Source: Sedimentisphaerales bacterium (lineage in GTDB: Bacteria > Planctomycetota > Phycisphaerae > Sedimentisphaerales > SM23-30). From it: 64,000 nucleotides of DNA. The position numbers were made by a program, and so were the translations under genes. Positions 1-64,000 of the stretch are shown piece after piece. The notes beneath the pieces are model-generated. The model searched no databases. It was not told the DNA's origin and was given only the letters and a program-made list of their open reading frames with translations. Each line of letters starts with the position of its first letter. Within the stretch, counting starts at the first letter, position 1. Where the stretch lies: NCBI GenBank assembly GCA_963666285.1, contig OY762711.1. One strand, 5' to 3'.

Positions 1-385
1 GTCTGCTGACCAATTTGTAATACTCTTTCAGCAGCAAGTCCAGACTTGTCTCCAGTTGCAACAACAAATACCGTCAGGCCGCTGTTAATATCCGGAATAG
101 TCAGCATATCACTTGCCAGTACCGCAGAACCAACAAAACTGACTGCCGGATTTCCGTTAAGGCTATTCGAGACATAAACAGGTGCTTCTTTGCCACTGCC
201 CTGGAGGACATCTCCGTTAACAGAATCCGATACTGCAGAATCTCCCCAGGCTGTAATAGCATCACCATCACTAAGCCCGCTTATAGAACCAGCGTCCAGA
301 TGGATAATCATACCATCAGTTACCAACTGTGCCCCGGCAAAAACAGAAAGAGACATAACAATAAAACAACCAAGCTCTTTTGCAT
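1..385 (-). CDS. N-terminal part of a secreted LamG-like protein (runs off window); probable 1-nt frameshift in signal peptide
   Basis: GGAGG then ATG at 385 gives MQKSLVVLLLCL, which stops early. Another frame is open to the window edge (SVFAGAQLVTDGMIIHLDAGSISGLSDGDAITAWGDS...APVYVSNSLNGNPAVSF), resembling the start of a LamG-like domain. Confidence 0.55.
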
Positions 386-448
386 TTCAAATATCCTCCG
401 AAAATGATAATAAGTTAAATTTTCAAATTATTCGCTACACAGCGAACA

Positions 449-2131
449 TCAATCAATTTTCAATGTAGGTCGGCCCAAAACACACCAATCATAATCAGAA
501 TTCTTATCATGATCGGTTACAACAATACTTATAAATTCAGAACCAGCAGGAATAGGTATAGAAATATCAGCGATATGATCAACGGCATTAAAAAACCTGG
601 ATAATACACATTTGTTATCAACAAATAAGTAAAGGGTTAACTCAATATTTTTTCTTTTTATATCACCGCTATTGGATAAATGAATAATCTCATCCGGTAT
701 ACCGCAAAATGCGGTAAAACTGATAGTTGAATCTACCGGATACAAACTAATTATATTGTTAATATCAAAGGTAATCCCTATATTTGAATGGAGATATAAC
801 GCCGGGGATTCCTTTGTGCCGTATGTAACACCATCCAGGGACAGATCATGCAGATAAAATTCCTTTTCTTTAGATACAAGCAAAGGATATTTGACCCTGT
901 CTTTAACAGCCGGACCATTCATTATTGCAATACGATAATCACCGCGAGTTTCTTCAAAACTGCTGTAAGTGTCATTATTTGAATTTATTACAACATCTTC
1001 TATACCATTAGGAACAAAAACACCATCAATAAACGGGTGATCTACTTTAGTATAGGCATTTTTAACTTTAGGAAATTCGACCAAAGTCGGCTCTCTAAGA
1101 TACTTGCCGGAACTTGGATCGATACCGGTTCCGATTTGCCCCTTGCCAAAGCCATCTCCGCCACCAACAATATCAGCAAGGTCGATATGTTTTTGGCCAC
1201 GCCAGACAAAACGAGAGCTTGAATTTATATTCCTGGCAAAAGATTCCTGCTGAACAGGAATATCTTCCAGGGATTTATTCGCAGCGTCAAATCTCATGGC
1301 ATAATTTTCATTTACGATCCTGGTCTCCTTCTTACTTTCTTTGAGACCGGCATACAATTGAACAGAACCATCCAAAACATGAACTTCTGATGAACCATTT
1401 TTCTCTACCTGTACACCAAATTCAGTACCTAAATCGATGTATTTCGCTGCTGTACTGTCCACGGTAAAACCCTGTCCGACCTGGGATACTTTTGCATATA
1501 TGCGTCCATAGCCAAGATATATTCCATCTCTTTCAATTTCGAACTCGGCAGGACCTTCAATAACGACATCTACCCCTTCATCGTAAGCTAATTTTATAAT
1601 CCCTTTTTCCAACTTGTAGGGTTCCTGGTAAATACGCACTCTTTCATTAGGAACGAGCTTACCTGAAGTGCTATCCCATTGTACACCTATTTGATCTACA
1701 ACAGTTGCAACAGAAACAGAATGATCCGGCTTAAACACATGACCGAATATTATAAAGCCAATCATCAGTACAGCAGCAATATATACTATCTTATCAAATG
1801 CCTGGAAAAACTTACTTCGCATTTGCGGTTTTTCAGGAATACTAACTTCATTATAGACAACAACAGGAGGTTCCGGCTTAGCAACAAAAACCTCTGGTGC
1901 ATTCTGTTCAAAATCTGCCAGATCTGCCAGCATAATCTTTTCATACTCTGATGTCCAGTTAGAAGAATTCAAAGCATTATTCATTGAGATAAGATCAAGG
2001 TAAAAAGAACGAGCTGCTGCATCTGAACTTAATAAATCATTAAGACGCTTAAACTGTATATCTGAAATCTCACCTGCCAGAGATAGATTTACAAGATAAC
2101 GAACATCACTGATAATTGATTCGTTACTCAT
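449..2131 (-). CDS. FecR-like anti-sigma factor (TM helix, FecR domain, C-terminal NPCBM-like beta-sandwich)
   Basis: 560 aa; TM YIAAVLMIGFIIF; FecR motif IDLGTEFGV..EVHVLDGSV; overlaps upstream ECF gene by 4 nt. Confidence 0.85.
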   Translation of the reverse strand: MSNESIISDVRYLVNLSLAGEISDIQFKRLNDLLSSDAAARSFYLDLISMNNALNSSNWTSEYEKIMLADLADFEQNAPEVFVAKPEPPVVVYNEVSIPEKPQMRSKFFQAFDKIVYIAAVLMIGFIIFGHVFKPDHSVSVATVVDQIGVQWDSTSGKLVPNERVRIYQEPYKLEKGIIKLAYDEGVDVVIEGPAEFEIERDGIYLGYGRIYAKVSQVGQGFTVDSTAAKYIDLGTEFGVQVEKNGSSEVHVLDGSVQLYAGLKESKKETRIVNENYAMRFDAANKSLEDIPVQQESFARNINSSSRFVWRGQKHIDLADIVGGGDGFGKGQIGTGIDPSSGKYLREPTLVEFPKVKNAYTKVDHPFIDGVFVPNGIEDVVINSNNDTYSSFEETRGDYRIAIMNGPAVKDRVKYPLLVSKEKEFYLHDLSLDGVTYGTKESPALYLHSNIGITFDINNIISLYPVDSTISFTAFCGIPDEIIHLSNSGDIKRKNIELTLYLFVDNKCVLSRFFNAVDHIADISIPIPAGSEFISIVVTDHDKNSDYDWCVLGRPTLKID

Positions 2132-2664
2132 ACGCCCTTCTCCTCAAATGAAATCGCCTGCTTGAGACATATCAGAAGCGAACCCTGAACACGTGAAATA
2201 TTTCGGTATACAGTCTGTACTGTTTTACCCAAAACGCCGGCCATATCCTTTATTTTCTGCCCTTCATGATACCTCATCAGAATAATTCTTTTATCCTGTT
2301 CGGGCAGTTTTTGGTAGCAACTCTTTATATATGTCAAGAACTCATTGGTCTTATCCTGCCTTTTTTCCTGATCTTCCTGGAGAGATTCTAATACAGTATT
2401 ATCAAACTGAATTTCTTTGCGACGCCTTTTTTTATTCCTGAACTCCAAAACACGATAACGCGCAATCGTTATCCCCCAGGCCAGAAAATTGGACCCTTCC
2501 TTGAAATCATCAAACTTATCCCACATCATTTTACTGGTATCCTGCATGATATCAGAGGCATCCTGAAAATTAGGCACCATCGATAAGATATATGACTGAA
2601 TCTTACCTTGATATGTTGTAAGTAAACTTACAAACTGTTGAACTTTGTTTTGATGATCTTCCAT
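2128..2664 (-). CDS. ECF sigma-70 factor (Planctomycete/Verrucomicrobia type)
   Basis: 178 aa; DASDIMQDT..MW..FDDFKEGSNFLAWGITIARY region 2; C-terminal HTH region 4. Confidence 0.9.
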   Translation of the reverse strand: MEDHQNKVQQFVSLLTTYQGKIQSYILSMVPNFQDASDIMQDTSKMMWDKFDDFKEGSNFLAWGITIARYRVLEFRNKKRRRKEIQFDNTVLESLQEDQEKRQDKTNEFLTYIKSCYQKLPEQDKRIILMRYHEGQKIKDMAGVLGKTVQTVYRNISRVQGSLLICLKQAISFEEKGV

Positions 2665-2975
2665 ATTGTTAATCTAAAAGAAATATTCTATTTGTCTACT
2701 ATAATAGGAACCACACTATTCATTTTTAACGCAAATAATTATTTTTTTAGAATTACCAGCAAAGCCACATATCTAATTAAATAACAACCACTTACAACAA
2801 ATACAGCTAAATCTTTTTTTTCAGCAAAACCTGAATAATTTTTAGGGTATACTAAATTATAATATTTAACTCTCTAACCATAGCTACTTTTGGAAGCCAT
2901 CCAATGTATGCCTGCAAAGCTCTTCTTATAAATCTTGAAATCATTGAATTAGAAACAATCTGATATTTCACACAA

Positions 2976-4385
2976 CTATAAATCAGCACAAATATTGACT
3001 GGATAGGAATCACCACTTGCACCGGAGGAATTGGATGCTGAAATCGTGTAATAGTAAACATCACCTGATTTAACATCAAAGTCGGAATATGCCGGCTGCA
3101 GCACATTTTCGGCTATGACATAATATGGGCCATCAGGTGATGCTGCACGCTTGACGGTATAATATTCGGCTTTAATGGCTGATATCCAGGTAAGCTCTAC
3201 ATTCTTAGCCCCCTTTTTGGCAATCAGCCCAGCTGGTGATGACGTAGAGTTACCATTTATTTGCTGCAGACCAGATTTTCTGGAAAAAAGCAGAGTACCA
3301 TAGCCGGGATGGTCTGCTCCAGGTCTCCATTGTCCTTCCGGGCGAACCTTTGACGCTGCCTTTTCGGTATAAGGGGCAGCAATGTTAACCCTGTTGACAT
3401 AATGATTATATACCATTTCAAATATAGCACGCAGTCTTCCCCGCTCTTTTGTTGAAATATTTTTATGATGGTATTTACCCGTTTTGTCAATTGTCTCGAC
3501 AAAAGGAACATCTTCACCAAGATTATACTTAGCGGTATATTCAAATCCTTTCAGCAAACGATAATCCTCGTATGCATACAGGTCCAGTCCCTGCTGCCAG
3601 GCAATTTCACAACAGGCCGCCATCAACGCCAGGCCAAGTTGAGTATGCTGCTGGTCTCGACCGCTTTCCTGGCACTGACCTGCTTCATTGATAATATAAT
3701 GTGTTATACAGCCATTACCGGAACCGTTAACATAATAACGCAATCCACGCTCAAAAATTGACCTGTCATCACAAAAAACTCCAATTGCCATAACAGTCTG
3801 TATGGCAGCGATATCCCAGTTGCCATTGGCAAATCCGGCAAAATCCTTGACAATCGGATAAATCACATCAAGAAACATAACCTCGCATCGCCTGATCTCC
3901 TCCTCCGGCCAGCCGGTATCGGTATAACGGAGTATTTCTGCGGCATTAACCATTTTGAAAGGTCCTAATCCGGCCATCAGGATCGCGTCACGGCCGCTAA
4001 CTCGCTTGAGCATCTTTGACCATGAATTGATAATATCTATTGATTTATCTGCATAAGCTTTATTACCGGTTATAACCCACATCAAAGCTAATTGATAAGA
4101 AGCGTTGGCATCAGAATCAAATTCTCGAAACTTAACATTAGGGTTACGCCCTATTTCCTCTGCCGGACCGCGCATACGATACTCCAGTTGAGAAGCAGGG
4201 TCAGCCTTGAATACATCAAACCCACTCTTAAAGGGCTCGATATCCTGATTAACCATAGTCTTTATTCTGTTCAAATCGCTACTGCTATGCAGTAAACCGG
4301 GATGATTGAAAGATGCCATTAACGGAAAAGTTAAGACTGCTTCCAACAAACATATCAGAAAAATATGACAGCATTGTCTCTTCAA
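2976..4385 (-). CDS. Alginate-lyase-family (alpha/alpha toroid) secreted protein with C-terminal FN3
   Basis: FNHPGLLHS, ANGNWD, GQCQESGRDQQH, GFEYTAKYNLG motifs; FN3 LTW..YTVKRA..YYYTISA; signal peptide. Confidence 0.8.
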   Translation of the reverse strand: MKRQCCHIFLICLLEAVLTFPLMASFNHPGLLHSSSDLNRIKTMVNQDIEPFKSGFDVFKADPASQLEYRMRGPAEEIGRNPNVKFREFDSDANASYQLALMWVITGNKAYADKSIDIINSWSKMLKRVSGRDAILMAGLGPFKMVNAAEILRYTDTGWPEEEIRRCEVMFLDVIYPIVKDFAGFANGNWDIAAIQTVMAIGVFCDDRSIFERGLRYYVNGSGNGCITHYIINEAGQCQESGRDQQHTQLGLALMAACCEIAWQQGLDLYAYEDYRLLKGFEYTAKYNLGEDVPFVETIDKTGKYHHKNISTKERGRLRAIFEMVYNHYVNRVNIAAPYTEKAASKVRPEGQWRPGADHPGYGTLLFSRKSGLQQINGNSTSSPAGLIAKKGAKNVELTWISAIKAEYYTVKRAASPDGPYYVIAENVLQPAYSDFDVKSGDVYYYTISASNSSGASGDSYPVNICADL

Positions 4386-4445
4386 ATTCTCACCTCATTA
4401 AATATCTTTTATTCTAAAAACTAATAATGTGTTTTCCTGGAACAA

Positions 4446-6503
4446 CTACTCCATAATCACTTCTTCACCATTGGCAGTAAAGATAAGTCTATCTACATTT
4501 TTGATTGATACTGAAGCTTGATTACAATCAGTTAATAATTGCCCCCCAACATATATATCTTTCAGAAATAAGTTTTTAATATCAATAAATATAAAAGGTC
4601 TGGCAGGATCAGCAAACCAACAATTGTCAAAAATAACATGGCGAGGGGTAAAACCGTTAAAGTCGTTACCCACAGGTATTGCCACATTTTCTGCCTGGTT
4701 ACCAGCAAAAGAGCAATTCATAAAAATCAGATCTTCATAGCAGGGATAACTCTTCTTTGAGCCGTTCTGTGCCCTGACAGCACTACCGGCATTACGTATT
4801 ACAGAGTGAAAATTATTCAAAATATAACTCTTGAGCTTATAACTTTCATATTCCCCCGGCTCTCCTTTCCAGCGGGTATTGGCTCCAAGCCGCACGCTAT
4901 TGGCAAAGCCGCTCCAGGCAAGAACATTATTAACCACGATCTTTTCCGAGTCATCTGTATCCCATTTAAGCCTGGCTTTATTGTAAACGGCGGCAGCAGC
5001 ACAAATATTACTTTTCATTGCTTCCATCTTAGACTTGTCATCCCCCTTTGCCCGGTCCAAATCATCCAGAAAACGTCGCGGGAATTCATCTCCGGGATTA
5101 TAATGCCCGGAGGCAAATGTATCATCATTGCCAAGCGTAAACGCTCCATTAACAGTAACATTACGACCACTGGTCAAATCCAGTCCATCTACCCAGGCAT
5201 GGCAAAAAGGAGACAGCCCTTTAATATTATTATATGTCACATTCCTAACCGTATGACATTCCCAGTTCCACTGTTTCACATCTCGAACATATGTATCGTT
5301 GAAAGTGATATCTGAGCAATGCACCAGCATAGCACCACCCTGATGAGGAGTGTCCCTGGCATCCTTTCGATCAAGTTGAAGCGTATAACAGCCATTTCCG
5401 TCTATTATTCCACGGCCTGAAATATTGATATTTGAAGAATACCATATCCCTATTGCAGGCTCCAATGCCTGTTTACATTCCTGAATACGATTAACCAACA
5501 AAGCATCTTCACCCAGATATATATTCAGCTTCCCATCTGCACCGTTACCATTCCAGTTTTTTATGCAAAGACCTGACCATATGTATGTTCCCGCAGGAAA
5601 ATAAATAGTATCCAGCCGGGGGCTTTTTCTAACCTTTTCCAGGGCGGCCTGAAATGCATCAGATACATCGTTTCTATCTCTTACCCGCTTATCTGGAAAC
5701 TGGACATCCTTTTTCTGGGGATCAACATATATGCCGGCTTCATATCGCCAGGTAAACAACTCTTTGCTATTGCGACTGGTATCGGTTACTACTCCTGCCG
5801 GACGACATATCCGGCCTTCTTTATCATCGATAGGATGAGCCTGGAGATATTTGGTTGCAAAAGTCTTAAAATTAAGTACATTCTCGGCATTAATATCAGG
5901 TTTCTCCAATTCCGGCGGGTCTTTTATAACAGCCAGCATAGGTATCCCTGCCGTGTCCTTTAACGTTCCGTTGACATTCACAATACAATACGGCAGGTTT
6001 TCAGCCATATTAAAGGTTAATACACTTTTATCGCTGCTTATACTCAACTTTTCTGTTGGATAGTATCGCTCAGGATATATTTCAACACTTTTAATATCAG
6101 TACCATCTATTAACTTGATTTGAATCTGGGGAGTAGAATCTGACACAGAAAACCTTGCAATATCAAAATTATGGTATTTCCTGCTGTCATACCCTTTTTT
6201 ATATTGATAAATTGAAATAGAGATCCCATTAGTAGCCATTTCATACTTACTTGATAACTGGTACTGCTTATTTCTTACAATATCGTCGCTGGCCACAATA
6301 TCAGATTCATCTACATCAATAGTAGCGGGATCATCTCCTGATTTGCCATAATCATGCACCATGTTTCCTTCTGCATCCGCTGAAAAAAGTTCAGGAGGCA
6401 ATATTGATATTAAGAAAACCAATACTGCCAATTTTATAAAAACATTGATTAATTTTATTCTGCAATCTGGAAATATGTTGTAGCTATTCATTATCATACT
6501 CAT
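4446..6503 (-). CDS. Pectin-lyase-fold beta-helix protein (GH28-like glycoside hydrolase)
   Basis: AFQAAL..IYFPAGTY, ISGRGIIDGNG, DGLD..GNDD motifs; signal peptide. Confidence 0.7.
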   Translation of the reverse strand: MSMIMNSYNIFPDCRIKLINVFIKLAVLVFLISILPPELFSADAEGNMVHDYGKSGDDPATIDVDESDIVASDDIVRNKQYQLSSKYEMATNGISISIYQYKKGYDSRKYHNFDIARFSVSDSTPQIQIKLIDGTDIKSVEIYPERYYPTEKLSISSDKSVLTFNMAENLPYCIVNVNGTLKDTAGIPMLAVIKDPPELEKPDINAENVLNFKTFATKYLQAHPIDDKEGRICRPAGVVTDTSRNSKELFTWRYEAGIYVDPQKKDVQFPDKRVRDRNDVSDAFQAALEKVRKSPRLDTIYFPAGTYIWSGLCIKNWNGNGADGKLNIYLGEDALLVNRIQECKQALEPAIGIWYSSNINISGRGIIDGNGCYTLQLDRKDARDTPHQGGAMLVHCSDITFNDTYVRDVKQWNWECHTVRNVTYNNIKGLSPFCHAWVDGLDLTSGRNVTVNGAFTLGNDDTFASGHYNPGDEFPRRFLDDLDRAKGDDKSKMEAMKSNICAAAAVYNKARLKWDTDDSEKIVVNNVLAWSGFANSVRLGANTRWKGEPGEYESYKLKSYILNNFHSVIRNAGSAVRAQNGSKKSYPCYEDLIFMNCSFAGNQAENVAIPVGNDFNGFTPRHVIFDNCWFADPARPFIFIDIKNLFLKDIYVGGQLLTDCNQASVSIKNVDRLIFTANGEEVIME

Positions 6504-6942
6504 TCATATACAATAATTATGCAATCCTGGCAACTAATCGCCAAAAACGAACTAACGGAGGACTGCCATTATCAGTTAACCTCAAACACGATACGTATTT
6601 TATAAAAGACAATGGTTATTGTTAATATAAAAAAACAGCAAGAAATAGTACTCAGATACCAATCAAGTAATCACATAAGTACTCCTTAAGCCCTAAACCC
6701 CAAAATGGCATACAACTCAACCCAAACAACCACAAACCACACAACAGCTTACAAACAATACACTTACACAAAAGAGAGCCTTTATGCTTTATATCAAATA
6801 CAGATTAAAGCCTTACATCACATTTCTATATATAAGCAAATTTACAATAAAACTAATGATAATGGTTTCAATTCCTATTGACAGGCAGGCTGGTATTTGC
6901 CATAAATATCACTAAAATAATAAAAAATGAAACCTATTATTA

Positions 6943-7126
6943 AGTGCGGTTTCGCACTTTTGACTGTTCAACATTATACGCAAAGGCCGGAACAGGGCCT
7001 TGTGAATAAAAAACTTACCATTTAATTGTATTTTCAAGTTATTTCTCGAAAGTATATTTAATTCAAAGTGTTACAGGAAGGCCCTTTTAGGCGATTTTTG
7101 CAACTTAAAAACTGCGAAAGTAAACT
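6943..7126. mobile_element. MITE-like element, copy 1
   Basis: Similar to 40844..41045; imperfect terminal inverted repeats AGTnnnnTTTCGCAnTTTT; flanked by ATTA/ATTA 4-bp direct repeat. Confidence 0.7.
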
Positions 7127-7389
7127 ATTAATAGCAGTGTAAATATGTATAGTTAGCAAGGTTACATCATTATTTACGTCAAGAAATGCTAATATCCAAA
7201 CAAACTCATACCGCCTGCATTTTTTTTATTATTTATGCAAACAACACATGATTTTACTGGATAGCATAGGAGCTAAAAATTAAAATACTTATACTTAAAA
7301 CCTGCCGACAACATAGCTACATAAATTGAAAGTATCAATTTGTAATTCGACTATATAGAAATCATTTATAAATTTACAGGAATTATATA

Positions 7390-10300
7390 ATGAAAACATT
7401 TAAACATTTATCAGCATTACTAGTTATATTAACAACATTAGCAGGAACTGCCTGGAGCCAAACCATAGAACTTGGAATTTTTGACCAGTACAAATGGGAT
7501 CAGGCTAAAGTCATGGCAGATGCTGATACCGTGGGATTAGATACCTACCCCAACGCTGATACCATCATGATTTGTGACCATACTATAGATTATTATCAGC
7601 CGGATGCGACCTATGTAAGCTGGATGGACATGTATGAAAAAATACTTACCGAAAAAGGTAAACGCAGTAAACAGACCCTGACTCTGCCGTTCAATGAGAC
7701 ATATTCGACCTGGGAGGTATTACTCATCGAAATAATAAAACCAGACGGGACAGTTACTACCATAGATGCCGACAGTAATGGAAAGGTAATGATTGACAGG
7801 TCACAGATGTCAATGAATATTTACGATCCGGCTCAAAAAATCCTGCAAATCGGTATGCCCGGTGTAGAAATCGGTGATGTAGTGCACACTATAATCGCCA
7901 GGAATAATTACAAGCCGCGAGCCAAGGGCATATGGTGCACGCTGCAGGAATTTGAAAGTGATTCTCCGACACGCAATTTTGTCTACGAAATACACGAGCC
8001 AAGTGAACTGCCTCTTCAGCGAGTAGAAATAAAAGACCAGATTGAAAATACGGTAACATCCAGCACCAGAGAAGAAAATGGCCGAAAGGTCTACCGCTGG
8101 GAAGTAAAGAATGTCCCACAGATATTCGAAGAACCGGCGATGCCGGCATCACACACGGTAGCCCAGCGTCTGCTGGTCAGCACTGCCCCGGACTGGAAAG
8201 CCGTATCTAGCTGGTATTACAAACTTTGCGAACCTTTCCTGGCACCAAGTGACGAAATGAAGGCAAAAGTCACCGAGTTGATCGCAAACTGTACCACCGA
8301 CAAAGAAAAGACTGAGGCTATATTCAAATTTGTCTCACAGGAGATACGGTACCTGGGAATTATACCCGAAGGAGAAGATGAGGCACCGGGATATCAGCCT
8401 CATTACGTAACAAAAACGTTTGATAACCGACATGGCGTATGCCGGGATAAGGCTGCCTTGCTGGCATCAATGCTCAGACTGGCCGATTTGGAGGCATTCC
8501 CGGTATTGATCAATAACGGCCCCAAAATGGACATGGAAGTTCCTTTGCCGTATTTCAACCATGCGATTACCGGAATACTAAATGCTGATGGCAGCTATAC
8601 GCTAATGGACTCTACTGATGAGAACACAAAAGAGCTGTTTCCGGCATATCTGTGCGACAAGAGCTACCTGGTGGCCCGCCCGGACGGAGAAACATTGCAG
8701 GTCTCGGCAATAGTACCGGCAACAGAAAACCTGATGCTGGTTAATACAAAAGGAAAAATCACCTCAAAGGGTGACCTGGAAGCTCAATGCCACCTTGAGT
8801 TTAACGGCATAAATGACAACGCTTACCGCAGCTATTTCGCACGCAGCACCCCCGAACAGCGACGCCAATTCTTTGAATCTGTTATCAAAAGTGTTGTCGC
8901 AGGAGCAACCTTGAGCGATTGCGAGATTAAACCGGCAGATATGATGGACACATCCATGCCCCTGGAAGCAGATTTGACCTTTACCGCTGAAGATGTGCTG
9001 ATAGGTCAGAATGATACTATCATGGTACCGGCAATTAGTATGGACCGCAGTGTCGGTATGGCAAACTTTGTACTGCGCAACACCGGGCTGGAAAAACGCA
9101 GGTTCCCGATGCAGACAAGATATGCCTGCGGAGTTCGCCAGACACTGGAATTGGAGCTTGACCCGGCAATTGGCCAGGCACTATCGATCCCTCAATATGA
9201 TAAAATCGATGATGAGATAATTCTCCAGGAACGTAATTTCGATTTCAAAGATGGTAAACTCACAGGCAGCGGCACCTTCCTGATCAAATTAACCGAGGTA
9301 AGCCCTGAACAGTACCTGGTATTGAAAGATCATCTTCGAACAATGGAATATAATGATCGAAAAATGGCAATCTTTGCCAAGCCTTCTGATGAAGACACTG
9401 CTGAGGTAGTGTTCAAAAATATCGAGCATGTTTATAAGCTGACTGATGCCGGTAACTGGACCGAAACTGTTTCTGTAAAAAAACAGATCAAAACATATAA
9501 CGGACTAAAAGAGAATGCCGAGCTGAAATTTAATTTCAACGAAGGCTGGGAAACTATAGAACTGCTGTCAGCTAAAGTTACTACCGGTGAAAAAGTTAAG
9601 GAAATAACCAAAGACGAGATAAATCTTATGGATGCCGGATGGGTAGCCTCTGCCCCGCGTTACCCGGCATCAAAGACACTGGTAGCTTCGTTACCCGGAG
9701 TCGAGATCGGCAGTATAATCGAGTATAAATATCAAAGGACTGTCACAAATATGCCGTTTTTTGCGATGACAGAACTTTTTGCCGCCCAGGACCCGGTAGA
9801 ACATAAAATTGTAACGGTCCAGATTCCTGAAAAGCTCTCCCATCGCATAATTGTAGACAATAACGGAATAATGGAAGATGATAATGATGAAAAGGTTATT
9901 AATGAAACCAGCAATACAACCAACGGCATTCTGACTTATGTATTCGAAGCCGATAATCTTGAGCTGATACCGCGTGAAAATAATATGGCACCAAGCTACA
10001 GCTTTGGCCCGACAGTATTGCTTTCGACCGGTGACTGGGTAAAGTATGCCAGGGAACTAAAAAACAGGCTCTATAAGGCTTCTGCCGGCCAGAAAGAGGC
10101 AGAAAATAAGGCTAAGTCTATCGTTGGCAAGATAAAGAGTCGTTCGGATAAAGCTATCGCAATTCGAGATTTTGTTGTTAGAAATATCCGAAAAGTTGGA
10201 CCGGGACCTGGAGCAATTACAAATGATGCCATTACCGCGGCAGATACTACCCTGGCCGACGGGTACGGTAATTCAACCGATAACGCTATATTACTATACG

Positions 10301-11214
10301 TAATGTGCAAAGCCGCTAAACTTAAGCCTGAATTCATACTGGCCGGACGTACATACCAGATAGAATCTCTGCAAAAGACACAGCTGGATTATTCTGAAGC
10401 TTACCTGTTTGGAACAGTCCTGGTACGCGTAAAGATAGATGGCGACTATGTATATTTAAACGATAGTAACCAATATGATAAGCTTGGCGTAACCGGATTT
10501 GATGACTGCCCTATTATGGACCTGGATAATGGTAAAATAACCGAGCTGGATGTTGCCGACGACCTCGAAGACAGGTCATTCCGTCAATACGATATCGCGG
10601 TTAATTCTGATGGCAATGCCAACTTTAAAATATGTAACCGCATTCAGGGCAATAGTTTTGGAAGCCGGAAACGTATGTTTGCCGAGATGCCGCCGGAAAA
10701 GCGAGACCGCTATGTTCAGCAGCTGGTAGCTTCAGTCTCCCAGTCGGCTGCCCTGACCGAGCCGCTGGAAACAAAATACGACAGCTATCCCGGCATAGAA
10801 CAATTTGCGGTCACGGTTGATAAATACGCTGTGTGTGATGGTGATACAATATATTTTGAAGTACCAAACGCACTTGCCGTACTTGGACTGAGAACCGACA
10901 AGCATGAAACCCCATATTATATCGCAGGACCGGTAGAAAGCGATACCACCATAACAGTCAAGCTTCCGGAAGGATACTCCAAAATCCTTATGGCTCCTCC
11001 AGGCAAAGTTTGGCAGCTGCCGGACAATGCCGGTACTTTGACAAGCGAAGTAAGCTGTAATGACTCCGGCATCATGACTATCACCCAAAAAGTACGGTTG
11101 AACGAAGCTGTAGTCGATCCGGATCATTATGCAGAGCTTATGGAAATAAATCGACAGATAAGCCATAAAAACATGGAAATAATTCTTATTAAAAAATCTG
11201 ACTCATCAAATTAG
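7390..11214 (+). CDS. Secreted tandem DUF3857/transglutaminase-like protein
   Basis: 1274 aa; two repeats of PGVEIG..; first module GVCRDKA / FNHAI / MDST triad; signal peptide. Confidence 0.8.
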   Translation: MKTFKHLSALLVILTTLAGTAWSQTIELGIFDQYKWDQAKVMADADTVGLDTYPNADTIMICDHTIDYYQPDATYVSWMDMYEKILTEKGKRSKQTLTLPFNETYSTWEVLLIEIIKPDGTVTTIDADSNGKVMIDRSQMSMNIYDPAQKILQIGMPGVEIGDVVHTIIARNNYKPRAKGIWCTLQEFESDSPTRNFVYEIHEPSELPLQRVEIKDQIENTVTSSTREENGRKVYRWEVKNVPQIFEEPAMPASHTVAQRLLVSTAPDWKAVSSWYYKLCEPFLAPSDEMKAKVTELIANCTTDKEKTEAIFKFVSQEIRYLGIIPEGEDEAPGYQPHYVTKTFDNRHGVCRDKAALLASMLRLADLEAFPVLINNGPKMDMEVPLPYFNHAITGILNADGSYTLMDSTDENTKELFPAYLCDKSYLVARPDGETLQVSAIVPATENLMLVNTKGKITSKGDLEAQCHLEFNGINDNAYRSYFARSTPEQRRQFFESVIKSVVAGATLSDCEIKPADMMDTSMPLEADLTFTAEDVLIGQNDTIMVPAISMDRSVGMANFVLRNTGLEKRRFPMQTRYACGVRQTLELELDPAIGQALSIPQYDKIDDEIILQERNFDFKDGKLTGSGTFLIKLTEVSPEQYLVLKDHLRTMEYNDRKMAIFAKPSDEDTAEVVFKNIEHVYKLTDAGNWTETVSVKKQIKTYNGLKENAELKFNFNEGWETIELLSAKVTTGEKVKEITKDEINLMDAGWVASAPRYPASKTLVASLPGVEIGSIIEYKYQRTVTNMPFFAMTELFAAQDPVEHKIVTVQIPEKLSHRIIVDNNGIMEDDNDEKVINETSNTTNGILTYVFEADNLELIPRENNMAPSYSFGPTVLLSTGDWVKYARELKNRLYKASAGQKEAENKAKSIVGKIKSRSDKAIAIRDFVVRNIRKVGPGPGAITNDAITAADTTLADGYGNSTDNAILLYVMCKAAKLKPEFILAGRTYQIESLQKTQLDYSEAYLFGTVLVRVKIDGDYVYLNDSNQYDKLGVTGFDDCPIMDLDNGKITELDVADDLEDRSFRQYDIAVNSDGNANFKICNRIQGNSFGSRKRMFAEMPPEKRDRYVQQLVASVSQSAALTEPLETKYDSYPGIEQFAVTVDKYAVCDGDTIYFEVPNALAVLGLRTDKHETPYYIAGPVESDTTITVKLPEGYSKILMAPPGKVWQLPDNAGTLTSEVSCNDSGIMTITQKVRLNEAVVDPDHYAELMEINRQISHKNMEIILIKKSDSSN

Positions 11215-11246
11215 ATCGTGAAAAGAATCAAAATGTTACAAATAAC

Positions 11247-11275
11247 ACTCAAGCTGGCCATCGGTCAGTTTGAGT
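11247..11275. repeat. REP-like palindrome / bidirectional hairpin between convergent genes
   Basis: ACTCAAGCTGGCCATCGGTCAGTTTGAGT hairpin; reverse complement nearly identical to 55650..55677. Confidence 0.65.
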
Positions 11276-11278
11276 CTG

Positions 11279-11910
11279 TTATTGGTATGCCTCAATGGCA
11301 CCGGCAACTCCCGTTATAACCATCTGGACACCAATAACACCAAGAATTAGCCCCATAATACGCGTAATTACGCTTAGCCCGGTCTCGCCGAGATATTGGA
11401 CCAGACGCTCTCCGTATATGAAAAACATATATGTTATCCAGCATAATACTCCGAAGGCCGCGATAGTAATCAGCATCTCCACTATCCCTCCTGAAGCCGT
11501 ATAGTTCATGGTCGTTGTAATTGTACCCGGTTCGGCAAGAATAGGCATCGCCAGGGGAGATATTGCAATACTAAGCTTCGCCTCCAGGGACGACTGCTGA
11601 CCAGTACCCGGCTGATGGACCGGTGATTGCTCGCCATGCAGCATATGATAACCAATCAACACCACTAATCCGCCGCCCATAATCCGAAAAGCCGGTAGAG
11701 TAATACCAAACAAATGGAAAATCAACTTACCCATCAAGGCAAAAAAACAACTATAATAAACGTATAAATAAGGGATTTAGCAGCAATAGTTTTTCTAACC
11801 TGGCTTGAGTCATCAGAAGTCAATCCTAGAAAGATTGGTGTGTTTGCAATTGGATTCATTATTGCAAAAAATCCCATAAATACCGATAGAATATGCTGTA
11901 TTAACTCCAT
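11279..11910 (-). pseudogene. marC: MarC-family membrane protein, frameshifted
   Basis: ATG at 11910 gives MELIQHILSVFMGFFAIMNPIANTPIFLGLT.., which stops after A7 run 11741..11747. The C-half (PLAMPILAEPGTI, TRIMGLIL) is in another frame; A8 would join them. Confidence 0.8.
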
Positions 11911-11949
11911 TGTTTTACTTTACTATAACATATTGTCTGAAAAATAGTT

Positions 11950-12321
11950 CTAGTCACCCACCAACGGCCTGACCTTCTCTACCTTAAAGTACACGGCACT
12001 GCCGGCTGTACCACATTCTTCATTATGTCTTTTACGCCTTCTCAAAGATTCGACAAATTCAGGATCATTATCCTCTTTTATCTTACTGAGATACAGCCGC
12101 TTTCCCTTATAACCATCTGCATCTTCAATAAACATATATGATGCCTGGGGATTAGCCTGCAAATTGGAATAACTCAGCCTGTTAGCCATTATCAGCACAA
12201 TAGTTTCGTCATCGACAACATGCGGGCGGGCATACAACGCCTGGTCAACTTCTCCATCTGAGTTAGAAGTCGCCAGTATCCCAATGCCTTTCAACGATTC
12301 AAAATATTCAGATAAATTCAT
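11950..12321 (-). CDS. Pyridoxamine 5'-phosphate oxidase-like FMN-binding protein
   Basis: 123 aa; GILATSNSDGEVD.A.YARP, NLQANPQA pattern. Confidence 0.8.
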   Translation of the reverse strand: MNLSEYFESLKGIGILATSNSDGEVDQALYARPHVVDDETIVLIMANRLSYSNLQANPQASYMFIEDADGYKGKRLYLSKIKEDNDPEFVESLRRRKRHNEECGTAGSAVYFKVEKVRPLVGD

Positions 12322-12497
12322 ACTGTTATTCCTTTACGAAATTCCATATTAACGGTTCATTACACTGTCCATTTTGATTGTAGAGCCAAACAAATGAATA
12401 TTTCCATTAGTTTTTAGAAATAATTCAGCATTACATAGACATGAATATTTGTCACCTTCTGTAAAATTCAGTAAAAAGATAAGGAATATTGTATAAT

Positions 12498-12703
12498 GGG
12501 CAGGAAGCCATATATCTGGTAGTAAACCTTAACCAGTAAGACGTACAGCTGTGGCGGGCCGTTCTTGCACAATAGCACTTCTTAGTAGCTGGCAATTTAA
12601 AAATAATATTTTCACTTTTTTCCCCACGCCTGGTGCTTCAACATGGGTTGTGGTCGCACATGTTATACTCCCGGCAGAGTTGATATATCCAGCTTCACTG
12701 CCC
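12498..12703 (-). ncRNA. Putative structured ncRNA downstream of DIP1984-family gene
   Basis: Ends pair: GGGCAGuGAAGCU..AUAUAUC with GAUAUAU-GGCUUCCUGCCC; internal hairpins; starts 6 nt after the stop codon; GC-rich versus flanks. Confidence 0.6.
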
Positions 12704-12709
12704 GTATCA

Positions 12710-13165
12710 TTACTTCAATTCAGTATGCCAGTTACATTCCTGTATTTTGCTGTCGAGCTGACGATACTCCTTGGCAACGTCATCGGCCATTTTTCGAATC
12801 TGGCTTATTTCTACATTTGGAACGTCTCGAATTTCTCGCTGGCTGTAACGGTCATTAGTAGGTGTCGCTTTGTCGGCAAGATTAGTTAAAATGAAATGAC
12901 GATAATTCAGCATATCCTTTTTGACGATGGCTTCCATCATACTCAAATCTTCGGTAACAAATGCAGCATTATTAGTTCTATTTATCCTGGCGACCAGCTG
13001 TTCAAACTTTACGCTCTCCTTTTTAAGCTCGGCAATCAACTCCAGTGGGTTTTCAATCGCCTGTGTACCCTCCTGGATTTTGGCATTCTGATATATACGC
13101 TTTTTCAACTCCTCCATTTTCGTCTTGATGGCCTTACGTTCAATCAAAGCTTCTGCTAATTTCAT
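12710..13165 (-). CDS. DIP1984-family (septicolysin-annotated) helical protein
   Basis: MKLAEALIER..NAKIQEG..P..INRTN..RYSQREI..D.KIQECNW.TEL family pattern; probable start ATG 13165 (151 aa). Confidence 0.85.
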   Translation of the reverse strand: MKLAEALIERKAIKTKMEELKKRIYQNAKIQEGTQAIENPLELIAELKKESVKFEQLVARINRTNNAAFVTEDLSMMEAIVKKDMLNYRHFILTNLADKATPTNDRYSQREIRDVPNVEISQIRKMADDVAKEYRQLDSKIQECNWHTELK

Positions 13166-13551
13166 ATAATCCGTGTTTTGCTCACGCAGAGCAAGGGCTC
13201 GCACCCTGATAAATGTTAATATTGAACCAAAAGTTTATCTGAAAAATCCTGATTAACCAGTAAAAAATTATTTCCACATTCAACTAATTCTAACAAAAAG
13301 AAAATGCTGTGTCAAACCATTCCTGCACTGCATTGGACGCAGGATTATGCCCCAACGTGATGCAAAAATCCAGTTCTACAGTAATTTTCCCTCGTTTTGA
13401 AAACTGAGATATAGGACAAGTGCTGATAACCTACCCTGTTTTACAAAAAATGCACCACTTGGCCTTATTCACTAGTCAAATATTCAATTTCTTAACCGCA
13501 CTGATATTATTGAGAAAGAAACCTGACATATACAATTCAGGTTTCTTTATT

Positions 13552-14355
13552 TTATACTTTAATTCTTTTTCTGATAAGTATTCCCCCTGCGGTCATCAAA
13601 ATAATACTCAGAGGCTCAGGTACAACATATGCTATTCCTCTAATATCGAGATCGGGGGCTTCGATTCTAGTACCAGGAATAGCAAGGCCGGTACTAACAT
13701 CTACCTCAACAAAAATATATTCCCTTTCTTTGTTATCATTGTTATAATCCGAGCCAAAAGCAAAAAGTCGACCATCAGGCGTAAAGGCAATGGAATATAC
13801 AGAAGTCAAAATAGGAACATTTGAATTACCAACTTGAAATGTCTCTCCTGTTTCAGTATCAATTGTAAAAATTTTACCTAATGCCGTTCCATATAATACT
13901 CCTGTTGGACTAAAGTCTAAACCTTGGCATCCTCCAGTATCTGTAAAATTAGAAATTTTACGAAATGTGCTATTTTCTAAATCTATTACTCCCAATTCGT
14001 GATTGGATTTGACTCTACATACAAAGAGTTCATTATTACTATTAAATGCCATAGCACGGATAGGATAATCTGCAAAATCGCTTAAATTAGTATAATATTG
14101 CGTATCTCCAGTATATGGGTCTATCTCGAAAAAGCCTTCATTATATGAATCACAATAATATTTCCCATTTGGGGCCTGAGCTAAAGAGTTCAAGCCAGGT
14201 GGTAAATCTGTTCGAACCTGAACTGCCTGACCAAGCTCAGTATCTATGCGTACAAACTCACCATCATAACTAACACCAATAAAAATTGACGCAAATCCAA
14301 GGTTGTATATCAACAATAAACTTAAAATAAAATACTTAACCATATTCATTCTCAC
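13552..14355 (-). CDS. PEP-CTERM surface protein, beta-propeller-like
   Basis: C-terminus VPEP-LSIILMTAGGILI-RKRIKV; repeated LAF/DFSPxG.LY blades; signal peptide. Confidence 0.8.
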   Translation of the reverse strand: MRMNMVKYFILSLLLIYNLGFASIFIGVSYDGEFVRIDTELGQAVQVRTDLPPGLNSLAQAPNGKYYCDSYNEGFFEIDPYTGDTQYYTNLSDFADYPIRAMAFNSNNELFVCRVKSNHELGVIDLENSTFRKISNFTDTGGCQGLDFSPTGVLYGTALGKIFTIDTETGETFQVGNSNVPILTSVYSIAFTPDGRLFAFGSDYNNDNKEREYIFVEVDVSTGLAIPGTRIEAPDLDIRGIAYVVPEPLSIILMTAGGILIRKRIKV

Positions 14356-14809
14356 TTCTCTTGAGAGTTAAATTCAATAAAAGCTGATTTCCTCTATATA
14401 AAGCATTATACCAAAGTATAATAGACTTTAAAATAAAGAATCTGAAGGGTAAACAAAATAGTCACGTTCCCTTTTTCTTAAAATTCGATACTACAAGCAT
14501 TTACACTTACCCTATGTGCCAGATTTCAGACATTGCTTCATACAAACATACTGTAATACAATTTGCTATATTAACATTAAATACCTGCCGCTACGCGGCT
14601 TTTCTTACCTGACACCTTCCTTTCAACATCCACCACATAATACCTCATACCAGTACAAACTAACCAGCGAAATATTGGGCAAAATGACATATAGACAAAT
14701 GGCTCTAAATATAGATAATTTAGTAAGAATTTTTTTTTAAGATTTTGTAACTTTATATACCAAAGTAAGTATAATATAAAAACACTTATTTGGCCGTGGA
14801 GTAAAACAA

Positions 14810-15187
14810 ATGGACTGCCCAGCATGTAAAAACCCTATGATGATACTTGAATTGCACCAGGTTGAAATTGACTTTTGCGATGAATGTGAAGGTATTTGGC
14901 TGGATGGCGGCGAACTGGAAATGCTCTTGAGTATGGCTGAAAGCTTTATTAAGCTCACCCCGGCTGAAAATACCAAAGAATCGCCCAGAAAATGCCCTAT
15001 TTGTTCAACAAAAATGAGCAAGGTAAATTTCGACACCGGCAGCACTCCAGTACTACTGGACAAATGCCCGGACGGTCATGGCATATGGTTTGACTCAGGC
15101 GAATTGAAAACTGTTGTAAAAAACGCCGGTGGTAAAAACCACCCGGTAGTGAAATTACTGGATGAAATGTTTGGATTGTCGGAATAA
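14810..15187 (+). CDS. zf-TFIIB-like double zinc-ribbon protein
   Basis: Two CPxC...C..C.GIWLD.GEL repeats. Confidence 0.85.
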   Translation: MDCPACKNPMMILELHQVEIDFCDECEGIWLDGGELEMLLSMAESFIKLTPAENTKESPRKCPICSTKMSKVNFDTGSTPVLLDKCPDGHGIWFDSGELKTVVKNAGGKNHPVVKLLDEMFGLSE

Positions 15188-15243
15188 TATGTGAATTTTT
15201 GAGAAATCTGACTAATTATAAATCTTAAGGAAGGCAGGTTAAT

Positions 15244-15801
15244 ATGATAGCTCTATACATTATTTTAGGCATAATTGTTGTTTTGATCTTTTTCGTCATT
15301 GGTATTTACAACTCACTTGTCGGGCTCAGAAATCAGGTCAAAAATGCATGGTCACAAATAGATGTACAGCTGAAACGCCGTTATGATCTAATCCCGAACC
15401 TGGTCGAAACTGCCAAGGCATATATGACCCATGAAAGAGGTACTTTTGAGGCTATTACGCGTGCCAGGGCTGGTGCCATGCAGGCTGAAGGTGTTGCTGA
15501 CAAGGCAAAAGCTGAAAATGCTCTAACCAGTGCTGTAGGTAACTTTATGCTGGCTGTTGAGGCATACCCTGACCTGAAAGCTAACCAAAACTTCATGATG
15601 GTACAGGAAGAATTGGGTTCTACTGAAAATAAAATTGCTTTTTCACGACAGGCTTACAATGACTCTGTTTTATTCTTCAATAATAAAATTGAAATGTTCC
15701 CGTCAAATGTCGTTGCCGGTATGTTTAACTTCAAACAGGCTGAAATGTTCGAGCTGGAAGAACCGGAAGCAAGAAATGCACCAAAGGTTGATTTTAGCTG
15801 A
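15244..15801 (+). CDS. lemA: LemA family protein
   Basis: N-terminal TM; YNSLV..AWSQIDVQLKRRYDLIPNLV; EAYPDLKANQNF; ENKIAFSRQAYN. Confidence 0.95.
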   Translation: MIALYIILGIIVVLIFFVIGIYNSLVGLRNQVKNAWSQIDVQLKRRYDLIPNLVETAKAYMTHERGTFEAITRARAGAMQAEGVADKAKAENALTSAVGNFMLAVEAYPDLKANQNFMMVQEELGSTENKIAFSRQAYNDSVLFFNNKIEMFPSNVVAGMFNFKQAEMFELEEPEARNAPKVDFS

Positions 15802-15831
15802 TTATTATGCTTGATCTAAAAAAACATTAAA

Positions 15832-15992
15832 GGTAACCTCTGAAAATTGCTTTTGATGCGATAGATTAAGATTTTGTTTGCTGAAAAGGAATATAAAATC
15901 GTGCATATTGGGATATATTCACTGTTTTATATGACACATGTCTGCAGGCAAAAGAAAAACTTGTCGCTCAAAATGAATTTTCAGAGGGTGCC
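15832..15992. mobile_element. MITE-like element between lemA and htpX
   Basis: Terminal inverted repeats GGTAACCTCTGAAAATT / AATTTTCAGAGGGTGCC; TAAA 4-bp direct repeat on both sides; no ORF. Confidence 0.7.
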
Positions 15993-16038
15993 TAAATACA
16001 TAGAACAGTTAACCCTTTAAGACAAAATAATTATACCT

Positions 16039-17430
16039 ATGTGGGAACTAATAAGAGCAAATAAAAAGAAATCTATCTTCCTAGTAGTCATAATGGCATT
16101 TATAATGCTGATTTTAGGCGCCTTAGTCGGACAGGCATTTGGCCTGTACGTCCATGCCGGTCACCTGGCAGGAGACACATTCAATACATACTCAGATGCC
16201 CTGGAAGGAAAAGATTTCACAAATACAGGTCCTTTTTCTTTGTCTGGATTTTTTAGATCATTTATCGATAATCCTTCCTGGATGATAGGCATGGGTATTG
16301 CTTTTATTATTTGGCTTATCCAGGCCCTGGTAGCCTATTATGCCGGCGGTAAGATAATGCTGGCAGCAAGCGGCGCCAAAGAAGTCAGCCACGACGTACA
16401 CCCAATGTTGTTTAACGTGGTTGATGAAATGACAATCGCGTCAGGAATAGGTAAAAGACCTAAGATATATATTATCCCTACTGAAGTGCCAAATGCTTTT
16501 GCTACTGGTACAAAACCGGAAAACGCCGCTGTTGCCGTTACCGCCGGTCTCCTGGGAAAACTCAATAGAGATGAACTTCAGGGCGTAATGGCGCACGAAA
16601 TCGGACATATTGCTAACAGGGATGTTATGTTCATGACAATGGTTAGTATTATGCTCGGTACCATTGTATTAATATCTGAAGTATTTCTTAGAGGCATTTT
16701 CTATTCCAGCCACAGCAGATATCGCGGCAAACGTGAAAATAACGGTGGCCAGGCCATCATAATGATTATTGCAGTTATTTTTGCTATTCTTGCTCCTATC
16801 ATTGCACAACTCGTTTATTTTGCTATAAGCAGAAAACGCGAATATCTGGCAGATGCTACCGCTGTTCGTTACACCCGATATCCAGAAGGGCTGGCCTCTG
16901 CACTTGAAAAAATCGCTGACAATTCTGGAAAAATTGAATCCGCGAACAAAATAACAGCCCCCATGTATATCAATAACCCTCTTAACAAAAGAAGCTTATC
17001 AGGGCTTACCAGCACACACCCCCCTATTGACAAAAGGATAGCTATCCTTAGAAAGCTTTCTGGTGACTCAGGATACAATGCCTATGAAAAGGCTTTTCAA
17101 AGTGTCACCCATTCCAGCTGTATCCCTGCCTCAGCTTTGGATGATTCAGATAATGTAACAACCAGGACTGCACAAACTACAACCCGGCCATTACCTTCAG
17201 ATAGCATCAATGCCGCACGCAGTACGGGTGATATGATCATGGCACTAAACAACTTTGCATTTATCAAATGTGCCTGTGGTGTTAAATTAAAAATTCCGCC
17301 GGATTTTAAGAAACCACAGGCAAAATGCCCCAAATGTAAAGCCATACATAAGATACCAAAGGAAAAACTTGCAGCGGCAGCAGCGATTCTTGCTTCTACC
17401 GGCAATAATATAACTGGAATGAATAAGTAA
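16039..17430 (+). CDS. htpX: HtpX-like M48 zinc metalloprotease with C-terminal zinc ribbon
   Basis: PNAFATG, AHEIGH, SRKREYLAD, STHPP; C-terminal CAC..CPKC. Confidence 0.9.
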   Translation: MWELIRANKKKSIFLVVIMAFIMLILGALVGQAFGLYVHAGHLAGDTFNTYSDALEGKDFTNTGPFSLSGFFRSFIDNPSWMIGMGIAFIIWLIQALVAYYAGGKIMLAASGAKEVSHDVHPMLFNVVDEMTIASGIGKRPKIYIIPTEVPNAFATGTKPENAAVAVTAGLLGKLNRDELQGVMAHEIGHIANRDVMFMTMVSIMLGTIVLISEVFLRGIFYSSHSRYRGKRENNGGQAIIMIIAVIFAILAPIIAQLVYFAISRKREYLADATAVRYTRYPEGLASALEKIADNSGKIESANKITAPMYINNPLNKRSLSGLTSTHPPIDKRIAILRKLSGDSGYNAYEKAFQSVTHSSCIPASALDDSDNVTTRTAQTTTRPLPSDSINAARSTGDMIMALNNFAFIKCACGVKLKIPPDFKKPQAKCPKCKAIHKIPKEKLAAAAAILASTGNNITGMNK

Positions 17431-17457
17431 TTTTATCCATTCCAGCACACTTAAGTA

Positions 17458-20400
17458 TTATTCAAATAAATTGGTTATTTCATCACCAGTCAGGCCTTTG
17501 TTATAAATTTTCACTTCATCAATTATCCCTTTGAAATAACCAACCGGGGTCTGAACTCCGGGTTCCATGTCGCTATCATATGCTCCAACCAGAACATCTT
17601 CTGTAAATGCGGTATCAATTACCGCATCTAAACCAGCGGCATTAGTCTCTATCTCTGCTCCATCAACATAAAGCTTAACCTGGTTTATATTGCCTGTACC
17701 ATCCGGTAGTACCATTGCCACATGATGCCAGGTACCATCTTCCAGATCTGAACCTCCATACAGTCGAGCACCGTAGATTGCCAATGACAATTGCCCGGCT
17801 GAATCCAGCATTAAAATCATCTTCCTTTTCAGATCAACTGAATCCCCTTTTCCCCACGACGCTATGGCATGTAAACCTGTTTCGCTGTTTGCCAGTTCTG
17901 CATCTGCATTTATCCAGGCGGTAATGGTTCTTGATTGAGCATCACCAATTCCGTAGAAATCTGCAACCTGAATATAATCGTCAACACCATCAAATGACAA
18001 GCCACCGTTAAAATATCCTGATATCCAGGCAGGACCATTCATAAGCTGAGCTGTTCGATGGTAAAGTGAACTTCCCAGGGCAACATCGCCGCCGGTTTCA
18101 TCGAACTTCAGATATAACTGTAAAGTATCATCTTCCACCCATGTTTGAGACATAATAGACATATCTGACAAGGAAACAGTATTATCACCGTCCAGACTGG
18201 CACCGTTACAGGCCGGAGTATCATCGCAATTATTTTGCAGCCATTGGGATGCCATGCCGGACAGATCTTCTATTCCCTGTGTTCCTGAATAGAGATTTGC
18301 CACCTCAATATGCAGTTGGGCAGTATCAAAAGAACCGGACTTATTATCAGCCCGAACGGTAAATGTATTAGTACCGGCATCTGAGTCACCTGCAATACCA
18401 GATAAAGAACCATCGGGAGATATATGCAGCCAGGACGGGCCAGATTCCTTAATAAAGTAAACATAATTTTCCGCATAAGCAGCCAGTGAAGTGCCAGTAT
18501 ATTCATTAAGCTCAATAGCATCTAAATTTACAATAGTATCTGAGGTAAATGATGGCGGAAGACTCAGCAAGGCAATCTCATCAACGCTTAATGCGTAATT
18601 ATATATACGAAAATCATCTATCCTGCCGTTAAATAACGGGTCTGAAGACCATTGGCTGTCACCTATATAATTAACCTGTGGATTGAAATCACTAGGATTA
18701 ATCGTCATTGAAGCATTTGTGGCTTTGAGAATACCATTTACATAAATACTACCAGTATCACCATTTATAGTTACTGCAACATGTGTCCATGCACCAGTTG
18801 ATAATCCAGTGGTTTCTACTAGCTGTTCCGATCCTCCATTTTTGAAAGCGAATCTTAAAGTATTGCTCGAAGATGAAGGTGTCAGAAACATATAGCTGGA
18901 AGTTCCATTACCAAAATCAAATATACGCTGCCAGTTGCTGCCGCCATCCCAATACACCCAGGTTGCGATAGAAATATTCTCAGTATCAAAAATGCCAGCC
19001 GGTAAAATAACATAGTCACTTGAGCCATCAAGATCTATCGCTGTCCCTATCTTGCCAGTTGTATAGCCTGGTGAACCAACGGAAGTTCCATCATTTGATC
19101 CAGCAATATCTTTATCATTACCATCAAAAGGATATTCAGCAATCATTGAATAAATATAATCAACTGATATATTCAATATAGCTTGATCAAAGCCAAATTT
19201 ACCATCAGACACTCTGATAATAAATGTATTAAGGCCTGAATCCGTTACCGTGGGAGTACCTGATAGAGTCCCATCCACGGCAACATCCAACCAGGCTGGA
19301 CCAGATATTTTACTGAATGAAATCTCATCTGAATTATCTGAATCTGCTGCAAAGCCCGATATATCCCCCGAATAAGGAAAATCAGGAGTAGCGTCTCCGC
19401 CATCTAAAACGTCTAAACTAAACTGAGGAGCATGATTTAAGTATATTTCAGATATTTTAGATGCTGAAAGGGCATAATCAGCAAAAAATACATTGTCAAG
19501 CATTCCATCAAAAAGAGGATCTGCATCAAACTGGCTTTTACCAATATAATTATTTACAGCACTAAGGTTTGAAGGATTCAAAGTTATTGTTTCTACATCA
19601 ACTTGTGAGCCGTTTACATAAAGACGACCAACATTACCTTCAAGAGTAACAGCCACATGCGTCCATTTCCCAACTGGAAACGACCCCGACTCTAATCGCT
19701 GCTCACCATTATACCCTGAAGTAGAAATTGCAAATCTTAATTGAGAACTATACGCACTAGGAGTAATAAACATATAATTACTGGTACCGGAACCAAAGTC
19801 AAATACACGCTGCCACTGTGATCCGCCATTCCAATAAACCCACCCGGAAAATGAGAAGTCATCACTATTACCCATATTAGTTGGCAATCTGAGATAATCA
19901 TCATTACCATCTAATACAATAGCGTTGCCATCTTTACCTTCAGGCTTTTTGGGAGCTCCATATACTAATGGATGATTCCCATTTACTGAGATATCTCTAA
20001 AATTATCATCAAATAAATAGAAAGCAATTGCTTTTGAACCATTATCAGGAACCTCCTGCTGATACCCTATAGAAGATATTTTATCCCGATACACTTCACC
20101 GGCCGAGGTTAAAGAACCATCATCCCATTCAACCCTGCGTACATCTTCTACCCAGTTATACAAAGCATATCGTTCAACCCATGGAGTACTCTCAAGCATA
20201 TCAACCATAGCACTAATTGCAGCTGCCTGCTGGGCATACGTCGGATCACTACAATAATCTTGAGTCCAGTTAGCTCCGTTATTCCATTCTGTAACCCAGA
20301 TCGGCCTTCCGGTATTATCATGAACTGCCTTTAAATAATTATACATCTGGGTAGCTGCTCCGCTTGCATTTGAAGGGCTATAACACCAGTAATAATGAAC

Positions 20401-21465
20401 AGCAACAAAGTCTACCCTGAGATCATCTGTGTCAGCCTGTTCAATAAAAGGATACAACCAGCTTTCTCGTCCACCATCAGTTGTAGCTGGTGAACCAAGT
20501 CGTAAACCTGTTGCAAGCAAATCCGGCCATGACCAGATTGCATCACCAACAGCAATATTTGCCTGATCTGAGCTATCAGGCTCATTATACCCTAACAAAT
20601 GCGTCGCCCCACGAGTTTTCCAGTCCTGAGACAACTCCGGCCACCATCTCTTTTGACGGATAGGGACATATTCTTTATCTAAAGGGGAATTCTGGTCAAG
20701 ATTCCAATCATACCACCATTTAATATCTAAATTAGAACCAATATTACCGGCAATCCCTTTTTTACTAACCCATCGCCAGGGAAAGATTCTAATAAATCTT
20801 ACCTGCCCCTTAAGCTTTTCAGGTAAAACTCCTATTTCAAGGTCACAATCCTGGGCAACATAATTTTTGCTATAGCCTGAACCATCTTCGTTTTGGGCGA
20901 AGGTAGCGGTATACCCTCTTTTTAATATGAATGAACTAATTGTAGATGACATAGAACCCAAAGAAGCTGTGCCATATTCAGTATATTGACTAAGATACCT
21001 GAAAGAGCCGGCAAAATTGTCTTCGTCAAATATCTGCAAAGGCATAAAATCTGTTGAATGCGGTATAATAACAGCACCATCGGCATACTGCACAACTCGA
21101 ACATTGTTATTAATAACACCCTGACTGCCATTTACTTTAACCTGGCCAAGGTACGATGATGCCGCAACAGATGGTATAATATTTTCCAAAAACAGCCAGG
21201 AATCTTCTGAGTTAAGATTAATAGTGCATCCGCTAAGCGGGGAAGTTGCATTAGTAACATGCAACTCTGAAACCTCGCTCATATCTACTACCGTATCAGT
21301 TAAACTGGCATAAACCCGTATATCATCTGAAATAGATATTGTTGCAGCTGATACACTTAATGTTAACAAACAAATAATTATTAATATGTTTTTTATATTG
21401 AATAATACAGAATTGTAATATGTATTATTTTTATTTTTACTTATTCTATCCATCTCTATTCTCAC
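17458..21465 (-). CDS. Secreted multidomain GH128-like glucanase with 3 LamG, Ig-like and dockerin-like modules
   Basis: LLGYNEPD / IWVTEW catalytic motifs; WQRVFDFG LamG repeats; GPAWL..DGTLSGTP repeats. Confidence 0.75.
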   Translation of the reverse strand: MRIEMDRISKNKNNTYYNSVLFNIKNILIIICLLTLSVSAATISISDDIRVYASLTDTVVDMSEVSELHVTNATSPLSGCTINLNSEDSWLFLENIIPSVAASSYLGQVKVNGSQGVINNNVRVVQYADGAVIIPHSTDFMPLQIFDEDNFAGSFRYLSQYTEYGTASLGSMSSTISSFILKRGYTATFAQNEDGSGYSKNYVAQDCDLEIGVLPEKLKGQVRFIRIFPWRWVSKKGIAGNIGSNLDIKWWYDWNLDQNSPLDKEYVPIRQKRWWPELSQDWKTRGATHLLGYNEPDSSDQANIAVGDAIWSWPDLLATGLRLGSPATTDGGRESWLYPFIEQADTDDLRVDFVAVHYYWCYSPSNASGAATQMYNYLKAVHDNTGRPIWVTEWNNGANWTQDYCSDPTYAQQAAAISAMVDMLESTPWVERYALYNWVEDVRRVEWDDGSLTSAGEVYRDKISSIGYQQEVPDNGSKAIAFYLFDDNFRDISVNGNHPLVYGAPKKPEGKDGNAIVLDGNDDYLRLPTNMGNSDDFSFSGWVYWNGGSQWQRVFDFGSGTSNYMFITPSAYSSQLRFAISTSGYNGEQRLESGSFPVGKWTHVAVTLEGNVGRLYVNGSQVDVETITLNPSNLSAVNNYIGKSQFDADPLFDGMLDNVFFADYALSASKISEIYLNHAPQFSLDVLDGGDATPDFPYSGDISGFAADSDNSDEISFSKISGPAWLDVAVDGTLSGTPTVTDSGLNTFIIRVSDGKFGFDQAILNISVDYIYSMIAEYPFDGNDKDIAGSNDGTSVGSPGYTTGKIGTAIDLDGSSDYVILPAGIFDTENISIATWVYWDGGSNWQRIFDFGNGTSSYMFLTPSSSSNTLRFAFKNGGSEQLVETTGLSTGAWTHVAVTINGDTGSIYVNGILKATNASMTINPSDFNPQVNYIGDSQWSSDPLFNGRIDDFRIYNYALSVDEIALLSLPPSFTSDTIVNLDAIELNEYTGTSLAAYAENYVYFIKESGPSWLHISPDGSLSGIAGDSDAGTNTFTVRADNKSGSFDTAQLHIEVANLYSGTQGIEDLSGMASQWLQNNCDDTPACNGASLDGDNTVSLSDMSIMSQTWVEDDTLQLYLKFDETGGDVALGSSLYHRTAQLMNGPAWISGYFNGGLSFDGVDDYIQVADFYGIGDAQSRTITAWINADAELANSETGLHAIASWGKGDSVDLKRKMILMLDSAGQLSLAIYGARLYGGSDLEDGTWHHVAMVLPDGTGNINQVKLYVDGAEIETNAAGLDAVIDTAFTEDVLVGAYDSDMEPGVQTPVGYFKGIIDEVKIYNKGLTGDEITNLFE

Positions 21466-21479
21466 TCCAGTTAAAAATA

Positions 21480-24400
21480 TTATTTCAAAATTCTCAAATC
21501 AAAGATACCGCCTGCATAATTGCCATTATGAGGCTTGAATTTTATAGTAACTACAGATTTCCCACCCACTAATGATGCAGAGATAGGATATACAACATCA
21601 ACAAACTCCTCTTTTGACCACTTTTTAATGAGATTTTCTGTTACTAGTTTATTATCGTCGATAAATATGTCAAAAGTCCTATTGCCCCACTCATTCCCCC
21701 AATAAGTAACCATCAAAGACAGCTCCTCATTCGGATCAACTTTTACATCATAACTAAACCAGGCTGGTGCATTAGCATGCCTGAAAAATCTATTCCTGTA
21801 AGTACCAGACTCCGACCCGCTTGATTGAATATTGTGATCTGCTTCTGGCTGCTGCTCCCCAGGAATAACCCTGTCAATTGTTCTTTTATCCAACTTTATA
21901 AGCTTCTGTTCTTCCATATCAGCTTTAACTATTTCATTCTGATACTGCTCCATTGGCAGCATTTTCCAGTACATTTCATACCTGGAATCATGGATACGGA
22001 AAAATGGCTCTAATACCAGGTCTTTATACTTGTCAGGCTTAATCAGATTCTCAGTTATAAATTTAAGGCCAGTCTGACTCTTAATTTTTCTTATCTTTGA
22101 CTGAATCTGCTTACCATCATCAATAAGAACAGGAGCTTCAGACAAAGGAAGCAACTCACCATGTGCAATATGAGCCCATCTGCTATCGTCAGCAACAAGC
22201 CCTTTCAAATCTTCTGTTCCCGTTTTAGCTGCTAAAACAATTGGACCATATAAAATTGCCACATATTCAGGAACATTTGGCATTTGCTCAATTTTGTAAT
22301 TCATTGGAAATACAACTTCTAACCTATCGCCATTTTGCCAGAGCCTGTCTATTTCAGCAAAAGAGGAAGGCTTAGAATCCGGGTTCCAGATTCTATCTCC
22401 CAGCTTAAACTGCAGTTGGCCAGCCGGAACCCATTCAGGATGACGTATTTTCAAGACAAATCTGGTAGGAGCATCAACAGAAATAGTCAAGCTAGTTGAA
22501 GGTTCATCTGGAAAATTCGTCTCCTGGCGAATAGTAATACCTTTTTCGTCCCAATTCAGCTGAGAAGCAATAAATAAGTTAACGTACAAATTATCTTCTT
22601 GATGACAATAGATAAAGCGGCCATATTGGCCATGATTTTCCATACCCGTGCCAACACAACACCACATACCCTGGTTTGGAGCAGAGTAAACTCGATAATG
22701 CCTTGGTCGTGCCGGGGTAAAATATACATAACCGCCATGTTCTGGATGCTGGGTAGAAAGAATATGATTAAATAAAGCACGTTCATAGTAATCAACATAC
22801 TTTACATCTTGATCCATACGGAATAGTCCTTCTGATAACTTTAGCATGTTATGAGTATTACATGACTCCGGCCCTTCACGTTCCTCTACCATTTCCATGC
22901 ATGCATCGGCAGCCGGAAAATGTTCACGGCGACTATTTCCACCAAATGCAAGTGTCCGATTCTGAACTACAGTTTGCCAGAAAAATTGGGCCGCTTTACC
23001 ATATATATCTCCGCCGCCAAGTTCGGCAATTCGCTGAAAACCTATCGCTTTTGGAACCTGGGTATTGGCATGTTTATTATCAAGTGAATCTACACCTTGG
23101 GACATTGGAGTAAGAAGCTGCCGATGAGAAAAACGCTTTGCCAGTTCCAGGTATTTTAGATCACCAGTAATAGCGGCAACATCCGCCAGGACTTCATTCA
23201 TACCGCCATATTCCTGGTCCATCATTCTTTCCATTTGTTCGCTGGAAAAATCTTTTAAGAGAACATATGACCAATCTGCAAACTTGATAAGCATTTCTTT
23301 TGCTTTTTCATTTTTAGCAAATATCCAGGCATCTCTTAAACCATTATAAGTTTTATGAATATTGTACCATGGAACCCAATATTTATGAGTTGCCATAGGA
23401 TCGCCCGCACTAACCTTACTCCAAAGCTGGCGACTGCCCGGAACTCCGCCAAGATAGCCATTACCATTAGCTTTCTGACAGGTTTCCAGCTCATCAAGCA
23501 TATATTCCATCCTGCGTTTACATTCCTTATTGCCGGTTGAAGCAGTATATATGGCCATCGCAGACAAATAGTGGCCACCTACATGCCCATCAAGACCAAT
23601 CCAGTTTGGATAACTCTCTGCTTTGGGCTGAAGTCCGGCTTCTTTAAGATAAGGAGCAAGCAATCTGTCAACATCATATTGCAACAGATGGTCAAGGTTA
23701 ACATCCTGGGCATGCTTAAACGGACCGTCCAACACCCTCACCTGATCAAGGCGAAACTCACTGATATTACTCGAAGCCTTCTTCTTATTATCAACAGGAA
23801 CAATGCCGGCATGAGTTGGCTTACTTCTGAGAATTTTTCCCGAATCATCAAATTCGAGCATATCAATGCAAGTTTCTCTATGAAAACCAGCCGAACGTCC
23901 CATCTTAATTCCTTCGGGATAAGTAAAACGATGATATACTATATACCATTCATCTTTTCCTGGAATCTGAATAGTAGAATTGTGGCCGGTAGCATAAATC
24001 CCTTGTGTAGGATCTTTTGCTATAACAAGATTATCCTGCGGAATTTCCAACGGGCCAAGAGGAGAATCTGCTATTGCATAACGAACCCTGTAATTTTCAC
24101 TGCGAGTATCATCCTCAGACCACAGGAAGTAATATTTACCTTTTCTATATAAAACGTGAGTCCCCTCACGGAAAGTTCGGTCAGGGGTCAATATCTTAAT
24201 ATCACCTTTAAGTGAAACCATATCGTCATTCAGCTCTGCCGCGGCCATATATCCATTACCCCAGTACAAGTAATATTTACCTGTTTGAGGATCACAGAAA
24301 ACATCTGGATCAATCTCCTGACCACGATTAATACCTGCAGGGTGAGAACTGATTAGAGCTTTGCCGCTATCGACAAAAGGACCTGCCGGATCATCTGCAA

Positions 24401-25955
24401 CTGCTACACCAACCTTTTGTGCCGCGGTAAAATAATAATAATATTTATACTCACCCTCGACATCTTTTTCGATAATACATGGTGCCCATGCATTTCTGTC
24501 AGCCCATGAAACATCTTTATTGAGGTCAAGAATTATACCTTCATCTGTCCAGTCAACCAGGTTGTCAGAAGAAAATGCCTTAAAATATGTGCCAGACCAG
24601 CCATCAAAACCATCACTGGTTGGATATATATAGTACTTACCCGTTTTATTGGAGTAGATTATATCAGGGTCAGCATAATAACCATCTAATACCGGATTAT
24701 GCCAGATACTGACAGAAACAGTAAAATCTTCCTTTTTTCGTCCGTTGAGTTTAGCGGTATAAAGAATAGGACCTTTAGAAAAATCAACAGCCCCCTTAGG
24801 ATCAATCTCCATATCAAAAATCGAATTAAATCCTGGATCAAAACTGGAGATATCAGTTCCGCTCTTCACAGGCAAATGTAAATCATTACTGCCTGTTAAA
24901 TTGACATTCAGTTTCTTTATTGAATCTGATTCTGCACTAATAAATAAATGCCTGAAATCACCCCATTTATCAACCAGTCGTGAATATTCTTCCCGTGTAA
25001 TTGGCATAACAGTTCCATGACGAGGATGAAAATCCATAGAAATATTATGATCAATAACATCGAAATTAAGTAAATCAGAACTACGTGTAAACTGATACCT
25101 GCCGCTGGTATACATATCATACATAAGTATCCAGTCATCACTATTATTTAACTTGAATATACCGGAACCTTCAACCGGCCTTCGAGAGCAGTCCATTCGT
25201 TTGTTACTGTATAACTTGTAGCCTTCGGTCAACTTGTCAGAAATAGCCAGTTTTATTCCAGGATCACCATCTTCTGCTTTATAGAACAGATAATATTGAC
25301 CATCCCTGGGAATTATATCCCCATCAATACAAGCTCTGGTATTGCTTTCAGAAGGTGGATAATACAACTGCCGGGGAGCAGATTCAAAACCGGTAAAATC
25401 CATATTCGCATACGCGTAATAGATAACATCAGGATCATTTCCTTCTTTCATAGAAAAATAAACCAAATATTTGTCTTTTTCACTATCATATATAGTTTGA
25501 GGAGCCCAAACCCTGTGTACTTTACCAAACTCATCTGGATAAGTTTCCGGAATATTAACTATTGACGACTGCCAGTTGATAAGGTCTGTGGACTTCATCA
25601 ATACCATCGCAAAATTACTCCAACCCATCTTTGGAACATACAAATCGGTAGCTACCATATAAAAAGTCTTGCCGTCATTACATCGCAAAACATGCGGATC
25701 ACGAACACCTCCTGAAGAGCTGATATCTTTCGATTCAATAATTGGATTATTGTTATTTAATGCTTTATAAGAAAAACCGTCAGGACTGACAGCAAATCTT
25801 ATCTGCTCCTCACCAGGACCATTGCCAACAAAGTAAGTAAATAAATAAGCAGAATAACCATTATCTACAGCAGCAGCAACATTAGTCACAGATACAAAAG
25901 CAGTAACTATTGTCAGCAGCATCAAAATACTTTTTAGTTTATTCTTGATCGTCAT
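21480..25955 (-). CDS. Fusion GH43-like + GH43 + GH127/GH146 beta-L-arabinofuranosidase
   Basis: VRDPH/WAPQ/IDGD; YADPD/WAP/IDPD/REG; GHYLSA, EYGGMNE, HANTQVPK, ESCNTHNM, WCCVGTGME. Confidence 0.8.
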   Translation of the reverse strand: MTIKNKLKSILMLLTIVTAFVSVTNVAAAVDNGYSAYLFTYFVGNGPGEEQIRFAVSPDGFSYKALNNNNPIIESKDISSSGGVRDPHVLRCNDGKTFYMVATDLYVPKMGWSNFAMVLMKSTDLINWQSSIVNIPETYPDEFGKVHRVWAPQTIYDSEKDKYLVYFSMKEGNDPDVIYYAYANMDFTGFESAPRQLYYPPSESNTRACIDGDIIPRDGQYYLFYKAEDGDPGIKLAISDKLTEGYKLYSNKRMDCSRRPVEGSGIFKLNNSDDWILMYDMYTSGRYQFTRSSDLLNFDVIDHNISMDFHPRHGTVMPITREEYSRLVDKWGDFRHLFISAESDSIKKLNVNLTGSNDLHLPVKSGTDISSFDPGFNSIFDMEIDPKGAVDFSKGPILYTAKLNGRKKEDFTVSVSIWHNPVLDGYYADPDIIYSNKTGKYYIYPTSDGFDGWSGTYFKAFSSDNLVDWTDEGIILDLNKDVSWADRNAWAPCIIEKDVEGEYKYYYYFTAAQKVGVAVADDPAGPFVDSGKALISSHPAGINRGQEIDPDVFCDPQTGKYYLYWGNGYMAAAELNDDMVSLKGDIKILTPDRTFREGTHVLYRKGKYYFLWSEDDTRSENYRVRYAIADSPLGPLEIPQDNLVIAKDPTQGIYATGHNSTIQIPGKDEWYIVYHRFTYPEGIKMGRSAGFHRETCIDMLEFDDSGKILRSKPTHAGIVPVDNKKKASSNISEFRLDQVRVLDGPFKHAQDVNLDHLLQYDVDRLLAPYLKEAGLQPKAESYPNWIGLDGHVGGHYLSAMAIYTASTGNKECKRRMEYMLDELETCQKANGNGYLGGVPGSRQLWSKVSAGDPMATHKYWVPWYNIHKTYNGLRDAWIFAKNEKAKEMLIKFADWSYVLLKDFSSEQMERMMDQEYGGMNEVLADVAAITGDLKYLELAKRFSHRQLLTPMSQGVDSLDNKHANTQVPKAIGFQRIAELGGGDIYGKAAQFFWQTVVQNRTLAFGGNSRREHFPAADACMEMVEEREGPESCNTHNMLKLSEGLFRMDQDVKYVDYYERALFNHILSTQHPEHGGYVYFTPARPRHYRVYSAPNQGMWCCVGTGMENHGQYGRFIYCHQEDNLYVNLFIASQLNWDEKGITIRQETNFPDEPSTSLTISVDAPTRFVLKIRHPEWVPAGQLQFKLGDRIWNPDSKPSSFAEIDRLWQNGDRLEVVFPMNYKIEQMPNVPEYVAILYGPIVLAAKTGTEDLKGLVADDSRWAHIAHGELLPLSEAPVLIDDGKQIQSKIRKIKSQTGLKFITENLIKPDKYKDLVLEPFFRIHDSRYEMYWKMLPMEQYQNEIVKADMEEQKLIKLDKRTIDRVIPGEQQPEADHNIQSSGSESGTYRNRFFRHANAPAWFSYDVKVDPNEELSLMVTYWGNEWGNRTFDIFIDDNKLVTENLIKKWSKEEFVDVVYPISASLVGGKSVVTIKFKPHNGNYAGGIFDLRILK

Positions 25956-26020
25956 ATTATTTCATTCGCTCCATTTCGTATAGTATTTCTCTGTCGTATT
26001 TATTCTTGTTTCTAACGCAT

Positions 26021-28534
26021 TTACTTCTTTGGCACTAATCTTATAATAGATAATGAATGAGCCGGTATATCATAGTCAATCTTATTTGAAACCTGCACCT
26101 TAGATGTTGCAGGCAGAATTTCAGGCTTTTTACCAAAACGATTAACCGCTTCAGGCTGACCGGTTAAAACGGTACAAACAGCCGAACTTTCAAACGATAC
26201 CAATTTTGACAAATCAATAGATGCACTTAAATCCTTATTAGATTTGCTTATAATTTTTAGAATTACATCTCCTGTTTCTTTGTCGCTAACAGTAGAAACA
26301 GCAATCTCAGGTAACTGTTCAAAACCACGAGCATCAACTGCCTCAATAATAAGTTCTTTGTCTAGATAGCATTGTATATGCTTACCTTTCACTTGTATCT
26401 TGATATCATACCAACGGTTTGATTCAATCTTGCCTGGGACAAACTGGCTTAAATTGCTTTGAGATGTCTCAACATATTTTTCCAGCCGATGTGAAGTATT
26501 ATTCCAGCCGCCAAGGTTTAACCAGTAATAATTATCTGAAACAATTACTCCAAAACAAATTATGAAACCTTCATTTCCACCGGTTTTCATCGCCCTGAGA
26601 GAAACGGTATAATCTGATTTTGCTTCAGCAGCAGAAAGAAGTGCCAAAGCCGGAGCAGCTCCTGAAGTCTGACAAAAGACTCCATCTTTGACCTGCCACT
26701 GCCCGCCCTGTATTTTCCAATCATCACTCTGCTTGCTAAAAGTATCAGATAATATATTTTTAGTTTTACTGATAACTTTAACATCATCATACTGTACCTG
26801 GGTATTCCATGCCCCCAGCATTACACCCGATCCTATTATTGAAGATTTTGATGTATCTATTTTTACTTCAGTCGGCAGATATGTATCACCGCTGTTTAAG
26901 CTGAATAATTGCTGAGCATAGTAATTGATCGAAGGTGTGACTACATGGTTGTCAAAATAGATCATATCAGGACGCCACTGAGTATGCCCCTGCTTTGCCA
27001 AAAGAGGAGCATATGAAGATAAATACACAAGGTCGCCATTTCGTTCCAGAGTCGTCATATAAGCAGCTTCTGCCAATGCCGATCTGAGAGTATTTTCACG
27101 ATTGTTATCATGTGCGGCATATTCGCCCAAATATACTTTTGTACCTGTTCGCTGATACATATCAAATCTTTGCAAATTGCTCCAGAACCATGAAGGTGAC
27201 TTATATCCATGCTCATCAACCATTGGAAGATTTTCCTTACGTGCAAATTTCCATCCATCCTCATAATCCACACCATCTGTCGCAGGACCCGTTGTGCCTA
27301 TTACTATTATCTCTGGATATTTAACTTTGATAGCATCATTTATCATTTTATAACGAACCTTGAACTCTGGTGATATAACATCCTCATTACCCAGTCCAAG
27401 GTATTTCAGGTTAAACGACTCCGGATGGCCGGCCTCAGCACGCTTTGCCCCCCATTTTGAGCTGGCAGGGCCATTGGCCCATTCAATCAAATCCAAAACT
27501 TCCTGAACATATTCATCCATCTGATCCATCGGGATTGCCTGCTGACCCGTCCCCCAGTAGCGACCGCTGTTTTGACATGAAACCCCGGCAGCAACTACCG
27601 GCAAAGGCTTAGCTCCTATATCCTCACAATATTGGAAATACTCATAATAACCCAAACCAACAGTCTGATGATATCTCCAAATATTATTTTGCTCTTTACG
27701 CTCATGAACCGGACCTATTGTATCTTTCCATCGATACATATTCGGAAGGCCATCACCATGGACAAGGCATCCCCCCGGAAAACGAATAAATTTAGGCTCC
27801 AGTTCTGCAATTACCTGGGCCAAATCAGATCGCAGGCCATTTTTACGTTTTTTGAATGTCTTTTCCGGGAAAAGTGAAATCATATCAAGATAAACATAAC
27901 CGCTTCCCTTGGCAAGCAAAGCAAGTTGAGCATTAGCTGCATCTGCATTTGACTTGATTTGAACTGAATACTGCTTCCATTCACTTGTTAAACCAGAAAT
28001 GTCACCCTTTGCATACAATTCACCATCTTTTGATTCAAGTCTGACCTCCAGACTCAAATTGTGACCTGGCTGCTGACGGGCAAAGACACTAAAATCATAG
28101 TTATCTCCCTTTTTTAGAACTATACCGTCAAAACCAGAGTTTACCAAGACAACAGCCTGACCATCCCTACCGGCATTACAATTCATTTCTACATAATACG
28201 GATTATTAGGATGCAATGAATTTGCATTACTTATTACGTAAGATCCCCTCGCTCCACCTCGTAATTCGAATACCCAGCCGGTAAATGCATCCCAACCTGT
28301 ATGATCAAGTGGTGTATACTGGAACGAACGGTTCTGAACCATTTCCGCATATAATCCACCATCGGCAGCATAATTGATGTCTTCGAAAAATATGCCGAAA
28401 AGATCAGGACAAATTGCTACCTCCTCGTTTCCAACCTTAATCTCAACAGTTTCTGCAAGACTAAAAGAACATACCGATAAAGCCAAAAACATAATTACAA
28501 TCTTATTTACTTTGTTAATAATCAAACTAAACAT
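26021..28534 (-). CDS. GH51 alpha-L-arabinofuranosidase with inserted DUF1080-like domain
   Basis: GIFFEDINYAADGGLYAEM, RFPGGC, GNED, YLGEYA, SYAPLL. Confidence 0.9.
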   Translation of the reverse strand: MFSLIINKVNKIVIMFLALSVCSFSLAETVEIKVGNEEVAICPDLFGIFFEDINYAADGGLYAEMVQNRSFQYTPLDHTGWDAFTGWVFELRGGARGSYVISNANSLHPNNPYYVEMNCNAGRDGQAVVLVNSGFDGIVLKKGDNYDFSVFARQQPGHNLSLEVRLESKDGELYAKGDISGLTSEWKQYSVQIKSNADAANAQLALLAKGSGYVYLDMISLFPEKTFKKRKNGLRSDLAQVIAELEPKFIRFPGGCLVHGDGLPNMYRWKDTIGPVHERKEQNNIWRYHQTVGLGYYEYFQYCEDIGAKPLPVVAAGVSCQNSGRYWGTGQQAIPMDQMDEYVQEVLDLIEWANGPASSKWGAKRAEAGHPESFNLKYLGLGNEDVISPEFKVRYKMINDAIKVKYPEIIVIGTTGPATDGVDYEDGWKFARKENLPMVDEHGYKSPSWFWSNLQRFDMYQRTGTKVYLGEYAAHDNNRENTLRSALAEAAYMTTLERNGDLVYLSSYAPLLAKQGHTQWRPDMIYFDNHVVTPSINYYAQQLFSLNSGDTYLPTEVKIDTSKSSIIGSGVMLGAWNTQVQYDDVKVISKTKNILSDTFSKQSDDWKIQGGQWQVKDGVFCQTSGAAPALALLSAAEAKSDYTVSLRAMKTGGNEGFIICFGVIVSDNYYWLNLGGWNNTSHRLEKYVETSQSNLSQFVPGKIESNRWYDIKIQVKGKHIQCYLDKELIIEAVDARGFEQLPEIAVSTVSDKETGDVILKIISKSNKDLSASIDLSKLVSFESSAVCTVLTGQPEAVNRFGKKPEILPATSKVQVSNKIDYDIPAHSLSIIRLVPKK

Positions 28535-28602
28535 TAAACTCCAGCCTCATAAAATAATAAATTAACCTGTTACAACATAGACTAGATATGAATATAAACA
28601 TA

Positions 28603-28626
28603 GAGGTGACAAAAAAACGTCACCTC
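28603..28626. terminator. Intergenic hairpin
   Basis: GAGGTGAC-N8-GTCACCTC between two minus-strand CAZyme genes; no clear U tract. Confidence 0.35.
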
Positions 28627-28727
28627 AGCTTACCACTTCATATATTATTCACTTATGATAATAGAATAAACTAAATCCATAGCTATAAACATGTCAAAGT
28701 CCGCATTTTTATCACCTCATTGCGCAC

Positions 28728-31700
28728 TTAATTAAGTAAATTATCCAGAATATCACTTGTTACCCTGAATACCGTACCATGCCTGGTACCACTTGGAAAT
28801 GATACCTGGCTCGAAATATTTGTCCAAATAACCATATCATCAGAAGCTAAAGCTCCCATATATCCGTTAGAATAAGCATCGAAATAAATAATCCATTCCT
28901 TTCCTACTTTTATCATAGATGGGCCTTCCACCCACAGTCCTGACGGCGATATAGAAGCTGATGCCGATCCATACGGACCGGCGGCATTATCACTAAATGC
29001 AAGATGGAAATTCTTGGCTGCAACTGGTGCCTTTGTTTCATCTTTTACGACCATTACATATCTATCATCATCTTTTGTTATAAATGCATCAATAACATTA
29101 AAACCAGGATCATAAAATAATGCCGTATCTGTGTAAGTCGCAAAGTCATCTGTTGAAACATAATATATTCTATGATTGTTGTCATCGTCAGGGTTATATG
29201 TTTCCTGAAACTCTCCATCAATTGTTGTCGCCCAAAAAATCAGATACTTATTGGTAACTTCATCATAAAATATTTCCGGAGCCCAGCAGTTTAATGCATT
29301 TGACTCATGAGCCATTACAGGCAAATATGTTTGCTCGGACCAATTGACCATATCTGCAGAATGAGCAATTCCAATACCATCATCCCACCATCCGGTAGTC
29401 CATACCATATGGAACATACCGTCCGGTCCCTGGCAGATACTTGGGTCTCGCATTAAATTTCCGCCAACAGAGGGAGTTATATATGGCACATCGTTATTCA
29501 ACGCCGTAAAAGTCATACCATCTTCACTATATGCCAAGTGCAAACCATCTCCATTTCCCTGAAAATAACTATAAAGAAATTTTGTCTTATGAAGCTCTGT
29601 TGTACTAATTGTTACTATACCGGCAGAATATCCAGGCATATTAAATCTAATCGTCTGACTATCCTGCCCGACTAACTTAGATTGAACTCTTACAGCATCA
29701 GTTTCTTCAAGGGTATTTCTAGCGTATAGATCACCAGGAGAAACATAATCCATATAAGCAGATTCAACCACAAAAGTATTGTCAACCTCAAGTTCAACAG
29801 ATCTGGCCGTTTCATCCGGATTTACTAATCGAACATATAGAGTCTTATGATCTTCTGATAAAACGGAATTTACATTTAAATAATCATCGTCGGCTTCAGT
29901 TTCTACCAGGTATGGGCCAAAATGGTCCCACCACAATTTCATAATAATATAATTTGGTGCCGCAAACCATCCGGTATGGTCAAAGTTTATAAAAGCATTG
30001 TCCCAACCGGTTGCAGAAGTATGCCTGAGGAATAATGCCGGGCCGCCAATTTTGAATTCGCCTCCATGACGTTCAAATACATTTAAGATACCACCGGCAT
30101 ACAGACCGGTACGCCAGTCAGTAGTTTGCAGGTTCCATTCCGAATTATATATCTTAACTTCGGGGTTCGACGAACTCGCAATATAGCTCTCCAGGGTAGT
30201 TAAGAAACTATCATATGCAATTGGACCTGACTTATGTTCTCCTGCATCATCATAGTTATGTACGCTGATAAAATCTATTACATCGGCACAGCTATCAATA
30301 ATATCTTCATTCCATGCCATATCCAAACCATTTCCACCACACACTATAATCACAATTGGCGTGCCAAGCTCTTCAGCTTTAGCCCTCATCGCAGGTGCAA
30401 ATTCCAGAACTTTTTCGGCATAAGAAGCTGAACCGGCAATCCAGGTCTCATTATCTATTTCCCAATATGTAACATTATACGGCTCAGGATGACCATTTTC
30501 AGCCCGCAAAGCGCCCCAGGTAGTCGTAACATCACCATTACAATACTCCATCCAGTCTAAAGCATCCTGAAGATACTGTTCATCTGAAAGCTTATATGGA
30601 ATCGACACTCCACATGTTGCATCCAGAACTCCGCTGTTTACAACAAGAAGAGGTTCGGAATCTATTATTTCACACATTCGCAAAAACTCATCAGGACCAT
30701 ATGAGTTGGTATCCTGATCATCCCACAGGCTAATCGGATATTTACGATGTTCATATTGGGGACCAATACATTCTTTCCAGAAGTATGCTGAGGCATAACA
30801 GCCACCAGGCCAACGGATTATCGGAGGGCGAAGCTCTGACACTGCTTCCAGAAGATCCGGGCGATAGCCGCCAGTATCAATAGAATCCTGCGACATCATA
30901 CTGACTTGATCAATATAAACGTCACCTGCACCTTGAAGTTGAATTCTTAAAGAACCATTGTCGGATTCACCGTTTGATATTATCGAAAATTCATATTCTG
31001 CCCAACTCGAAGTTGGAACCAGAACTGCAGACTGACCGAGAATAGTCTCACCGTCCAGCAATAATACAACTATACCTGACGGCAGACTGCCTTTCATCCA
31101 AAGTGAACCATGATAGGCTTGCTGACTAAACTTGAAATTACCCTGTTGTAAACCGGAAACGCCGTCACCAGATATTCCAACACTAAACTCATCATTCAAC
31201 GCATCGGTACTCATTGATACATCAGCAGATCCATATTTTGTCCAGAAATCAGCACCAAAAGGTAGATTATCCAGGTCTGGAAGACCGCTATATAACACAG
31301 CCGGCTGCGCTGAAAGATCCGTTACTTCAATATTTCTAAAGCGGGCCTGAGTATTCCAGGTACCCACACCCACATTACCGCTTAAATATGGGCTGGAATC
31401 ATCAGTTACAGCAAATATAAGAGTATCATCTAACCATACTTGAATTATTTGATTTTCACAGCGAATTCTAATGTCATACCATTGATCGGTAATAATACTG
31501 CCTGAAATAGAATCAAGTACAGAACGTCCACCGTTCACTTCCTTTTCGATCGCATGTTGAGTATTGCCCCAGCCACCAATATTAAGCCAGTACAAATTAC
31601 TGCTGTCAGGTGCACGGAACACTACCAGGAAGCCTTCATCACCACTATTTTTCTGGGCCTGCAGTGATAATTCATAATTAGTCCAGTTTATATCACCAAA

Positions 31701-33269
31701 CTCGATATGAACATCTGTTGCAAGGCTCGTCTGAACCAGCTCTTCTCCATCACTACCAGTTTCTATTGCCCAACTGCTTATACTGCTTTGACTACCCATC
31801 TCAAAACTGCGATTCCATATCATATCGCCCCAGAGACCGCCATTTACAGAATGATAGATGTGTTCCAGGAAATGGCCATAAACTTTTTCATCAATTTCAT
31901 TTAATATATTGGCAGTATTTATAAAATAACTGCTTTCATTTTCCTTGATAACCCCTCCGCTGATTGCTTCATTGTAGGTATATGTATCCTCTAGCCAATA
32001 TTCAGCAAAAGGTTCTAGCTCCAAAGAATCTTCAGTCATAAGCCAGAGTTTAGCTAATACAGAAAAGTCCACCAAATTTACCATGCAATCCAAGTCATAA
32101 TCAGACTCAAGGTATCCCCAAATACCGCAGGAATCGTCAGAAATAACTACATTAATAGAAGGAACGAAGTTGTTTACAAAAGTTTCATCATTGCTGTTTA
32201 CCGTATGCTCAATCACCATTGTATCAGAAAGCAGCTCCTGGCTACCGGCCATCTTCACTGTTATCGTTTTAGCCTGACTCCAGTCACTATCACTAAATGC
32301 AACATCCAAGCTTTGACCATCACCATTTCCTACATCTAATCCTGATGGCGGAACTACTGTTACTATTACATCATCTGACGGCTGTTTTGCCAGTACAATA
32401 GTATAATCATCGGAATAATCAGTATCATTTCTATACAACACTGTTATGCCATCTGACTCATTAAAAATCACCGGATTATAAAATAGAAACTCTGCTGGAG
32501 CTAGAACCGTATCTGAAAATCGTACATTATCAAAATACCCCACAATCTGGTCAACATTATTACCATTATACCATCCCCTGCCGAATGTCCAGCTGTTACC
32601 TGATTGAGCCAGAGCATTTTCCGCTGGCGTCTGATAAGAAATATCTAATTCACCTACAACCTGATAACCATTGCTATCAAGTTTATCACAATACATCGTT
32701 AAGGTTATACCATCACAAACCAATACGAAATGATACCAATGGTTAGTTACTGGAACAAAATCACTATCCAGAATCCACCGTTCTCCACCAACTGTTTTAT
32801 AATTCAGTCTGAATCTGTCATCAACACCATTATTCTGAAAATAAAAATCTGACTCTGCTTCATTTTGACTCGAACCATCACGACCTATAATTGTATTCCA
32901 GTCTGACAAACTGTCAAGCTTGACAGAAATTTCAATTGTCCATAACTGAGGAGACCATGTATTCAAAAAGGTATCCGTAATATAACCATCTTGTCCTCCA
33001 TTACAGTACGCACTCAAACCGCTCCCAATAGAGGTATCATCTGAAAATGTTGGACCATAAGTAGTATTATACCCCCTCATAATATAACCATTAATTAAAT
33101 CTTCAGAACCACTGGAAGGCATATCAGAGAATGATAAACCATCCGTTCCATCATTAAAATCCCAATACGCTATTGTTGCACTATAAAGATTCACTCCCAT
33201 GCAAATCAAAACAATAACTATTTTTTTAATTATTGTTATATTTTTCATACCAATTTCTCCTATTGCCAA
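28728..33269 (-). CDS. LamG + dockerin-like + GH51 (with DUF1080-like insert) + C-terminal GH43-like
   Basis: YGHFLEH, RWPGGC, EIDNE, NSEWN; C-terminal MRDPSI/WAPE/VIDA/WVEGP; DYDLDCMVNLVDFSVLAKLWL motif. Confidence 0.8.
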   Translation of the reverse strand: MAIGEIGMKNITIIKKIVIVLICMGVNLYSATIAYWDFNDGTDGLSFSDMPSSGSEDLINGYIMRGYNTTYGPTFSDDTSIGSGLSAYCNGGQDGYITDTFLNTWSPQLWTIEISVKLDSLSDWNTIIGRDGSSQNEAESDFYFQNNGVDDRFRLNYKTVGGERWILDSDFVPVTNHWYHFVLVCDGITLTMYCDKLDSNGYQVVGELDISYQTPAENALAQSGNSWTFGRGWYNGNNVDQIVGYFDNVRFSDTVLAPAEFLFYNPVIFNESDGITVLYRNDTDYSDDYTIVLAKQPSDDVIVTVVPPSGLDVGNGDGQSLDVAFSDSDWSQAKTITVKMAGSQELLSDTMVIEHTVNSNDETFVNNFVPSINVVISDDSCGIWGYLESDYDLDCMVNLVDFSVLAKLWLMTEDSLELEPFAEYWLEDTYTYNEAISGGVIKENESSYFINTANILNEIDEKVYGHFLEHIYHSVNGGLWGDMIWNRSFEMGSQSSISSWAIETGSDGEELVQTSLATDVHIEFGDINWTNYELSLQAQKNSGDEGFLVVFRAPDSSNLYWLNIGGWGNTQHAIEKEVNGGRSVLDSISGSIITDQWYDIRIRCENQIIQVWLDDTLIFAVTDDSSPYLSGNVGVGTWNTQARFRNIEVTDLSAQPAVLYSGLPDLDNLPFGADFWTKYGSADVSMSTDALNDEFSVGISGDGVSGLQQGNFKFSQQAYHGSLWMKGSLPSGIVVLLLDGETILGQSAVLVPTSSWAEYEFSIISNGESDNGSLRIQLQGAGDVYIDQVSMMSQDSIDTGGYRPDLLEAVSELRPPIIRWPGGCYASAYFWKECIGPQYEHRKYPISLWDDQDTNSYGPDEFLRMCEIIDSEPLLVVNSGVLDATCGVSIPYKLSDEQYLQDALDWMEYCNGDVTTTWGALRAENGHPEPYNVTYWEIDNETWIAGSASYAEKVLEFAPAMRAKAEELGTPIVIIVCGGNGLDMAWNEDIIDSCADVIDFISVHNYDDAGEHKSGPIAYDSFLTTLESYIASSSNPEVKIYNSEWNLQTTDWRTGLYAGGILNVFERHGGEFKIGGPALFLRHTSATGWDNAFINFDHTGWFAAPNYIIMKLWWDHFGPYLVETEADDDYLNVNSVLSEDHKTLYVRLVNPDETARSVELEVDNTFVVESAYMDYVSPGDLYARNTLEETDAVRVQSKLVGQDSQTIRFNMPGYSAGIVTISTTELHKTKFLYSYFQGNGDGLHLAYSEDGMTFTALNNDVPYITPSVGGNLMRDPSICQGPDGMFHMVWTTGWWDDGIGIAHSADMVNWSEQTYLPVMAHESNALNCWAPEIFYDEVTNKYLIFWATTIDGEFQETYNPDDDNNHRIYYVSTDDFATYTDTALFYDPGFNVIDAFITKDDDRYVMVVKDETKAPVAAKNFHLAFSDNAAGPYGSASASISPSGLWVEGPSMIKVGKEWIIYFDAYSNGYMGALASDDMVIWTNISSQVSFPSGTRHGTVFRVTSDILDNLLN

Positions 33270-33353
33270 AGAATAAATTACTTTTTAACTATATTCTATA
33301 TTCTCTTTATACCCCTTTGTTTTACCACAAAAGACTTGAAGAATAAATCAATC

Positions 33354-35006
33354 CTACTCTAATACAATAACCGGATTCTCAAAAACTCCATAATCCATAT
33401 CTATAGGTGTCAAAACCATATTATTATACTTTCGGCCTTCTGGGTCTTCACCATCGGTTACTATAAGAGTTAGAAAACGATCATCGTCCAAAATATCTAT
33501 CTCAATACACCCGTCAACTTTTTGCTCGTTATATTGCACCCTCTTGAATCTCAATTCACCATCAATAAGAACGTAAAAATCTGCATTCAGCAACCGTGGC
33601 GGTCTGGCAATCAATCCAAACCCGCTTTTAAATTTCGCAATCTTAGTGCCAGGCAGCATAGCTCTTATCGCATCAAGATCATAAGTTACACCAAGATTAG
33701 CATGCATCAAAATATATGATTCTTTATCATATTCAATATATTCATATAAAAGTAAACGTTCGAGTTCCGTATTCTCCGGAGTATTTATTACTCCGGAATA
33801 AGTCATTCCACAGGAAACAGGGCATTCTTTAAAAACATGTCCATAAGAACTGACTATCTGTTCAGTTTTGCCATTCGGAACAAACACTCCGTCAATAAGA
33901 GGGTTCTGTGAAACAAACTGATATACGTTTGATAGTGTTCGATTACCAAACTCAAGCTTATATGATTGTCCTGTACCAGGATCTATGCCAACATTTCTTT
34001 TTCCGCTACCAAAACCATTGCCTCCACCAACAATATCTGCCAGATCAATAATATTGTTTCCACGCCAGACAAAGTTGTCTCTTGAATCAAATGATCTGAC
34101 AAAATGCTCTTCATCAAACTCTATATCAGTAACTTCTGCAGTATTAGCCGCAATTTTTTTTGCCTGCCCTTTTAAGACATCAATGCTCGCTCTCCCTGAA
34201 TCTTTACCTGCAATTAACGCAGTTCTTCCCTTCACAACCTGCAAATATGTATCGCCCCATTTGTCAGTTTCTACACCAAACTCTGTTCCCATATCAATTA
34301 TTATCGCATTGGGTGTATAAACTGAAAAACCAATCGCTTCCTGAGGAACTGATGCATATAATTTACCAGACTGAAGACCAATCCTGTCAGTTGACAATAC
34401 CTGGTATTCTGCCGGAGCTTCCAAAATAACCTTTACACCATTATCAAAATTTAACTTCACAAAACCTTCCAGCAATGTATACGAATCAAATACTTCTGAC
34501 TCTCTACTTCCAGAATTTTTAACATTTTTCGTTTCTACAATCTTTGCATTATATTGATCTGAAATAGATGCATAATGAGGATGCTCCTGAGACAAACCAT
34601 ATTTCAAAATAAACACTACCATAAATACAGCAGCAACAGAAATAATTGCCCTAAAAGCAATCTTGGTTTTATTCCATACCCTTGGCTTAGGTGGCAAAAT
34701 AGGATCTTCAAATCGAAAGTCATAATGCTTCGGAGGAAACAGTGGTGCTATATTTTCATATTCAGCTAATGCATTCAAAACAGATGGGTCAAGATTGTTA
34801 CGGATATCCTGGTTTAGAATCTCAAATGAATCTCCTAAATATTCCAAGCCGATGTTTATATCCATAACTTCAAAATACAGCCTTCTAATCTCTGGATCAT
34901 ATAATAATTCTTCCAGGCGAATACCATCATCATATGTTAACTCACCTTCGGTATACAAGCTGACAAGGCGAACTAATTCATGTAAGAGTTTTTCTGACTC
35001 AGCCAT
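33354..35006 (-). CDS. FecR-like anti-sigma factor
   Basis: IDMGTEFGV; paralog of 449..2131 (IDLADIVGGG.GFG.G, IDGVFVPNG shared). Confidence 0.85.
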   Translation of the reverse strand: MAESEKLLHELVRLVSLYTEGELTYDDGIRLEELLYDPEIRRLYFEVMDINIGLEYLGDSFEILNQDIRNNLDPSVLNALAEYENIAPLFPPKHYDFRFEDPILPPKPRVWNKTKIAFRAIISVAAVFMVVFILKYGLSQEHPHYASISDQYNAKIVETKNVKNSGSRESEVFDSYTLLEGFVKLNFDNGVKVILEAPAEYQVLSTDRIGLQSGKLYASVPQEAIGFSVYTPNAIIIDMGTEFGVETDKWGDTYLQVVKGRTALIAGKDSGRASIDVLKGQAKKIAANTAEVTDIEFDEEHFVRSFDSRDNFVWRGNNIIDLADIVGGGNGFGSGKRNVGIDPGTGQSYKLEFGNRTLSNVYQFVSQNPLIDGVFVPNGKTEQIVSSYGHVFKECPVSCGMTYSGVINTPENTELERLLLYEYIEYDKESYILMHANLGVTYDLDAIRAMLPGTKIAKFKSGFGLIARPPRLLNADFYVLIDGELRFKRVQYNEQKVDGCIEIDILDDDRFLTLIVTDGEDPEGRKYNNMVLTPIDMDYGVFENPVIVLE

Positions 35007-35556
35007 TTATGCCGCCCTCATCTAAACGTAAAGTTAATCGGACACATTTTGCCAGATTTCCATGTATACGGTATATATTTTTATGCACAGCTGAAATCGA
35101 GTAACCTATTCGCCTGGCAATATTATCAAAGGTCAAACCCTTTTCATACCTTAGACTTATCAACTCTTTTTCCTTACTTGCAAGCTTGGAAGTGCACTTC
35201 TTTAACACATCTATCTTTTCTAACAAATTATCACATCGATGCTGTGATTCTGAATCGGTATGTAGTAATTCTATTACTTCAGTACCAAATAGATAATGAT
35301 TTCTATTTTTTTTCTGAGAGTAACTCAATACTTTATATTTGGCGATTGTCATTCCCCAGGAATCAAAACTTGTACCATCTTCAAACATATGAAATTTATT
35401 CCACATCTCTGTTAAGGTTTCCTGAAGTATATCATCTGCATCATTCCTGTTGGGTACCAAATAGCGAATAAAAGTATAAATTCTCCTCTGGTTAGCAACC
35501 AGAAGAGTCATAAATCGCTCTGTCTCAATGTTGTCTTTATTATTTTCCGGCATCAA
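34999..35556 (-). CDS. ECF sigma-70 factor
   Basis: DADDILQET..W.KF..FEDGTSFDSWGMTIAKY; overlaps the FecR gene. Confidence 0.9.
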   Translation of the reverse strand: MMPENNKDNIETERFMTLLVANQRRIYTFIRYLVPNRNDADDILQETLTEMWNKFHMFEDGTSFDSWGMTIAKYKVLSYSQKKNRNHYLFGTEVIELLHTDSESQHRCDNLLEKIDVLKKCTSKLASKEKELISLRYEKGLTFDNIARRIGYSISAVHKNIYRIHGNLAKCVRLTLRLDEGGING

Positions 35557-35779
35557 GGCTTTCCTTAAATATCCAAATATTTATATTCCATGAGCTTACA
35601 TTTAATTAATTCGTCAAATGACTCTGATTTTCACTGAAAAATACCTTATATCTTCTGTAAATAATTTAAGATTTAATAATAGCTCTGTAAATAACTATTA
35701 ACAAGTAACTTATAATAAATTTAATATCTAACTCATATTAGATTATTATCTTTTTTTTCAAATATGACTAATATCGGAC

Positions 35780-38700
35780 TTATCTATTTGCAAAGTCTGC
35801 AATTTCTGTCGATGACAGGCCAGTGTTATAAATTTTTACTTCATCAATCATTCCTTTGAAATAACCAACCGGGGTCTGAACTCCGGGTTCCATGTCGCTA
35901 TCATATGCTCCAACCAGAACATCTTCTGTAAATGCGGTATCAATTACCGCATCTAAACCAGCGGCATTTGTTTCAATTTCAACCCCATCGACATACAGCT
36001 TAACCTGGTTTATATTGCCTATACCATCCGGTAGTACCATTGCCACATGATGCCAGGTACCATCTTCCAGATCTGAACCTCCATACAGTCGAGCACCGTA
36101 GATTGCCAATGACAATTGCCCGGCTAAATCCAGCATTAAAATCATCTTCCTTTTCAGATCAACTGAATCCCCTTTTCCCCACGACGCTATGGCATGTAAA
36201 CCTGTTTCGCTGTTTGTCAGATCTGCATCTGCATTTATCCAGACTGATATTGTCCGAGGATTGGCTCCACTAATACCTCGATAATCTTTGACATAAACAT
36301 AATCATCTTCACCATCAAATACCAGACCACCACCAACATAGCCTGAAGCTGGAACTGGACCATTAACAAAATACACAGTACGACCGTAGATGGAATCATC
36401 CACAACTGACTCATTTTCAATAGTAGAAAAACTCAAATTTAGCTGAAGCGATTCATCAATCAGCCAAAATTGTGACATGATCGAAAAATCTAACAAATCC
36501 ACCCGTTCATCACTATTAAGACTTGCCCCATTGCACGCAGGAAAATCTAAACAGTCATAATTCAGCCAATTTGAGACTAAGCCAGATAAATCTTCGACAC
36601 CCTGGGTACCAGAGTAAATATTATCTATCTCAATCTGTAATTGAGCTGTATCATAAGAACCAGAACCGTTATCAACCCTTACCGTAAAAATATTTGTACC
36701 AACATCTGTATCAGAAGGCATTCCAGAAAATGACCCATCAGCTAAAACATTAAGCCAGTCTGGTCCAGAAACCTTACTATAATCAATGCCGTATTGAGAG
36801 TAGTTCGCTAGCGAATTACCTGAATACATTTCTAACTCAACACCTTTGGTATTAATAATCTGATCAGAAGTAAATGATGGCGGAAGACTCAGCAACGCAA
36901 TCTCATCAACGCTTAATGCGTAATTATATATACGAAAATCATCTATCCTGCCGTTAAATAACGGGTCTGAAGACCATTGGCTGTCACCTATATAATTAAC
37001 CTGTGGATTGAAATCACTCGGATTAATCGTCATTGAAGCATTTGTGGCTTTGAGAATACCATTTACATAAAGGTTTCCCGTATCGTCATTTAGAGTAACA
37101 GCAACGTGTATCCACACTCCAGTAGAAGGTGAAGAAGATTCCAAAATCTGCTCGGTGGCGCCATTTTTAATTGCAAATCTGATAGTAGAACTACTTGAAT
37201 TTGGCGTTAAAAACAGATACTGGCTAGTATCATTTCCAAAGTCAAAAATTCTTTGCCATGTATCAGAAGAAGACAGGTAGAACCAGCAGGCAATAGTAAA
37301 ATCATCAGTATTGAGAACGTTAGCAGGAACAGTCAGGTAATCGTCTGAACCATCAAAACTAATCGCCTGCCGATCGACTTTCCCATCGATATATGCCGGA
37401 CTGCCATATTCGTCAGCATCGAAATTGCCGGTACTGTCAAGAGCATTCCCTTCGAAAGGATAATATGCCGTTGGTGTGTCAAAGTTTCCAAAGGTAGTTA
37501 CACTTACAGGGCTGGAAGATTCTCCTACATTGCCCTGACTATCTCGCATTGTAACAGTATATGAATACTGAGTTAACGGCTGCAGGCCAGTATCAGAATA
37601 AACCGGTGAAGTTTGCCATTCGCTACTGGTACCTCCATTATTACCGGAAACTTCAGTAAATAAATATTCAATTTCGCCATAAGGACTGTAACCCGTTACA
37701 GCTGTCATAGATACGGAAAACGAGCTATTTGCGGTCGGCAATACGGTAAATCTGGCCGGATCAGGCGTAGGGCCGTCCGTTTCATCGCCCACAAGCTGAA
37801 TATACGGAACAGGCGGATCGCTCATGCCAGCACCAATGTAGAAACCAGGATGAGGCGGCTGGTTATATCCACAGCATTGCCAGGCCATTGCCAGTCGATA
37901 TTGCGGGTCATGCATAAATGTATATATACGGTATCCGGTAACTTCAGTAGAAACAAAAATTCTCAATTTTGTATTATCTGAAGATCGAAGTAGAATTTCT
38001 TCACGCCAGTCGCCGAGAATATCACCAGAAAGGCACGGGTTACCCTTGGTATAGTTATTACTAGCTGTACTATAAGAAGATGGGATATTATAAAAGCTTA
38101 TCAACCTATCAACACCGTTTCCGTTCCACTTGTTAAGAATCGGGTTAGCACCGGTACTACCAACAGCATCAAGCAGCTCTCGCTGAAGGTCGCCGGTCCA
38201 CCAGGCAAGGAAATTCATATCGGAACACCTAGTAGTGCTAAGTTGCGTGCCGTCAGCATTATAGGTGCCATCGGCAGCATAAGACCATACCTGATAACCA
38301 GTAAATCTCGAGTCAATATGAGCGGCACAGCACCTGCCGATATCGCCCTCACTATAATGGTCAATAAGAATCTCACCGGTGCCGGCATCTATCAGAGTGG
38401 CACCACCAAGCGTTGTTTCGATACACCGCCAGACTTCAAGGCCCGGTCGGTCAGGCAGCATATCGCCTAGATGGATAGCATCACCATGTCCAAGTGCAGT
38501 AGTATAAAGTCCGGTACCATCGTGATCTACACACATGCCGCCATAGACAATCTCATCTTTGCCGTCACTGTCCACATCACCAACGCTTAAATTGTGATTA
38601 CCCTGAGCATCATATCCGGGCCATTGCTCGCTGGTAAAATGCCAGAGTTTAGATAGTTTTCCACCCCTGAAATTCCATCCTTCCATTTTGGTTAGACCGT

Positions 38701-40531
38701 AAATGCCACGACAAATAACCAATGAAGGCTTATAGCCATCCAGGTAAGCAACGACCATATGGAACTTATTGGCACGATGGCCATAGGTATCGCCCCACTG
38801 GCTGAGAGCCACTCTAGGAATGTAGTTTGCCCTATCCAATTCGACACCGGTACGCCCATCAAAGATCGATAAAAATTCAGGCCCGGCATCAATATATCCA
38901 TCACCTTCATAACCGAAACTGCGATAATCGGTAATCCCATCGCCATTGGTATCACCAATGGTATTACCAGAATAGTCAGTCATGCCTTCACAAGTTCTTA
39001 AGGCTACTTCGGCATAACCGTCACTATCAAAATCATAAACGATAGGGTCAATCTCTACCATTGACAAGTGGTTAGGTCCAAGGTTAATCCTCCATTGGAA
39101 AGTTCCATCAAGCTTATATGCTTCAATAACCGGATATTCATCCCTGTCAGATGAAAATCTTTTTGCAACAATCTCATAAACACCATCACCATCAAGGTCA
39201 CCAACAGCACAATCATTAAGCTCATAAGACCAATCGGTATCACCGGGAACTCTCTGCATATCAATGGTATAGAAAGGGTCGGTATTGACAGAAACCGTAT
39301 TGGAAAACTCTATTTCCTGACCATCTAAAACAGCAGTAATACTATAAGTGGAAGAAGTAGAGCCAACACTATCAACATAATTAGTTGAGCCGGTGATTGG
39401 AGATGAATTTAATTTGACGCTTCCACGATAGACATTAAACGCAATATTTTCGGGGTCTGTACCAAACAAACGCCAGCCGATATAATTTGAAGAACCACTT
39501 CTCATAGCAATCAGGCCGCGATCGATTTTTTCCATCTTGCGAGGCTGAAGAGCAGCAACAGGTTTGAAAGACCATACCTGGCCTTTAATAACGGAAGAAG
39601 AATAAACAGTGTCAACTCTCCAGTAGTAAGTCTGACCATCGGCCAAAGTATATGGAACAGAAATAGAACTGCCAGAGGTACTACCAATAAATTCATCGTC
39701 AGATGTATCGGCATTATTAACTGCAGAAAGAACTGTTCCAAAATAAACCCTGCTTGAGACGGCTAAAGTACCAGGTTTCCAGCTAAGCGTATCAGTACCA
39801 ACAACTTCTGTTGCATCCCATGGGACAGGAAGCGAAGAGCCTGTAATTTTTTCAGCAGTAACACATGTTCTATTCATTTCAGATTGATATTCGACAATAA
39901 CCGCAGAATCAGCCGCGGTAGTGATTGTGCCGTTATCGACAAGATTCTGGAACCATGCAGTATCATTTCCACTAATATAGCAGAATCCGCCCTCTTCGAT
40001 ATATATATGACCGTAACCGCTACTGTAGCTAATCTGTGGACGAGAGGAGAAATATACAATCCCCTCCAATATCCTTAAGGTTCCATTACCTCCACTATAT
40101 CTGCCAATATACATGGTATATTTGGAAGTTAAGTAACCACCATCAATAGTTACGACACCAGTTCCACTACTACCGATATAGACATAACCTCGCATATTAA
40201 CAGAACCATTTTTGATGACAACATCACCATTAAGAGTATTATTACCGTAAGGATAATGTTCTCCACCAGTTATAGTAAAAAGAGCACCTTCGGTTGTACT
40301 AAGTGCATTTGGCCGGGTAGAAAGACCATAGTTTAGAATAGGGTCATAATTTGTGCCTGGTCCAATAGTAAGCACATCTCCGGTGTCATCAGTCACATCG
40401 ACAACCGGATTCCAGTTAGCCGAATCTTCAAAATCAGTACTTACGCTGCCCTCCCAGGTTGCGGTATCAGCGTAAGTACAAGATAGTACAGAAACTAGAA
40501 CTGTAATAATAAATAATGGTGTCCTATTCAT
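35780..40531 (-). CDS. PL11 rhamnogalacturonan lyase (YesW-like) with FN3, LamG, Ig-like and dockerin-like modules
   Basis: MEKIDRGLIA..WRL, VGDLDGDG.YE, QGNHNLSVGDVD, GHGDAIH, NNYTKGNP, GDWREE, YNQPPH. Confidence 0.9.
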   Translation of the reverse strand: MNRTPLFIITVLVSVLSCTYADTATWEGSVSTDFEDSANWNPVVDVTDDTGDVLTIGPGTNYDPILNYGLSTRPNALSTTEGALFTITGGEHYPYGNNTLNGDVVIKNGSVNMRGYVYIGSSGTGVVTIDGGYLTSKYTMYIGRYSGGNGTLRILEGIVYFSSRPQISYSSGYGHIYIEEGGFCYISGNDTAWFQNLVDNGTITTAADSAVIVEYQSEMNRTCVTAEKITGSSLPVPWDATEVVGTDTLSWKPGTLAVSSRVYFGTVLSAVNNADTSDDEFIGSTSGSSISVPYTLADGQTYYWRVDTVYSSSVIKGQVWSFKPVAALQPRKMEKIDRGLIAMRSGSSNYIGWRLFGTDPENIAFNVYRGSVKLNSSPITGSTNYVDSVGSTSSTYSITAVLDGQEIEFSNTVSVNTDPFYTIDMQRVPGDTDWSYELNDCAVGDLDGDGVYEIVAKRFSSDRDEYPVIEAYKLDGTFQWRINLGPNHLSMVEIDPIVYDFDSDGYAEVALRTCEGMTDYSGNTIGDTNGDGITDYRSFGYEGDGYIDAGPEFLSIFDGRTGVELDRANYIPRVALSQWGDTYGHRANKFHMVVAYLDGYKPSLVICRGIYGLTKMEGWNFRGGKLSKLWHFTSEQWPGYDAQGNHNLSVGDVDSDGKDEIVYGGMCVDHDGTGLYTTALGHGDAIHLGDMLPDRPGLEVWRCIETTLGGATLIDAGTGEILIDHYSEGDIGRCCAAHIDSRFTGYQVWSYAADGTYNADGTQLSTTRCSDMNFLAWWTGDLQRELLDAVGSTGANPILNKWNGNGVDRLISFYNIPSSYSTASNNYTKGNPCLSGDILGDWREEILLRSSDNTKLRIFVSTEVTGYRIYTFMHDPQYRLAMAWQCCGYNQPPHPGFYIGAGMSDPPVPYIQLVGDETDGPTPDPARFTVLPTANSSFSVSMTAVTGYSPYGEIEYLFTEVSGNNGGTSSEWQTSPVYSDTGLQPLTQYSYTVTMRDSQGNVGESSSPVSVTTFGNFDTPTAYYPFEGNALDSTGNFDADEYGSPAYIDGKVDRQAISFDGSDDYLTVPANVLNTDDFTIACWFYLSSSDTWQRIFDFGNDTSQYLFLTPNSSSSTIRFAIKNGATEQILESSSPSTGVWIHVAVTLNDDTGNLYVNGILKATNASMTINPSDFNPQVNYIGDSQWSSDPLFNGRIDDFRIYNYALSVDEIALLSLPPSFTSDQIINTKGVELEMYSGNSLANYSQYGIDYSKVSGPDWLNVLADGSFSGMPSDTDVGTNIFTVRVDNGSGSYDTAQLQIEIDNIYSGTQGVEDLSGLVSNWLNYDCLDFPACNGASLNSDERVDLLDFSIMSQFWLIDESLQLNLSFSTIENESVVDDSIYGRTVYFVNGPVPASGYVGGGLVFDGEDDYVYVKDYRGISGANPRTISVWINADADLTNSETGLHAIASWGKGDSVDLKRKMILMLDLAGQLSLAIYGARLYGGSDLEDGTWHHVAMVLPDGIGNINQVKLYVDGVEIETNAAGLDAVIDTAFTEDVLVGAYDSDMEPGVQTPVGYFKGMIDEVKIYNTGLSSTEIADFANR

Positions 40532-40843
40532 TAAAATCGAACCTTTCTCGCTTAAAGAAATGCTGTCTCTCTATTCAAACACAAACACTTTAAGGTATTA
40601 TACTTATCGGAAAAAAACAGGGGAAGAATTACCAGATACCAGATGATCACCATATAGTACCAGATAACATAAGCTGTTATAGAACATATTGTTAAATAGA
40701 TCAAATATAACAATATGGCAATATTGAGTATTAAATACTATTCCCCTGCTAATATAATCTAACAGACAAACGAAATTAAGTTGTTCATAAATCAATATGT
40801 TAAAGTGTTGTTTTTTTCACTGATTTTTACAGATTTTGTATAT

Positions 40844-41045
40844 AGTGCGGTTGCGCACTTTTGACTGTTCAACATTACACGCAAAGGCCAGAACAGGGCC
40901 TTGTGAATGAAAAACTTTATATTAAATTGTATTTCCGAGCTAATTCTCGAAAGTACATTTAATTCAAAGCGTTGCAGGAAGGCCCTTTTAGGCGATTTAC
41001 CAGAGGCACTTCGTTATTGCAACTTAAAAACTGCGAAAGTAAACT
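40844..41045. mobile_element. MITE-like element, copy 2
   Basis: Similar to 6943..7126 with ~18-nt insertion; ATAT/ATAT flanks in a TA run. Confidence 0.7.
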
Positions 41046-41589
41046 ATATATATAGATTATATAACAATTTAAATGGGCAATCCTACACCATTTTGCGTTA
41101 TAAAAGGTCCTGATTACGACAATGGTACAGATATGTAGATTGTTCTGGTACAAATGACTTAAGATAACAGATTAAACAGAAATTAAAACAGTTGGCGATA
41201 GTCAATTGCCAGTTAAAGATAGAAGGTTTAAAAGTTAAAAATATTTTAGCTTAGACTAAATTTATGTGGCCTAAAAGCTGGAAAATAATTGATTATACTT
41301 TTCAGTAATGGTGGTACCAAATGTGCAAAAATGGGCGATTTTGCCCCTCTTACGGCGGCGAACGGCGATGAATTGAGGCCTTACGGCGGGCGATGAACGA
41401 GAACGGCGGCGAACGGAGGAGCGCGGCGGGCAGCGGATTTTGTGGATATTTACGTAAGTTGTTATTTTTGGGCATTGGACCTACCAGATCTCGCGGAGCG
41501 GCGAGCTACACTAAATGAAAATTTAATAATTAAAAGTGAAAAATTAAGGTGTCCTGATGTACGTTGACATCAGGAATAATTCGCTGTCG

Positions 41590-42036
41590 CTCACGACTTG
41601 TTTTAAAGCTGACGCGTAAGAAAAATTCATGCCAAAATTTCGGCACCTGAAGGATGAGAAGAGTTAGAAGAAAGAAGCGAGGAGTGAGAAGGGAAAAAAA
41701 GCCCGGCGGCTCACACTTATTTTAAAGCTTACGCGGGAGTAAAGATTATATCAAAATTGCGGCATCTGAAGAATGATAAGAGTTAGAAGAAAGAAGCGAG
41801 GAGTGAGAAGGGAAAAAAAGCCCGGCGGCTCACACTTATTTTAAAGCTTACGCGGGAGTAAAGATTATATCAAAATTGCGGCATCTGAAGGATGAGAAGA
41901 GTTAGAAGAAAGAAGCGAGGAGCGAGAGGTAAAAGGTAAGTGTCGGCATGCCGACGATATTTAAACGCCGAAAGGCGGAAAAAAGCTTTACCACTGATAA
42001 GAAGAGTTAGAAGAAAGAAGCGAGGAGTGAGAGGTA
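41590..42036. repeat. 119-bp tandem repeat with purine-rich 32-nt core (4 core copies)
   Basis: Core GAAGAGTTAGAAGAAAGAAGCGAGGAGTGAGA at ~41658, 41777, 41896, 42001. Confidence 0.9.
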
Positions 42037-42371
42037 AATGCTTATCGCGAACTATTTAATAACTCCGCAAACTCAGAATCTGACGCAAATAACGCACATT
42101 TGAATGCTTATATTTATTGTTAGCTGACGCAAAAGTTGGCAGATTTTGAAATTGTTGTAAATTGTTCGGGTTTGGGGTATTATTATAGTTTGTGCCAAAG
42201 AAGATGAATTGTATAAAAATGGGTTACAATAACACAGAGTGTAAAACCGGTCGCGTTTTGAAGTGTAAATATCTGTAATATATAATCTTAAGAAAACAAG
42301 CCGGCCCTTATGCTATCTTTGTTGAGTTGCGATTGAGTATAATATTAAATATTTGATGTGGAGATTTTGTT

Positions 42372-45300
42372 ATGAAGCGGACTATCGATGAATTTACCAA
42401 TCTGTATTCTTTGAGTAAGACTTTGCGCTTTGAGCTTAAGCCAGTAGGTGAAACAGCGGAAAAGCTGGAAGAATTCAAAAATGAAGGATTAAAGACAATT
42501 GTCGAACAAGACAAAAATCGGGCAAAGGACTACAAGGAGATAAAAAAGATAATTGATAGCTATCATCGATATTTCATTGATGAAGTATTATCAGGAGAAA
42601 TATTAACTGCTGATGAGATTGTAGAAGCCTATAACCTGTACAGCAATGCCACTAAACCTGGGGCCGCAAAAGAGAAAAAAGAAGAATATGCAAAAACACA
42701 AGAGAAGTTAAGAAAGAAGATTTCCGAGAGGTTTTCTGCTGAGAGCAAGAAATACCATCTTTATAAAGGAGACTTTTCCAAGCTCATCAATATGCAAGGG
42801 TCCGGTAAAAATAAAACTAAAGGCAAATTATGGCACTGGCTAAAAGATAGACTTGATAGCGGAAAAATAACAAAAGAAGAATTTGATCAAGCTGACGAGT
42901 ATATAGCAGACTTTGATAAATTCACAACATACTTTGCTGGCTTTAATCAGAACAGGGATAATCTATATGTAGATAAGGACCAGTCAACTGCTATTGCCTA
43001 TCGCATAGTCCATGAGAATATGGCAAAGCATTTTGAGAATTGTAAGAGAATAAACAAAATTGAAATGGAAGAAAGATATTCAGAACTATCGGAATTACTT
43101 CGCTCTCGAAAAGAGATATTTAAGCCTGCTGAGTTTGTGAAATATCTCGGACAAAAAGGGATTGATATATATAACGAAGCAATCGGTCATAAGGCGGATG
43201 ATATAAATGCAAAAGGTATTAACCAGATAATTAATGAATACCGTCAGAAAAATAATATTAAACCGCGTGAACTGCCTGTAATGACGACATTATACAAGCA
43301 GATATTGAGTGATCGAGAAAACGGATTTGTGATTGATGAATTTTTGAGTGATAAAGAAGTATTTGAAGCTATTCAAGAAGTTAATAGAAGTTTAGTTGAT
43401 TCCGAGCTTGTTGAAAATATTATGAACTGTCTGGATGAATATATGCAAGCAGGCAGCCAAGTTGGAATGTACATAAAAAATGACCTTGCATTGACAGATA
43501 TTTCTCAAAAGTATTTCTGTGACTGGTCTTTAATTGGCAGGGCAATTAATGTTTATGCTGAAGAATCTTTAGGTCTTAATCTGGATAAGCGAGAAGCATT
43601 GAGTAAAGAAGATTTTTACTCAATAGAGTTTGTTCAAAAAACTGTTGATTATTACTATGATTCAATTAATATGCCAGATCAGAAAAAATATTTAGCGGAA
43701 TATTTCAGAGGATTTTCAGTTGATGGTAAATTGTTGAGTGATAGTTTTTGTGAAGCATATAAAGAAGTAGAAGCAGTATTAAAACAGGAAGAACTGAATA
43801 AAGACAGGCGGGTCCCCAAGGATGAAAAAGACAAAGGTGGAAAAGGATTTCAACAGATAGAGAAAATAAAGAAGTACCTGGACAGCGTGTTGGCAATTCA
43901 ACATTTTCTGAAACCACTATATATGATGAAAAGCGGCAAGATGATAGAGTTGGGAGAGAAAAACAGTGACTTTTATGACAGATTTAATCCGCTATATGAG
44001 AGTCTTTCAGACATTATCGGAGTATACAATAAAGTAAGGAATTATGTAACGAAAAAGCCCTACAAAACTGACAAATTTAAGATCAATTTTGAAAATAGCA
44101 CATTACTTGACGGTTGGGATGTTAATAAAGAAATTGCTAATAATAGCGTTTTATTATTCAAAGATAACAAATATTTCCTTGGAGTAATGAAAAAAGATTC
44201 TAACAATATGTTTAATTACAGACAGGAAGCAGATGATTCAAAAAACAAGTTGGAAGCTAAGAAAGCAATAGAGAAAAAGATAATAGCAACTGAATCTGAA
44301 GAATACTATGAAAAAATGGTTTACAAGCTTTTGCCAGATCCATCAAAAATGCTTCCAAAGGTATTTTTTAGTAAAAAGAACATCAATTATTATAGCCCTA
44401 CACAAGAAGTTTTGGAAATTCGAGAAAAAGGGTTATTTAAGAAGGCTGCAAACGACAAAAAATCAATGTATAAATGGATTGATTTCATGAAAGAATCTTT
44501 AGGGAGTCACCCTGAGTGGAATCAATATTTTGATTTCACTTTCACAAAAACTAAAGAATTTAGAGATAGTAGTGAGTTTTACAAAGAAGTTGCCGAACAG
44601 GGATATAGCCTAACATATGATAGAATCAAGAAATCATATATTGACGAACATGTTGCTAAGGGTAATTTATATCTATTTGAGATATACAATAAGGATATGT
44701 CGCCATACAGCAAGGGCAGGCCCAACCTCCATACAAGTTACTGGAAACTGTTATTTGCCCATGAAAACCTTAATGATCTTGTTATTAAATTAAATGGTCA
44801 AGCAGAAGTATTTTTCCGCCCACGATCGTTGAAAAAGAAAGAAACGGCAGTACACAAAGCAAATGAGGCAATAGAAAACAAGAACCCACTGAATGCCAAA
44901 AAGATTAGCAGATTTAACTATGATATAATAAAAGACAAAAGGTTCACACAAGATAAGTTTTTCTTTCACTGCCCTATCACGCTAAATTTCAAATCGGGTG
45001 GATTTGGCAAATTCAATGACAAAGTAATTGAGTTTTTGAGAAATAATCCAGATGTTTGTATTATTGGAATAGATAGAGGCGAACGTCATCTGCTGTATTA
45101 TACAGTTATAAATCAAAAAGGTGTAATCTTGGAACAAGGGAGTTTTAATACTATAACCAGCAATATGACAAGTGAAGGTAAGAAAGTCCCAATGACGACG
45201 GATTATCATAATCTGCTTGATAAAAAAGAGAAGGAGCGAGATGCTGCACGGAAAAGCTGGTCAGCAGTAGAGAATATAAAAGAACTCAAAAGCGGCTATT

Positions 45301-46244
45301 TGTCTCATGTAGTACACAAGCTGGCAACACTTATGGTTAAGCATAATGCTATAGTATGCCTGGAGGATCTGAATTTCGGGTTTAAACGCGGCAGGTTTAA
45401 ATTTGAAAAACAGGTATATCAGAAGTTTGAAAAAGCTCTTATAGATAAGTTGAATTACCTGGTATTTAAGGATAATAAACCGGAGGAAGCCGGACATTAT
45501 CTGAAAGCTTATCAGTTGACGGCTCCATTTGAGAGTTTTCAAAAGCTGGGAAAACAGAGCGGTTTTTTGTTTTATGTAACAAGTGACTATACATCAAAGA
45601 TTGATCCGGTGACAGGATTTGCCAATCGTATTAATACTAGGTACGAATCGGTCGAAAAGAGTTGTAAGCTTTTTGAGAAATTTGAGAGTATCCGGTATAG
45701 TCCAGAGAAGAATTATTTTGAATTTGTAATTGATTACTCACAACTGGAAGGAAGCGGGCTAGAGAAATGGACTATCTGTACGCACGGCAAGGAACGTTAC
45801 AGATATAACAGGGAAAAACAGAATTATGAATGTTATGACGTAACTTCAAACCTGAAAGATCTGTTTAGGTCAGAGCAAATAGAATATACAGCGGGAAAAG
45901 ATATAAGAGCCGACATTTTAGCTAGGAAAGAGAAGAAATATGCTGATTTCTTCAGGAAGTTACTATTCAACGTTTCATTAACAGTCCAATTGAGACATAC
46001 ATATAAAGTTAATAGCGAAGAGAAAGACTTTATTCTATCACCAGTAGCAAAAAATGGTAAGTTTTTTGACTCTCGTGAATACGAGAGTATAGAGAATTCG
46101 CAATTACCAATAAATGCAGATGCCAACGGAGCATATAATATAGCCAGGAAAGGTCTGCTGACATTATTAAAGCAAATTAATGAAGGAAATAAACCCTCAG
46201 CAATTAGGAATGCAGACTGGTTTGATTTTGTGCAGAAAAGATAA
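42372..46244 (+). CDS. cas12a: Type V-A CRISPR effector Cas12a (Cpf1)
   Basis: FTNLYSLSKTLRFELKP, DGWDVNKE, YKLLP..KMLPKVFFS, IIGIDRGERHL, LEDLNFGFKRGR, DANGAYNIARKG. Confidence 0.99.
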   Translation: MKRTIDEFTNLYSLSKTLRFELKPVGETAEKLEEFKNEGLKTIVEQDKNRAKDYKEIKKIIDSYHRYFIDEVLSGEILTADEIVEAYNLYSNATKPGAAKEKKEEYAKTQEKLRKKISERFSAESKKYHLYKGDFSKLINMQGSGKNKTKGKLWHWLKDRLDSGKITKEEFDQADEYIADFDKFTTYFAGFNQNRDNLYVDKDQSTAIAYRIVHENMAKHFENCKRINKIEMEERYSELSELLRSRKEIFKPAEFVKYLGQKGIDIYNEAIGHKADDINAKGINQIINEYRQKNNIKPRELPVMTTLYKQILSDRENGFVIDEFLSDKEVFEAIQEVNRSLVDSELVENIMNCLDEYMQAGSQVGMYIKNDLALTDISQKYFCDWSLIGRAINVYAEESLGLNLDKREALSKEDFYSIEFVQKTVDYYYDSINMPDQKKYLAEYFRGFSVDGKLLSDSFCEAYKEVEAVLKQEELNKDRRVPKDEKDKGGKGFQQIEKIKKYLDSVLAIQHFLKPLYMMKSGKMIELGEKNSDFYDRFNPLYESLSDIIGVYNKVRNYVTKKPYKTDKFKINFENSTLLDGWDVNKEIANNSVLLFKDNKYFLGVMKKDSNNMFNYRQEADDSKNKLEAKKAIEKKIIATESEEYYEKMVYKLLPDPSKMLPKVFFSKKNINYYSPTQEVLEIREKGLFKKAANDKKSMYKWIDFMKESLGSHPEWNQYFDFTFTKTKEFRDSSEFYKEVAEQGYSLTYDRIKKSYIDEHVAKGNLYLFEIYNKDMSPYSKGRPNLHTSYWKLLFAHENLNDLVIKLNGQAEVFFRPRSLKKKETAVHKANEAIENKNPLNAKKISRFNYDIIKDKRFTQDKFFFHCPITLNFKSGGFGKFNDKVIEFLRNNPDVCIIGIDRGERHLLYYTVINQKGVILEQGSFNTITSNMTSEGKKVPMTTDYHNLLDKKEKERDAARKSWSAVENIKELKSGYLSHVVHKLATLMVKHNAIVCLEDLNFGFKRGRFKFEKQVYQKFEKALIDKLNYLVFKDNKPEEAGHYLKAYQLTAPFESFQKLGKQSGFLFYVTSDYTSKIDPVTGFANRINTRYESVEKSCKLFEKFESIRYSPEKNYFEFVIDYSQLEGSGLEKWTICTHGKERYRYNREKQNYECYDVTSNLKDLFRSEQIEYTAGKDIRADILARKEKKYADFFRKLLFNVSLTVQLRHTYKVNSEEKDFILSPVAKNGKFFDSREYESIENSQLPINADANGAYNIARKGLLTLLKQINEGNKPSAIRNADWFDFVQKR

Positions 46245-46339
46245 AAAATAATTTAGTTAAGTTCTTTGACAATTAAATACGATATATCATACAAGATATA
46301 TAATTAATATGAGTGCAGTTCATTTGAGTGAGGTCATAG

Positions 46340-46903
46340 ATGGAGAGCTATATACCCATATCATATCTGAATGATTTTATATTTTGTCCGAGGTCGATCT
46401 ATTTCCATCAGCTCCATGGCCGGTTAAGCACGAAATTGTACCATGATGTCGCCCAGACAGCCGGTCGTGCAGCTCATGAAGCAATAGACAATAAGAAATA
46501 TTCCACTCGCAAGAATATTTTGCAGGGTATAGAGGTATATTGCTCTCAATACAATATTGCCGGTAAGATCGATATTTTTGACATTAAAACCGGTTTACTG
46601 ACTGAGCGTAAGAAGCAGATCAAAGCAATTTACGACGGCTATGTGTTCCAGTTATATGCCCAGTATTTCGGTTTGACAGAGGCTGGCTATGCGGTGAAAA
46701 CCATTCGTTTTTACAGTCGTGATGATAACAAGGTATGGCCGGTAGAATTACCAGACAATAATCAAGAAATGTTTGCTAAATTTGAAGAAACAGTTCGGCA
46801 AATACACAATTATGACCTCAATAATTATCGTCAGACAAATATAAAAAAATGTGAGAACTGCATATATGAGCCATTATGCGACCAATCTTTAGCGTTCAGA
46901 TAA
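46340..46903 (+). CDS. cas4: Cas4 (type V-A)
   Basis: ISYLNDFIFCPRSIYFH, GKID, ERK, QLYAQY, C..C.Y..LC. Confidence 0.95.
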   Translation: MESYIPISYLNDFIFCPRSIYFHQLHGRLSTKLYHDVAQTAGRAAHEAIDNKKYSTRKNILQGIEVYCSQYNIAGKIDIFDIKTGLLTERKKQIKAIYDGYVFQLYAQYFGLTEAGYAVKTIRFYSRDDNKVWPVELPDNNQEMFAKFEETVRQIHNYDLNNYRQTNIKKCENCIYEPLCDQSLAFR

Positions 46904-46918
46904 TAGAAGGGTAATGTT

Positions 46919-47902
46919 ATGTTAAGCGCACCAGATTTCAAACAGAAGCAAATTATCTTTGCCATGTTAAGCCATGGTGAACACTTAAGCTTTAAAAATG
47001 ACAATGTAATAATAAAAGACAGTGAAGGGGCGATCAAGCATCAATCAACATGCTACAGGCTGTTTGCTCTATTGATAGTAGGTCATATAAGCATAACAAG
47101 CGGTTTACTACAGCGAGCCGAGAAATTTGGCTTTACAATAGTACTAATGACCCATACCTTACGAGTTTACGGATTGTGGTCTTGCGGAGCTGAAGGCAAT
47201 GTCTTGCTGCGGAAGAAACAATATGATTATGAAAACTTATCTATAGCAAAACATATAGTCAAGAATAAGATCTTTAATCAATTATCAGCACTAAAACGTA
47301 TTCGAGGTAAAACAGAATCGCAACAAGCAGGGATAACAGACCTGCAATCATATTTGGAGCGTCTGGAAGAAACAAAAGATTTTGATTTACAGGAAATACT
47401 CGGTATAGAAGGAACTGCCGGTCGGTCATATTTCAAGAACATCTTTTCGGATTATAACTGGCAAGGTCGCCGTCCACGAGTAAAGCATGATATGACTAAC
47501 TGCATGATGGACATAGGCTATACGCTACTTTTTAACATAATAGAAGCCTTGCTCAAGGTGTATGGTTTTGACTTATATCGAGGTGTATATCATCAGGAAT
47601 TTTATCAGAGGAAATCGCTGGTATGCGACCTGGTTGAGCCGTTCAGGCCTTTGATTGACTGGCAAATACGGAAGTCATACAATTTGGGCCAGGTAAAGGA
47701 AAAAGATTTTACTATACGCCAGAATCAATATTGCCTATACGGTAAATCTGCAGGCCCATATATTGTAAATCTGCTTGAGCCGCTAATAAAAGAGAAGCAG
47801 AATATATTTCTCTATGTTCAGGGTTATTACCGCAGTTTTATGAAGGGCAAGGAAGCAGAAGAATTTCCATTTTATGAAATGGAGGCAGGTAAATGCTTAT
47901 AG
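46919..47902 (+). CDS. cas1: Cas1 (type V-A)
   Basis: GIEG..GR.YF, N..MDIGYT, GVYH..F..RKSLVCDLVEPFRP. Confidence 0.97.
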   Translation: MLSAPDFKQKQIIFAMLSHGEHLSFKNDNVIIKDSEGAIKHQSTCYRLFALLIVGHISITSGLLQRAEKFGFTIVLMTHTLRVYGLWSCGAEGNVLLRKKQYDYENLSIAKHIVKNKIFNQLSALKRIRGKTESQQAGITDLQSYLERLEETKDFDLQEILGIEGTAGRSYFKNIFSDYNWQGRRPRVKHDMTNCMMDIGYTLLFNIIEALLKVYGFDLYRGVYHQEFYQRKSLVCDLVEPFRPLIDWQIRKSYNLGQVKEKDFTIRQNQYCLYGKSAGPYIVNLLEPLIKEKQNIFLYVQGYYRSFMKGKEAEEFPFYEMEAGKCL

Positions 47903-48168
47903 TGTCATATGATATAAGTGACGACAAATTACGAACACGCTTTGCAAAATACTTGAAAAAGTTTGGATATAGATTACAATATTCGGTGTTCGAGGTGCGA
48001 AACAGTCCTCGCGTTCTAAACTGCATAGCAACTGAAATAGACAGTAATTTCGGTAAACAGTTCGAACAGAAAGACAGTGTAATAATATTTAACCTAAGCC
48101 AACAGTGCAAAAAGTACTGTTACGGTTATGCCCGAAATGACCAGGACGATTTGATAGTAATTGATTGA
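47893..48168 (+). CDS. cas2: Cas2
   Basis: MLIVSYDISDDKLR..L.KFG.RLQYSVFE. Confidence 0.97.
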   Translation: MLIVSYDISDDKLRTRFAKYLKKFGYRLQYSVFEVRNSPRVLNCIATEIDSNFGKQFEQKDSVIIFNLSQQCKKYCYGYARNDQDDLIVID

Positions 48169-48294
48169 AATGTAAACCCTGGTATTAATGGCCTGCGAAC
48201 CGTTAATATAGTTGAAAATATGCCGATTATAACGATTATATCTGGATTTGCCTGTAAACTTACACAATCTGTAATGTTTGTACGAAGAATAGCC
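48169..48294 (+). promoter_or_regulatory. CRISPR leader
   Basis: AT-rich 126 nt between cas2 and the first repeat. Confidence 0.7.
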
Positions 48295-48918
48295 GTCTAG
48301 AAGACATATTAAATTTCTACTGTTGTAGATGTTTTAGAACCACAGATGGACACGGAGTCTAGAAGACATATTAAATTTCTACTGTTGTAGATTCGATTCC
48401 TTACCACCCGCAGAGCAAGTCTAGAAGACATATTAAATTTCTACTGTTGTAGATTACGATCAGCATTGGTTAAATCAGCAGGTCTAGAAGACATATTAAA
48501 TTTCTACTGTTGTAGATTTCTTACTTGGTGTTATCTCTCAAATAGGTCTAGAAGACATATTAAATTTCTACTGTTGTAGATCTAAGTCGCATGCTCTGTG
48601 AATTACAGTCTAGAAGACATATTAAATTTCTACTGTTGTAGATCTGATATCATGGACGGATTATAAGCTTGTCTAGAAGACATATTAAATTTCTACTGTT
48701 GTAGATATAATAATTAGTATCTCTTTTGCTTTGGTCTAGAAGACATATTAAATTTCTACTGTTGTAGATTTACAATATCTTTTGCCTCAATATCTGTCTA
48801 GAAGACATATTAAATTTCTACTGTTGTAGATCGAACGTATACCCCCCTGTCTTCAGGGGTCTAGAAGACATATTAAATTTCTACTGTTGTAGATATAGTT
48901 TCGTGCCTTTCGTGTTTT
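48295..48918 (+). CRISPR. Type V-A array, part 1: repeats 1-10, spacers 1-9 (26-28 nt), left part of spacer 10
   Basis: Repeat GTCTAGAAGACATATTAAATTTCTACTGTTGTAGAT at 48295, 48357, 48419, 48482, 48546, 48608, 48671, 48734, 48796, 48859; canonical Cas12a handle. Confidence 0.99.
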
Positions 48919-49041
48919 TCTATGAAGCCAGAATGCAACATTAATTTTCTAATTTTATTCATTTTTGCTATAATTCCTTTATCTTGCAAAGGATAGGGCT
49001 CTGCTGAGGAGCAACCCGAGCGTTGCAAGTTGTCGAGAAGC

Positions 49042-49070
49042 CGGGGCGGTTTTACACCGCCTCGTTTTTT
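49042..49070 (+). terminator. Intrinsic terminator inside IS
   Basis: CGGGGCGGT-tttac-ACCGCCTCG-TTTTTT. Confidence 0.75.
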
Positions 49071-49139
49071 GCTTTTTGACCTTATGCGATAAACCTATTT
49101 AAAACAATTTTCGCGTAGCGAATCATTATTTACCTGATT

Positions 49140-49270
49140 GTTTCATCTTTCTATCCGGAGTGTCCGAGGCTGTATTTTACGCCATGGTTCCATTATATAT
49201 ATTGCGATACGGCTTAATTTTCGTGTCAGGTTCAAAACCCAAATGCACGACCAAGGTTCCGTATCGATTT
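49140..49270 (-). ncRNA. Putative bridge/seek RNA of the IS1111-type element
   Basis: Stem CGATACGG/CCGTATCG enclosing matches to the insertion site; adjacent hairpin flanked by matches to the element ends. Confidence 0.7.
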
Positions 49271-49319
49271 CAATCGGGAAAAATCATAGGTAATATTTTA
49301 TCTTTTACTTATATTGGTA

Positions 49320-50366
49320 TCAAACACTTTGCAACTCGGGCATCTGCCAACTTGTCCCATCTCGCATCATCGCCCACAATCGTACGAACAACCGTCGGGC
49401 TGTAGCTACTATCGCTATTTTTGCACGAGTTTTACTTCCCCTCTTTATTCTTTCGTATGTTTCTTTTATCCATGGATTCCAACGCAAACCCAGCCAGCAA
49501 ACCTCAACAAGTAATGCTCGCAATAACCTATTGCCATATTTACTTATCCGCCCATGACGGTCTGTATTACCTGATTGGTACTGACGCGGTGTCATACCAA
49601 TATAGCTGCCAACTTGTTTGCAATTCTTAAATCTATGTGGATCATCAATATAAGCTGCAACTGCCTCTGCCAGACGTGGGCCAACTCCGGGAACAGTCTG
49701 TAATAGTTTTACTTTTTCATCAGTACTATTTAACTCTTCCAGTTTATCTTCAACTACTTGCAAAGCGTCTGTTAATTGTTCCAGTAATATAAGCTCGCTC
49801 CATAGATTGCCTTTCCAGAGCTCATCTGGTTTAACTTTATCCATTGGCATAGCCATACTTCTTAACTGTTCCAGATTCTGCTTAGACCAGCACTTTCTGC
49901 CTGACGGCAACGAATACGCCTGGGCATTTAATAAAGAACGAATAGTATTTTTTACCTGAGTTATCCGTTCTGTAAGGCTCTGGCGATAATTAATTAAAGA
50001 TCGTTTCTCGCGAATTTCCTTTTTAGGAACATAGACAGTTGATAAATCTCCTAAAGCAGCACGCTTGGCCAGCCAAAATGCATCCTTTTTATCTGTTTTC
50101 TTCTTCAATTTTCTGCCAGACCATTCGCCGGTATTAGTATTTGCCACTTCATATTTTAATTCCAGGGTGTCAAAAAGGTCACAAATCCAGCCTATGATAT
50201 CACAAGCCTCAAATACAATAAGATCAGCAGGGTGAGATACTGCCAGGTCATGAAGCTCTTGAGGGTTAGTCTTAAACGACTTATATGTAGCCTTACAGCT
50301 TTTTACCTCATAAAAACAAACTACACTCTTGAATTTTCCTAAATCAATTGACATAATAGTCTTCAT
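49320..50366 (-). CDS. IS110-family DEDD recombinase/transposase
   Basis: IDLGK, VFEA, KTDKKDA (DEDD); TVPGVG; YIGMTP.QYQSG (catalytic Ser); AIVATARRL. Confidence 0.97.
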   Translation of the reverse strand: MKTIMSIDLGKFKSVVCFYEVKSCKATYKSFKTNPQELHDLAVSHPADLIVFEACDIIGWICDLFDTLELKYEVANTNTGEWSGRKLKKKTDKKDAFWLAKRAALGDLSTVYVPKKEIREKRSLINYRQSLTERITQVKNTIRSLLNAQAYSLPSGRKCWSKQNLEQLRSMAMPMDKVKPDELWKGNLWSELILLEQLTDALQVVEDKLEELNSTDEKVKLLQTVPGVGPRLAEAVAAYIDDPHRFKNCKQVGSYIGMTPRQYQSGNTDRHGRISKYGNRLLRALLVEVCWLGLRWNPWIKETYERIKRGSKTRAKIAIVATARRLFVRLWAMMRDGTSWQMPELQSV

Positions 50367-50489
50367 AGCCAGAATACTCCGTATAAAATAGGTTAAATAT
50401 TTGAGCGTCCCTGTGACAGCTCGTGCTAAAATTATTGTGTATTATAACACAAGCCATGCTACAGGAATATTCTGGCTTTCATTGTATTT

Positions 50490-50718
50490 TCGTGGTCTAG
50501 AAGACATATTAAATTTCTACTGTTGTAGATTCACATCATCGCTTATTGATGAAGATGGTCTAGAAGACATATTAAATTTCTACTGTTGTAGATTTGCCTT
50601 CTTTCTTTTAAGTTTTATAGTCTAGAAGACATATTAAATTTCTACTGTTGTAGATTAAAAAAGGTGACGTGATCGATTATGGGTCTAGAAGACATATTAA
50701 ATTTCTACTGTTGTAGAT
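50490..50718 (+). CRISPR. Type V-A array, part 2: end of spacer 10, repeats 11-14, spacers 11-13
   Basis: Same repeat at 50495, 50558, 50620, 50683. Confidence 0.99.
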
Positions 50719-50816
50719 TTGGCTCCGCCCTTAGAACATACGAGCAGTTGAACAGTAAAAAGAGGAGAGAGGCGGGAAGAAATTATAAATTATAAATGTT
50801 GAATTATGAAAAAAAA

Positions 50817-50867
50817 TCTCATCTTTTATCGGATTCCATATAAGGGAGAACCAGATAAAAGATGAGA
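50817..50867. terminator. Hairpin between array and convergent lysA
   Basis: TCTCATCTTTTATC-N23-GATAAAAGATGAGA; A-run on the left gives a U tract for the minus strand. Confidence 0.55.
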
Positions 50868-50938
50868 AAAGTTATATGTAAAGATCGCATTAAATCCACC
50901 ATTAAACTAGTGGACCGGCAGCCCTGAGACAAGGCTAT

Positions 50939-52216
50939 TTATTTTTCGTGGGCGGTGAGGTCCTGCCAGGTTTCTCGTTTGCGGATGACCTTGACGTCTG
51001 AGCCGTCGACGAGAATTTCTGCGGCACGCGGCCTGGAGTTGTACTGGCTGGCCATGACGAAACCGTAGGCACCGGCGGTGAAGACGGCGAGCAGGTCGCC
51101 GCGTTTGACCGGCGGCATGAGCCTGTCCTGGGCGAGGAAGTCGCTGGACTCGCAGACCGGACCAACGACGTCGGTTTTGACAGTGCCGGGCAGAGCCATG
51201 ACATCGTCACGCTGTTTGGGCAGGAAGTCCGTGGTGACGGAAACGGGCCAGATGAAATGGAACGCTTCGTATAATGCCGGGCGGATGAGGTCGTTCATCG
51301 CCCCGTCGATAATGGCGAAGTTCTTTTCGCCGCTGGTCTTGGTATAGTTGACCTGAGTGACGAGAATACCTGCGTTGCCCATGATGGATCTGCCGGGCTC
51401 GAGTATGAGCTTGAGGCCGGTATCCTTTAGCAGCGGTACGATAGCCGCGGCGTAGTCTGCCGGGGTTGGAGACTGGCCGGTGATATAGTCGCTGGCATAG
51501 CCGCCGCCGATATCGAGTGTGTCGATCTCGAAGCCCTTGGCACGGAGAGCTTCGATCATGGTAAGTGTCTTTTTGATGGCCTGCACGTATGGGTCCGGTG
51601 AATAAATCGGTGAGCCGATGTGCAGGTGGATGCCGGCGATATGAATATTTTCGTTGCGGCCGTAGGTTTCGAAAACGTTAATGGCACGTTCGATATCGAC
51701 GCCGAATTTTGATTCCTTCTTGCCGGTGGTGGTGTATCTGTGGGTTTTGGGGTCGACGTCGGGGTTGACCCGAAGAGCACATTTGACCTTTTTGCCCATC
51801 TGTGATGCGATATCGATGATATTTTCCAGCTCGGCCTCCGATTCGATATTGAAATAGCCGATGCCCTGCTCGATGGCGTACCTGATCTCGGGGTCAGTCT
51901 TGCCGACGCCGGCGTAAACTACCTTTGAAGGGTCGGCACCGGCCTCAACGACGCGGAACAGCTCGCCGCCGCTGACGACGTCGAATGTTTCGCCAAGCCG
52001 GGCTACCATTTTGAGGATATTTATATTACTGCAAACCTTTACAGAATAACAGATTGTGGTATCGATACCCTTGAAGGCCTGCTGAAAATTCTTAATGTGG
52101 GATTTGATAGTGTTGGCACTGTAAATGTATAGCGGTGTGCCATGTTCGGCTGCGATCTGCTCAACCGGCACATCTTCGCAAAACAGCTTGTTGTCTTTGT
52201 ACTGGAAAAGGTCCAT
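50939..52216 (-). CDS. lysA: Diaminopimelate decarboxylase
   Basis: YSVK, DVVSGGEL, KFG, HIGS, EPGRS, GPVCES.D, GAYG..MAS.YNSRP. Confidence 0.97.
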   Translation of the reverse strand: MDLFQYKDNKLFCEDVPVEQIAAEHGTPLYIYSANTIKSHIKNFQQAFKGIDTTICYSVKVCSNINILKMVARLGETFDVVSGGELFRVVEAGADPSKVVYAGVGKTDPEIRYAIEQGIGYFNIESEAELENIIDIASQMGKKVKCALRVNPDVDPKTHRYTTTGKKESKFGVDIERAINVFETYGRNENIHIAGIHLHIGSPIYSPDPYVQAIKKTLTMIEALRAKGFEIDTLDIGGGYASDYITGQSPTPADYAAAIVPLLKDTGLKLILEPGRSIMGNAGILVTQVNYTKTSGEKNFAIIDGAMNDLIRPALYEAFHFIWPVSVTTDFLPKQRDDVMALPGTVKTDVVGPVCESSDFLAQDRLMPPVKRGDLLAVFTAGAYGFVMASQYNSRPRAAEILVDGSDVKVIRKRETWQDLTAHEK

Positions 52217-52486
52217 GTTATTTTTCTCCGAAAAAAATCTAAAAGTGAAGAATGCGGTTTATGCTTCGCATCATATTGTATTTAGCTACTTTATGAAAAC
52301 ATAAAATGTTAATTCAGTCACTTTAAGTAAATTTAAGTGTCAGGTAAGGTTATATGCCTTCTGTTCCTGTAAATATCGTTTAAGTCGTTAATTATACAGG
52401 AATAAGTGGGAATTTCCAGAGGAAACTTATCTGAAGGATTAAGTAAAAAGGATGAAAATAGTTTGAAGCGAGAAGTAAGAAAAAGG

Positions 52487-53773
52487 CTAGAGGCAGAAGT
52501 AGAGAACAGAGAGGATTGTGATGATCCACATGGTTGGTTTGATATCAGCGAATCTGCCGTCTAATACGTGGATGATGGTGTAGGAGATGAAACCGAATGC
52601 CAGGCCGGTACTAATGGAATAGCTGAGAGCGATCATGACCATGATGATGAATGCGGGCAGGCCGTGTTTGAGATCGGAGAAGTCGATGTTGCGAACCTGT
52701 TTCATCATGAATAATCCGATCATAATGAGAGCACCGGCGGTGGCGTAGCCCGGCACGACGCCGACGAGCGGCACAATGAAGATAGAAAGTAAAAACAGGA
52801 TGCCGGTAATAACCGAGGTGAGGCCGGTTTTGCCGCCCTGCTCGATACCAGCGGCAGATTCGATATAAGATGTTGTAGTTGAGGTGCCGCAGGCAGCACC
52901 AAACATGGTAGCACAGGCATCGATAGCCAGAATGCGGTCCATCTTGTCGAGTTTGCCATTGTCGTCATTCAGTCCGGCAGCAGGAGCAACGGCAAGTACT
53001 GTGCCGATACTGTCAAACATATCGACGAAAACCAGGGTAAATATGCTGGAGAACATGCTCCATTTGAGGGCACCGGCGAAATCCATTTTTAGAGCTATAG
53101 ATGATATGTCAAAATTGCACTCGAAGAATTTTTCAGGCCGCTGAATATCGCCGAACAAGGCAGCAAGCAAAGTTGAGAAAGCGATGCCTGCTAAAAGAGC
53201 ACCTGGTACTTTTTTCATCTCGAGGATAATCATCAGGACCAGGCCAGCGAGCCCATAGAGGATGGTAGGTGATATTTTGGCAGCAGTGACAAGAGTTACC
53301 GGATGGTCGATAATTATGCCCAGGTTCTGCAGGCCGATGAAGGTGATGAATAAACCAATGCCGACCGAAATGGCAGAGACAAGAGAACGAGGGATCGCTT
53401 CGACGAGTTTCTTACGCAGTCCGGCGAGAGTGAGAATGAGAAAAAAAGCACCGGATAAGAAAACAGTCGCCAGTGCGGTCTGCCATGATACTTTTTGGGT
53501 TAGAACAAGCGTATAGGCAAAGAAAGCGTTCAGGCCCATGCCGGGGGCCATAGCGATAGGAGCGTTGGCAAACAGCCCGGTGGCAATTGTTGCGATAGCG
53601 GTGACCAGGCAGGTGGTGACGATTAATGCGGATTTGTCCATGCCGGTTTCGGAAAGTATGTTTGGGTTGACGAAGATTATGTATGCCATAGTCAGAAATG
53701 TGGTGAACCCGGCAATAATCTCTGTTTTGACTGATGTCTGATTTTGTTTGATATTGAAATATTTTTTGAGCAT
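52487..53773 (-). CDS. NCS2/AzgA-family purine permease
   Basis: TTFLTMAYIIFVNP, APGMGLNAFF, DMFDSIGT, YIESAAG..GGKTGL. Confidence 0.93.
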   Translation of the reverse strand: MLKKYFNIKQNQTSVKTEIIAGFTTFLTMAYIIFVNPNILSETGMDKSALIVTTCLVTAIATIATGLFANAPIAMAPGMGLNAFFAYTLVLTQKVSWQTALATVFLSGAFFLILTLAGLRKKLVEAIPRSLVSAISVGIGLFITFIGLQNLGIIIDHPVTLVTAAKISPTILYGLAGLVLMIILEMKKVPGALLAGIAFSTLLAALFGDIQRPEKFFECNFDISSIALKMDFAGALKWSMFSSIFTLVFVDMFDSIGTVLAVAPAAGLNDDNGKLDKMDRILAIDACATMFGAACGTSTTTSYIESAAGIEQGGKTGLTSVITGILFLLSIFIVPLVGVVPGYATAGALIMIGLFMMKQVRNIDFSDLKHGLPAFIIMVMIALSYSISTGLAFGFISYTIIHVLDGRFADIKPTMWIITILSVLYFCL

Positions 53774-53838
53774 TACGGGAATTCCGTTTCAGGCAAAATA
53801 AGTCATGACCGCATAAAAAAACGTGGAGTTAAAAACCG

Positions 53839-54843
53839 CTACAGCACAGATTCCAGGTCGATTTCGTTTAGTATGGTTTTGCGTGACCGGCTGTCGCGTG
53901 CGTGGGTGAGTATCTTTAGCGACTGGTCACGGTCGAAGCCCAGGTCTGAAAGGCCGGCAGGCAGCCCGACCTGCTGCATGAAGGTCTGAAGCGATTTAGT
54001 ATTTTTTTTGTGCAGCTTCAGGATGAGAGGTGTAGCGGCTCCAACCTGTATGCCGTGGTAGGTAGATTTTTCAGGGTATAGCTCGTCAATAGCATGGCTG
54101 ACGGCGTGTTCGGCACCGCTGCACGGGCGGCTGCTGCCGGCGATCTCCATGGCAAGACCGCTGATAACCAGGCAGTATGCAAGCCGGCTGATGAAATCCT
54201 CAGAGCCAAACTCATCGGGATCGAGAGCAAGCAGCATGTCGCAGCTCATCATAGAGAGAGTGCGAGCAAAATCGTTGATATATTCGTTGTATTTCTCGGC
54301 GGCCAGCTGCCAGTCAAGCAGGGCCGACCTGTTGGAGATGACATCGCCTATGCCTGAACGGATGGCATCTTTGGGGGCAGATTTGACGACAAGCGTGTCA
54401 ACAATGATACCCATAGGTATGTTACCGTTGGCCCTGATGCGTTTTGACTTATCGGAAAGAACGATAACGGGTGAATATATGCCGTCATTGCTGAGTGCGG
54501 TTGGAATGGACAAGAAGTTCATCGCGAGTCGGGTAGCGGCATACTTGACAACGTCGATAACCTGTCCGCCCCCTACCGCTAAAATAAGGGTATCGGGCGG
54601 GCATGACTCCAGATGCTTTATAAGTCGGTCAGCCTCGGGCAGGCAATAATTCTCTATCAGAAACACATCGCTGCAACTGCCATCAATATGAGTCGTAACG
54701 ATATTTTTTAGATCCGGCATGGTAACAACCAGCTTATTGGGAAAGCTGAGGTTATGCCTGGAGATGATCTGGTCTATCTGGCCGAGGACTCCGGGGCCAA
54801 TAGTGAGAATAACCGGTAATCTTGTCGCGTGGGTAAAAAGCAT
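53839..54843 (-). CDS. Glycerol-1-phosphate dehydrogenase-like (Fe/Zn-ADH family)
   Basis: GGGQVIDVVK, PT.LSNDGI.SP, GIGDVISN, SRPCSGAEHAVSH, HG.QVG. Confidence 0.8.
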   Translation of the reverse strand: MLFTHATRLPVILTIGPGVLGQIDQIISRHNLSFPNKLVVTMPDLKNIVTTHIDGSCSDVFLIENYCLPEADRLIKHLESCPPDTLILAVGGGQVIDVVKYAATRLAMNFLSIPTALSNDGIYSPVIVLSDKSKRIRANGNIPMGIIVDTLVVKSAPKDAIRSGIGDVISNRSALLDWQLAAEKYNEYINDFARTLSMMSCDMLLALDPDEFGSEDFISRLAYCLVISGLAMEIAGSSRPCSGAEHAVSHAIDELYPEKSTYHGIQVGAATPLILKLHKKNTKSLQTFMQQVGLPAGLSDLGFDRDQSLKILTHARDSRSRKTILNEIDLESVL

Positions 54844-55233
54844 TGTAATAAAATTGTATCAGGTTTTAACAGGAAACTAAATTATAACAAATAATACTAA
54901 TACACCTGATTAAAACCTTAAATAGTTAGAAGTTAGAGGTTAGCAAAAAGATGTTTATAAGGTTCTCGCTAACACTCGTGCTAATTAAACAATCCAAGGT
55001 TGGGATTATAACAGAAAAAATGAGAGTGAGCTATAAAAATGCCTTAAATGGCACAATATTTGCGAAAAGTACATGGTAAGAGGCAATATAAGCCTTTTAT
55101 TGATAAATTACTGAAAGATATGTACTTAAAATAAATATAGAGAGAGTAGAAATAGGTACATATCTGTAGTTTTTGTTAACTTTTGTGAAATATTTGTAAC
55201 TTTTGTTTCAGATTGTGAAAGAAAACAACATAT

Positions 55234-55647
55234 ATGATAAGTGCAAGAAACCAGATAAAAGGAAAGATAAAAAGCATATCTCGCTGCACAATAAACGCAG
55301 AGATTATTATTATCACCGATAGCGGGCTGGAAATTTCATCAATTATCACCGCAGGCAGCTGTGTACAACTGGGACTGGAGCCAGGTATGGAGATAATAGC
55401 GTTGATAAAGTCTTCAGACGTTATGGTTGCTGTTGGCAATGGATTTCATATAAGCACAAGGAACAATATCCCGGGTAAGGTAAAGAAGATCACCGGCGGG
55501 ACAGTGAGCGATGAAGTTGTCATTGACGCAGATGGAACAGAACTGGTATCGGTGATAACCGAAGCCAGTGTAAAGAGGCTGCAGCTGGTTGAAGGAATGG
55601 AAGTGTCAGCTTTGTTCAAGGCATCAAATGTTTTGATAATCAGCTAG
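55234..55647 (+). CDS. Double TOBE/Mop molybdate-binding protein (ModG-like)
   Basis: Two S(A/T)RN..G...S.IT..S...L.L..G....A..K.S.V repeats. Confidence 0.9.
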   Translation: MISARNQIKGKIKSISRCTINAEIIIITDSGLEISSIITAGSCVQLGLEPGMEIIALIKSSDVMVAVGNGFHISTRNNIPGKVKKITGGTVSDEVVIDADGTELVSVITEASVKRLQLVEGMEVSALFKASNVLIIS

Positions 55648-55649
55648 TT

Positions 55650-55677
55650 ACTCAAACTGCCCGATGGTCAGCTTGAG
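55650..55677. repeat. REP-like palindrome copy
   Basis: ACTCAAACTGCCCGATGGTCAGCTTGAG; matches reverse complement of 11247..11275. Confidence 0.65.
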
Positions 55678-55725
55678 AAGGATTAGGTATTTTTTTGTAT
55701 TAGACAAAAACAGGAAGAAATCAAA

Positions 55726-56511
55726 ATGAGAAGAGTAAAAAGAAATATTAAACTGGATATTTTTGCAATCTGTGTAATAATGGTGGCATTTATAGGCAGC
55801 TGCGGGAAGAACAAACAAGAGGCATCGGCGAAAATCCAGGTATTTGCCGCAGCCAGCACAACTAATGCAGTAACTGACATTGCCAAGGAATTTACTGCTT
55901 CGACAGGAATTGAAGTTGAAACTAATTTTGCGTCATCATCGACACTGGCACAGCAGATAGAAACCGGTGCAGAAGCCGATGTGTATATTTCTGCCAACCA
56001 GAAATGGGCAAATTACCTGGAAGAGAAAAAACTATGCCAGGAGCGAAAGACATTACTTGGCAACAGGATAGTAATAGTCGTTCCAGCGAAATCGGAAATA
56101 GCAGGAGATTCGCCAGAGATACTGCTGGGAGAAGAAATCAAGAATATTGCGATGGGTGATCCAAGCCATGTGCCAGCGGGCAAATACGGGAAGGAAGCAT
56201 TGGAGAAACTTGGGCTATGGGAGAAATTATCGACAAAAGTGACAGCGGCCAAAGATGTACGCTCAGCCCTGGCATACGTTGAAACCGAGGCAGCAGAAGC
56301 CGGAATAGTGTACTCGACAGATGCAGCGATAAGCGACAAAGTGAAAGTAATATATAAATTTCCGCAAGGAGCAACCAACCAGCCGATATCGTACCCGGCA
56401 ATGATATTGAATAAATCTGCTGAGCCGGAAAATGCGAAGAAATTTTTCGAATATCTGCAAGATGAAAAAGCAGATGAAATCTTCAAAGGATATGGATTTA
56501 TGATTAACTGA
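55726..56511 (+). CDS. modA: Molybdate ABC transporter substrate-binding lipoprotein
   Basis: VFAAAS, FASSSTLAQQI..GA.ADVYISAN, DP.HVPAG.Y, AGIVYSTDA; lipobox IGSC. Confidence 0.95.
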   Translation: MRRVKRNIKLDIFAICVIMVAFIGSCGKNKQEASAKIQVFAAASTTNAVTDIAKEFTASTGIEVETNFASSSTLAQQIETGAEADVYISANQKWANYLEEKKLCQERKTLLGNRIVIVVPAKSEIAGDSPEILLGEEIKNIAMGDPSHVPAGKYGKEALEKLGLWEKLSTKVTAAKDVRSALAYVETEAAEAGIVYSTDAAISDKVKVIYKFPQGATNQPISYPAMILNKSAEPENAKKFFEYLQDEKADEIFKGYGFMIN

Positions 56512-56610
56512 CCTAAACCGACCGATGGTAATTTTGAGCGGCATCAGGTGCCGAGTAAGGTATAAAAAAGGATAGCTGCGAAGCGGCGAACATAAGTTAA
56601 CAGAAAAACA

Positions 56611-57288
56611 ATGATATTAAGTCCGGAAGAATTTAGCGCTCTTAAGCTGAGTACGATATTTGCCTTGTCGGCAGCAACGCTGGCGATAGTGCCAGCGATA
56701 TTACTTGGATACTGGCTGGCACACAGCCGGGCAAAGTGGAAATGGATCGTAGAGGCAGCAGCCAACCTGCCGCTGGTTTTGCCGCCAGTGGTGACGGGAT
56801 ATGTATTACTACTTTTACTGGCACCTTCGGGAATAATAGGAGCATTGTGCGAGAAGCTAGGTTTCAAGATAATCTTTACCCCCTACGCCGCGATAACAGC
56901 CGCAATGGTAGTAAGTTTTCCGCTGGCAATGCGAACAACTAAGCTGGCATTTGAATCGATAGACAGCAAGATCGAGCAAACAGCAAGGACACTGGGGGCA
57001 ACGCGGCTTGAGGTATTCGGCCAGATATCATTACCACTGGCAAAATACGGCATATTAGGCGGCTGGATGCTGGCGTTTGCCAGAAGCCTGGGTGAGTTTG
57101 GGGCAACGATAATGATAGCAGGAAATATTATCGGTAAAACGCAGACAATACCACTGGCAATATTTTCAAAAGCAACTCAACCCGGCGGAATCGAGCAGTC
57201 ATGGCGACTGGTGATACTTTCGATAATAGTGTCATGTATAGCGATAGCGATAGGCGAAAAACTAGGCAGGAAGCGAAAATGCGGTTAG
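56611..57288 (+). CDS. modB: Molybdate ABC permease
   Basis: LPLVLPPVVTGY, ARTLGA, FARSLGEFGATI. Confidence 0.95.
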   Translation: MILSPEEFSALKLSTIFALSAATLAIVPAILLGYWLAHSRAKWKWIVEAAANLPLVLPPVVTGYVLLLLLAPSGIIGALCEKLGFKIIFTPYAAITAAMVVSFPLAMRTTKLAFESIDSKIEQTARTLGATRLEVFGQISLPLAKYGILGGWMLAFARSLGEFGATIMIAGNIIGKTQTIPLAIFSKATQPGGIEQSWRLVILSIIVSCIAIAIGEKLGRKRKCG

Positions 57289-58049
57289 ATATAAAGTGCC
57301 AACATAGATTTTCAAATCATTTTGAGATCAATGTCGATCTAGCCTGTGATGTGCGCGCGATGGCAATATTCGGCCCTTCCGGCAGCGGCAAAACAACAAT
57401 GCTTTCGACTATGGCCGGAACCTTTACACCCGGCATCGGTAAAGTTTATGTAGATGAGCAAACATTACTGGATACGGAGAACAAAATATTTGTGCCGCCG
57501 GAAAAGCGGTCTATAGGAGTAACTCCTCAGCATTCACTATTATTTGAGCATATGAATGTACGCAGCAACCTTGAATATGGAATGCCTAAAAACCGGAAAT
57601 GGAAGCAAAAGTCATCGCTGATATGTAAACGAGAGATCAAATTTGATGATGTCGTTGAAATACTGGAACTGGAAAAACTGCTGGACAGGACACCGGATAA
57701 TTTATCGGGAGGCGAACAGCGGCGCATAGCAATAGGCCGAGCACTGCTAAGTCAGCCCCGTATGCTAATACTGGATGAGCCGCTATCGGCATTAGACGAA
57801 AATTTGAAAATGCGTATAATGGAATATCTGAAAAAAGTAATAGACCACTGGCATATTCCAACGATAATAATAACTCACAGTAAAGCCGTAGTGCATGCGC
57901 TAGCCGACAATGTGATCATTGTAGATAATGGCCACATTATTGGCATAGGCTCTCCAAGTCGAGTACTACCAGTTAAAAGAAACGGCTGTACCGATTACGG
58001 CAATAATCTGATCAAACAGTTGTCGCAGCAGGAATATAACCTGAGCTGA
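57279..58049 (+). CDS. modC: Molybdate ABC ATPase (no C-terminal TOBE)
   Basis: GPSGSGKT, LSGGEQRR, LDEPLSALD; ATG 57279 overlaps the modB end. Confidence 0.9.
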   Translation: MRLDIKCQHRFSNHFEINVDLACDVRAMAIFGPSGSGKTTMLSTMAGTFTPGIGKVYVDEQTLLDTENKIFVPPEKRSIGVTPQHSLLFEHMNVRSNLEYGMPKNRKWKQKSSLICKREIKFDDVVEILELEKLLDRTPDNLSGGEQRRIAIGRALLSQPRMLILDEPLSALDENLKMRIMEYLKKVIDHWHIPTIIITHSKAVVHALADNVIIVDNGHIIGIGSPSRVLPVKRNGCTDYGNNLIKQLSQQEYNLS

Positions 58050-58074
58050 CATTAAAGCACTTAATAACAACTGA

Positions 58075-58686
58075 TTATACTAAAACCCCGGCCTTGCGAG
58101 TTGACAGGTATGACTGTTTGCCGGCTTTTTCAGAATCAGAAATAATATAGTCCCTGTATTGTTCGAGCTTATCTTCAGAAGTAACAATACGATCAATAGC
58201 TTCATAATGCCAGAGATGATATCCCATGAAACCAGTAACCCTGTTGATTTCATTACTGGAGTATTGTTTCCAGCTCTGAACAATCTTATCAACGGTATTT
58301 TTACCCTGCGGAATAAAAATAACATGAACATGGTTAGGCATAATAACCCAGTAGTCCAGCTGATACTGTTCCTGGTCGAGATGTCTAAGAGCATCAACCA
58401 CAATAGAATTACATTCAGGACGCCTTAGAATACATCCGCCATGACTATCATCAAGCCAATTTTCAATCTTCTGATTGAACTGTACATCGTATTCTTCCTG
58501 TTCGATTTCATTATAAGGTTTAGTATGAACCGCCATCCACTGCTGGCGAGCGAGATGCAATTTGTGCAGATCATTAGCCGGAATAGCATCAGCCAGTCTG
58601 AAAGTCACGAAATAAATATTCTGGTTATCACTCCAACTCGAACCATCCTGCTCTGCATCAATTTTGCTTTGAAAGAAACTATTCAT
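58075..58686 (-). CDS. RAYT-like HUH (Y1) transposase, degenerate motifs
   Basis: YFVTFRLADAIP, WLD..HG.C.L, VIMPNHVH, SWKQYS; probable start ATG 58686. Confidence 0.8.
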   Translation of the reverse strand: MNSFFQSKIDAEQDGSSWSDNQNIYFVTFRLADAIPANDLHKLHLARQQWMAVHTKPYNEIEQEEYDVQFNQKIENWLDDSHGGCILRRPECNSIVVDALRHLDQEQYQLDYWVIMPNHVHVIFIPQGKNTVDKIVQSWKQYSSNEINRVTGFMGYHLWHYEAIDRIVTSEDKLEQYRDYIISDSEKAGKQSYLSTRKAGVLV

Positions 58687-58885
58687 TTTTGTACCCCGCA
58701 TTTTTAAAGTAAGTATTAATAATTCGGCTTCAGGTAACGTAGAAAACGCATAAAGAAACTGAAGCAAACAGATCACAAAATATATTAAAACACTAATAAA
58801 AAAGACCTGGTGAAATCTCCGTTTTAAGGAATCTCGACCAGATCATGATGACTTGCAAGGTAAAAGAAAAATTGGCCGAGATTCA

Positions 58886-59785
58886 TTAGTTCGGCCAGTC
58901 TCCGGTAAACACCTCCGTTGCCGGGCCGGTCATATAAACAGGACCATTATCACGGTCCCACATCAGGTTGAGGTCACCGCCGGGCAAATGAGCGAGAATC
59001 CGGCACGACGAGTTACCGGTAAGAACACCAGCAACACATACCGCCGAAGCGCCAGTCCCGCAGGCAAGAGTGATTCCACTGCCGCGTTCCCAGGTGCGCA
59101 TAATAACTTCACCAGGCGAAACAACCTGGACAAAATGCACATTTATCCTTCGTGGGAAAAGAGGATGGTTTTCGAAAGCCGGCCCTATCTTATCCAAATC
59201 AATAGCAGCAACATCATCGCAATAGACCACCGCATGTGGATTGCCCATGGAAACGCAGGTCGTCAGCCATTTATGGCCAAGTACCTCAATTTCCGAATTG
59301 ACAATGTTGTCACCGTCAAGAGAAACAGGAATATCAGCAGGAGTCAGAATTGGAAGTCCCATGTTAACACATGCCTGCTGAACAAGGCCGCCGGACGAAG
59401 CAATAGCAATAGGCAAAACACCATTGCCGGTAAGTACTTCGATAATGCCGAAATTGTCAGCGAGAGGACAAGATTTTTTGAGGGATTCTTCCATAATTGG
59501 CTCACTAAGCGGCCTAGCACACACTAAGCCTTTATCGATACTATACTTAGCAACACATCTGACAGCATTTCCGCACATTTCAGACTCACTGCCGTCTGCA
59601 TTGAACATTCTCATTTGTACATCAGCTTTATCGGTCGGGCAAATAAGAACAAGCCCATCAGAACCAATGCCGAAATGTCTATCACTTACGGCGATTGCCA
59701 GTGATTTAGCATCAGGAACCTCTTGATTGAAGCAATTAATATAAACATAATCATTGCCGGCTCCATGCATTTTCGTAAATATCAT
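58886..59785 (-). CDS. dapF: Diaminopimelate epimerase
   Basis: KMHGAGNDY, NADGS..EMCGN, GNPH, ERGSGITLACGTGA. Confidence 0.97.
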   Translation of the reverse strand: MIFTKMHGAGNDYVYINCFNQEVPDAKSLAIAVSDRHFGIGSDGLVLICPTDKADVQMRMFNADGSESEMCGNAVRCVAKYSIDKGLVCARPLSEPIMEESLKKSCPLADNFGIIEVLTGNGVLPIAIASSGGLVQQACVNMGLPILTPADIPVSLDGDNIVNSEIEVLGHKWLTTCVSMGNPHAVVYCDDVAAIDLDKIGPAFENHPLFPRRINVHFVQVVSPGEVIMRTWERGSGITLACGTGASAVCVAGVLTGNSSCRILAHLPGGDLNLMWDRDNGPVYMTGPATEVFTGDWPN

Positions 59786-60170
59786 CGTTAGATCCTTACC
59801 TTATTAATAAGATTTAACTATAGTTTATTCTACACCAAAAATATCAATTACGCAAAGAAATAATCGATATTTTTCATATTTTTTCACTCAAGATTCAAAA
59901 CACAAGTGAGTTTTTCTCGCAAAACGGTTGCAAAACCCAGCAAAAAGCCAGATTGTAACCATAAATAATACAATAATACCAAAAATATCAAAATATTGAT
60001 TCTATGCCTGTTACCAGGCGATCAATATTAGCTAAATATTGGGCTAAGTATTTTAATATATTATATTTCACTTGCAAAGTAATAAAAATAAAGGTTTAAT
60101 CTATGTTTCAAAGTGCCGGGGTATAAAGCCCCAGACAGATAACCAGTATATCATAGAAAGGATTTTGTGA

Positions 60171-61109
60171 ATGAGTAACCATTTTGCTGACAGGCTTACC
60201 CAGGCGATAAAGGACAAAGGCACTTGCGCTGCAGTTGGCATCGACCCAGTTTATGACAAGCTACCTAAAGCATTAATAGAGAGAGCTGACCTTAACGATC
60301 CTAAAGATCTGCCGGCTGCCCTGGATGCGATAGTTGAATTTTCAACAAAGGTAATGAAAATAGTTGCACCGATAGTCCCTGCAGTAAAGATCAACATAGC
60401 ATTCTTTGAGAAATACCTCTGGGAAGGTGTAGAGAATTATTATTCACTAATCCAAGAAGCCGAAGCCCTAGGCGTAGAAGTCATAGGCGATGTAAAACGC
60501 GGTGACATTGGCTCAACCGCAGAATCCTACGCAAAAGGCCATGTCCAGAATTGCGATTTTGTTGACATGGAATACATTGTAGCAGCAGATGCAATAACAG
60601 TAAACGGTTTTGCCGGCATTGACGGAATCAAACCATTTGCAGATACAGCAGCAGAAGAAGGCAAAGGCATATTTGTCTGGACAAGAGCATCCAATCCATC
60701 AGCCGGTATTCTACAGGACTTTGCAGATGCAGAAGGCAAGAAATTCTGGGAACTAATGGCAGAACAAGTTGCCTTACTGGCCTGTGAAAATGCTTACATG
60801 GGCAAATCAGGTTACAGCTCTGTAGGAATGGTAATAGGCGGCACAACAGCTGAGCAGACAAAATCACTGAGAGAAAGATACCCGCACATTATATTCCTGG
60901 TTCCGGGCTATGGCGCCCAGGGAGCCAGTGCAGAAGACTGCAAGAAATTCTGCAAAGAAGATGGCACCGGGGCAATTATACCGGCATCAAGATCAGTAAT
61001 ATATGCCTTTAACGATCCGAAATATTATGAAACCTATGGTGCAGCAAACTGGGAAAAATGCATTGAAAAAGCAGCCTTAGACATGAAAGCAGCTTTACCA
61101 TCATCATAA
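60171..61109 (+). CDS. pyrF: Orotidine-5'-phosphate decarboxylase
   Basis: VGIDP, K.NIAFFE, DVKRGDIGST, SNP, LVPGYGAQG, SRS. Confidence 0.95.
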   Translation: MSNHFADRLTQAIKDKGTCAAVGIDPVYDKLPKALIERADLNDPKDLPAALDAIVEFSTKVMKIVAPIVPAVKINIAFFEKYLWEGVENYYSLIQEAEALGVEVIGDVKRGDIGSTAESYAKGHVQNCDFVDMEYIVAADAITVNGFAGIDGIKPFADTAAEEGKGIFVWTRASNPSAGILQDFADAEGKKFWELMAEQVALLACENAYMGKSGYSSVGMVIGGTTAEQTKSLRERYPHIIFLVPGYGAQGASAEDCKKFCKEDGTGAIIPASRSVIYAFNDPKYYETYGAANWEKCIEKAALDMKAALPSS

Positions 61110-61143
61110 CCCAAAAGCCCAGGTTACAAATATATAACTTATC

Positions 61144-61175
61144 AAAGCCTTGCCTGTTTACAGGTAAGGCTTTTT
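61144..61175 (+). terminator. Intrinsic terminator after pyrF
   Basis: AAAGCCTTGCCTG-ttta-CAGGTAAGGC-TTTTT. Confidence 0.8.
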
Positions 61176-61284
61176 ATACATATATAGTATGATTTTTTAC
61201 GATCGCTCGGAAAGTAAGCAATGTTATACCACGCTCGAACGGGCATTTTCAACTGCTATGGGTAAAGCCTGTCCCAACACACTG

Positions 61285-62289
61285 CTAACAGGAACCAATC
61301 AAATTCAACTTTCTCATCTGACGGTTCATCTGGTTTAAATCGAGAGGTTTTACAAAATAATGGTTTGCACCACATTTATAGCACGATTCCATAATAATCT
61401 TCGGGTCTTCAACACATGAAATCATAATAATGACACTCTCATTAGAAGTACCTTCGGCAAACTCTTTTCTCTCAATTTCCCTGATCTTTCTAGCGGCATC
61501 GGTACCGTCCATAACCGGCATTTGAACATCCATACAAATCAAGTCATAGGTAGCCAGCGGCTTAGCATCAAAAGATTTTTTAACCGCCATAACAGCTTCA
61601 TTTCCATCTTTAGCAATGTGACATTCGCCATATTTTGACAAAGCCGACACCAGCAGCTGGCGAGAAGTAAAGTCATCTTCAACAACAAGTATCCTGAGCG
61701 GCCTGTAAGTGTTTTTAGGCATCTGGCAGGAGTTATCTCTGTTCGGTTCAACAGCTGCGATATTGCCATCGATTTCGAGAACTATACCACCCCCACCAAC
61801 CGAAACGCATTCAGCTATATCATCCCTGACTTTTCTGTTTTCCAGGTTGTTATGATTATTAGCATCATCAAATTCATTATCTTCATCATTCGGGATATCG
61901 TCACCAATGCCAGAAAGAATAACATCTAACCGAAGTAACAGTTTCTCAGAGAGAGATTCCTTATCGTCCCGGTCGGGATCAATAATTATATTTCTTAACT
62001 TGCCGACCAGGTGGTTAAGAGTATCAATAAACGCATTATCAACAGCAATTTCTTCTGCCCTGACAGCAGAGATAATATCTTCGAATTTAACAGCAATGTC
62101 AGCAACCAACTTCAAGTCAGCCAGATTGGCGTTCCCCTTAACATTATGGAATCCCCGTAACAGAGAATTAATGAGCTCTCTTTGAGAAGCAGAACTCAAC
62201 CCTGAGATACTCGCCAGGATAATATCCAGAACATGCAGTATTTCCTGAATGTATTCGTTTTTGTGTACATCATTAGATTCATTAACCAT
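61285..62289 (-). CDS. Hpt (CheA P1-like) + receiver domain protein
   Basis: LRGFHNVKGNA; ILVVEDD..CMDVQMPVMDG..KP. Confidence 0.8.
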   Translation of the reverse strand: MVNESNDVHKNEYIQEILHVLDIILASISGLSSASQRELINSLLRGFHNVKGNANLADLKLVADIAVKFEDIISAVRAEEIAVDNAFIDTLNHLVGKLRNIIIDPDRDDKESLSEKLLLRLDVILSGIGDDIPNDEDNEFDDANNHNNLENRKVRDDIAECVSVGGGGIVLEIDGNIAAVEPNRDNSCQMPKNTYRPLRILVVEDDFTSRQLLVSALSKYGECHIAKDGNEAVMAVKKSFDAKPLATYDLICMDVQMPVMDGTDAARKIREIERKEFAEGTSNESVIIMISCVEDPKIIMESCYKCGANHYFVKPLDLNQMNRQMRKLNLIGSC

Positions 62290-62293
62290 ACTT

Positions 62294-63199
62294 CTACTCC
62301 ACCATTATCTTTGACTTTTGCATAAAATCTGTCAAAACAGCAATAAGTTTTTCAAATTCAATCTCCAGATCGGATATATTATTTTTCATATCGTCCAGTT
62401 TGCCTTCTTTACCGGCGACTTCCAACAAGGAGCTTATCGACCTTAATACTTCGCCCCCTATATTGGCAGCAGCACCTTTAATGGAATGAGCCTGACGGCC
62501 GGCAGCTATGCAATCACCAAGAGATATTAACCCCCTGAGTTTTTCAACCTGCGAAGGCATGTCGCGTAAAAAGCCATTAAGGACAATAGCCATAATCTTC
62601 TGGTCGTGCATAATCCGGTCCATAAACGCATCACAATCAAAAACAGGCAAATTATCAGATTCGCCAGAGAAAATATCATTATCTTTTGAACTCATAAGAC
62701 TTGTATTACCAACATTTTTATCATAATTATTCAATTTAAAATTACTAAGATACTTATTCAATATTCCATAAAGTGTTTCAGGAACGAAAGGTTTGGAAAC
62801 ATAATCATTCATCCCAACCTCAAAACACCTTTTTTTGTCACTGCTAAAAGCATTCGCAGTAAGAGCAACAATTACAACCGAAGGATTTAATACGCCGGAT
62901 TCCGGTTGGCGAATAATGGAGGTAGCTTCAAGCCCATCCATTTCCGGCATCTGAAGATCCATTAAAACCATATCATAATTTTTAAGCTTTAACGCTTCAA
63001 CAGCTTTAATGCCGTTATCAACAACATCAGTCTGAATACCAAATTTTCCCAGAACAACAACCCCCAACTGCTGGTTAGCAAGATTATCTTCAACAAGAAG
63101 CACCTTTGCTCCCTTCCAACGGTAATTCCCAGCGTTGCGATTGGAATCATCATTTATCCGGCTATTATCAGGTATTTCTTCCATCACGGTCAAGTCCAC
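62294..63199 (-). CDS. Receiver + Hpt domain protein
   Basis: VLLVEDN..LMDLQMPEMDG..LTA..SKP; AHSIKGAAANIG. Confidence 0.85.
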   Translation of the reverse strand: MDLTVMEEIPDNSRINDDSNRNAGNYRWKGAKVLLVEDNLANQQLGVVVLGKFGIQTDVVDNGIKAVEALKLKNYDMVLMDLQMPEMDGLEATSIIRQPESGVLNPSVVIVALTANAFSSDKKRCFEVGMNDYVSKPFVPETLYGILNKYLSNFKLNNYDKNVGNTSLMSSKDNDIFSGESDNLPVFDCDAFMDRIMHDQKIMAIVLNGFLRDMPSQVEKLRGLISLGDCIAAGRQAHSIKGAAANIGGEVLRSISSLLEVAGKEGKLDDMKNNISDLEIEFEKLIAVLTDFMQKSKIMVE

Positions 63200-63381
63200 A
63201 AAATATACAATTATACATATATACTGTTTTTCGACCGATATCCCAGTTGACTTAAGCTAAGAATCAAGTGAGTTTTGAAAATAATACCACAATCTCACTC
63301 ATTATAGGACGTGGATTGCGAGCAAAACATATGCGGCAAAAAAACATACTTGTATTAAAATCTATGCCGGCGAGTTATTCG

Positions 63382-64000
63382 TTATTTATCAGCTTTCTGA
63401 GAAGAGACAGATTGAAAAAGCTGAGGGGCAAACTCATTAAGATAATCTCTCCAGTTAGCCCAGGTATGGGCACCTTCAGTTTTTTTATATACAATATTAA
63501 AGCCAAAATCACCCAGTAGTTTTACGGTTTTATCGGAAGTGTCGATAAGGAAATCTTCTTTGCCAACAGCAACCCAGAAAAGTTGCAGACCTTTTTTTAA
63601 TTCCTGGTCGGAAAGCACATCCTGATATTGTTCCTGCCAAGGCTTTTGAGAACCCGCATTCCCGGCGTTTGCTCCCATAAGATCAAAAATACCGGAACTA
63701 AAGACACCAACATATCCAAACTTATCCATATTTCTAGCAAAGATATTCAGGGTATGCCATCCCCCCATAGACAAACCTGCAACGGCATGGCTACTACGCC
63801 CGTCAAGCACCCGGTAATTGGATTCAATATATGGCATAATATCCTTCTCAAAATCTTCGATAAAAGGCTCAGTTCCGGGTAATGCCTGCCCCATATTAAA
63901 CGGACCGGTATGGCCTTTAGGCATAACAATAATCATCGGCACAGCTTCACCAGAGGCAATCAGATTATCAAGGATAATTCCTGCCCGGCCAACTGTAGAC
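63382..64000 (-). CDS. CE1-like esterase, C-terminal part (starts beyond window)
   Basis: Frame open to the edge ([22 protein letters not shown]), [18 protein letters not shown]. Confidence 0.85.

What the first reader, a model, noticed from the sequence alone, without database searches (positions are those of the whole stretch)
48895..50494. IS1111-type element inserted precisely into a CRISPR spacer that mimics its target
Removing ~48919..50489 restores a 29-nt spacer ATAGTTTCGTGCCTTTCGTGTTTTTCGTG between intact repeats 10 and 11, with no long duplication, as expected for IS110 recombination. IS110/IS1111 elements are RNA-guided and often target repeats. Inference: CRISPR acquisition copied the IS target into the array, creating a landing site. 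The insertion then truncated a possibly self-targeting spacer, although its 5' ~24 nt remain and may still guide.
Basis: partly seen in the sequence, partly recalled or inferred. Interest (0 to 1): 0.8.

Follow-up and report, generated by a model that had tools for sequence, protein, structure and literature searches.

The report
Guided jumping gene inside CRISPR spacer
An RNA-guided insertion sequence sits inside one spacer of a bacterial CRISPR array because that spacer carries the short DNA motif the element's own guide RNA seeks, so a CRISPR memory can import a landing site for mobile DNA.

Summary
Spacer 10 of a type V-A (Cas12a) array of 14 identical repeats holds a 1571-bp IS1111-type element of the IS110 family.

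Eight other copies in the genome sit in the same orientation. All are in a motif of three TTTCGTG heptads, cut at TTTC^GTGGT. The spacer carries its own version of that motif.

I located the element's seekRNA hairpin. In 14 related elements, its two loop segments match each element's own flanks far better than other elements' flanks; 0 of 5000 permutations reach the observed score. The guided 15-bp target is the last 14 nt of the spacer plus the first base of repeat 11. It matches the guides about as well as the natural sites do.

The spacer has no near match in its own genome, so it is not self-targeting. Its sequence family occurs in tailed-phage contigs (exact 25-mer) and in bacterial metagenome contigs (1 mismatch in 29). 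The exact protospacer was not found.

The first 25-26 nt of the spacer are intact. A terminator-like hairpin inside the IS probably cuts off spacers 11-13.

The element is an ordinary member of a known IS kind in an unusual, well-explained place. I found no earlier report.

The parts
42372..46244 (+). cas12a (1290 aa)
   Evidence: TIGR04330 cas_Cpf1, 1149 bits against a cutoff of 300
46340..46903 (+). type V cas4 (187 aa)
   Evidence: TIGR04328, 238.5 bits
46919..47902 (+). cas1 (327 aa)
   Evidence: PF01867, E 1.3e-52
47893..48168 (+). cas2 (91 aa)
   Evidence: PF09827, E 2.2e-16
48295..48894 (+). CRISPR repeats 1-10 with spacers 1-9 (leader side)
   Evidence: Identical 36-nt repeats, spacers 26-28 nt
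48895..48919 (+). Left 25 nt of spacer 10: ATAG, two full TTTCGTG heptads, and the start of the third up to the TTT core. 48910-48919 is the T-side of the guided target plus the core.
48920..50490 (-). IS1111-type insertion sequence, 1571 bp including one copy of the 3-bp core. Placements shifted by 1 bp either way are equivalent.
   Evidence: 9 copies in contig C1 at 98-100% identity. Ends conserved across the family.
49320..50366 (-). Transposase, 348 aa, intact
   Evidence: PF01548 + PF02371. NF033542, 214 bits against 140. D8, E53, D92, D95 and S265-G266 invariant in 14 relatives.
49206..49265 (-). seekRNA target-binding hairpin: basal stem, internal loop, apical hairpin
   Evidence: Same architecture in 14 of 14 family members; alignment
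49242..49251 (-). T guide segment (5' side of the loop), complementary to the core plus 7 nt of right flank
49218..49226 (-). B guide segment (3' side of the loop), identical to 5 nt of left flank plus the 3-nt core
49042..49074 (+). Terminator-like hairpin (9 pairs, 7 G-C) with a T run, facing transcription from the CRISPR leader
50491..50494 (+). Right 4 nt of spacer 10 (CGTG). With G50495 of repeat 11 it forms the B-side of the guided target.
50495..50718 (+). CRISPR repeats 11-14 with spacers 11-13 (leader-distal)

Best explanation
A seekRNA-guided IS1111-type insertion sequence recombined into spacer 10 because the spacer's last 14 nt, plus the first G of repeat 11, reproduce its 15-bp target.

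In transposase sense the target is 5 nt of left flank, a 3-nt AAA core and 7 nt of right flank. In array sense it reads TCGTGNN-TTT-CGTGG.

The element's natural targets are the third heptad of a TTTCGTG x3 motif inside a dispersed intergenic repeat of the chromosome. The spacer carries a variant of the same motif, taken up earlier from DNA that holds this motif family. That DNA could be a tailed phage or another bacterium; the source is not identified.

What is shown: the insertion, its precision and orientation, the shared target, and the guide segments with their covariation.

What is inferred: that the RNA is made and used; that the spacer came from foreign DNA (my odds about 0.6); that crRNA 10 is still functional; and that spacers 11-13 are cut off from leader transcription by the terminator-like hairpin inside the IS.
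For: - Copies and orientation: 9 of 9 copies have the same orientation and junctions...TTTC^[IS]^GTGGT.
- Empty sites: 11 uninterrupted sites carrying at least two heptads exist, and 7 of the genome's empty sites match the full consensus. The heptads are therefore target, not cargo.
- Guides: 14 family members from 12 genomes (this one and 11 of its order) share one hairpin architecture. The 3' loop segment equals each element's own left flank plus core, mean 6.79 of 8 against 3.44 of 8 for other elements' flanks. The reverse complement of the 5' loop segment equals core plus right flank, 7.92 of 10 against 4.65 of 10. 0 of 5000 permutations reach the observed total. The order, T 5' of B in a non-coding region downstream of tnp, is as described for IS1111 seekRNAs (PMC11187229, sections read).
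- CRISPR site against natural sites: the CRISPR site scores B 7/8 and T 7/10. Of the 8 natural sites, 6 score 7/8 and 8/10 and one scores 7/8 and 7/10. One row was mis-parsed by my script; its flanks equal the first group.
- Guide segments are identical in all 9 copies.
- Spacer family: the exact 25-mer (spacer positions 5-29) occurs in 5 viral loci. Three metagenome contigs carry 1-mismatch versions of all 29 nt.
Against: - No allele with the empty spacer was seen. Public contigs collapse the array, and no related genome shares its spacers.
- The exact protospacer was not found in viral or metagenome contigs.
- Mismatch counting alone is not specific. 183 genome sites reach B>=7 and T>=7, so other determinants must exist.
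- A second register 9 bp further into the spacer scores better (B 8/8, T 8/10) and is empty.
- No RNA data exist for the seekRNA or the crRNAs.
- The raw count of triple-heptad hits in viral contigs (119 stretches) is barely above a reversed-pattern control (90).
Confidence: 0.8

Rival explanations
1. The spacer was sampled from the host's own chromosome, from one of its heptad repeats. The IS insertion was then selected because it relieved self-targeting.
For: The chromosome holds about 20 copies of a related motif. Spacer 2 of the same array does have a 1-mismatch match in a resident Mu-like prophage, so matches to resident DNA occur in this array.
Against: The best ungapped match of the restored spacer in the genome has 5 mismatches in the first 23 nt and 8 in 29. 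The chromosomal copies use 3-nt/2-3-nt linkers (TTC, AA or AAT), whereas the spacer uses 2-nt linkers (CC, TT). The insertion lies after spacer position 25-26. Cas12a guides need roughly the first 20 nt (recalled knowledge), so the insertion would not disarm the guide.
Confidence: 0.08
2. The heptads to the left of the IS travel with it as part of a longer mobile unit, or arrived by homologous recombination. In that case the spacer does not mimic a target at all.
For: The first DNA search aligned the other copies from query position 5 (2 for one copy), so it included the heptads.
Against: 11 sites in the genome carry heptads without an IS. The linkers between heptads differ between the CRISPR site and the chromosomal sites, while the IS body is 98-100% identical. 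If the heptads were cargo, the residual spacer would be only 4 + 3 nt. Relatives in other genomes have unrelated flanks that match their own guides.
Confidence: 0.03
3. Assembly artefact: a multi-copy IS was wrongly placed in the array.
For: The IS has 9 copies. Short-read contigs of runs X7, X8 and X9 do not bridge the spacer-IS junctions, and they collapse the array through the 36-nt repeat.
Against: The array copy has private differences: 8-10 positions against the six near-identical copies, including a 1-nt insertion. A misplaced consensus copy would lack these. Both junctions fall at the exact family-typical position. The remainder is a normal-length spacer ending in a complete heptad, as in natural relatives of the sequence. 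Contig C1 is 6.15 Mb.
Confidence: 0.04
4. The element recognises the CRISPR repeat, as some Tn7-like transposons do, rather than the spacer.
For: The first base or two of repeat 11 (G, T) coincide with the natural right flank GTGGT.
Against: Only 1 of the 13 repeat-spacer-repeat units is occupied. The guide segments cover 14 nt of spacer and 1 nt of repeat, and that one base is the mismatched B position. The 8 other copies are not at CRISPR repeats.
Confidence: 0.03

Closest known systems
IS1111-family elements with a seekRNA (ISEc11, ISPa11, ISKpn4; Siddiquee et al. 2024, PMC11187229; abstract and sections 6, 9, 13 read)
   Same: DEDD transposase of 330-350 aa with a G-x-x-P-x4-S-G motif. Subterminal inverted repeats. 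Long non-coding region downstream of tnp. A short RNA with a top-strand match 5' of a bottom-strand match, the two overlapping in the target. Each lineage has its own target.
   Different: The transposase shows no close similarity to anything named in the tools I had. The target is a three-heptad motif, and one copy lies in a CRISPR spacer. RNA production and activity are not tested here.
IS621 / ISCro4 bridge-RNA recombinases (IS110 group; PDB 8wt6, 9t56)
   Same: The logic is the same: an internal loop of a structured RNA reads both strands of the target around a short core. The C-terminal domains are related (E 3e-14 and 2e-15 over residues about 203-339).
   Different: In the IS110 group the guide RNA lies upstream of tnp and there are no subterminal repeats (PMC11187229, section 6). 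Here it lies downstream and the repeats are present. phmmer did not align the N-terminal domain.
REP-targeting IS110-family elements such as ISPpu9 of Pseudomonas putida (PMC12288879; only the start of the abstract seen in a search listing)
   Same: Multi-copy element whose natural sites are a dispersed intergenic repeat of the host chromosome.
   Different: The repeat here is a mosaic element with a 9/10-bp-period heptad triplet, not a palindromic REP.
Tn7-like transposons of cyanobacteria that target CRISPR arrays (PMC11837452; passages read)
   Same: A mobile element sits inside a spacer of an otherwise intact array, in one orientation, apparently without degrading the array.
   Different: Going by that paper's title, those elements target the repeats, and they insert in many arrays. 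Here an RNA guide reads the spacer itself, so only a spacer with the right sequence is a site.
IS6110 in the direct-repeat (CRISPR) locus of Mycobacterium tuberculosis (recalled, not checked here)
   Same: An IS interrupts a CRISPR array.
   Different: IS6110 is an IS3-family element with a preferred hot spot. It has no RNA guide, and no spacer-encoded target mimic is involved.

Membership tests
IS1111 group of the IS110 family | DEDD (RuvC-like) N-terminal domain plus PF02371 C-terminal domain | tested here: met
   PF01548 E 1.8e-13 and PF02371 E 1.5e-26. NF033542, 214 bits against a cutoff of 140. D8, E53, D92 and D95 invariant in 14 relatives.
IS1111 group of the IS110 family | Longer non-coding region downstream of tnp | tested here: met
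   399 nt downstream against 125 nt upstream. Criterion from PMC11187229, section 6.
IS1111 group of the IS110 family | Subterminal inverted repeats | tested here: met
   ATGAAAGCCAGAAT near the left end and ATTCTGGCTTCAT near the right end, with a 1-nt indel. The same pair is found in 13 relatives' loci.
IS1111 group of the IS110 family | C-terminal G-L-x-P-x4-S/T-G motif and a length of 330-350 aa | tested here: met
   G257-M-T-P-R-Q-Y-Q-S265-G266; 348 aa. Motif as given in PMC11187229, section 6.
IS1111 group of the IS110 family | seekRNA with a top-strand match 5' of a bottom-strand match, the two overlapping in the target | tested here: met
   In sequence only. Guide-flank matches in 14 elements, with 0 of 5000 permutations reaching the observed total. 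Common fold.
IS1111 group of the IS110 family | Site- and orientation-specific insertion with no duplication beyond the shared core | tested here: met
   9 of 9 copies, compared with empty sites.
IS1111 group of the IS110 family | The RNA is expressed and bound by the transposase; a circular intermediate forms | not testable with these tools
   No RNA runs were found (0 rows on record as RNA). No wet-lab data.
IS1111 group of the IS110 family | Transposase clusters with IS1111 references in a tree | not tested
IS110 group (IS621-type bridge RNA) | Guide RNA in a long non-coding region upstream of tnp, and no subterminal repeats | tested here: not met
   The upstream region is only 125 nt. The hairpin lies downstream and subterminal repeats are present.
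Type V-A CRISPR-Cas | cas12a with cas4-cas1-cas2 and an adjacent array | tested here: met
   That the repeat's 3' end is the Cas12a crRNA handle is recalled, not tested.
Rfam RNA families | Match of the non-coding region to a curated family | tested here: not met
   0 matches at E <= 1 in 48200-50900.

The most novel reading that the evidence does not exclude
This IS clade specialises on 9-bp-period triple-heptad motifs. These stand in the short gaps before genes in tailed phages and in intergenic DNA of bacteria.

Support for a clade-wide habit: a 66%-identical relative in another genus sits in a GTGAAG x3 motif with the same period, and its guide is changed to match.

If so, any CRISPR system that samples such DNA will regularly import landing sites. 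Arrays would then act as sinks or safe harbours for RNA-guided IS elements. Conversely, the IS could enter phage genomes at these motifs, either to hitch-hike or to cripple them. 140 of 145 triple-heptad sites in the viral loci match the guides at least as well as the CRISPR site does.
Probability: 0.15. Interest if true: 0.7.

Novelty: new member of a known kind. Interest (0 to 1): 0.5.

Why it matters
It links two RNA-guided systems in one locus. A CRISPR spacer is a stored copy of outside DNA. Here it doubles as a target for an IS whose guide RNA seeks the same motif.

This shows a cost of CRISPR memory that I did not find described. Six full-text searches turned up IS elements and Tn7-like elements in arrays, but no spacer-encoded target.

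The locus also gives a natural experiment on seekRNA specificity. Three kinds of accepted target differ at known positions. One equally matched register is not used.

It remains a single event with an ordinary element, so its general weight depends on finding more cases.

Tried and rejected
- Rfam on 48200-50900: no match at E <= 1.
- Exact 26-nt left part of the spacer: 0 hits in viral contigs and 0 in metagenome contigs.
- Spacers 9 and 11: 0 exact hits each in viral contigs. The other spacers were not searched.
- Relatives of the transposase in viral contigs. With the single protein: none. With the 14-sequence alignment: 5 distant loci (27-44% identity); in the two I inspected there were no recognisable IS ends or hairpin.
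- Genome-contig scan with the transposase: only 2 distant loci at 28-32% identity. Relatives came from the genome search instead, where 32 of 301 genomes of the order matched at E <= 1e-40.
- Sequencing runs. X7, X8, X9 (one study, organism A) and X1 were laid on the stretch. All are contigs. The array part has no cover. The one joint, 48294 to 50683 in X8, runs through the 36-nt repeat (both = 36), so it is an assembly collapse and not an allele. This gives no evidence on the empty spacer either way.
- Same array in the family: 1 of 24 other genomes (G042) has an array with a related repeat. None of its 58 spacers is shared or holds a heptad.
- Raw abundance of the heptad triplet in viral contigs is not informative. 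The real pattern gave 119 stretches and the reversed control 90. Only the subclass with unequal linkers stands out: 76 sites against 19 in the control, and 48 of the 76 are followed by GTT.
- The GTGAAG x3 scan gave 122 or more stretches. I did not analyse it, because a period of 9 also fits coding repeats.
- Guide-match scan of the genome at B >= 7 and T >= 7 gave 183 sites, too lax to rank targets.
- Literature search for the heptad: nothing relevant.
- The match to the repeat's 3' end at C1:5258568 is a chance 17 of 19 inside what looks like a coding sequence.
- In one search one of 9 rows (the copy at 3961181) was mis-parsed, because that copy has a substitution in its right-end repeat.
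Full report
WHAT IS THERE

The window carries a type V-A CRISPR-Cas locus. It comprises cas12a (42372-46244; TIGR04330, 1149 bits), cas4, cas1 and cas2. An array of 14 identical 36-nt repeats follows, starting at 48295. Twelve spacers are 26-28 nt long. The thirteenth, number 10 from the cas side, is 1600 nt long and spans exactly 48895-50494.

Inside that interval lies a 1571-bp element. It has one intact 348-aa ORF on the minus strand (49320-50366). The ORF matches PF01548 and PF02371 and NCBIfam NF033542, 'IS110 family RNA-guided transposase' (214 bits against a cutoff of 140).

TTTTC stands at both junctions, so the borders can be drawn at 48919-50489, 48920-50490 or 48921-50491 with the same result. 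A related array in genome G042 has spacers of 25-32 nt, and by my count 13 of its 58 are 29 nt.

THE ELEMENT

- In transposase sense it has 125 nt before the gene and 399 nt after it.
- It has subterminal inverted repeats: ATGAAAGCCAGAAT and ATTCTGGCTTCAT.
- It has the C-terminal G-M-T-P-R-Q-Y-Q-S-G motif.
- These are the features that Siddiquee et al. use to separate the IS1111 group from the IS110 group (PMC11187229, section 6, read).
- Among solved structures, only the C-terminal domain aligns, to ISCro4 and IS621 transposases (E 2e-15 and 3e-14).
- Rfam has no family for the non-coding part.

OTHER COPIES AND THE NATURAL TARGET

Contig C1 holds 8 more copies at 98-100% identity. All 9 copies lie in the same orientation relative to their flanks.

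- Seven are in TTTCGTG-TTC-TTTCGTG-AA(T)-TTTC^GTGGTTG.
- One is in TTTCGTGAATTTTTGTGTATTTC^GTGGTTC.
- The array copy is in TTTCGTG-CC-TTTCGTG-TT-TTTC^GTGGTC, where the final GTC belongs to repeat 11.

Eleven sites with at least two heptads are uninterrupted. Seven empty sites in the genome match the full consensus GTG-N2/3-TTTCGTGGT, which is expected about 0.76 times per spacing variant.

The chromosomal sites lie in a mosaic intergenic repeat next to ordinary genes: a sigma factor, DAHP synthase, FeoB and a gluconolactonase-like gene. One pair of sites brackets a group II intron. The heptads are therefore the target and not part of the element.

THE GUIDE

A protein search of 301 genomes of the same order found relatives in 32 of them at E <= 1e-40. 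I took 13 loci from 11 genomes, at 45-66% protein identity. All have the same end repeats.

In the downstream non-coding region all 14 elements, including this one, carry one hairpin. It has a basal stem whose sequence differs from element to element, an internal loop of about ten bases on each side, and an apical GGGC/GCCC hairpin.

The two loop sides are the variable parts.
- The 3' side (B) equals five bases of the element's own left flank plus a three-base core. The mean match is 6.79 of 8, against 3.44 of 8 for other elements' flanks.
- The reverse complement of the 5' side (T) equals the core plus seven bases of right flank. The mean match is 7.92 of 10 (13 elements with enough flank), against 4.65 of 10.
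- None of 5000 random reassignments of flanks to guides reaches the observed total. Several elements share targets, which makes this control conservative.

The order, T before B in a downstream non-coding region with the two matches overlapping in the target, is as reported for IS1111 seekRNAs (PMC11187229, section 9).

The closest relative (G098, 66% identity) makes the point. Its B segment reads CGTGAAGA where this element has CACGAAAA. It sits in ...CCGTGAAGAT..., within a GTGAAG x3 motif of the same 9-bp period. Its T segment matches less well (6 of 10).

In this element the hairpin is 49206-49265, T is 49242-49251 and B is 49218-49226, all on the minus strand. All nine copies have identical guide segments.

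WHY THE SPACER WAS HIT

Read with these guides, the target is 15 bp. In array orientation it is TCGTGTT-TTT-CGTGG, at 48910-48919 plus 50491-50495. That is 14 bases of spacer and the first G of repeat 11.

- The array site scores B 7/8 and T 7/10.
- Six natural sites score 7/8 and 8/10.
- The odd natural site scores 7/8 and 7/10.
- One row was mis-parsed by my script, but its flanks equal the first group.

The spacer is thus about as good a target as the accepted natural ones. The differences are confined to the two-base linker.

Two caveats apply.
- Plain mismatch counting is not specific: 183 genome sites reach 7 and 7.
- A second register nine bases further into the spacer scores 8/8 and 8/10 and is empty. 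With a single event this may be chance. It may also mean that the G of GTGG matters, although the guide does not pair with it.

WHERE THE SPACER CAME FROM

It did not come from this genome as it stands. The best ungapped match has 5 mismatches in the first 23 nt and 8 in 29. The chromosomal motif copies also use different linkers.

The exact 26-nt left part is absent from the viral and metagenome collections. The sequence nevertheless belongs to a natural family.

- Viral contigs. The 25 bases from position 5 to 29 occur exactly in 5 viral loci (L023, L038, L081, L102, L108). Some of these are duplicates of one another, and the four bases before the match differ from ATAG.
- Metagenome contigs. 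A pattern of ATAG plus three heptads with free linkers finds 14 metagenome stretches, about 10 distinct contexts. Three have a single mismatch to the whole 29-mer (L427, L428, L429). Those contigs carry ordinary bacterial genes: DnaB, FtsY, a histidine kinase with its response regulator, and an oxidoreductase. TTTV stands at the PAM position in only one of the ten contexts (L424).
- What the viral loci are. They are true tailed phages, with tape measure, tail assembly protein, large terminase and primase. In them the motif, read as CACGAAA x3, fills short gaps between co-directional genes. In 34 of 124 sites a start codon opening an ORF of at least 50 codons (30 if it runs off the locus) follows within 15 nt (no control was run for this count).
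- Control. The raw number of viral hits (119 stretches) is hardly above a reversed-pattern control (90). What stands out is the subclass with unequal linkers: 76 sites against 19 in the control. Of those 76, 48 are followed by GTT.
- Genomes of the order. 17 of 301 genomes hold the pattern, against one hit of the reversed control.

I conclude that the spacer was taken from DNA carrying this motif family, either phage or bacterial, and that the donor is unknown. The function of the motif is also unknown.

CONSEQUENCES FOR THE ARRAY

This part is inference. The first 25 nt of spacer 10 are untouched, and the next base happens to be the same, so 26 nt are preserved. Mature Cas12a crRNAs keep roughly 20-25 nt of spacer (recalled, not tested), so guide 10 should survive.

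Transcription from the leader enters the IS antisense to its gene. After about 120 nt it meets a terminator-like hairpin with a T run (49042-49074; 9 pairs, 7 of them G-C). Spacers 11-13 are then probably silent, unless one of the weak promoter-like sites near 50330-50390 reads out. The count of promoter-like sites does not exceed that in shuffles (12 against 10.5).

AGE

The array copy differs at 8-10 positions from a cluster of six copies that differ from each other at 0-3 positions. Two further copies are 14-22 differences away. The array copy is therefore not part of the latest burst. Its gene, ends and guide are intact.

RIVALS

- Heptads as cargo of the IS: ruled out by the empty sites, the differing linkers and the 7-nt residue it would leave.
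- Self-derived, self-targeting spacer rescued by the IS: no match in the genome, and the insertion would not disarm the guide.
- Repeat-directed insertion, as in the Tn7-like elements of cyanobacteria (PMC11837452): only one of 13 units is hit, and the guide reads the spacer.
- Misassembly: unlikely given the copy's private differences, but not excluded by the public contigs, which collapse the array.

COMPARISON AND NOVELTY

The element is a new member of the IS1111 group. Its mechanism is the published seekRNA mechanism, and here the guide positions are supported by covariation.

IS elements and Tn7-like transposons inside arrays are known. I did not find an RNA-guided IS whose site is encoded by the spacer itself. 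This rests on six full-text searches and on two look-ups of this scan's earlier notes, which returned nothing on this point. The library does not hold most subscription journals.

LIMITS

- There are no RNA data, no empty allele and no donor of the spacer.
- Guide positions rest on sequence comparison of 14 related, non-independent elements.
- The counts in viral and metagenome collections are for exact matches only.

Noticed in passing
window 48990-49022 (inside the IS non-coding region); also G000:C1:155275 and 4656457: A 33-nt block (AGGATAGGGCTCTGCTGAGGAGCAACCCGAGCG) flanked by a short inverted repeat. It recurs with 5 or fewer mismatches at two non-IS places, there inside a different inverted repeat. 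One of these is about 120 nt past an ORF that by eye looks like an IS256-type transposase (no family search run). Many public contigs share only this block and diverge on both sides. There is no Rfam hit. It may be an unknown hairpin motif shared by different mobile elements.
   Followed up: partly
window 48393-48418 (spacer 2) and G000:C1:5307714: Spacer 2 has a 1-mismatch match (position 17) in the chromosome. The match lies inside the transposase gene of a Mu-like prophage (phrog_310, next to a MuB-like gene). CTTC stands at the PAM position. This is a possible tolerated self-target.
   Followed up: partly
viral loci L015-L133; metagenome loci L416-L429; G022:C1:2440743-2443381: A family of three TTTCGTG heptads at a 9-bp period, usually followed by GTT. 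It stands in short gaps before genes in tailed phages and in intergenic DNA of bacteria. In a same-genus genome it occurs 7 times within 2.7 kb, inside a repeated unit. Its function is unknown, and I found no literature on it.
   Followed up: partly
L137 and L175 (genome G098): The closest relative of the IS (66% protein identity) sits in a GTGAAG x3 motif with the same 9-bp period, and its B guide segment is changed to match. This suggests the clade tracks this class of motif.
   Followed up: partly
window 48899-48914 (second heptad register of spacer 10): A second guide-compatible register (B 8/8, T 8/10) remains unoccupied, 9 bp from the insertion point.
   Followed up: no
L011:7755-9650 (G000:C1:910754-912649): A group II intron lies between an IS-occupied and an empty copy of the heptad repeat. 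Evidence: RF02005 at 110 bits, a reverse transcriptase ORF, and RF00029 at 53 bits.
   Followed up: no
L202 (G042:C147:63162-66904): An array of 59 repeats in another genus of the family. The last 22 nt of its repeat are identical to those here, and the 5' half differs. No spacers are shared.
   Followed up: no

What the first reader, a model, noticed from the sequence alone, without database searches (positions are those of the whole stretch)
49140..49270. Readable bridge/seek RNA with guides matching the insertion site
Downstream of tnp, the minus-strand RNA folds CGAUACGG(49266..49259)..UCGUG(49250..49246)..GGUU-uug-AACC..CACGAAAA(49225..49218)..CCGUAUCG(49212..49205). CACGAAAA equals the left target + core and UCGUG is complementary to the right target CACGA, i.e. 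a target-binding loop in right-then-left order. A second small hairpin (CGGA/UCCG) is flanked by AAAAUACA (49178..49171) and AUAGAAA (49154..49148), matching the two element ends. Both matches are on the same strand, which is unlike a canonical donor loop. This is a candidate programmable recombinase.
Basis: partly seen in the sequence, partly recalled or inferred. Interest (0 to 1): 0.75.

Follow-up and report, generated by a model that had tools for sequence, protein, structure and literature searches.

The report
Guide RNA of an IS1111 transposon
This is the guide RNA of a jumping gene of a known RNA-guided family: it aims the element at a short repeat scattered through the host chromosome, and one copy landed in a look-alike CRISPR spacer.

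Summary
The target loop is real and the motifs sit at the stated coordinates. It belongs to a 1,571-bp IS1111-type element (48919-50489, minus strand; DEDD/Ser recombinase) with 9 near-identical copies in the genome. Across 26-27 related elements with different targets, both target guides track the flanks (4.2/5 and 5.6/7; shuffled 1.6 and 3.2). Right-then-left order is the published IS1111 signature. The natural target is a dispersed host repeat (7 of 9 copies); the Cas12a spacer is a weaker look-alike. AUAGAAA is a true left-donor guide (6.9/7). AAAAUACA lies in a variable hairpin and is chance. The right-donor guide is probably UAUAU (49199-49195), antisense as expected. The family loop has IS621 geometry (9-nt guide, U, hairpin, 5+2+2-nt guide, U; core usually AG, the reverse complement of CT) read from the other DNA strand. 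A putative handshake dinucleotide tracks the element end in 26 of 27 elements, but rests on about two independent changes. No expression or activity data. Verdict: new member of a known kind, well decoded.

The parts
48919..50489 (-). IS1111-type insertion sequence, 1,571 bp; one of 9 copies in the genome
   Evidence: ends set by the published 7+3 rule and supported by left-donor-guide covariation
49320..50366 (-). 348-aa DEDD recombinase (D8, E53, D92, D95; Tnp-domain S265)
   Evidence: Pfam PF01548 + PF02371; residues invariant in 10 of 10 aligned homologs; nearest PDB chains ISCro4 and IS621
50469..50489 (-). Left end: 7-nt extension (50489-50483), then subterminal inverted repeat; holds the -10 hexamer (50486-50481) of the predicted circle-junction promoter
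   Evidence: promoter inferred, not measured
48919..48938 (-). Right end: -35 hexamer (48938-48933), subterminal inverted repeat (48934-48922), 3-nt extension
   Evidence: 17-bp hexamer spacing in the joined circle; 13-bp IR with a 1-nt indel
49134..49277 (-). Predicted long seek/bridge RNA, about 145 nt, closed by stem 49275-49271 / 49140-49136
   Evidence: closing stem 82% of cells paired, covariation score above all 500 shuffles; RNA ends inferred
49242..49251 (-). Right-target guide (pairs with the top strand: core plus about 7 nt); closed by stem 49255-49252 / 49216-49213
   Evidence: 5.58/7 vs 3.18 shuffled, n=27; stems
49227..49241 (-). Inner hairpin of the target loop; its first U is invariant in 24 of 24
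49217..49226 (-). Left-target guide: 5 nt left target, 2-nt core, then 2 nt (49218-49217) that match element left-end positions 3-4 (putative handshake)
   Evidence: 4.21/5 vs 1.55 (n=26); core 27 of 27; extension 26 of 27
49195..49199 (-). Probable right-donor guide UAUAU (antisense to left-end positions 3-7; 4 of 5 here)
   Evidence: 4.00/5 vs 3.54 shuffled, n=27; 3.93 vs 3.42 with one per cluster, n=15
49157..49191 (-). Donor-arm junction: 3-bp stem 49191-49189 / 49159-49157 enclosing a variable hairpin that contains AAAAUACA
   Evidence: 94% of cells paired, 3 of 3 pairs with changes on both sides
49148..49154 (-). Left-donor guide AUAGAAA (last 5 nt of the element plus core)
   Evidence: 6.93/7 vs 6.09 shuffled, n=27
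48295..50718 (+). Type V-A (Cas12a) CRISPR array, 14 identical 36-nt repeats; spacer 10 (48895-48918 and 50490-50494) is split by the element
   Evidence: cas12a, cas4, cas1, cas2 at 42372-48168
48969..49078 (+). Second, antisense RNA-like module in the right end: -10 box, conserved hairpin core (48992-49021), terminator (49042-49064)
   Evidence: no Rfam match; role unknown

Best explanation
An IS1111-group RNA-guided recombinase element. Inferred from the family: it leaves as a circle whose joined ends form a sigma-70 promoter, which transcribes tnp and the downstream RNA. The roughly 145-nt RNA binds the recombinase. Its 10x10-nt internal loop reads a 5+2+7-bp target on both strands, and a multiloop reads the circle junction, so insertion occurs at a 2-bp core (AA here). 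Shown by sequence comparison: guide positions, registers, natural retargeting and the 2-bp core. The programmed target is a non-coding host repeat. The CRISPR copy is a near-match insertion into a spacer that resembles this repeat; the last two bases of the CRISPR repeat complete the 7-nt left flank shared by all nine sites. The loop geometry equals IS621's with the DNA read from the opposite strand, which accounts for the right-then-left order (inferred).
For: 9 copies, all with the same 7-nt left flank; 7 in one host repeat. In the element-free chromosome only 18 sites reach the best guide score; 7 of 9 insertions are among them and 2 among the next 29. Permutation tests, all elements and one per cluster, p<0.001 for the four guides and the core. 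Four elements fetched after the registers were fixed scored 4-5/5, 7/7 and 4/5, with right-target 3-7/7. The 66%-identical G017 element has both target guides and both flanks changed together; G1176 and G1181 differ likewise in the right guide. Core shared by both junctions at 50 of 58 sites. Stems covary. Catalytic residues intact. IS621 geometry from PMC11208158 passages; two linker Us invariant in 24 of 24; core AG in 23 of 27.
Against: No RNA, circle or activity data. In this element the two target guides are complementary and close the loop in the predicted fold. The right-donor guide is short, never complements the core, and has few informative changes. Four single-site elements match their right flank poorly (L065 1/7, L091 2/7, L063 3/7, L118 3/7). 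Registers were chosen by eye on many of the elements later tested, and kin are not independent. The shared two bases upstream of the 5-nt left target are not guide-encoded, and a better-scoring site 9 nt away in the same spacer was not used.
Confidence: 0.87

Rival explanations
1. Seek-only model: only the target arm is needed; the ends are recognised by protein through the inverted repeats, and the donor matches are accessory.
For: An 82-nt target-only seekRNA supports ISEc11 movement (PMC11187229). The donor half folds weakly here and the right-donor guide is 4 of 5.
Against: The left-donor guide follows the element end through five or more end types, 6.93/7; the donor-arm and closing stems covary.
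Confidence: 0.15
2. One reading: a non-canonical donor loop in which AAAAUACA and AUAGAAA read both element ends on the same strand.
For: Exact 8-nt match in this element; marginal p=0.03 in the hairpin test, to which this element's own 7/7 contributes.
Against: Others match 1-6 of 7; G017 has 4/7; a close relative has two changes inside the motif (one contig); 9% chance; the flanking hairpin is not conserved.
Confidence: 0.03
3. The element is programmed to hit CRISPR arrays as a counter-defence.
For: It splits spacer 10 and places a terminator-like hairpin in the array's direction.
Against: 8 of 9 copies are outside the array; the CRISPR site scores 7+5 against 7+6 for the host repeat; the guides match the spacer, not the CRISPR repeat; no other examined element lay in a recognisable array (read by eye).
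Confidence: 0.04

Closest known systems
IS1111-family seekRNA elements (ISEc11, ISKpn4, ISPa11; PMC11187229)
   Same: Subterminal IRs with 7+3 extensions, downstream non-coding region, 348-aa DEDD transposase, top-strand match 5' of bottom-strand match, junction promoter, long RNA of about 145 nt, repeat target as for ISPa11.
   Different: Different target; IR has a 1-nt indel; donor guides are resolved here by covariation; extra antisense RNA-like module; identity to those named proteins not measured.
IS621 / ISCro4 bridge RNA (PMC11208160, PMC11208158)
   Same: Four guides, 2-bp core, catalytic DEDD plus Ser, guide lengths and linker Us, putative handshake dinucleotide after the 3' guide.
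   Different: RNA downstream of tnp, guide order reversed relative to tnp, donor guides in a multiloop, long inverted repeats; protein similarity only E about 1e-15.
IS110 insertions in CRISPR arrays (Thermoanaerobacter; PMC4852346)
   Same: An IS110-superfamily element splits an array.
   Different: There repeatedly, splitting arrays in several genomes; here once, in a spacer that mimics a host repeat.
ISPpu9 with ssr9 (PMC12288879)
   Same: Repeat-targeting IS110 carrying an additional small-RNA gene downstream of tnp that also occurs alone.
   Different: No sequence comparison made; the module here is antisense to tnp and lies inside the inverted repeats.

Membership tests
IS1111 group | Subterminal inverted repeats, usually 11-13 bp | tested here: met
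   13 bp with one indel, 10 bp perfect
IS1111 group | 7-bp left and 3-bp right extensions | tested here: met
   Gives 17-bp promoter spacing, a shared core at 50 of 58 sites and 6.93/7 left-donor match
IS1111 group | Long non-coding region downstream of tnp | tested here: met
   About 400 nt downstream, 123 nt upstream
IS1111 group | DEDD transposase of 330-350 aa with G-P----SG motif | tested here: met
   348 aa
IS1111 group | Top-strand match 5' of bottom-strand match | tested here: met
IS1111 group | Placement in the IS1111 clade against curated reference transposases | not tested
   No tree with named references was built; best plasmid hits are annotated only as IS110 family
IS1111 group | Circular intermediate and RNA co-purifying with the transposase | not testable with these tools
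   Contigs only; no circle joint listed
IS110 group proper (IS621 type) | Bridge RNA in the left end, short STIRs | tested here: not met
   RNA is in the right end; IRs are long
Bridge RNA (bispecific) | Donor guides covarying with the circle junction | tested here: met
   Left guide strong, right guide weaker
Bridge RNA (bispecific) | Handshake dinucleotides pairing with the non-cognate DNA | tested here: inconclusive
   Target loop 26 of 27 vs element end (p=0.009 one per cluster), about two independent changes and one wobble-compatible miss; donor loop only the first base, 0.48 vs 0.33, 1 of 4 in the late set and absent here

The most novel reading that the evidence does not exclude
The IS1111 'reversed guide order' is the IS621 loop unchanged, engaging DNA from the opposite strand, with a handshake dinucleotide after the left-target guide that reads the element's left end. 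If so, these elements exchange the bottom strand first and the IS621 design rules transfer by reverse complement. The same dinucleotide would let a target-only seekRNA recognise the left junction, a possible answer to why short seekRNAs work. I did not find this stated in the passages read (searches), but Extended Data Fig. 10c of PMC11208160 and two Science papers seen only as references could not be viewed.
Probability: 0.6. Interest if true: 0.55.

Novelty: new member of a known kind. Interest (0 to 1): 0.4.

Why it matters
It adds a multi-copy, probably recently active IS1111 recombinase with all four guides mapped to the base, plus about 27 naturally retargeted relatives. That gives a ready design code for a group that has no matching structure in the PDB copy searched and makes the open question of seek-only versus bridge mechanism testable. 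It also shows how a CRISPR spacer resembling a host repeat becomes a landing site that may cut off the older spacers. The system type itself is known.

Tried and rejected
Rfam: no match at E<=1 in 48100-50900 or in 10 related loci. Single-protein scans of metagenome and genome contigs gave only 27-32% relatives; viral contigs gave 1 locus. No RNA holder listed. Four runs were contigs only; the array spacers had no cover and one contig skipped the array at a repeat, read as uninformative. A 20-nt part of spacer 10 matched 1 viral contig but did not extend, so treated as chance; best ungapped match elsewhere in the genome 21 of 29. Guide-guide pairing is not a family feature (38% paired). The extension of the left-target guide does not track the right target (0.50 vs 0.49). 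Rows left out of the tests: L043 (second host family); L061 and L066 from the right-target test (misaligned); L036, L056, L085, L122, L015 (end or RNA missing); 13 loci with a different RNA layout (L053, L058, L064, L067, L070, L072, L073, L076, L097, L115, L120, L121, L137). Alignment A1 used 24 of 29 sequences. The second module: 0 viral-contig matches, 1 chance plasmid hit, 0 papers with its core string, no earlier scan note. No structure or complex prediction was run.

Full report
Setting. The 131 nt lie downstream of a 348-aa IS110-superfamily transposase on the minus strand with D8, E53, D92, D95 and S265 invariant among 10 homologs. The element interrupts spacer 10 of a 14-repeat Cas12a array. 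It has subterminal inverted repeats, and the published 7+3 rule (PMC11187229; parts 1-5 of 9 read) sets its ends at 50489 and 48919. Joining these ends gives -35 and -10 hexamers 17 bp apart. An earlier scan note calls the host Planctomycetota; I did not test that.

Observation. All quoted motifs are where stated. The target arm folds far better than shuffles, the donor half does not. Matches of 8 nt to a junction occur in about 10% of shuffles, so the single sequence proves little.

Copies and true target. The genome holds 9 copies at 98.5-100% identity, identical through the guide region. All nine share one 7-nt left flank. Seven sit in a non-coding dispersed repeat (20 BLAST stretches), one in a similar site and one in the spacer. 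With the elements removed, 18 chromosomal sites reach the best guide score; 7 are occupied, and the other two insertions are among 29 sites one match lower. The CRISPR site is therefore a near-match. IS110 insertions in arrays are already described (PMC4852346, passages).

Covariation. Homologs of 39-66% identity came from searches of 61, 401, 401, 401 and 141 genomes, which overlap. The RNAs were aligned without using the flanks and fixed columns were scored against each element's own and shuffled flanks. All elements: left-target 4.21/5 vs 1.55 (n=26), core 2/2 in 27 of 27, right-target 5.58/7 vs 3.18 (n=27, one-base slip allowed in both), left-donor 6.93/7 vs 6.09, right-donor 4.00/5 vs 3.54 (n=27). 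With one element per protein cluster (n=12-15) these held at p<0.001. Four elements fetched after the registers were fixed agreed, except one right flank at 3/7. Caveats: registers were chosen by eye, kin are not independent, most donors are alike, and four single-site elements fit their right flank poorly. The nearest relative (G017, 66%) changed both target guides, the core and its flanks together. A contig about 92% identical over 49129-49520 shows four listed substitutions in the target guides; its flanks were not visible and the table was cut.

Structure. The family consensus is a 10x10-nt internal loop between two covarying stems, then a 3-bp stem enclosing a variable hairpin (93% of cells paired, 9 of 12 pairs with changes on both sides), all closed by a long-range stem. 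This fits the multiloop donor region that PMC11208160 describes for IS1111 (passages; figures and supplements not seen). AAAAUACA lies in the variable hairpin, is not matched in other elements and carries two changes in the close relative. Because the target is a direct repeat, the two target guides are complementary here, and the open loop costs about 8 kcal/mol; the protein presumably holds it open (inference).

Mechanism. PMC11208158 (passages) gives the IS621 target loop as a 9-nt guide, U59, hairpin, a guide over 5 positions plus core, handshake 81-82, U83, with a CT core. This family shows the same lengths, both Us invariant in 24 of 24, and core AG in 23 of 27. The two bases after the left-target core match element left-end positions 3-4 in 26 of 27 elements and do not track the target. 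The informative changes are few (AT in this element and G017, AG in L061), and G1180 has AG against AA, a wobble-compatible miss. The donor-loop counterpart is weak and absent here. I read this as the IS621 loop engaging DNA from the other strand, with moderate confidence; PMC11187229 instead suggests the mechanics may differ. Circle formation, expression, strand order and activity are inferred from the family, not shown. Other papers seen as passages only: PMC13626964, PMC13604230, PMC10883916, PMC12288879, bioRxiv 10.1101/2025.10.25.684509 (supplements not seen). Perry 2025 and Pelea 2026 were seen only as references and may cover IS1111 guides.

Effect on the array. By recalled repeat orientation and leader position the array is read on the plus strand. 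The element puts a terminator-like hairpin at 49042-49064 in that direction, which may cut off spacers 11 onward (inference).

Verdict. Real feature, IS1111 member on all five sequence tests run (tree placement not tested), correct in its main idea and wrong on the donor loop. New member of a known kind; interest 0.4.

Noticed in passing
window 48969-49078, + strand: A second RNA-like module inside the right end, antisense to tnp: -10 box, invariant hairpin core with a covarying closing stem (11 of 18 pairs), terminator. Its core occurs in 16 of 151 genomes of the order with no control hits, next to varied genes including several unrelated transposases, and in 3 of 42 related IS loci. No Rfam match. 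Possibly a mobile small RNA.
   Followed up: partly
window 48393-48418 (spacer 2): Matches the host's own chromosome at 25 of 26 nt (C1 near 5307713), inside a Mu-type transposase gene followed by an AAA ATPase and GemA, so a resident Mu-like prophage; upstream bases CTTC, not the recalled TTTV PAM.
   Followed up: partly
window 48331-48356 (spacer 1) and spacer 10: Two of 13 spacers resemble short dispersed-repeat classes of the host (best self matches 21 of 26 and 21 of 29), suggesting capture from repeat-rich DNA of a relative.
   Followed up: partly
L040-L043 (G000 C1): A second IS1111-type family (4 copies, 34% identity) has the same 5-nt left-target guide and hits a related repeat; its RNA core reads AG while the DNA core is AT.
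   Followed up: no
L053, L058, L064, L073, L097, L115, L120, L137: A sister subfamily with a different RNA layout; the 7+3 register used here does not obviously fit it.
   Followed up: no
G000 insertion sites; L031-L039; L055 group: One-base slips of the right target at the core occur in several elements (2 of 9 sites here), and all 9 sites here share two upstream bases that the guide does not encode.
   Followed up: partly
L033, L037, L055, L080: Tandem or duplicated left-end fragments beside G020 and G192 copies suggest repeated insertion at the same target.
   Followed up: no
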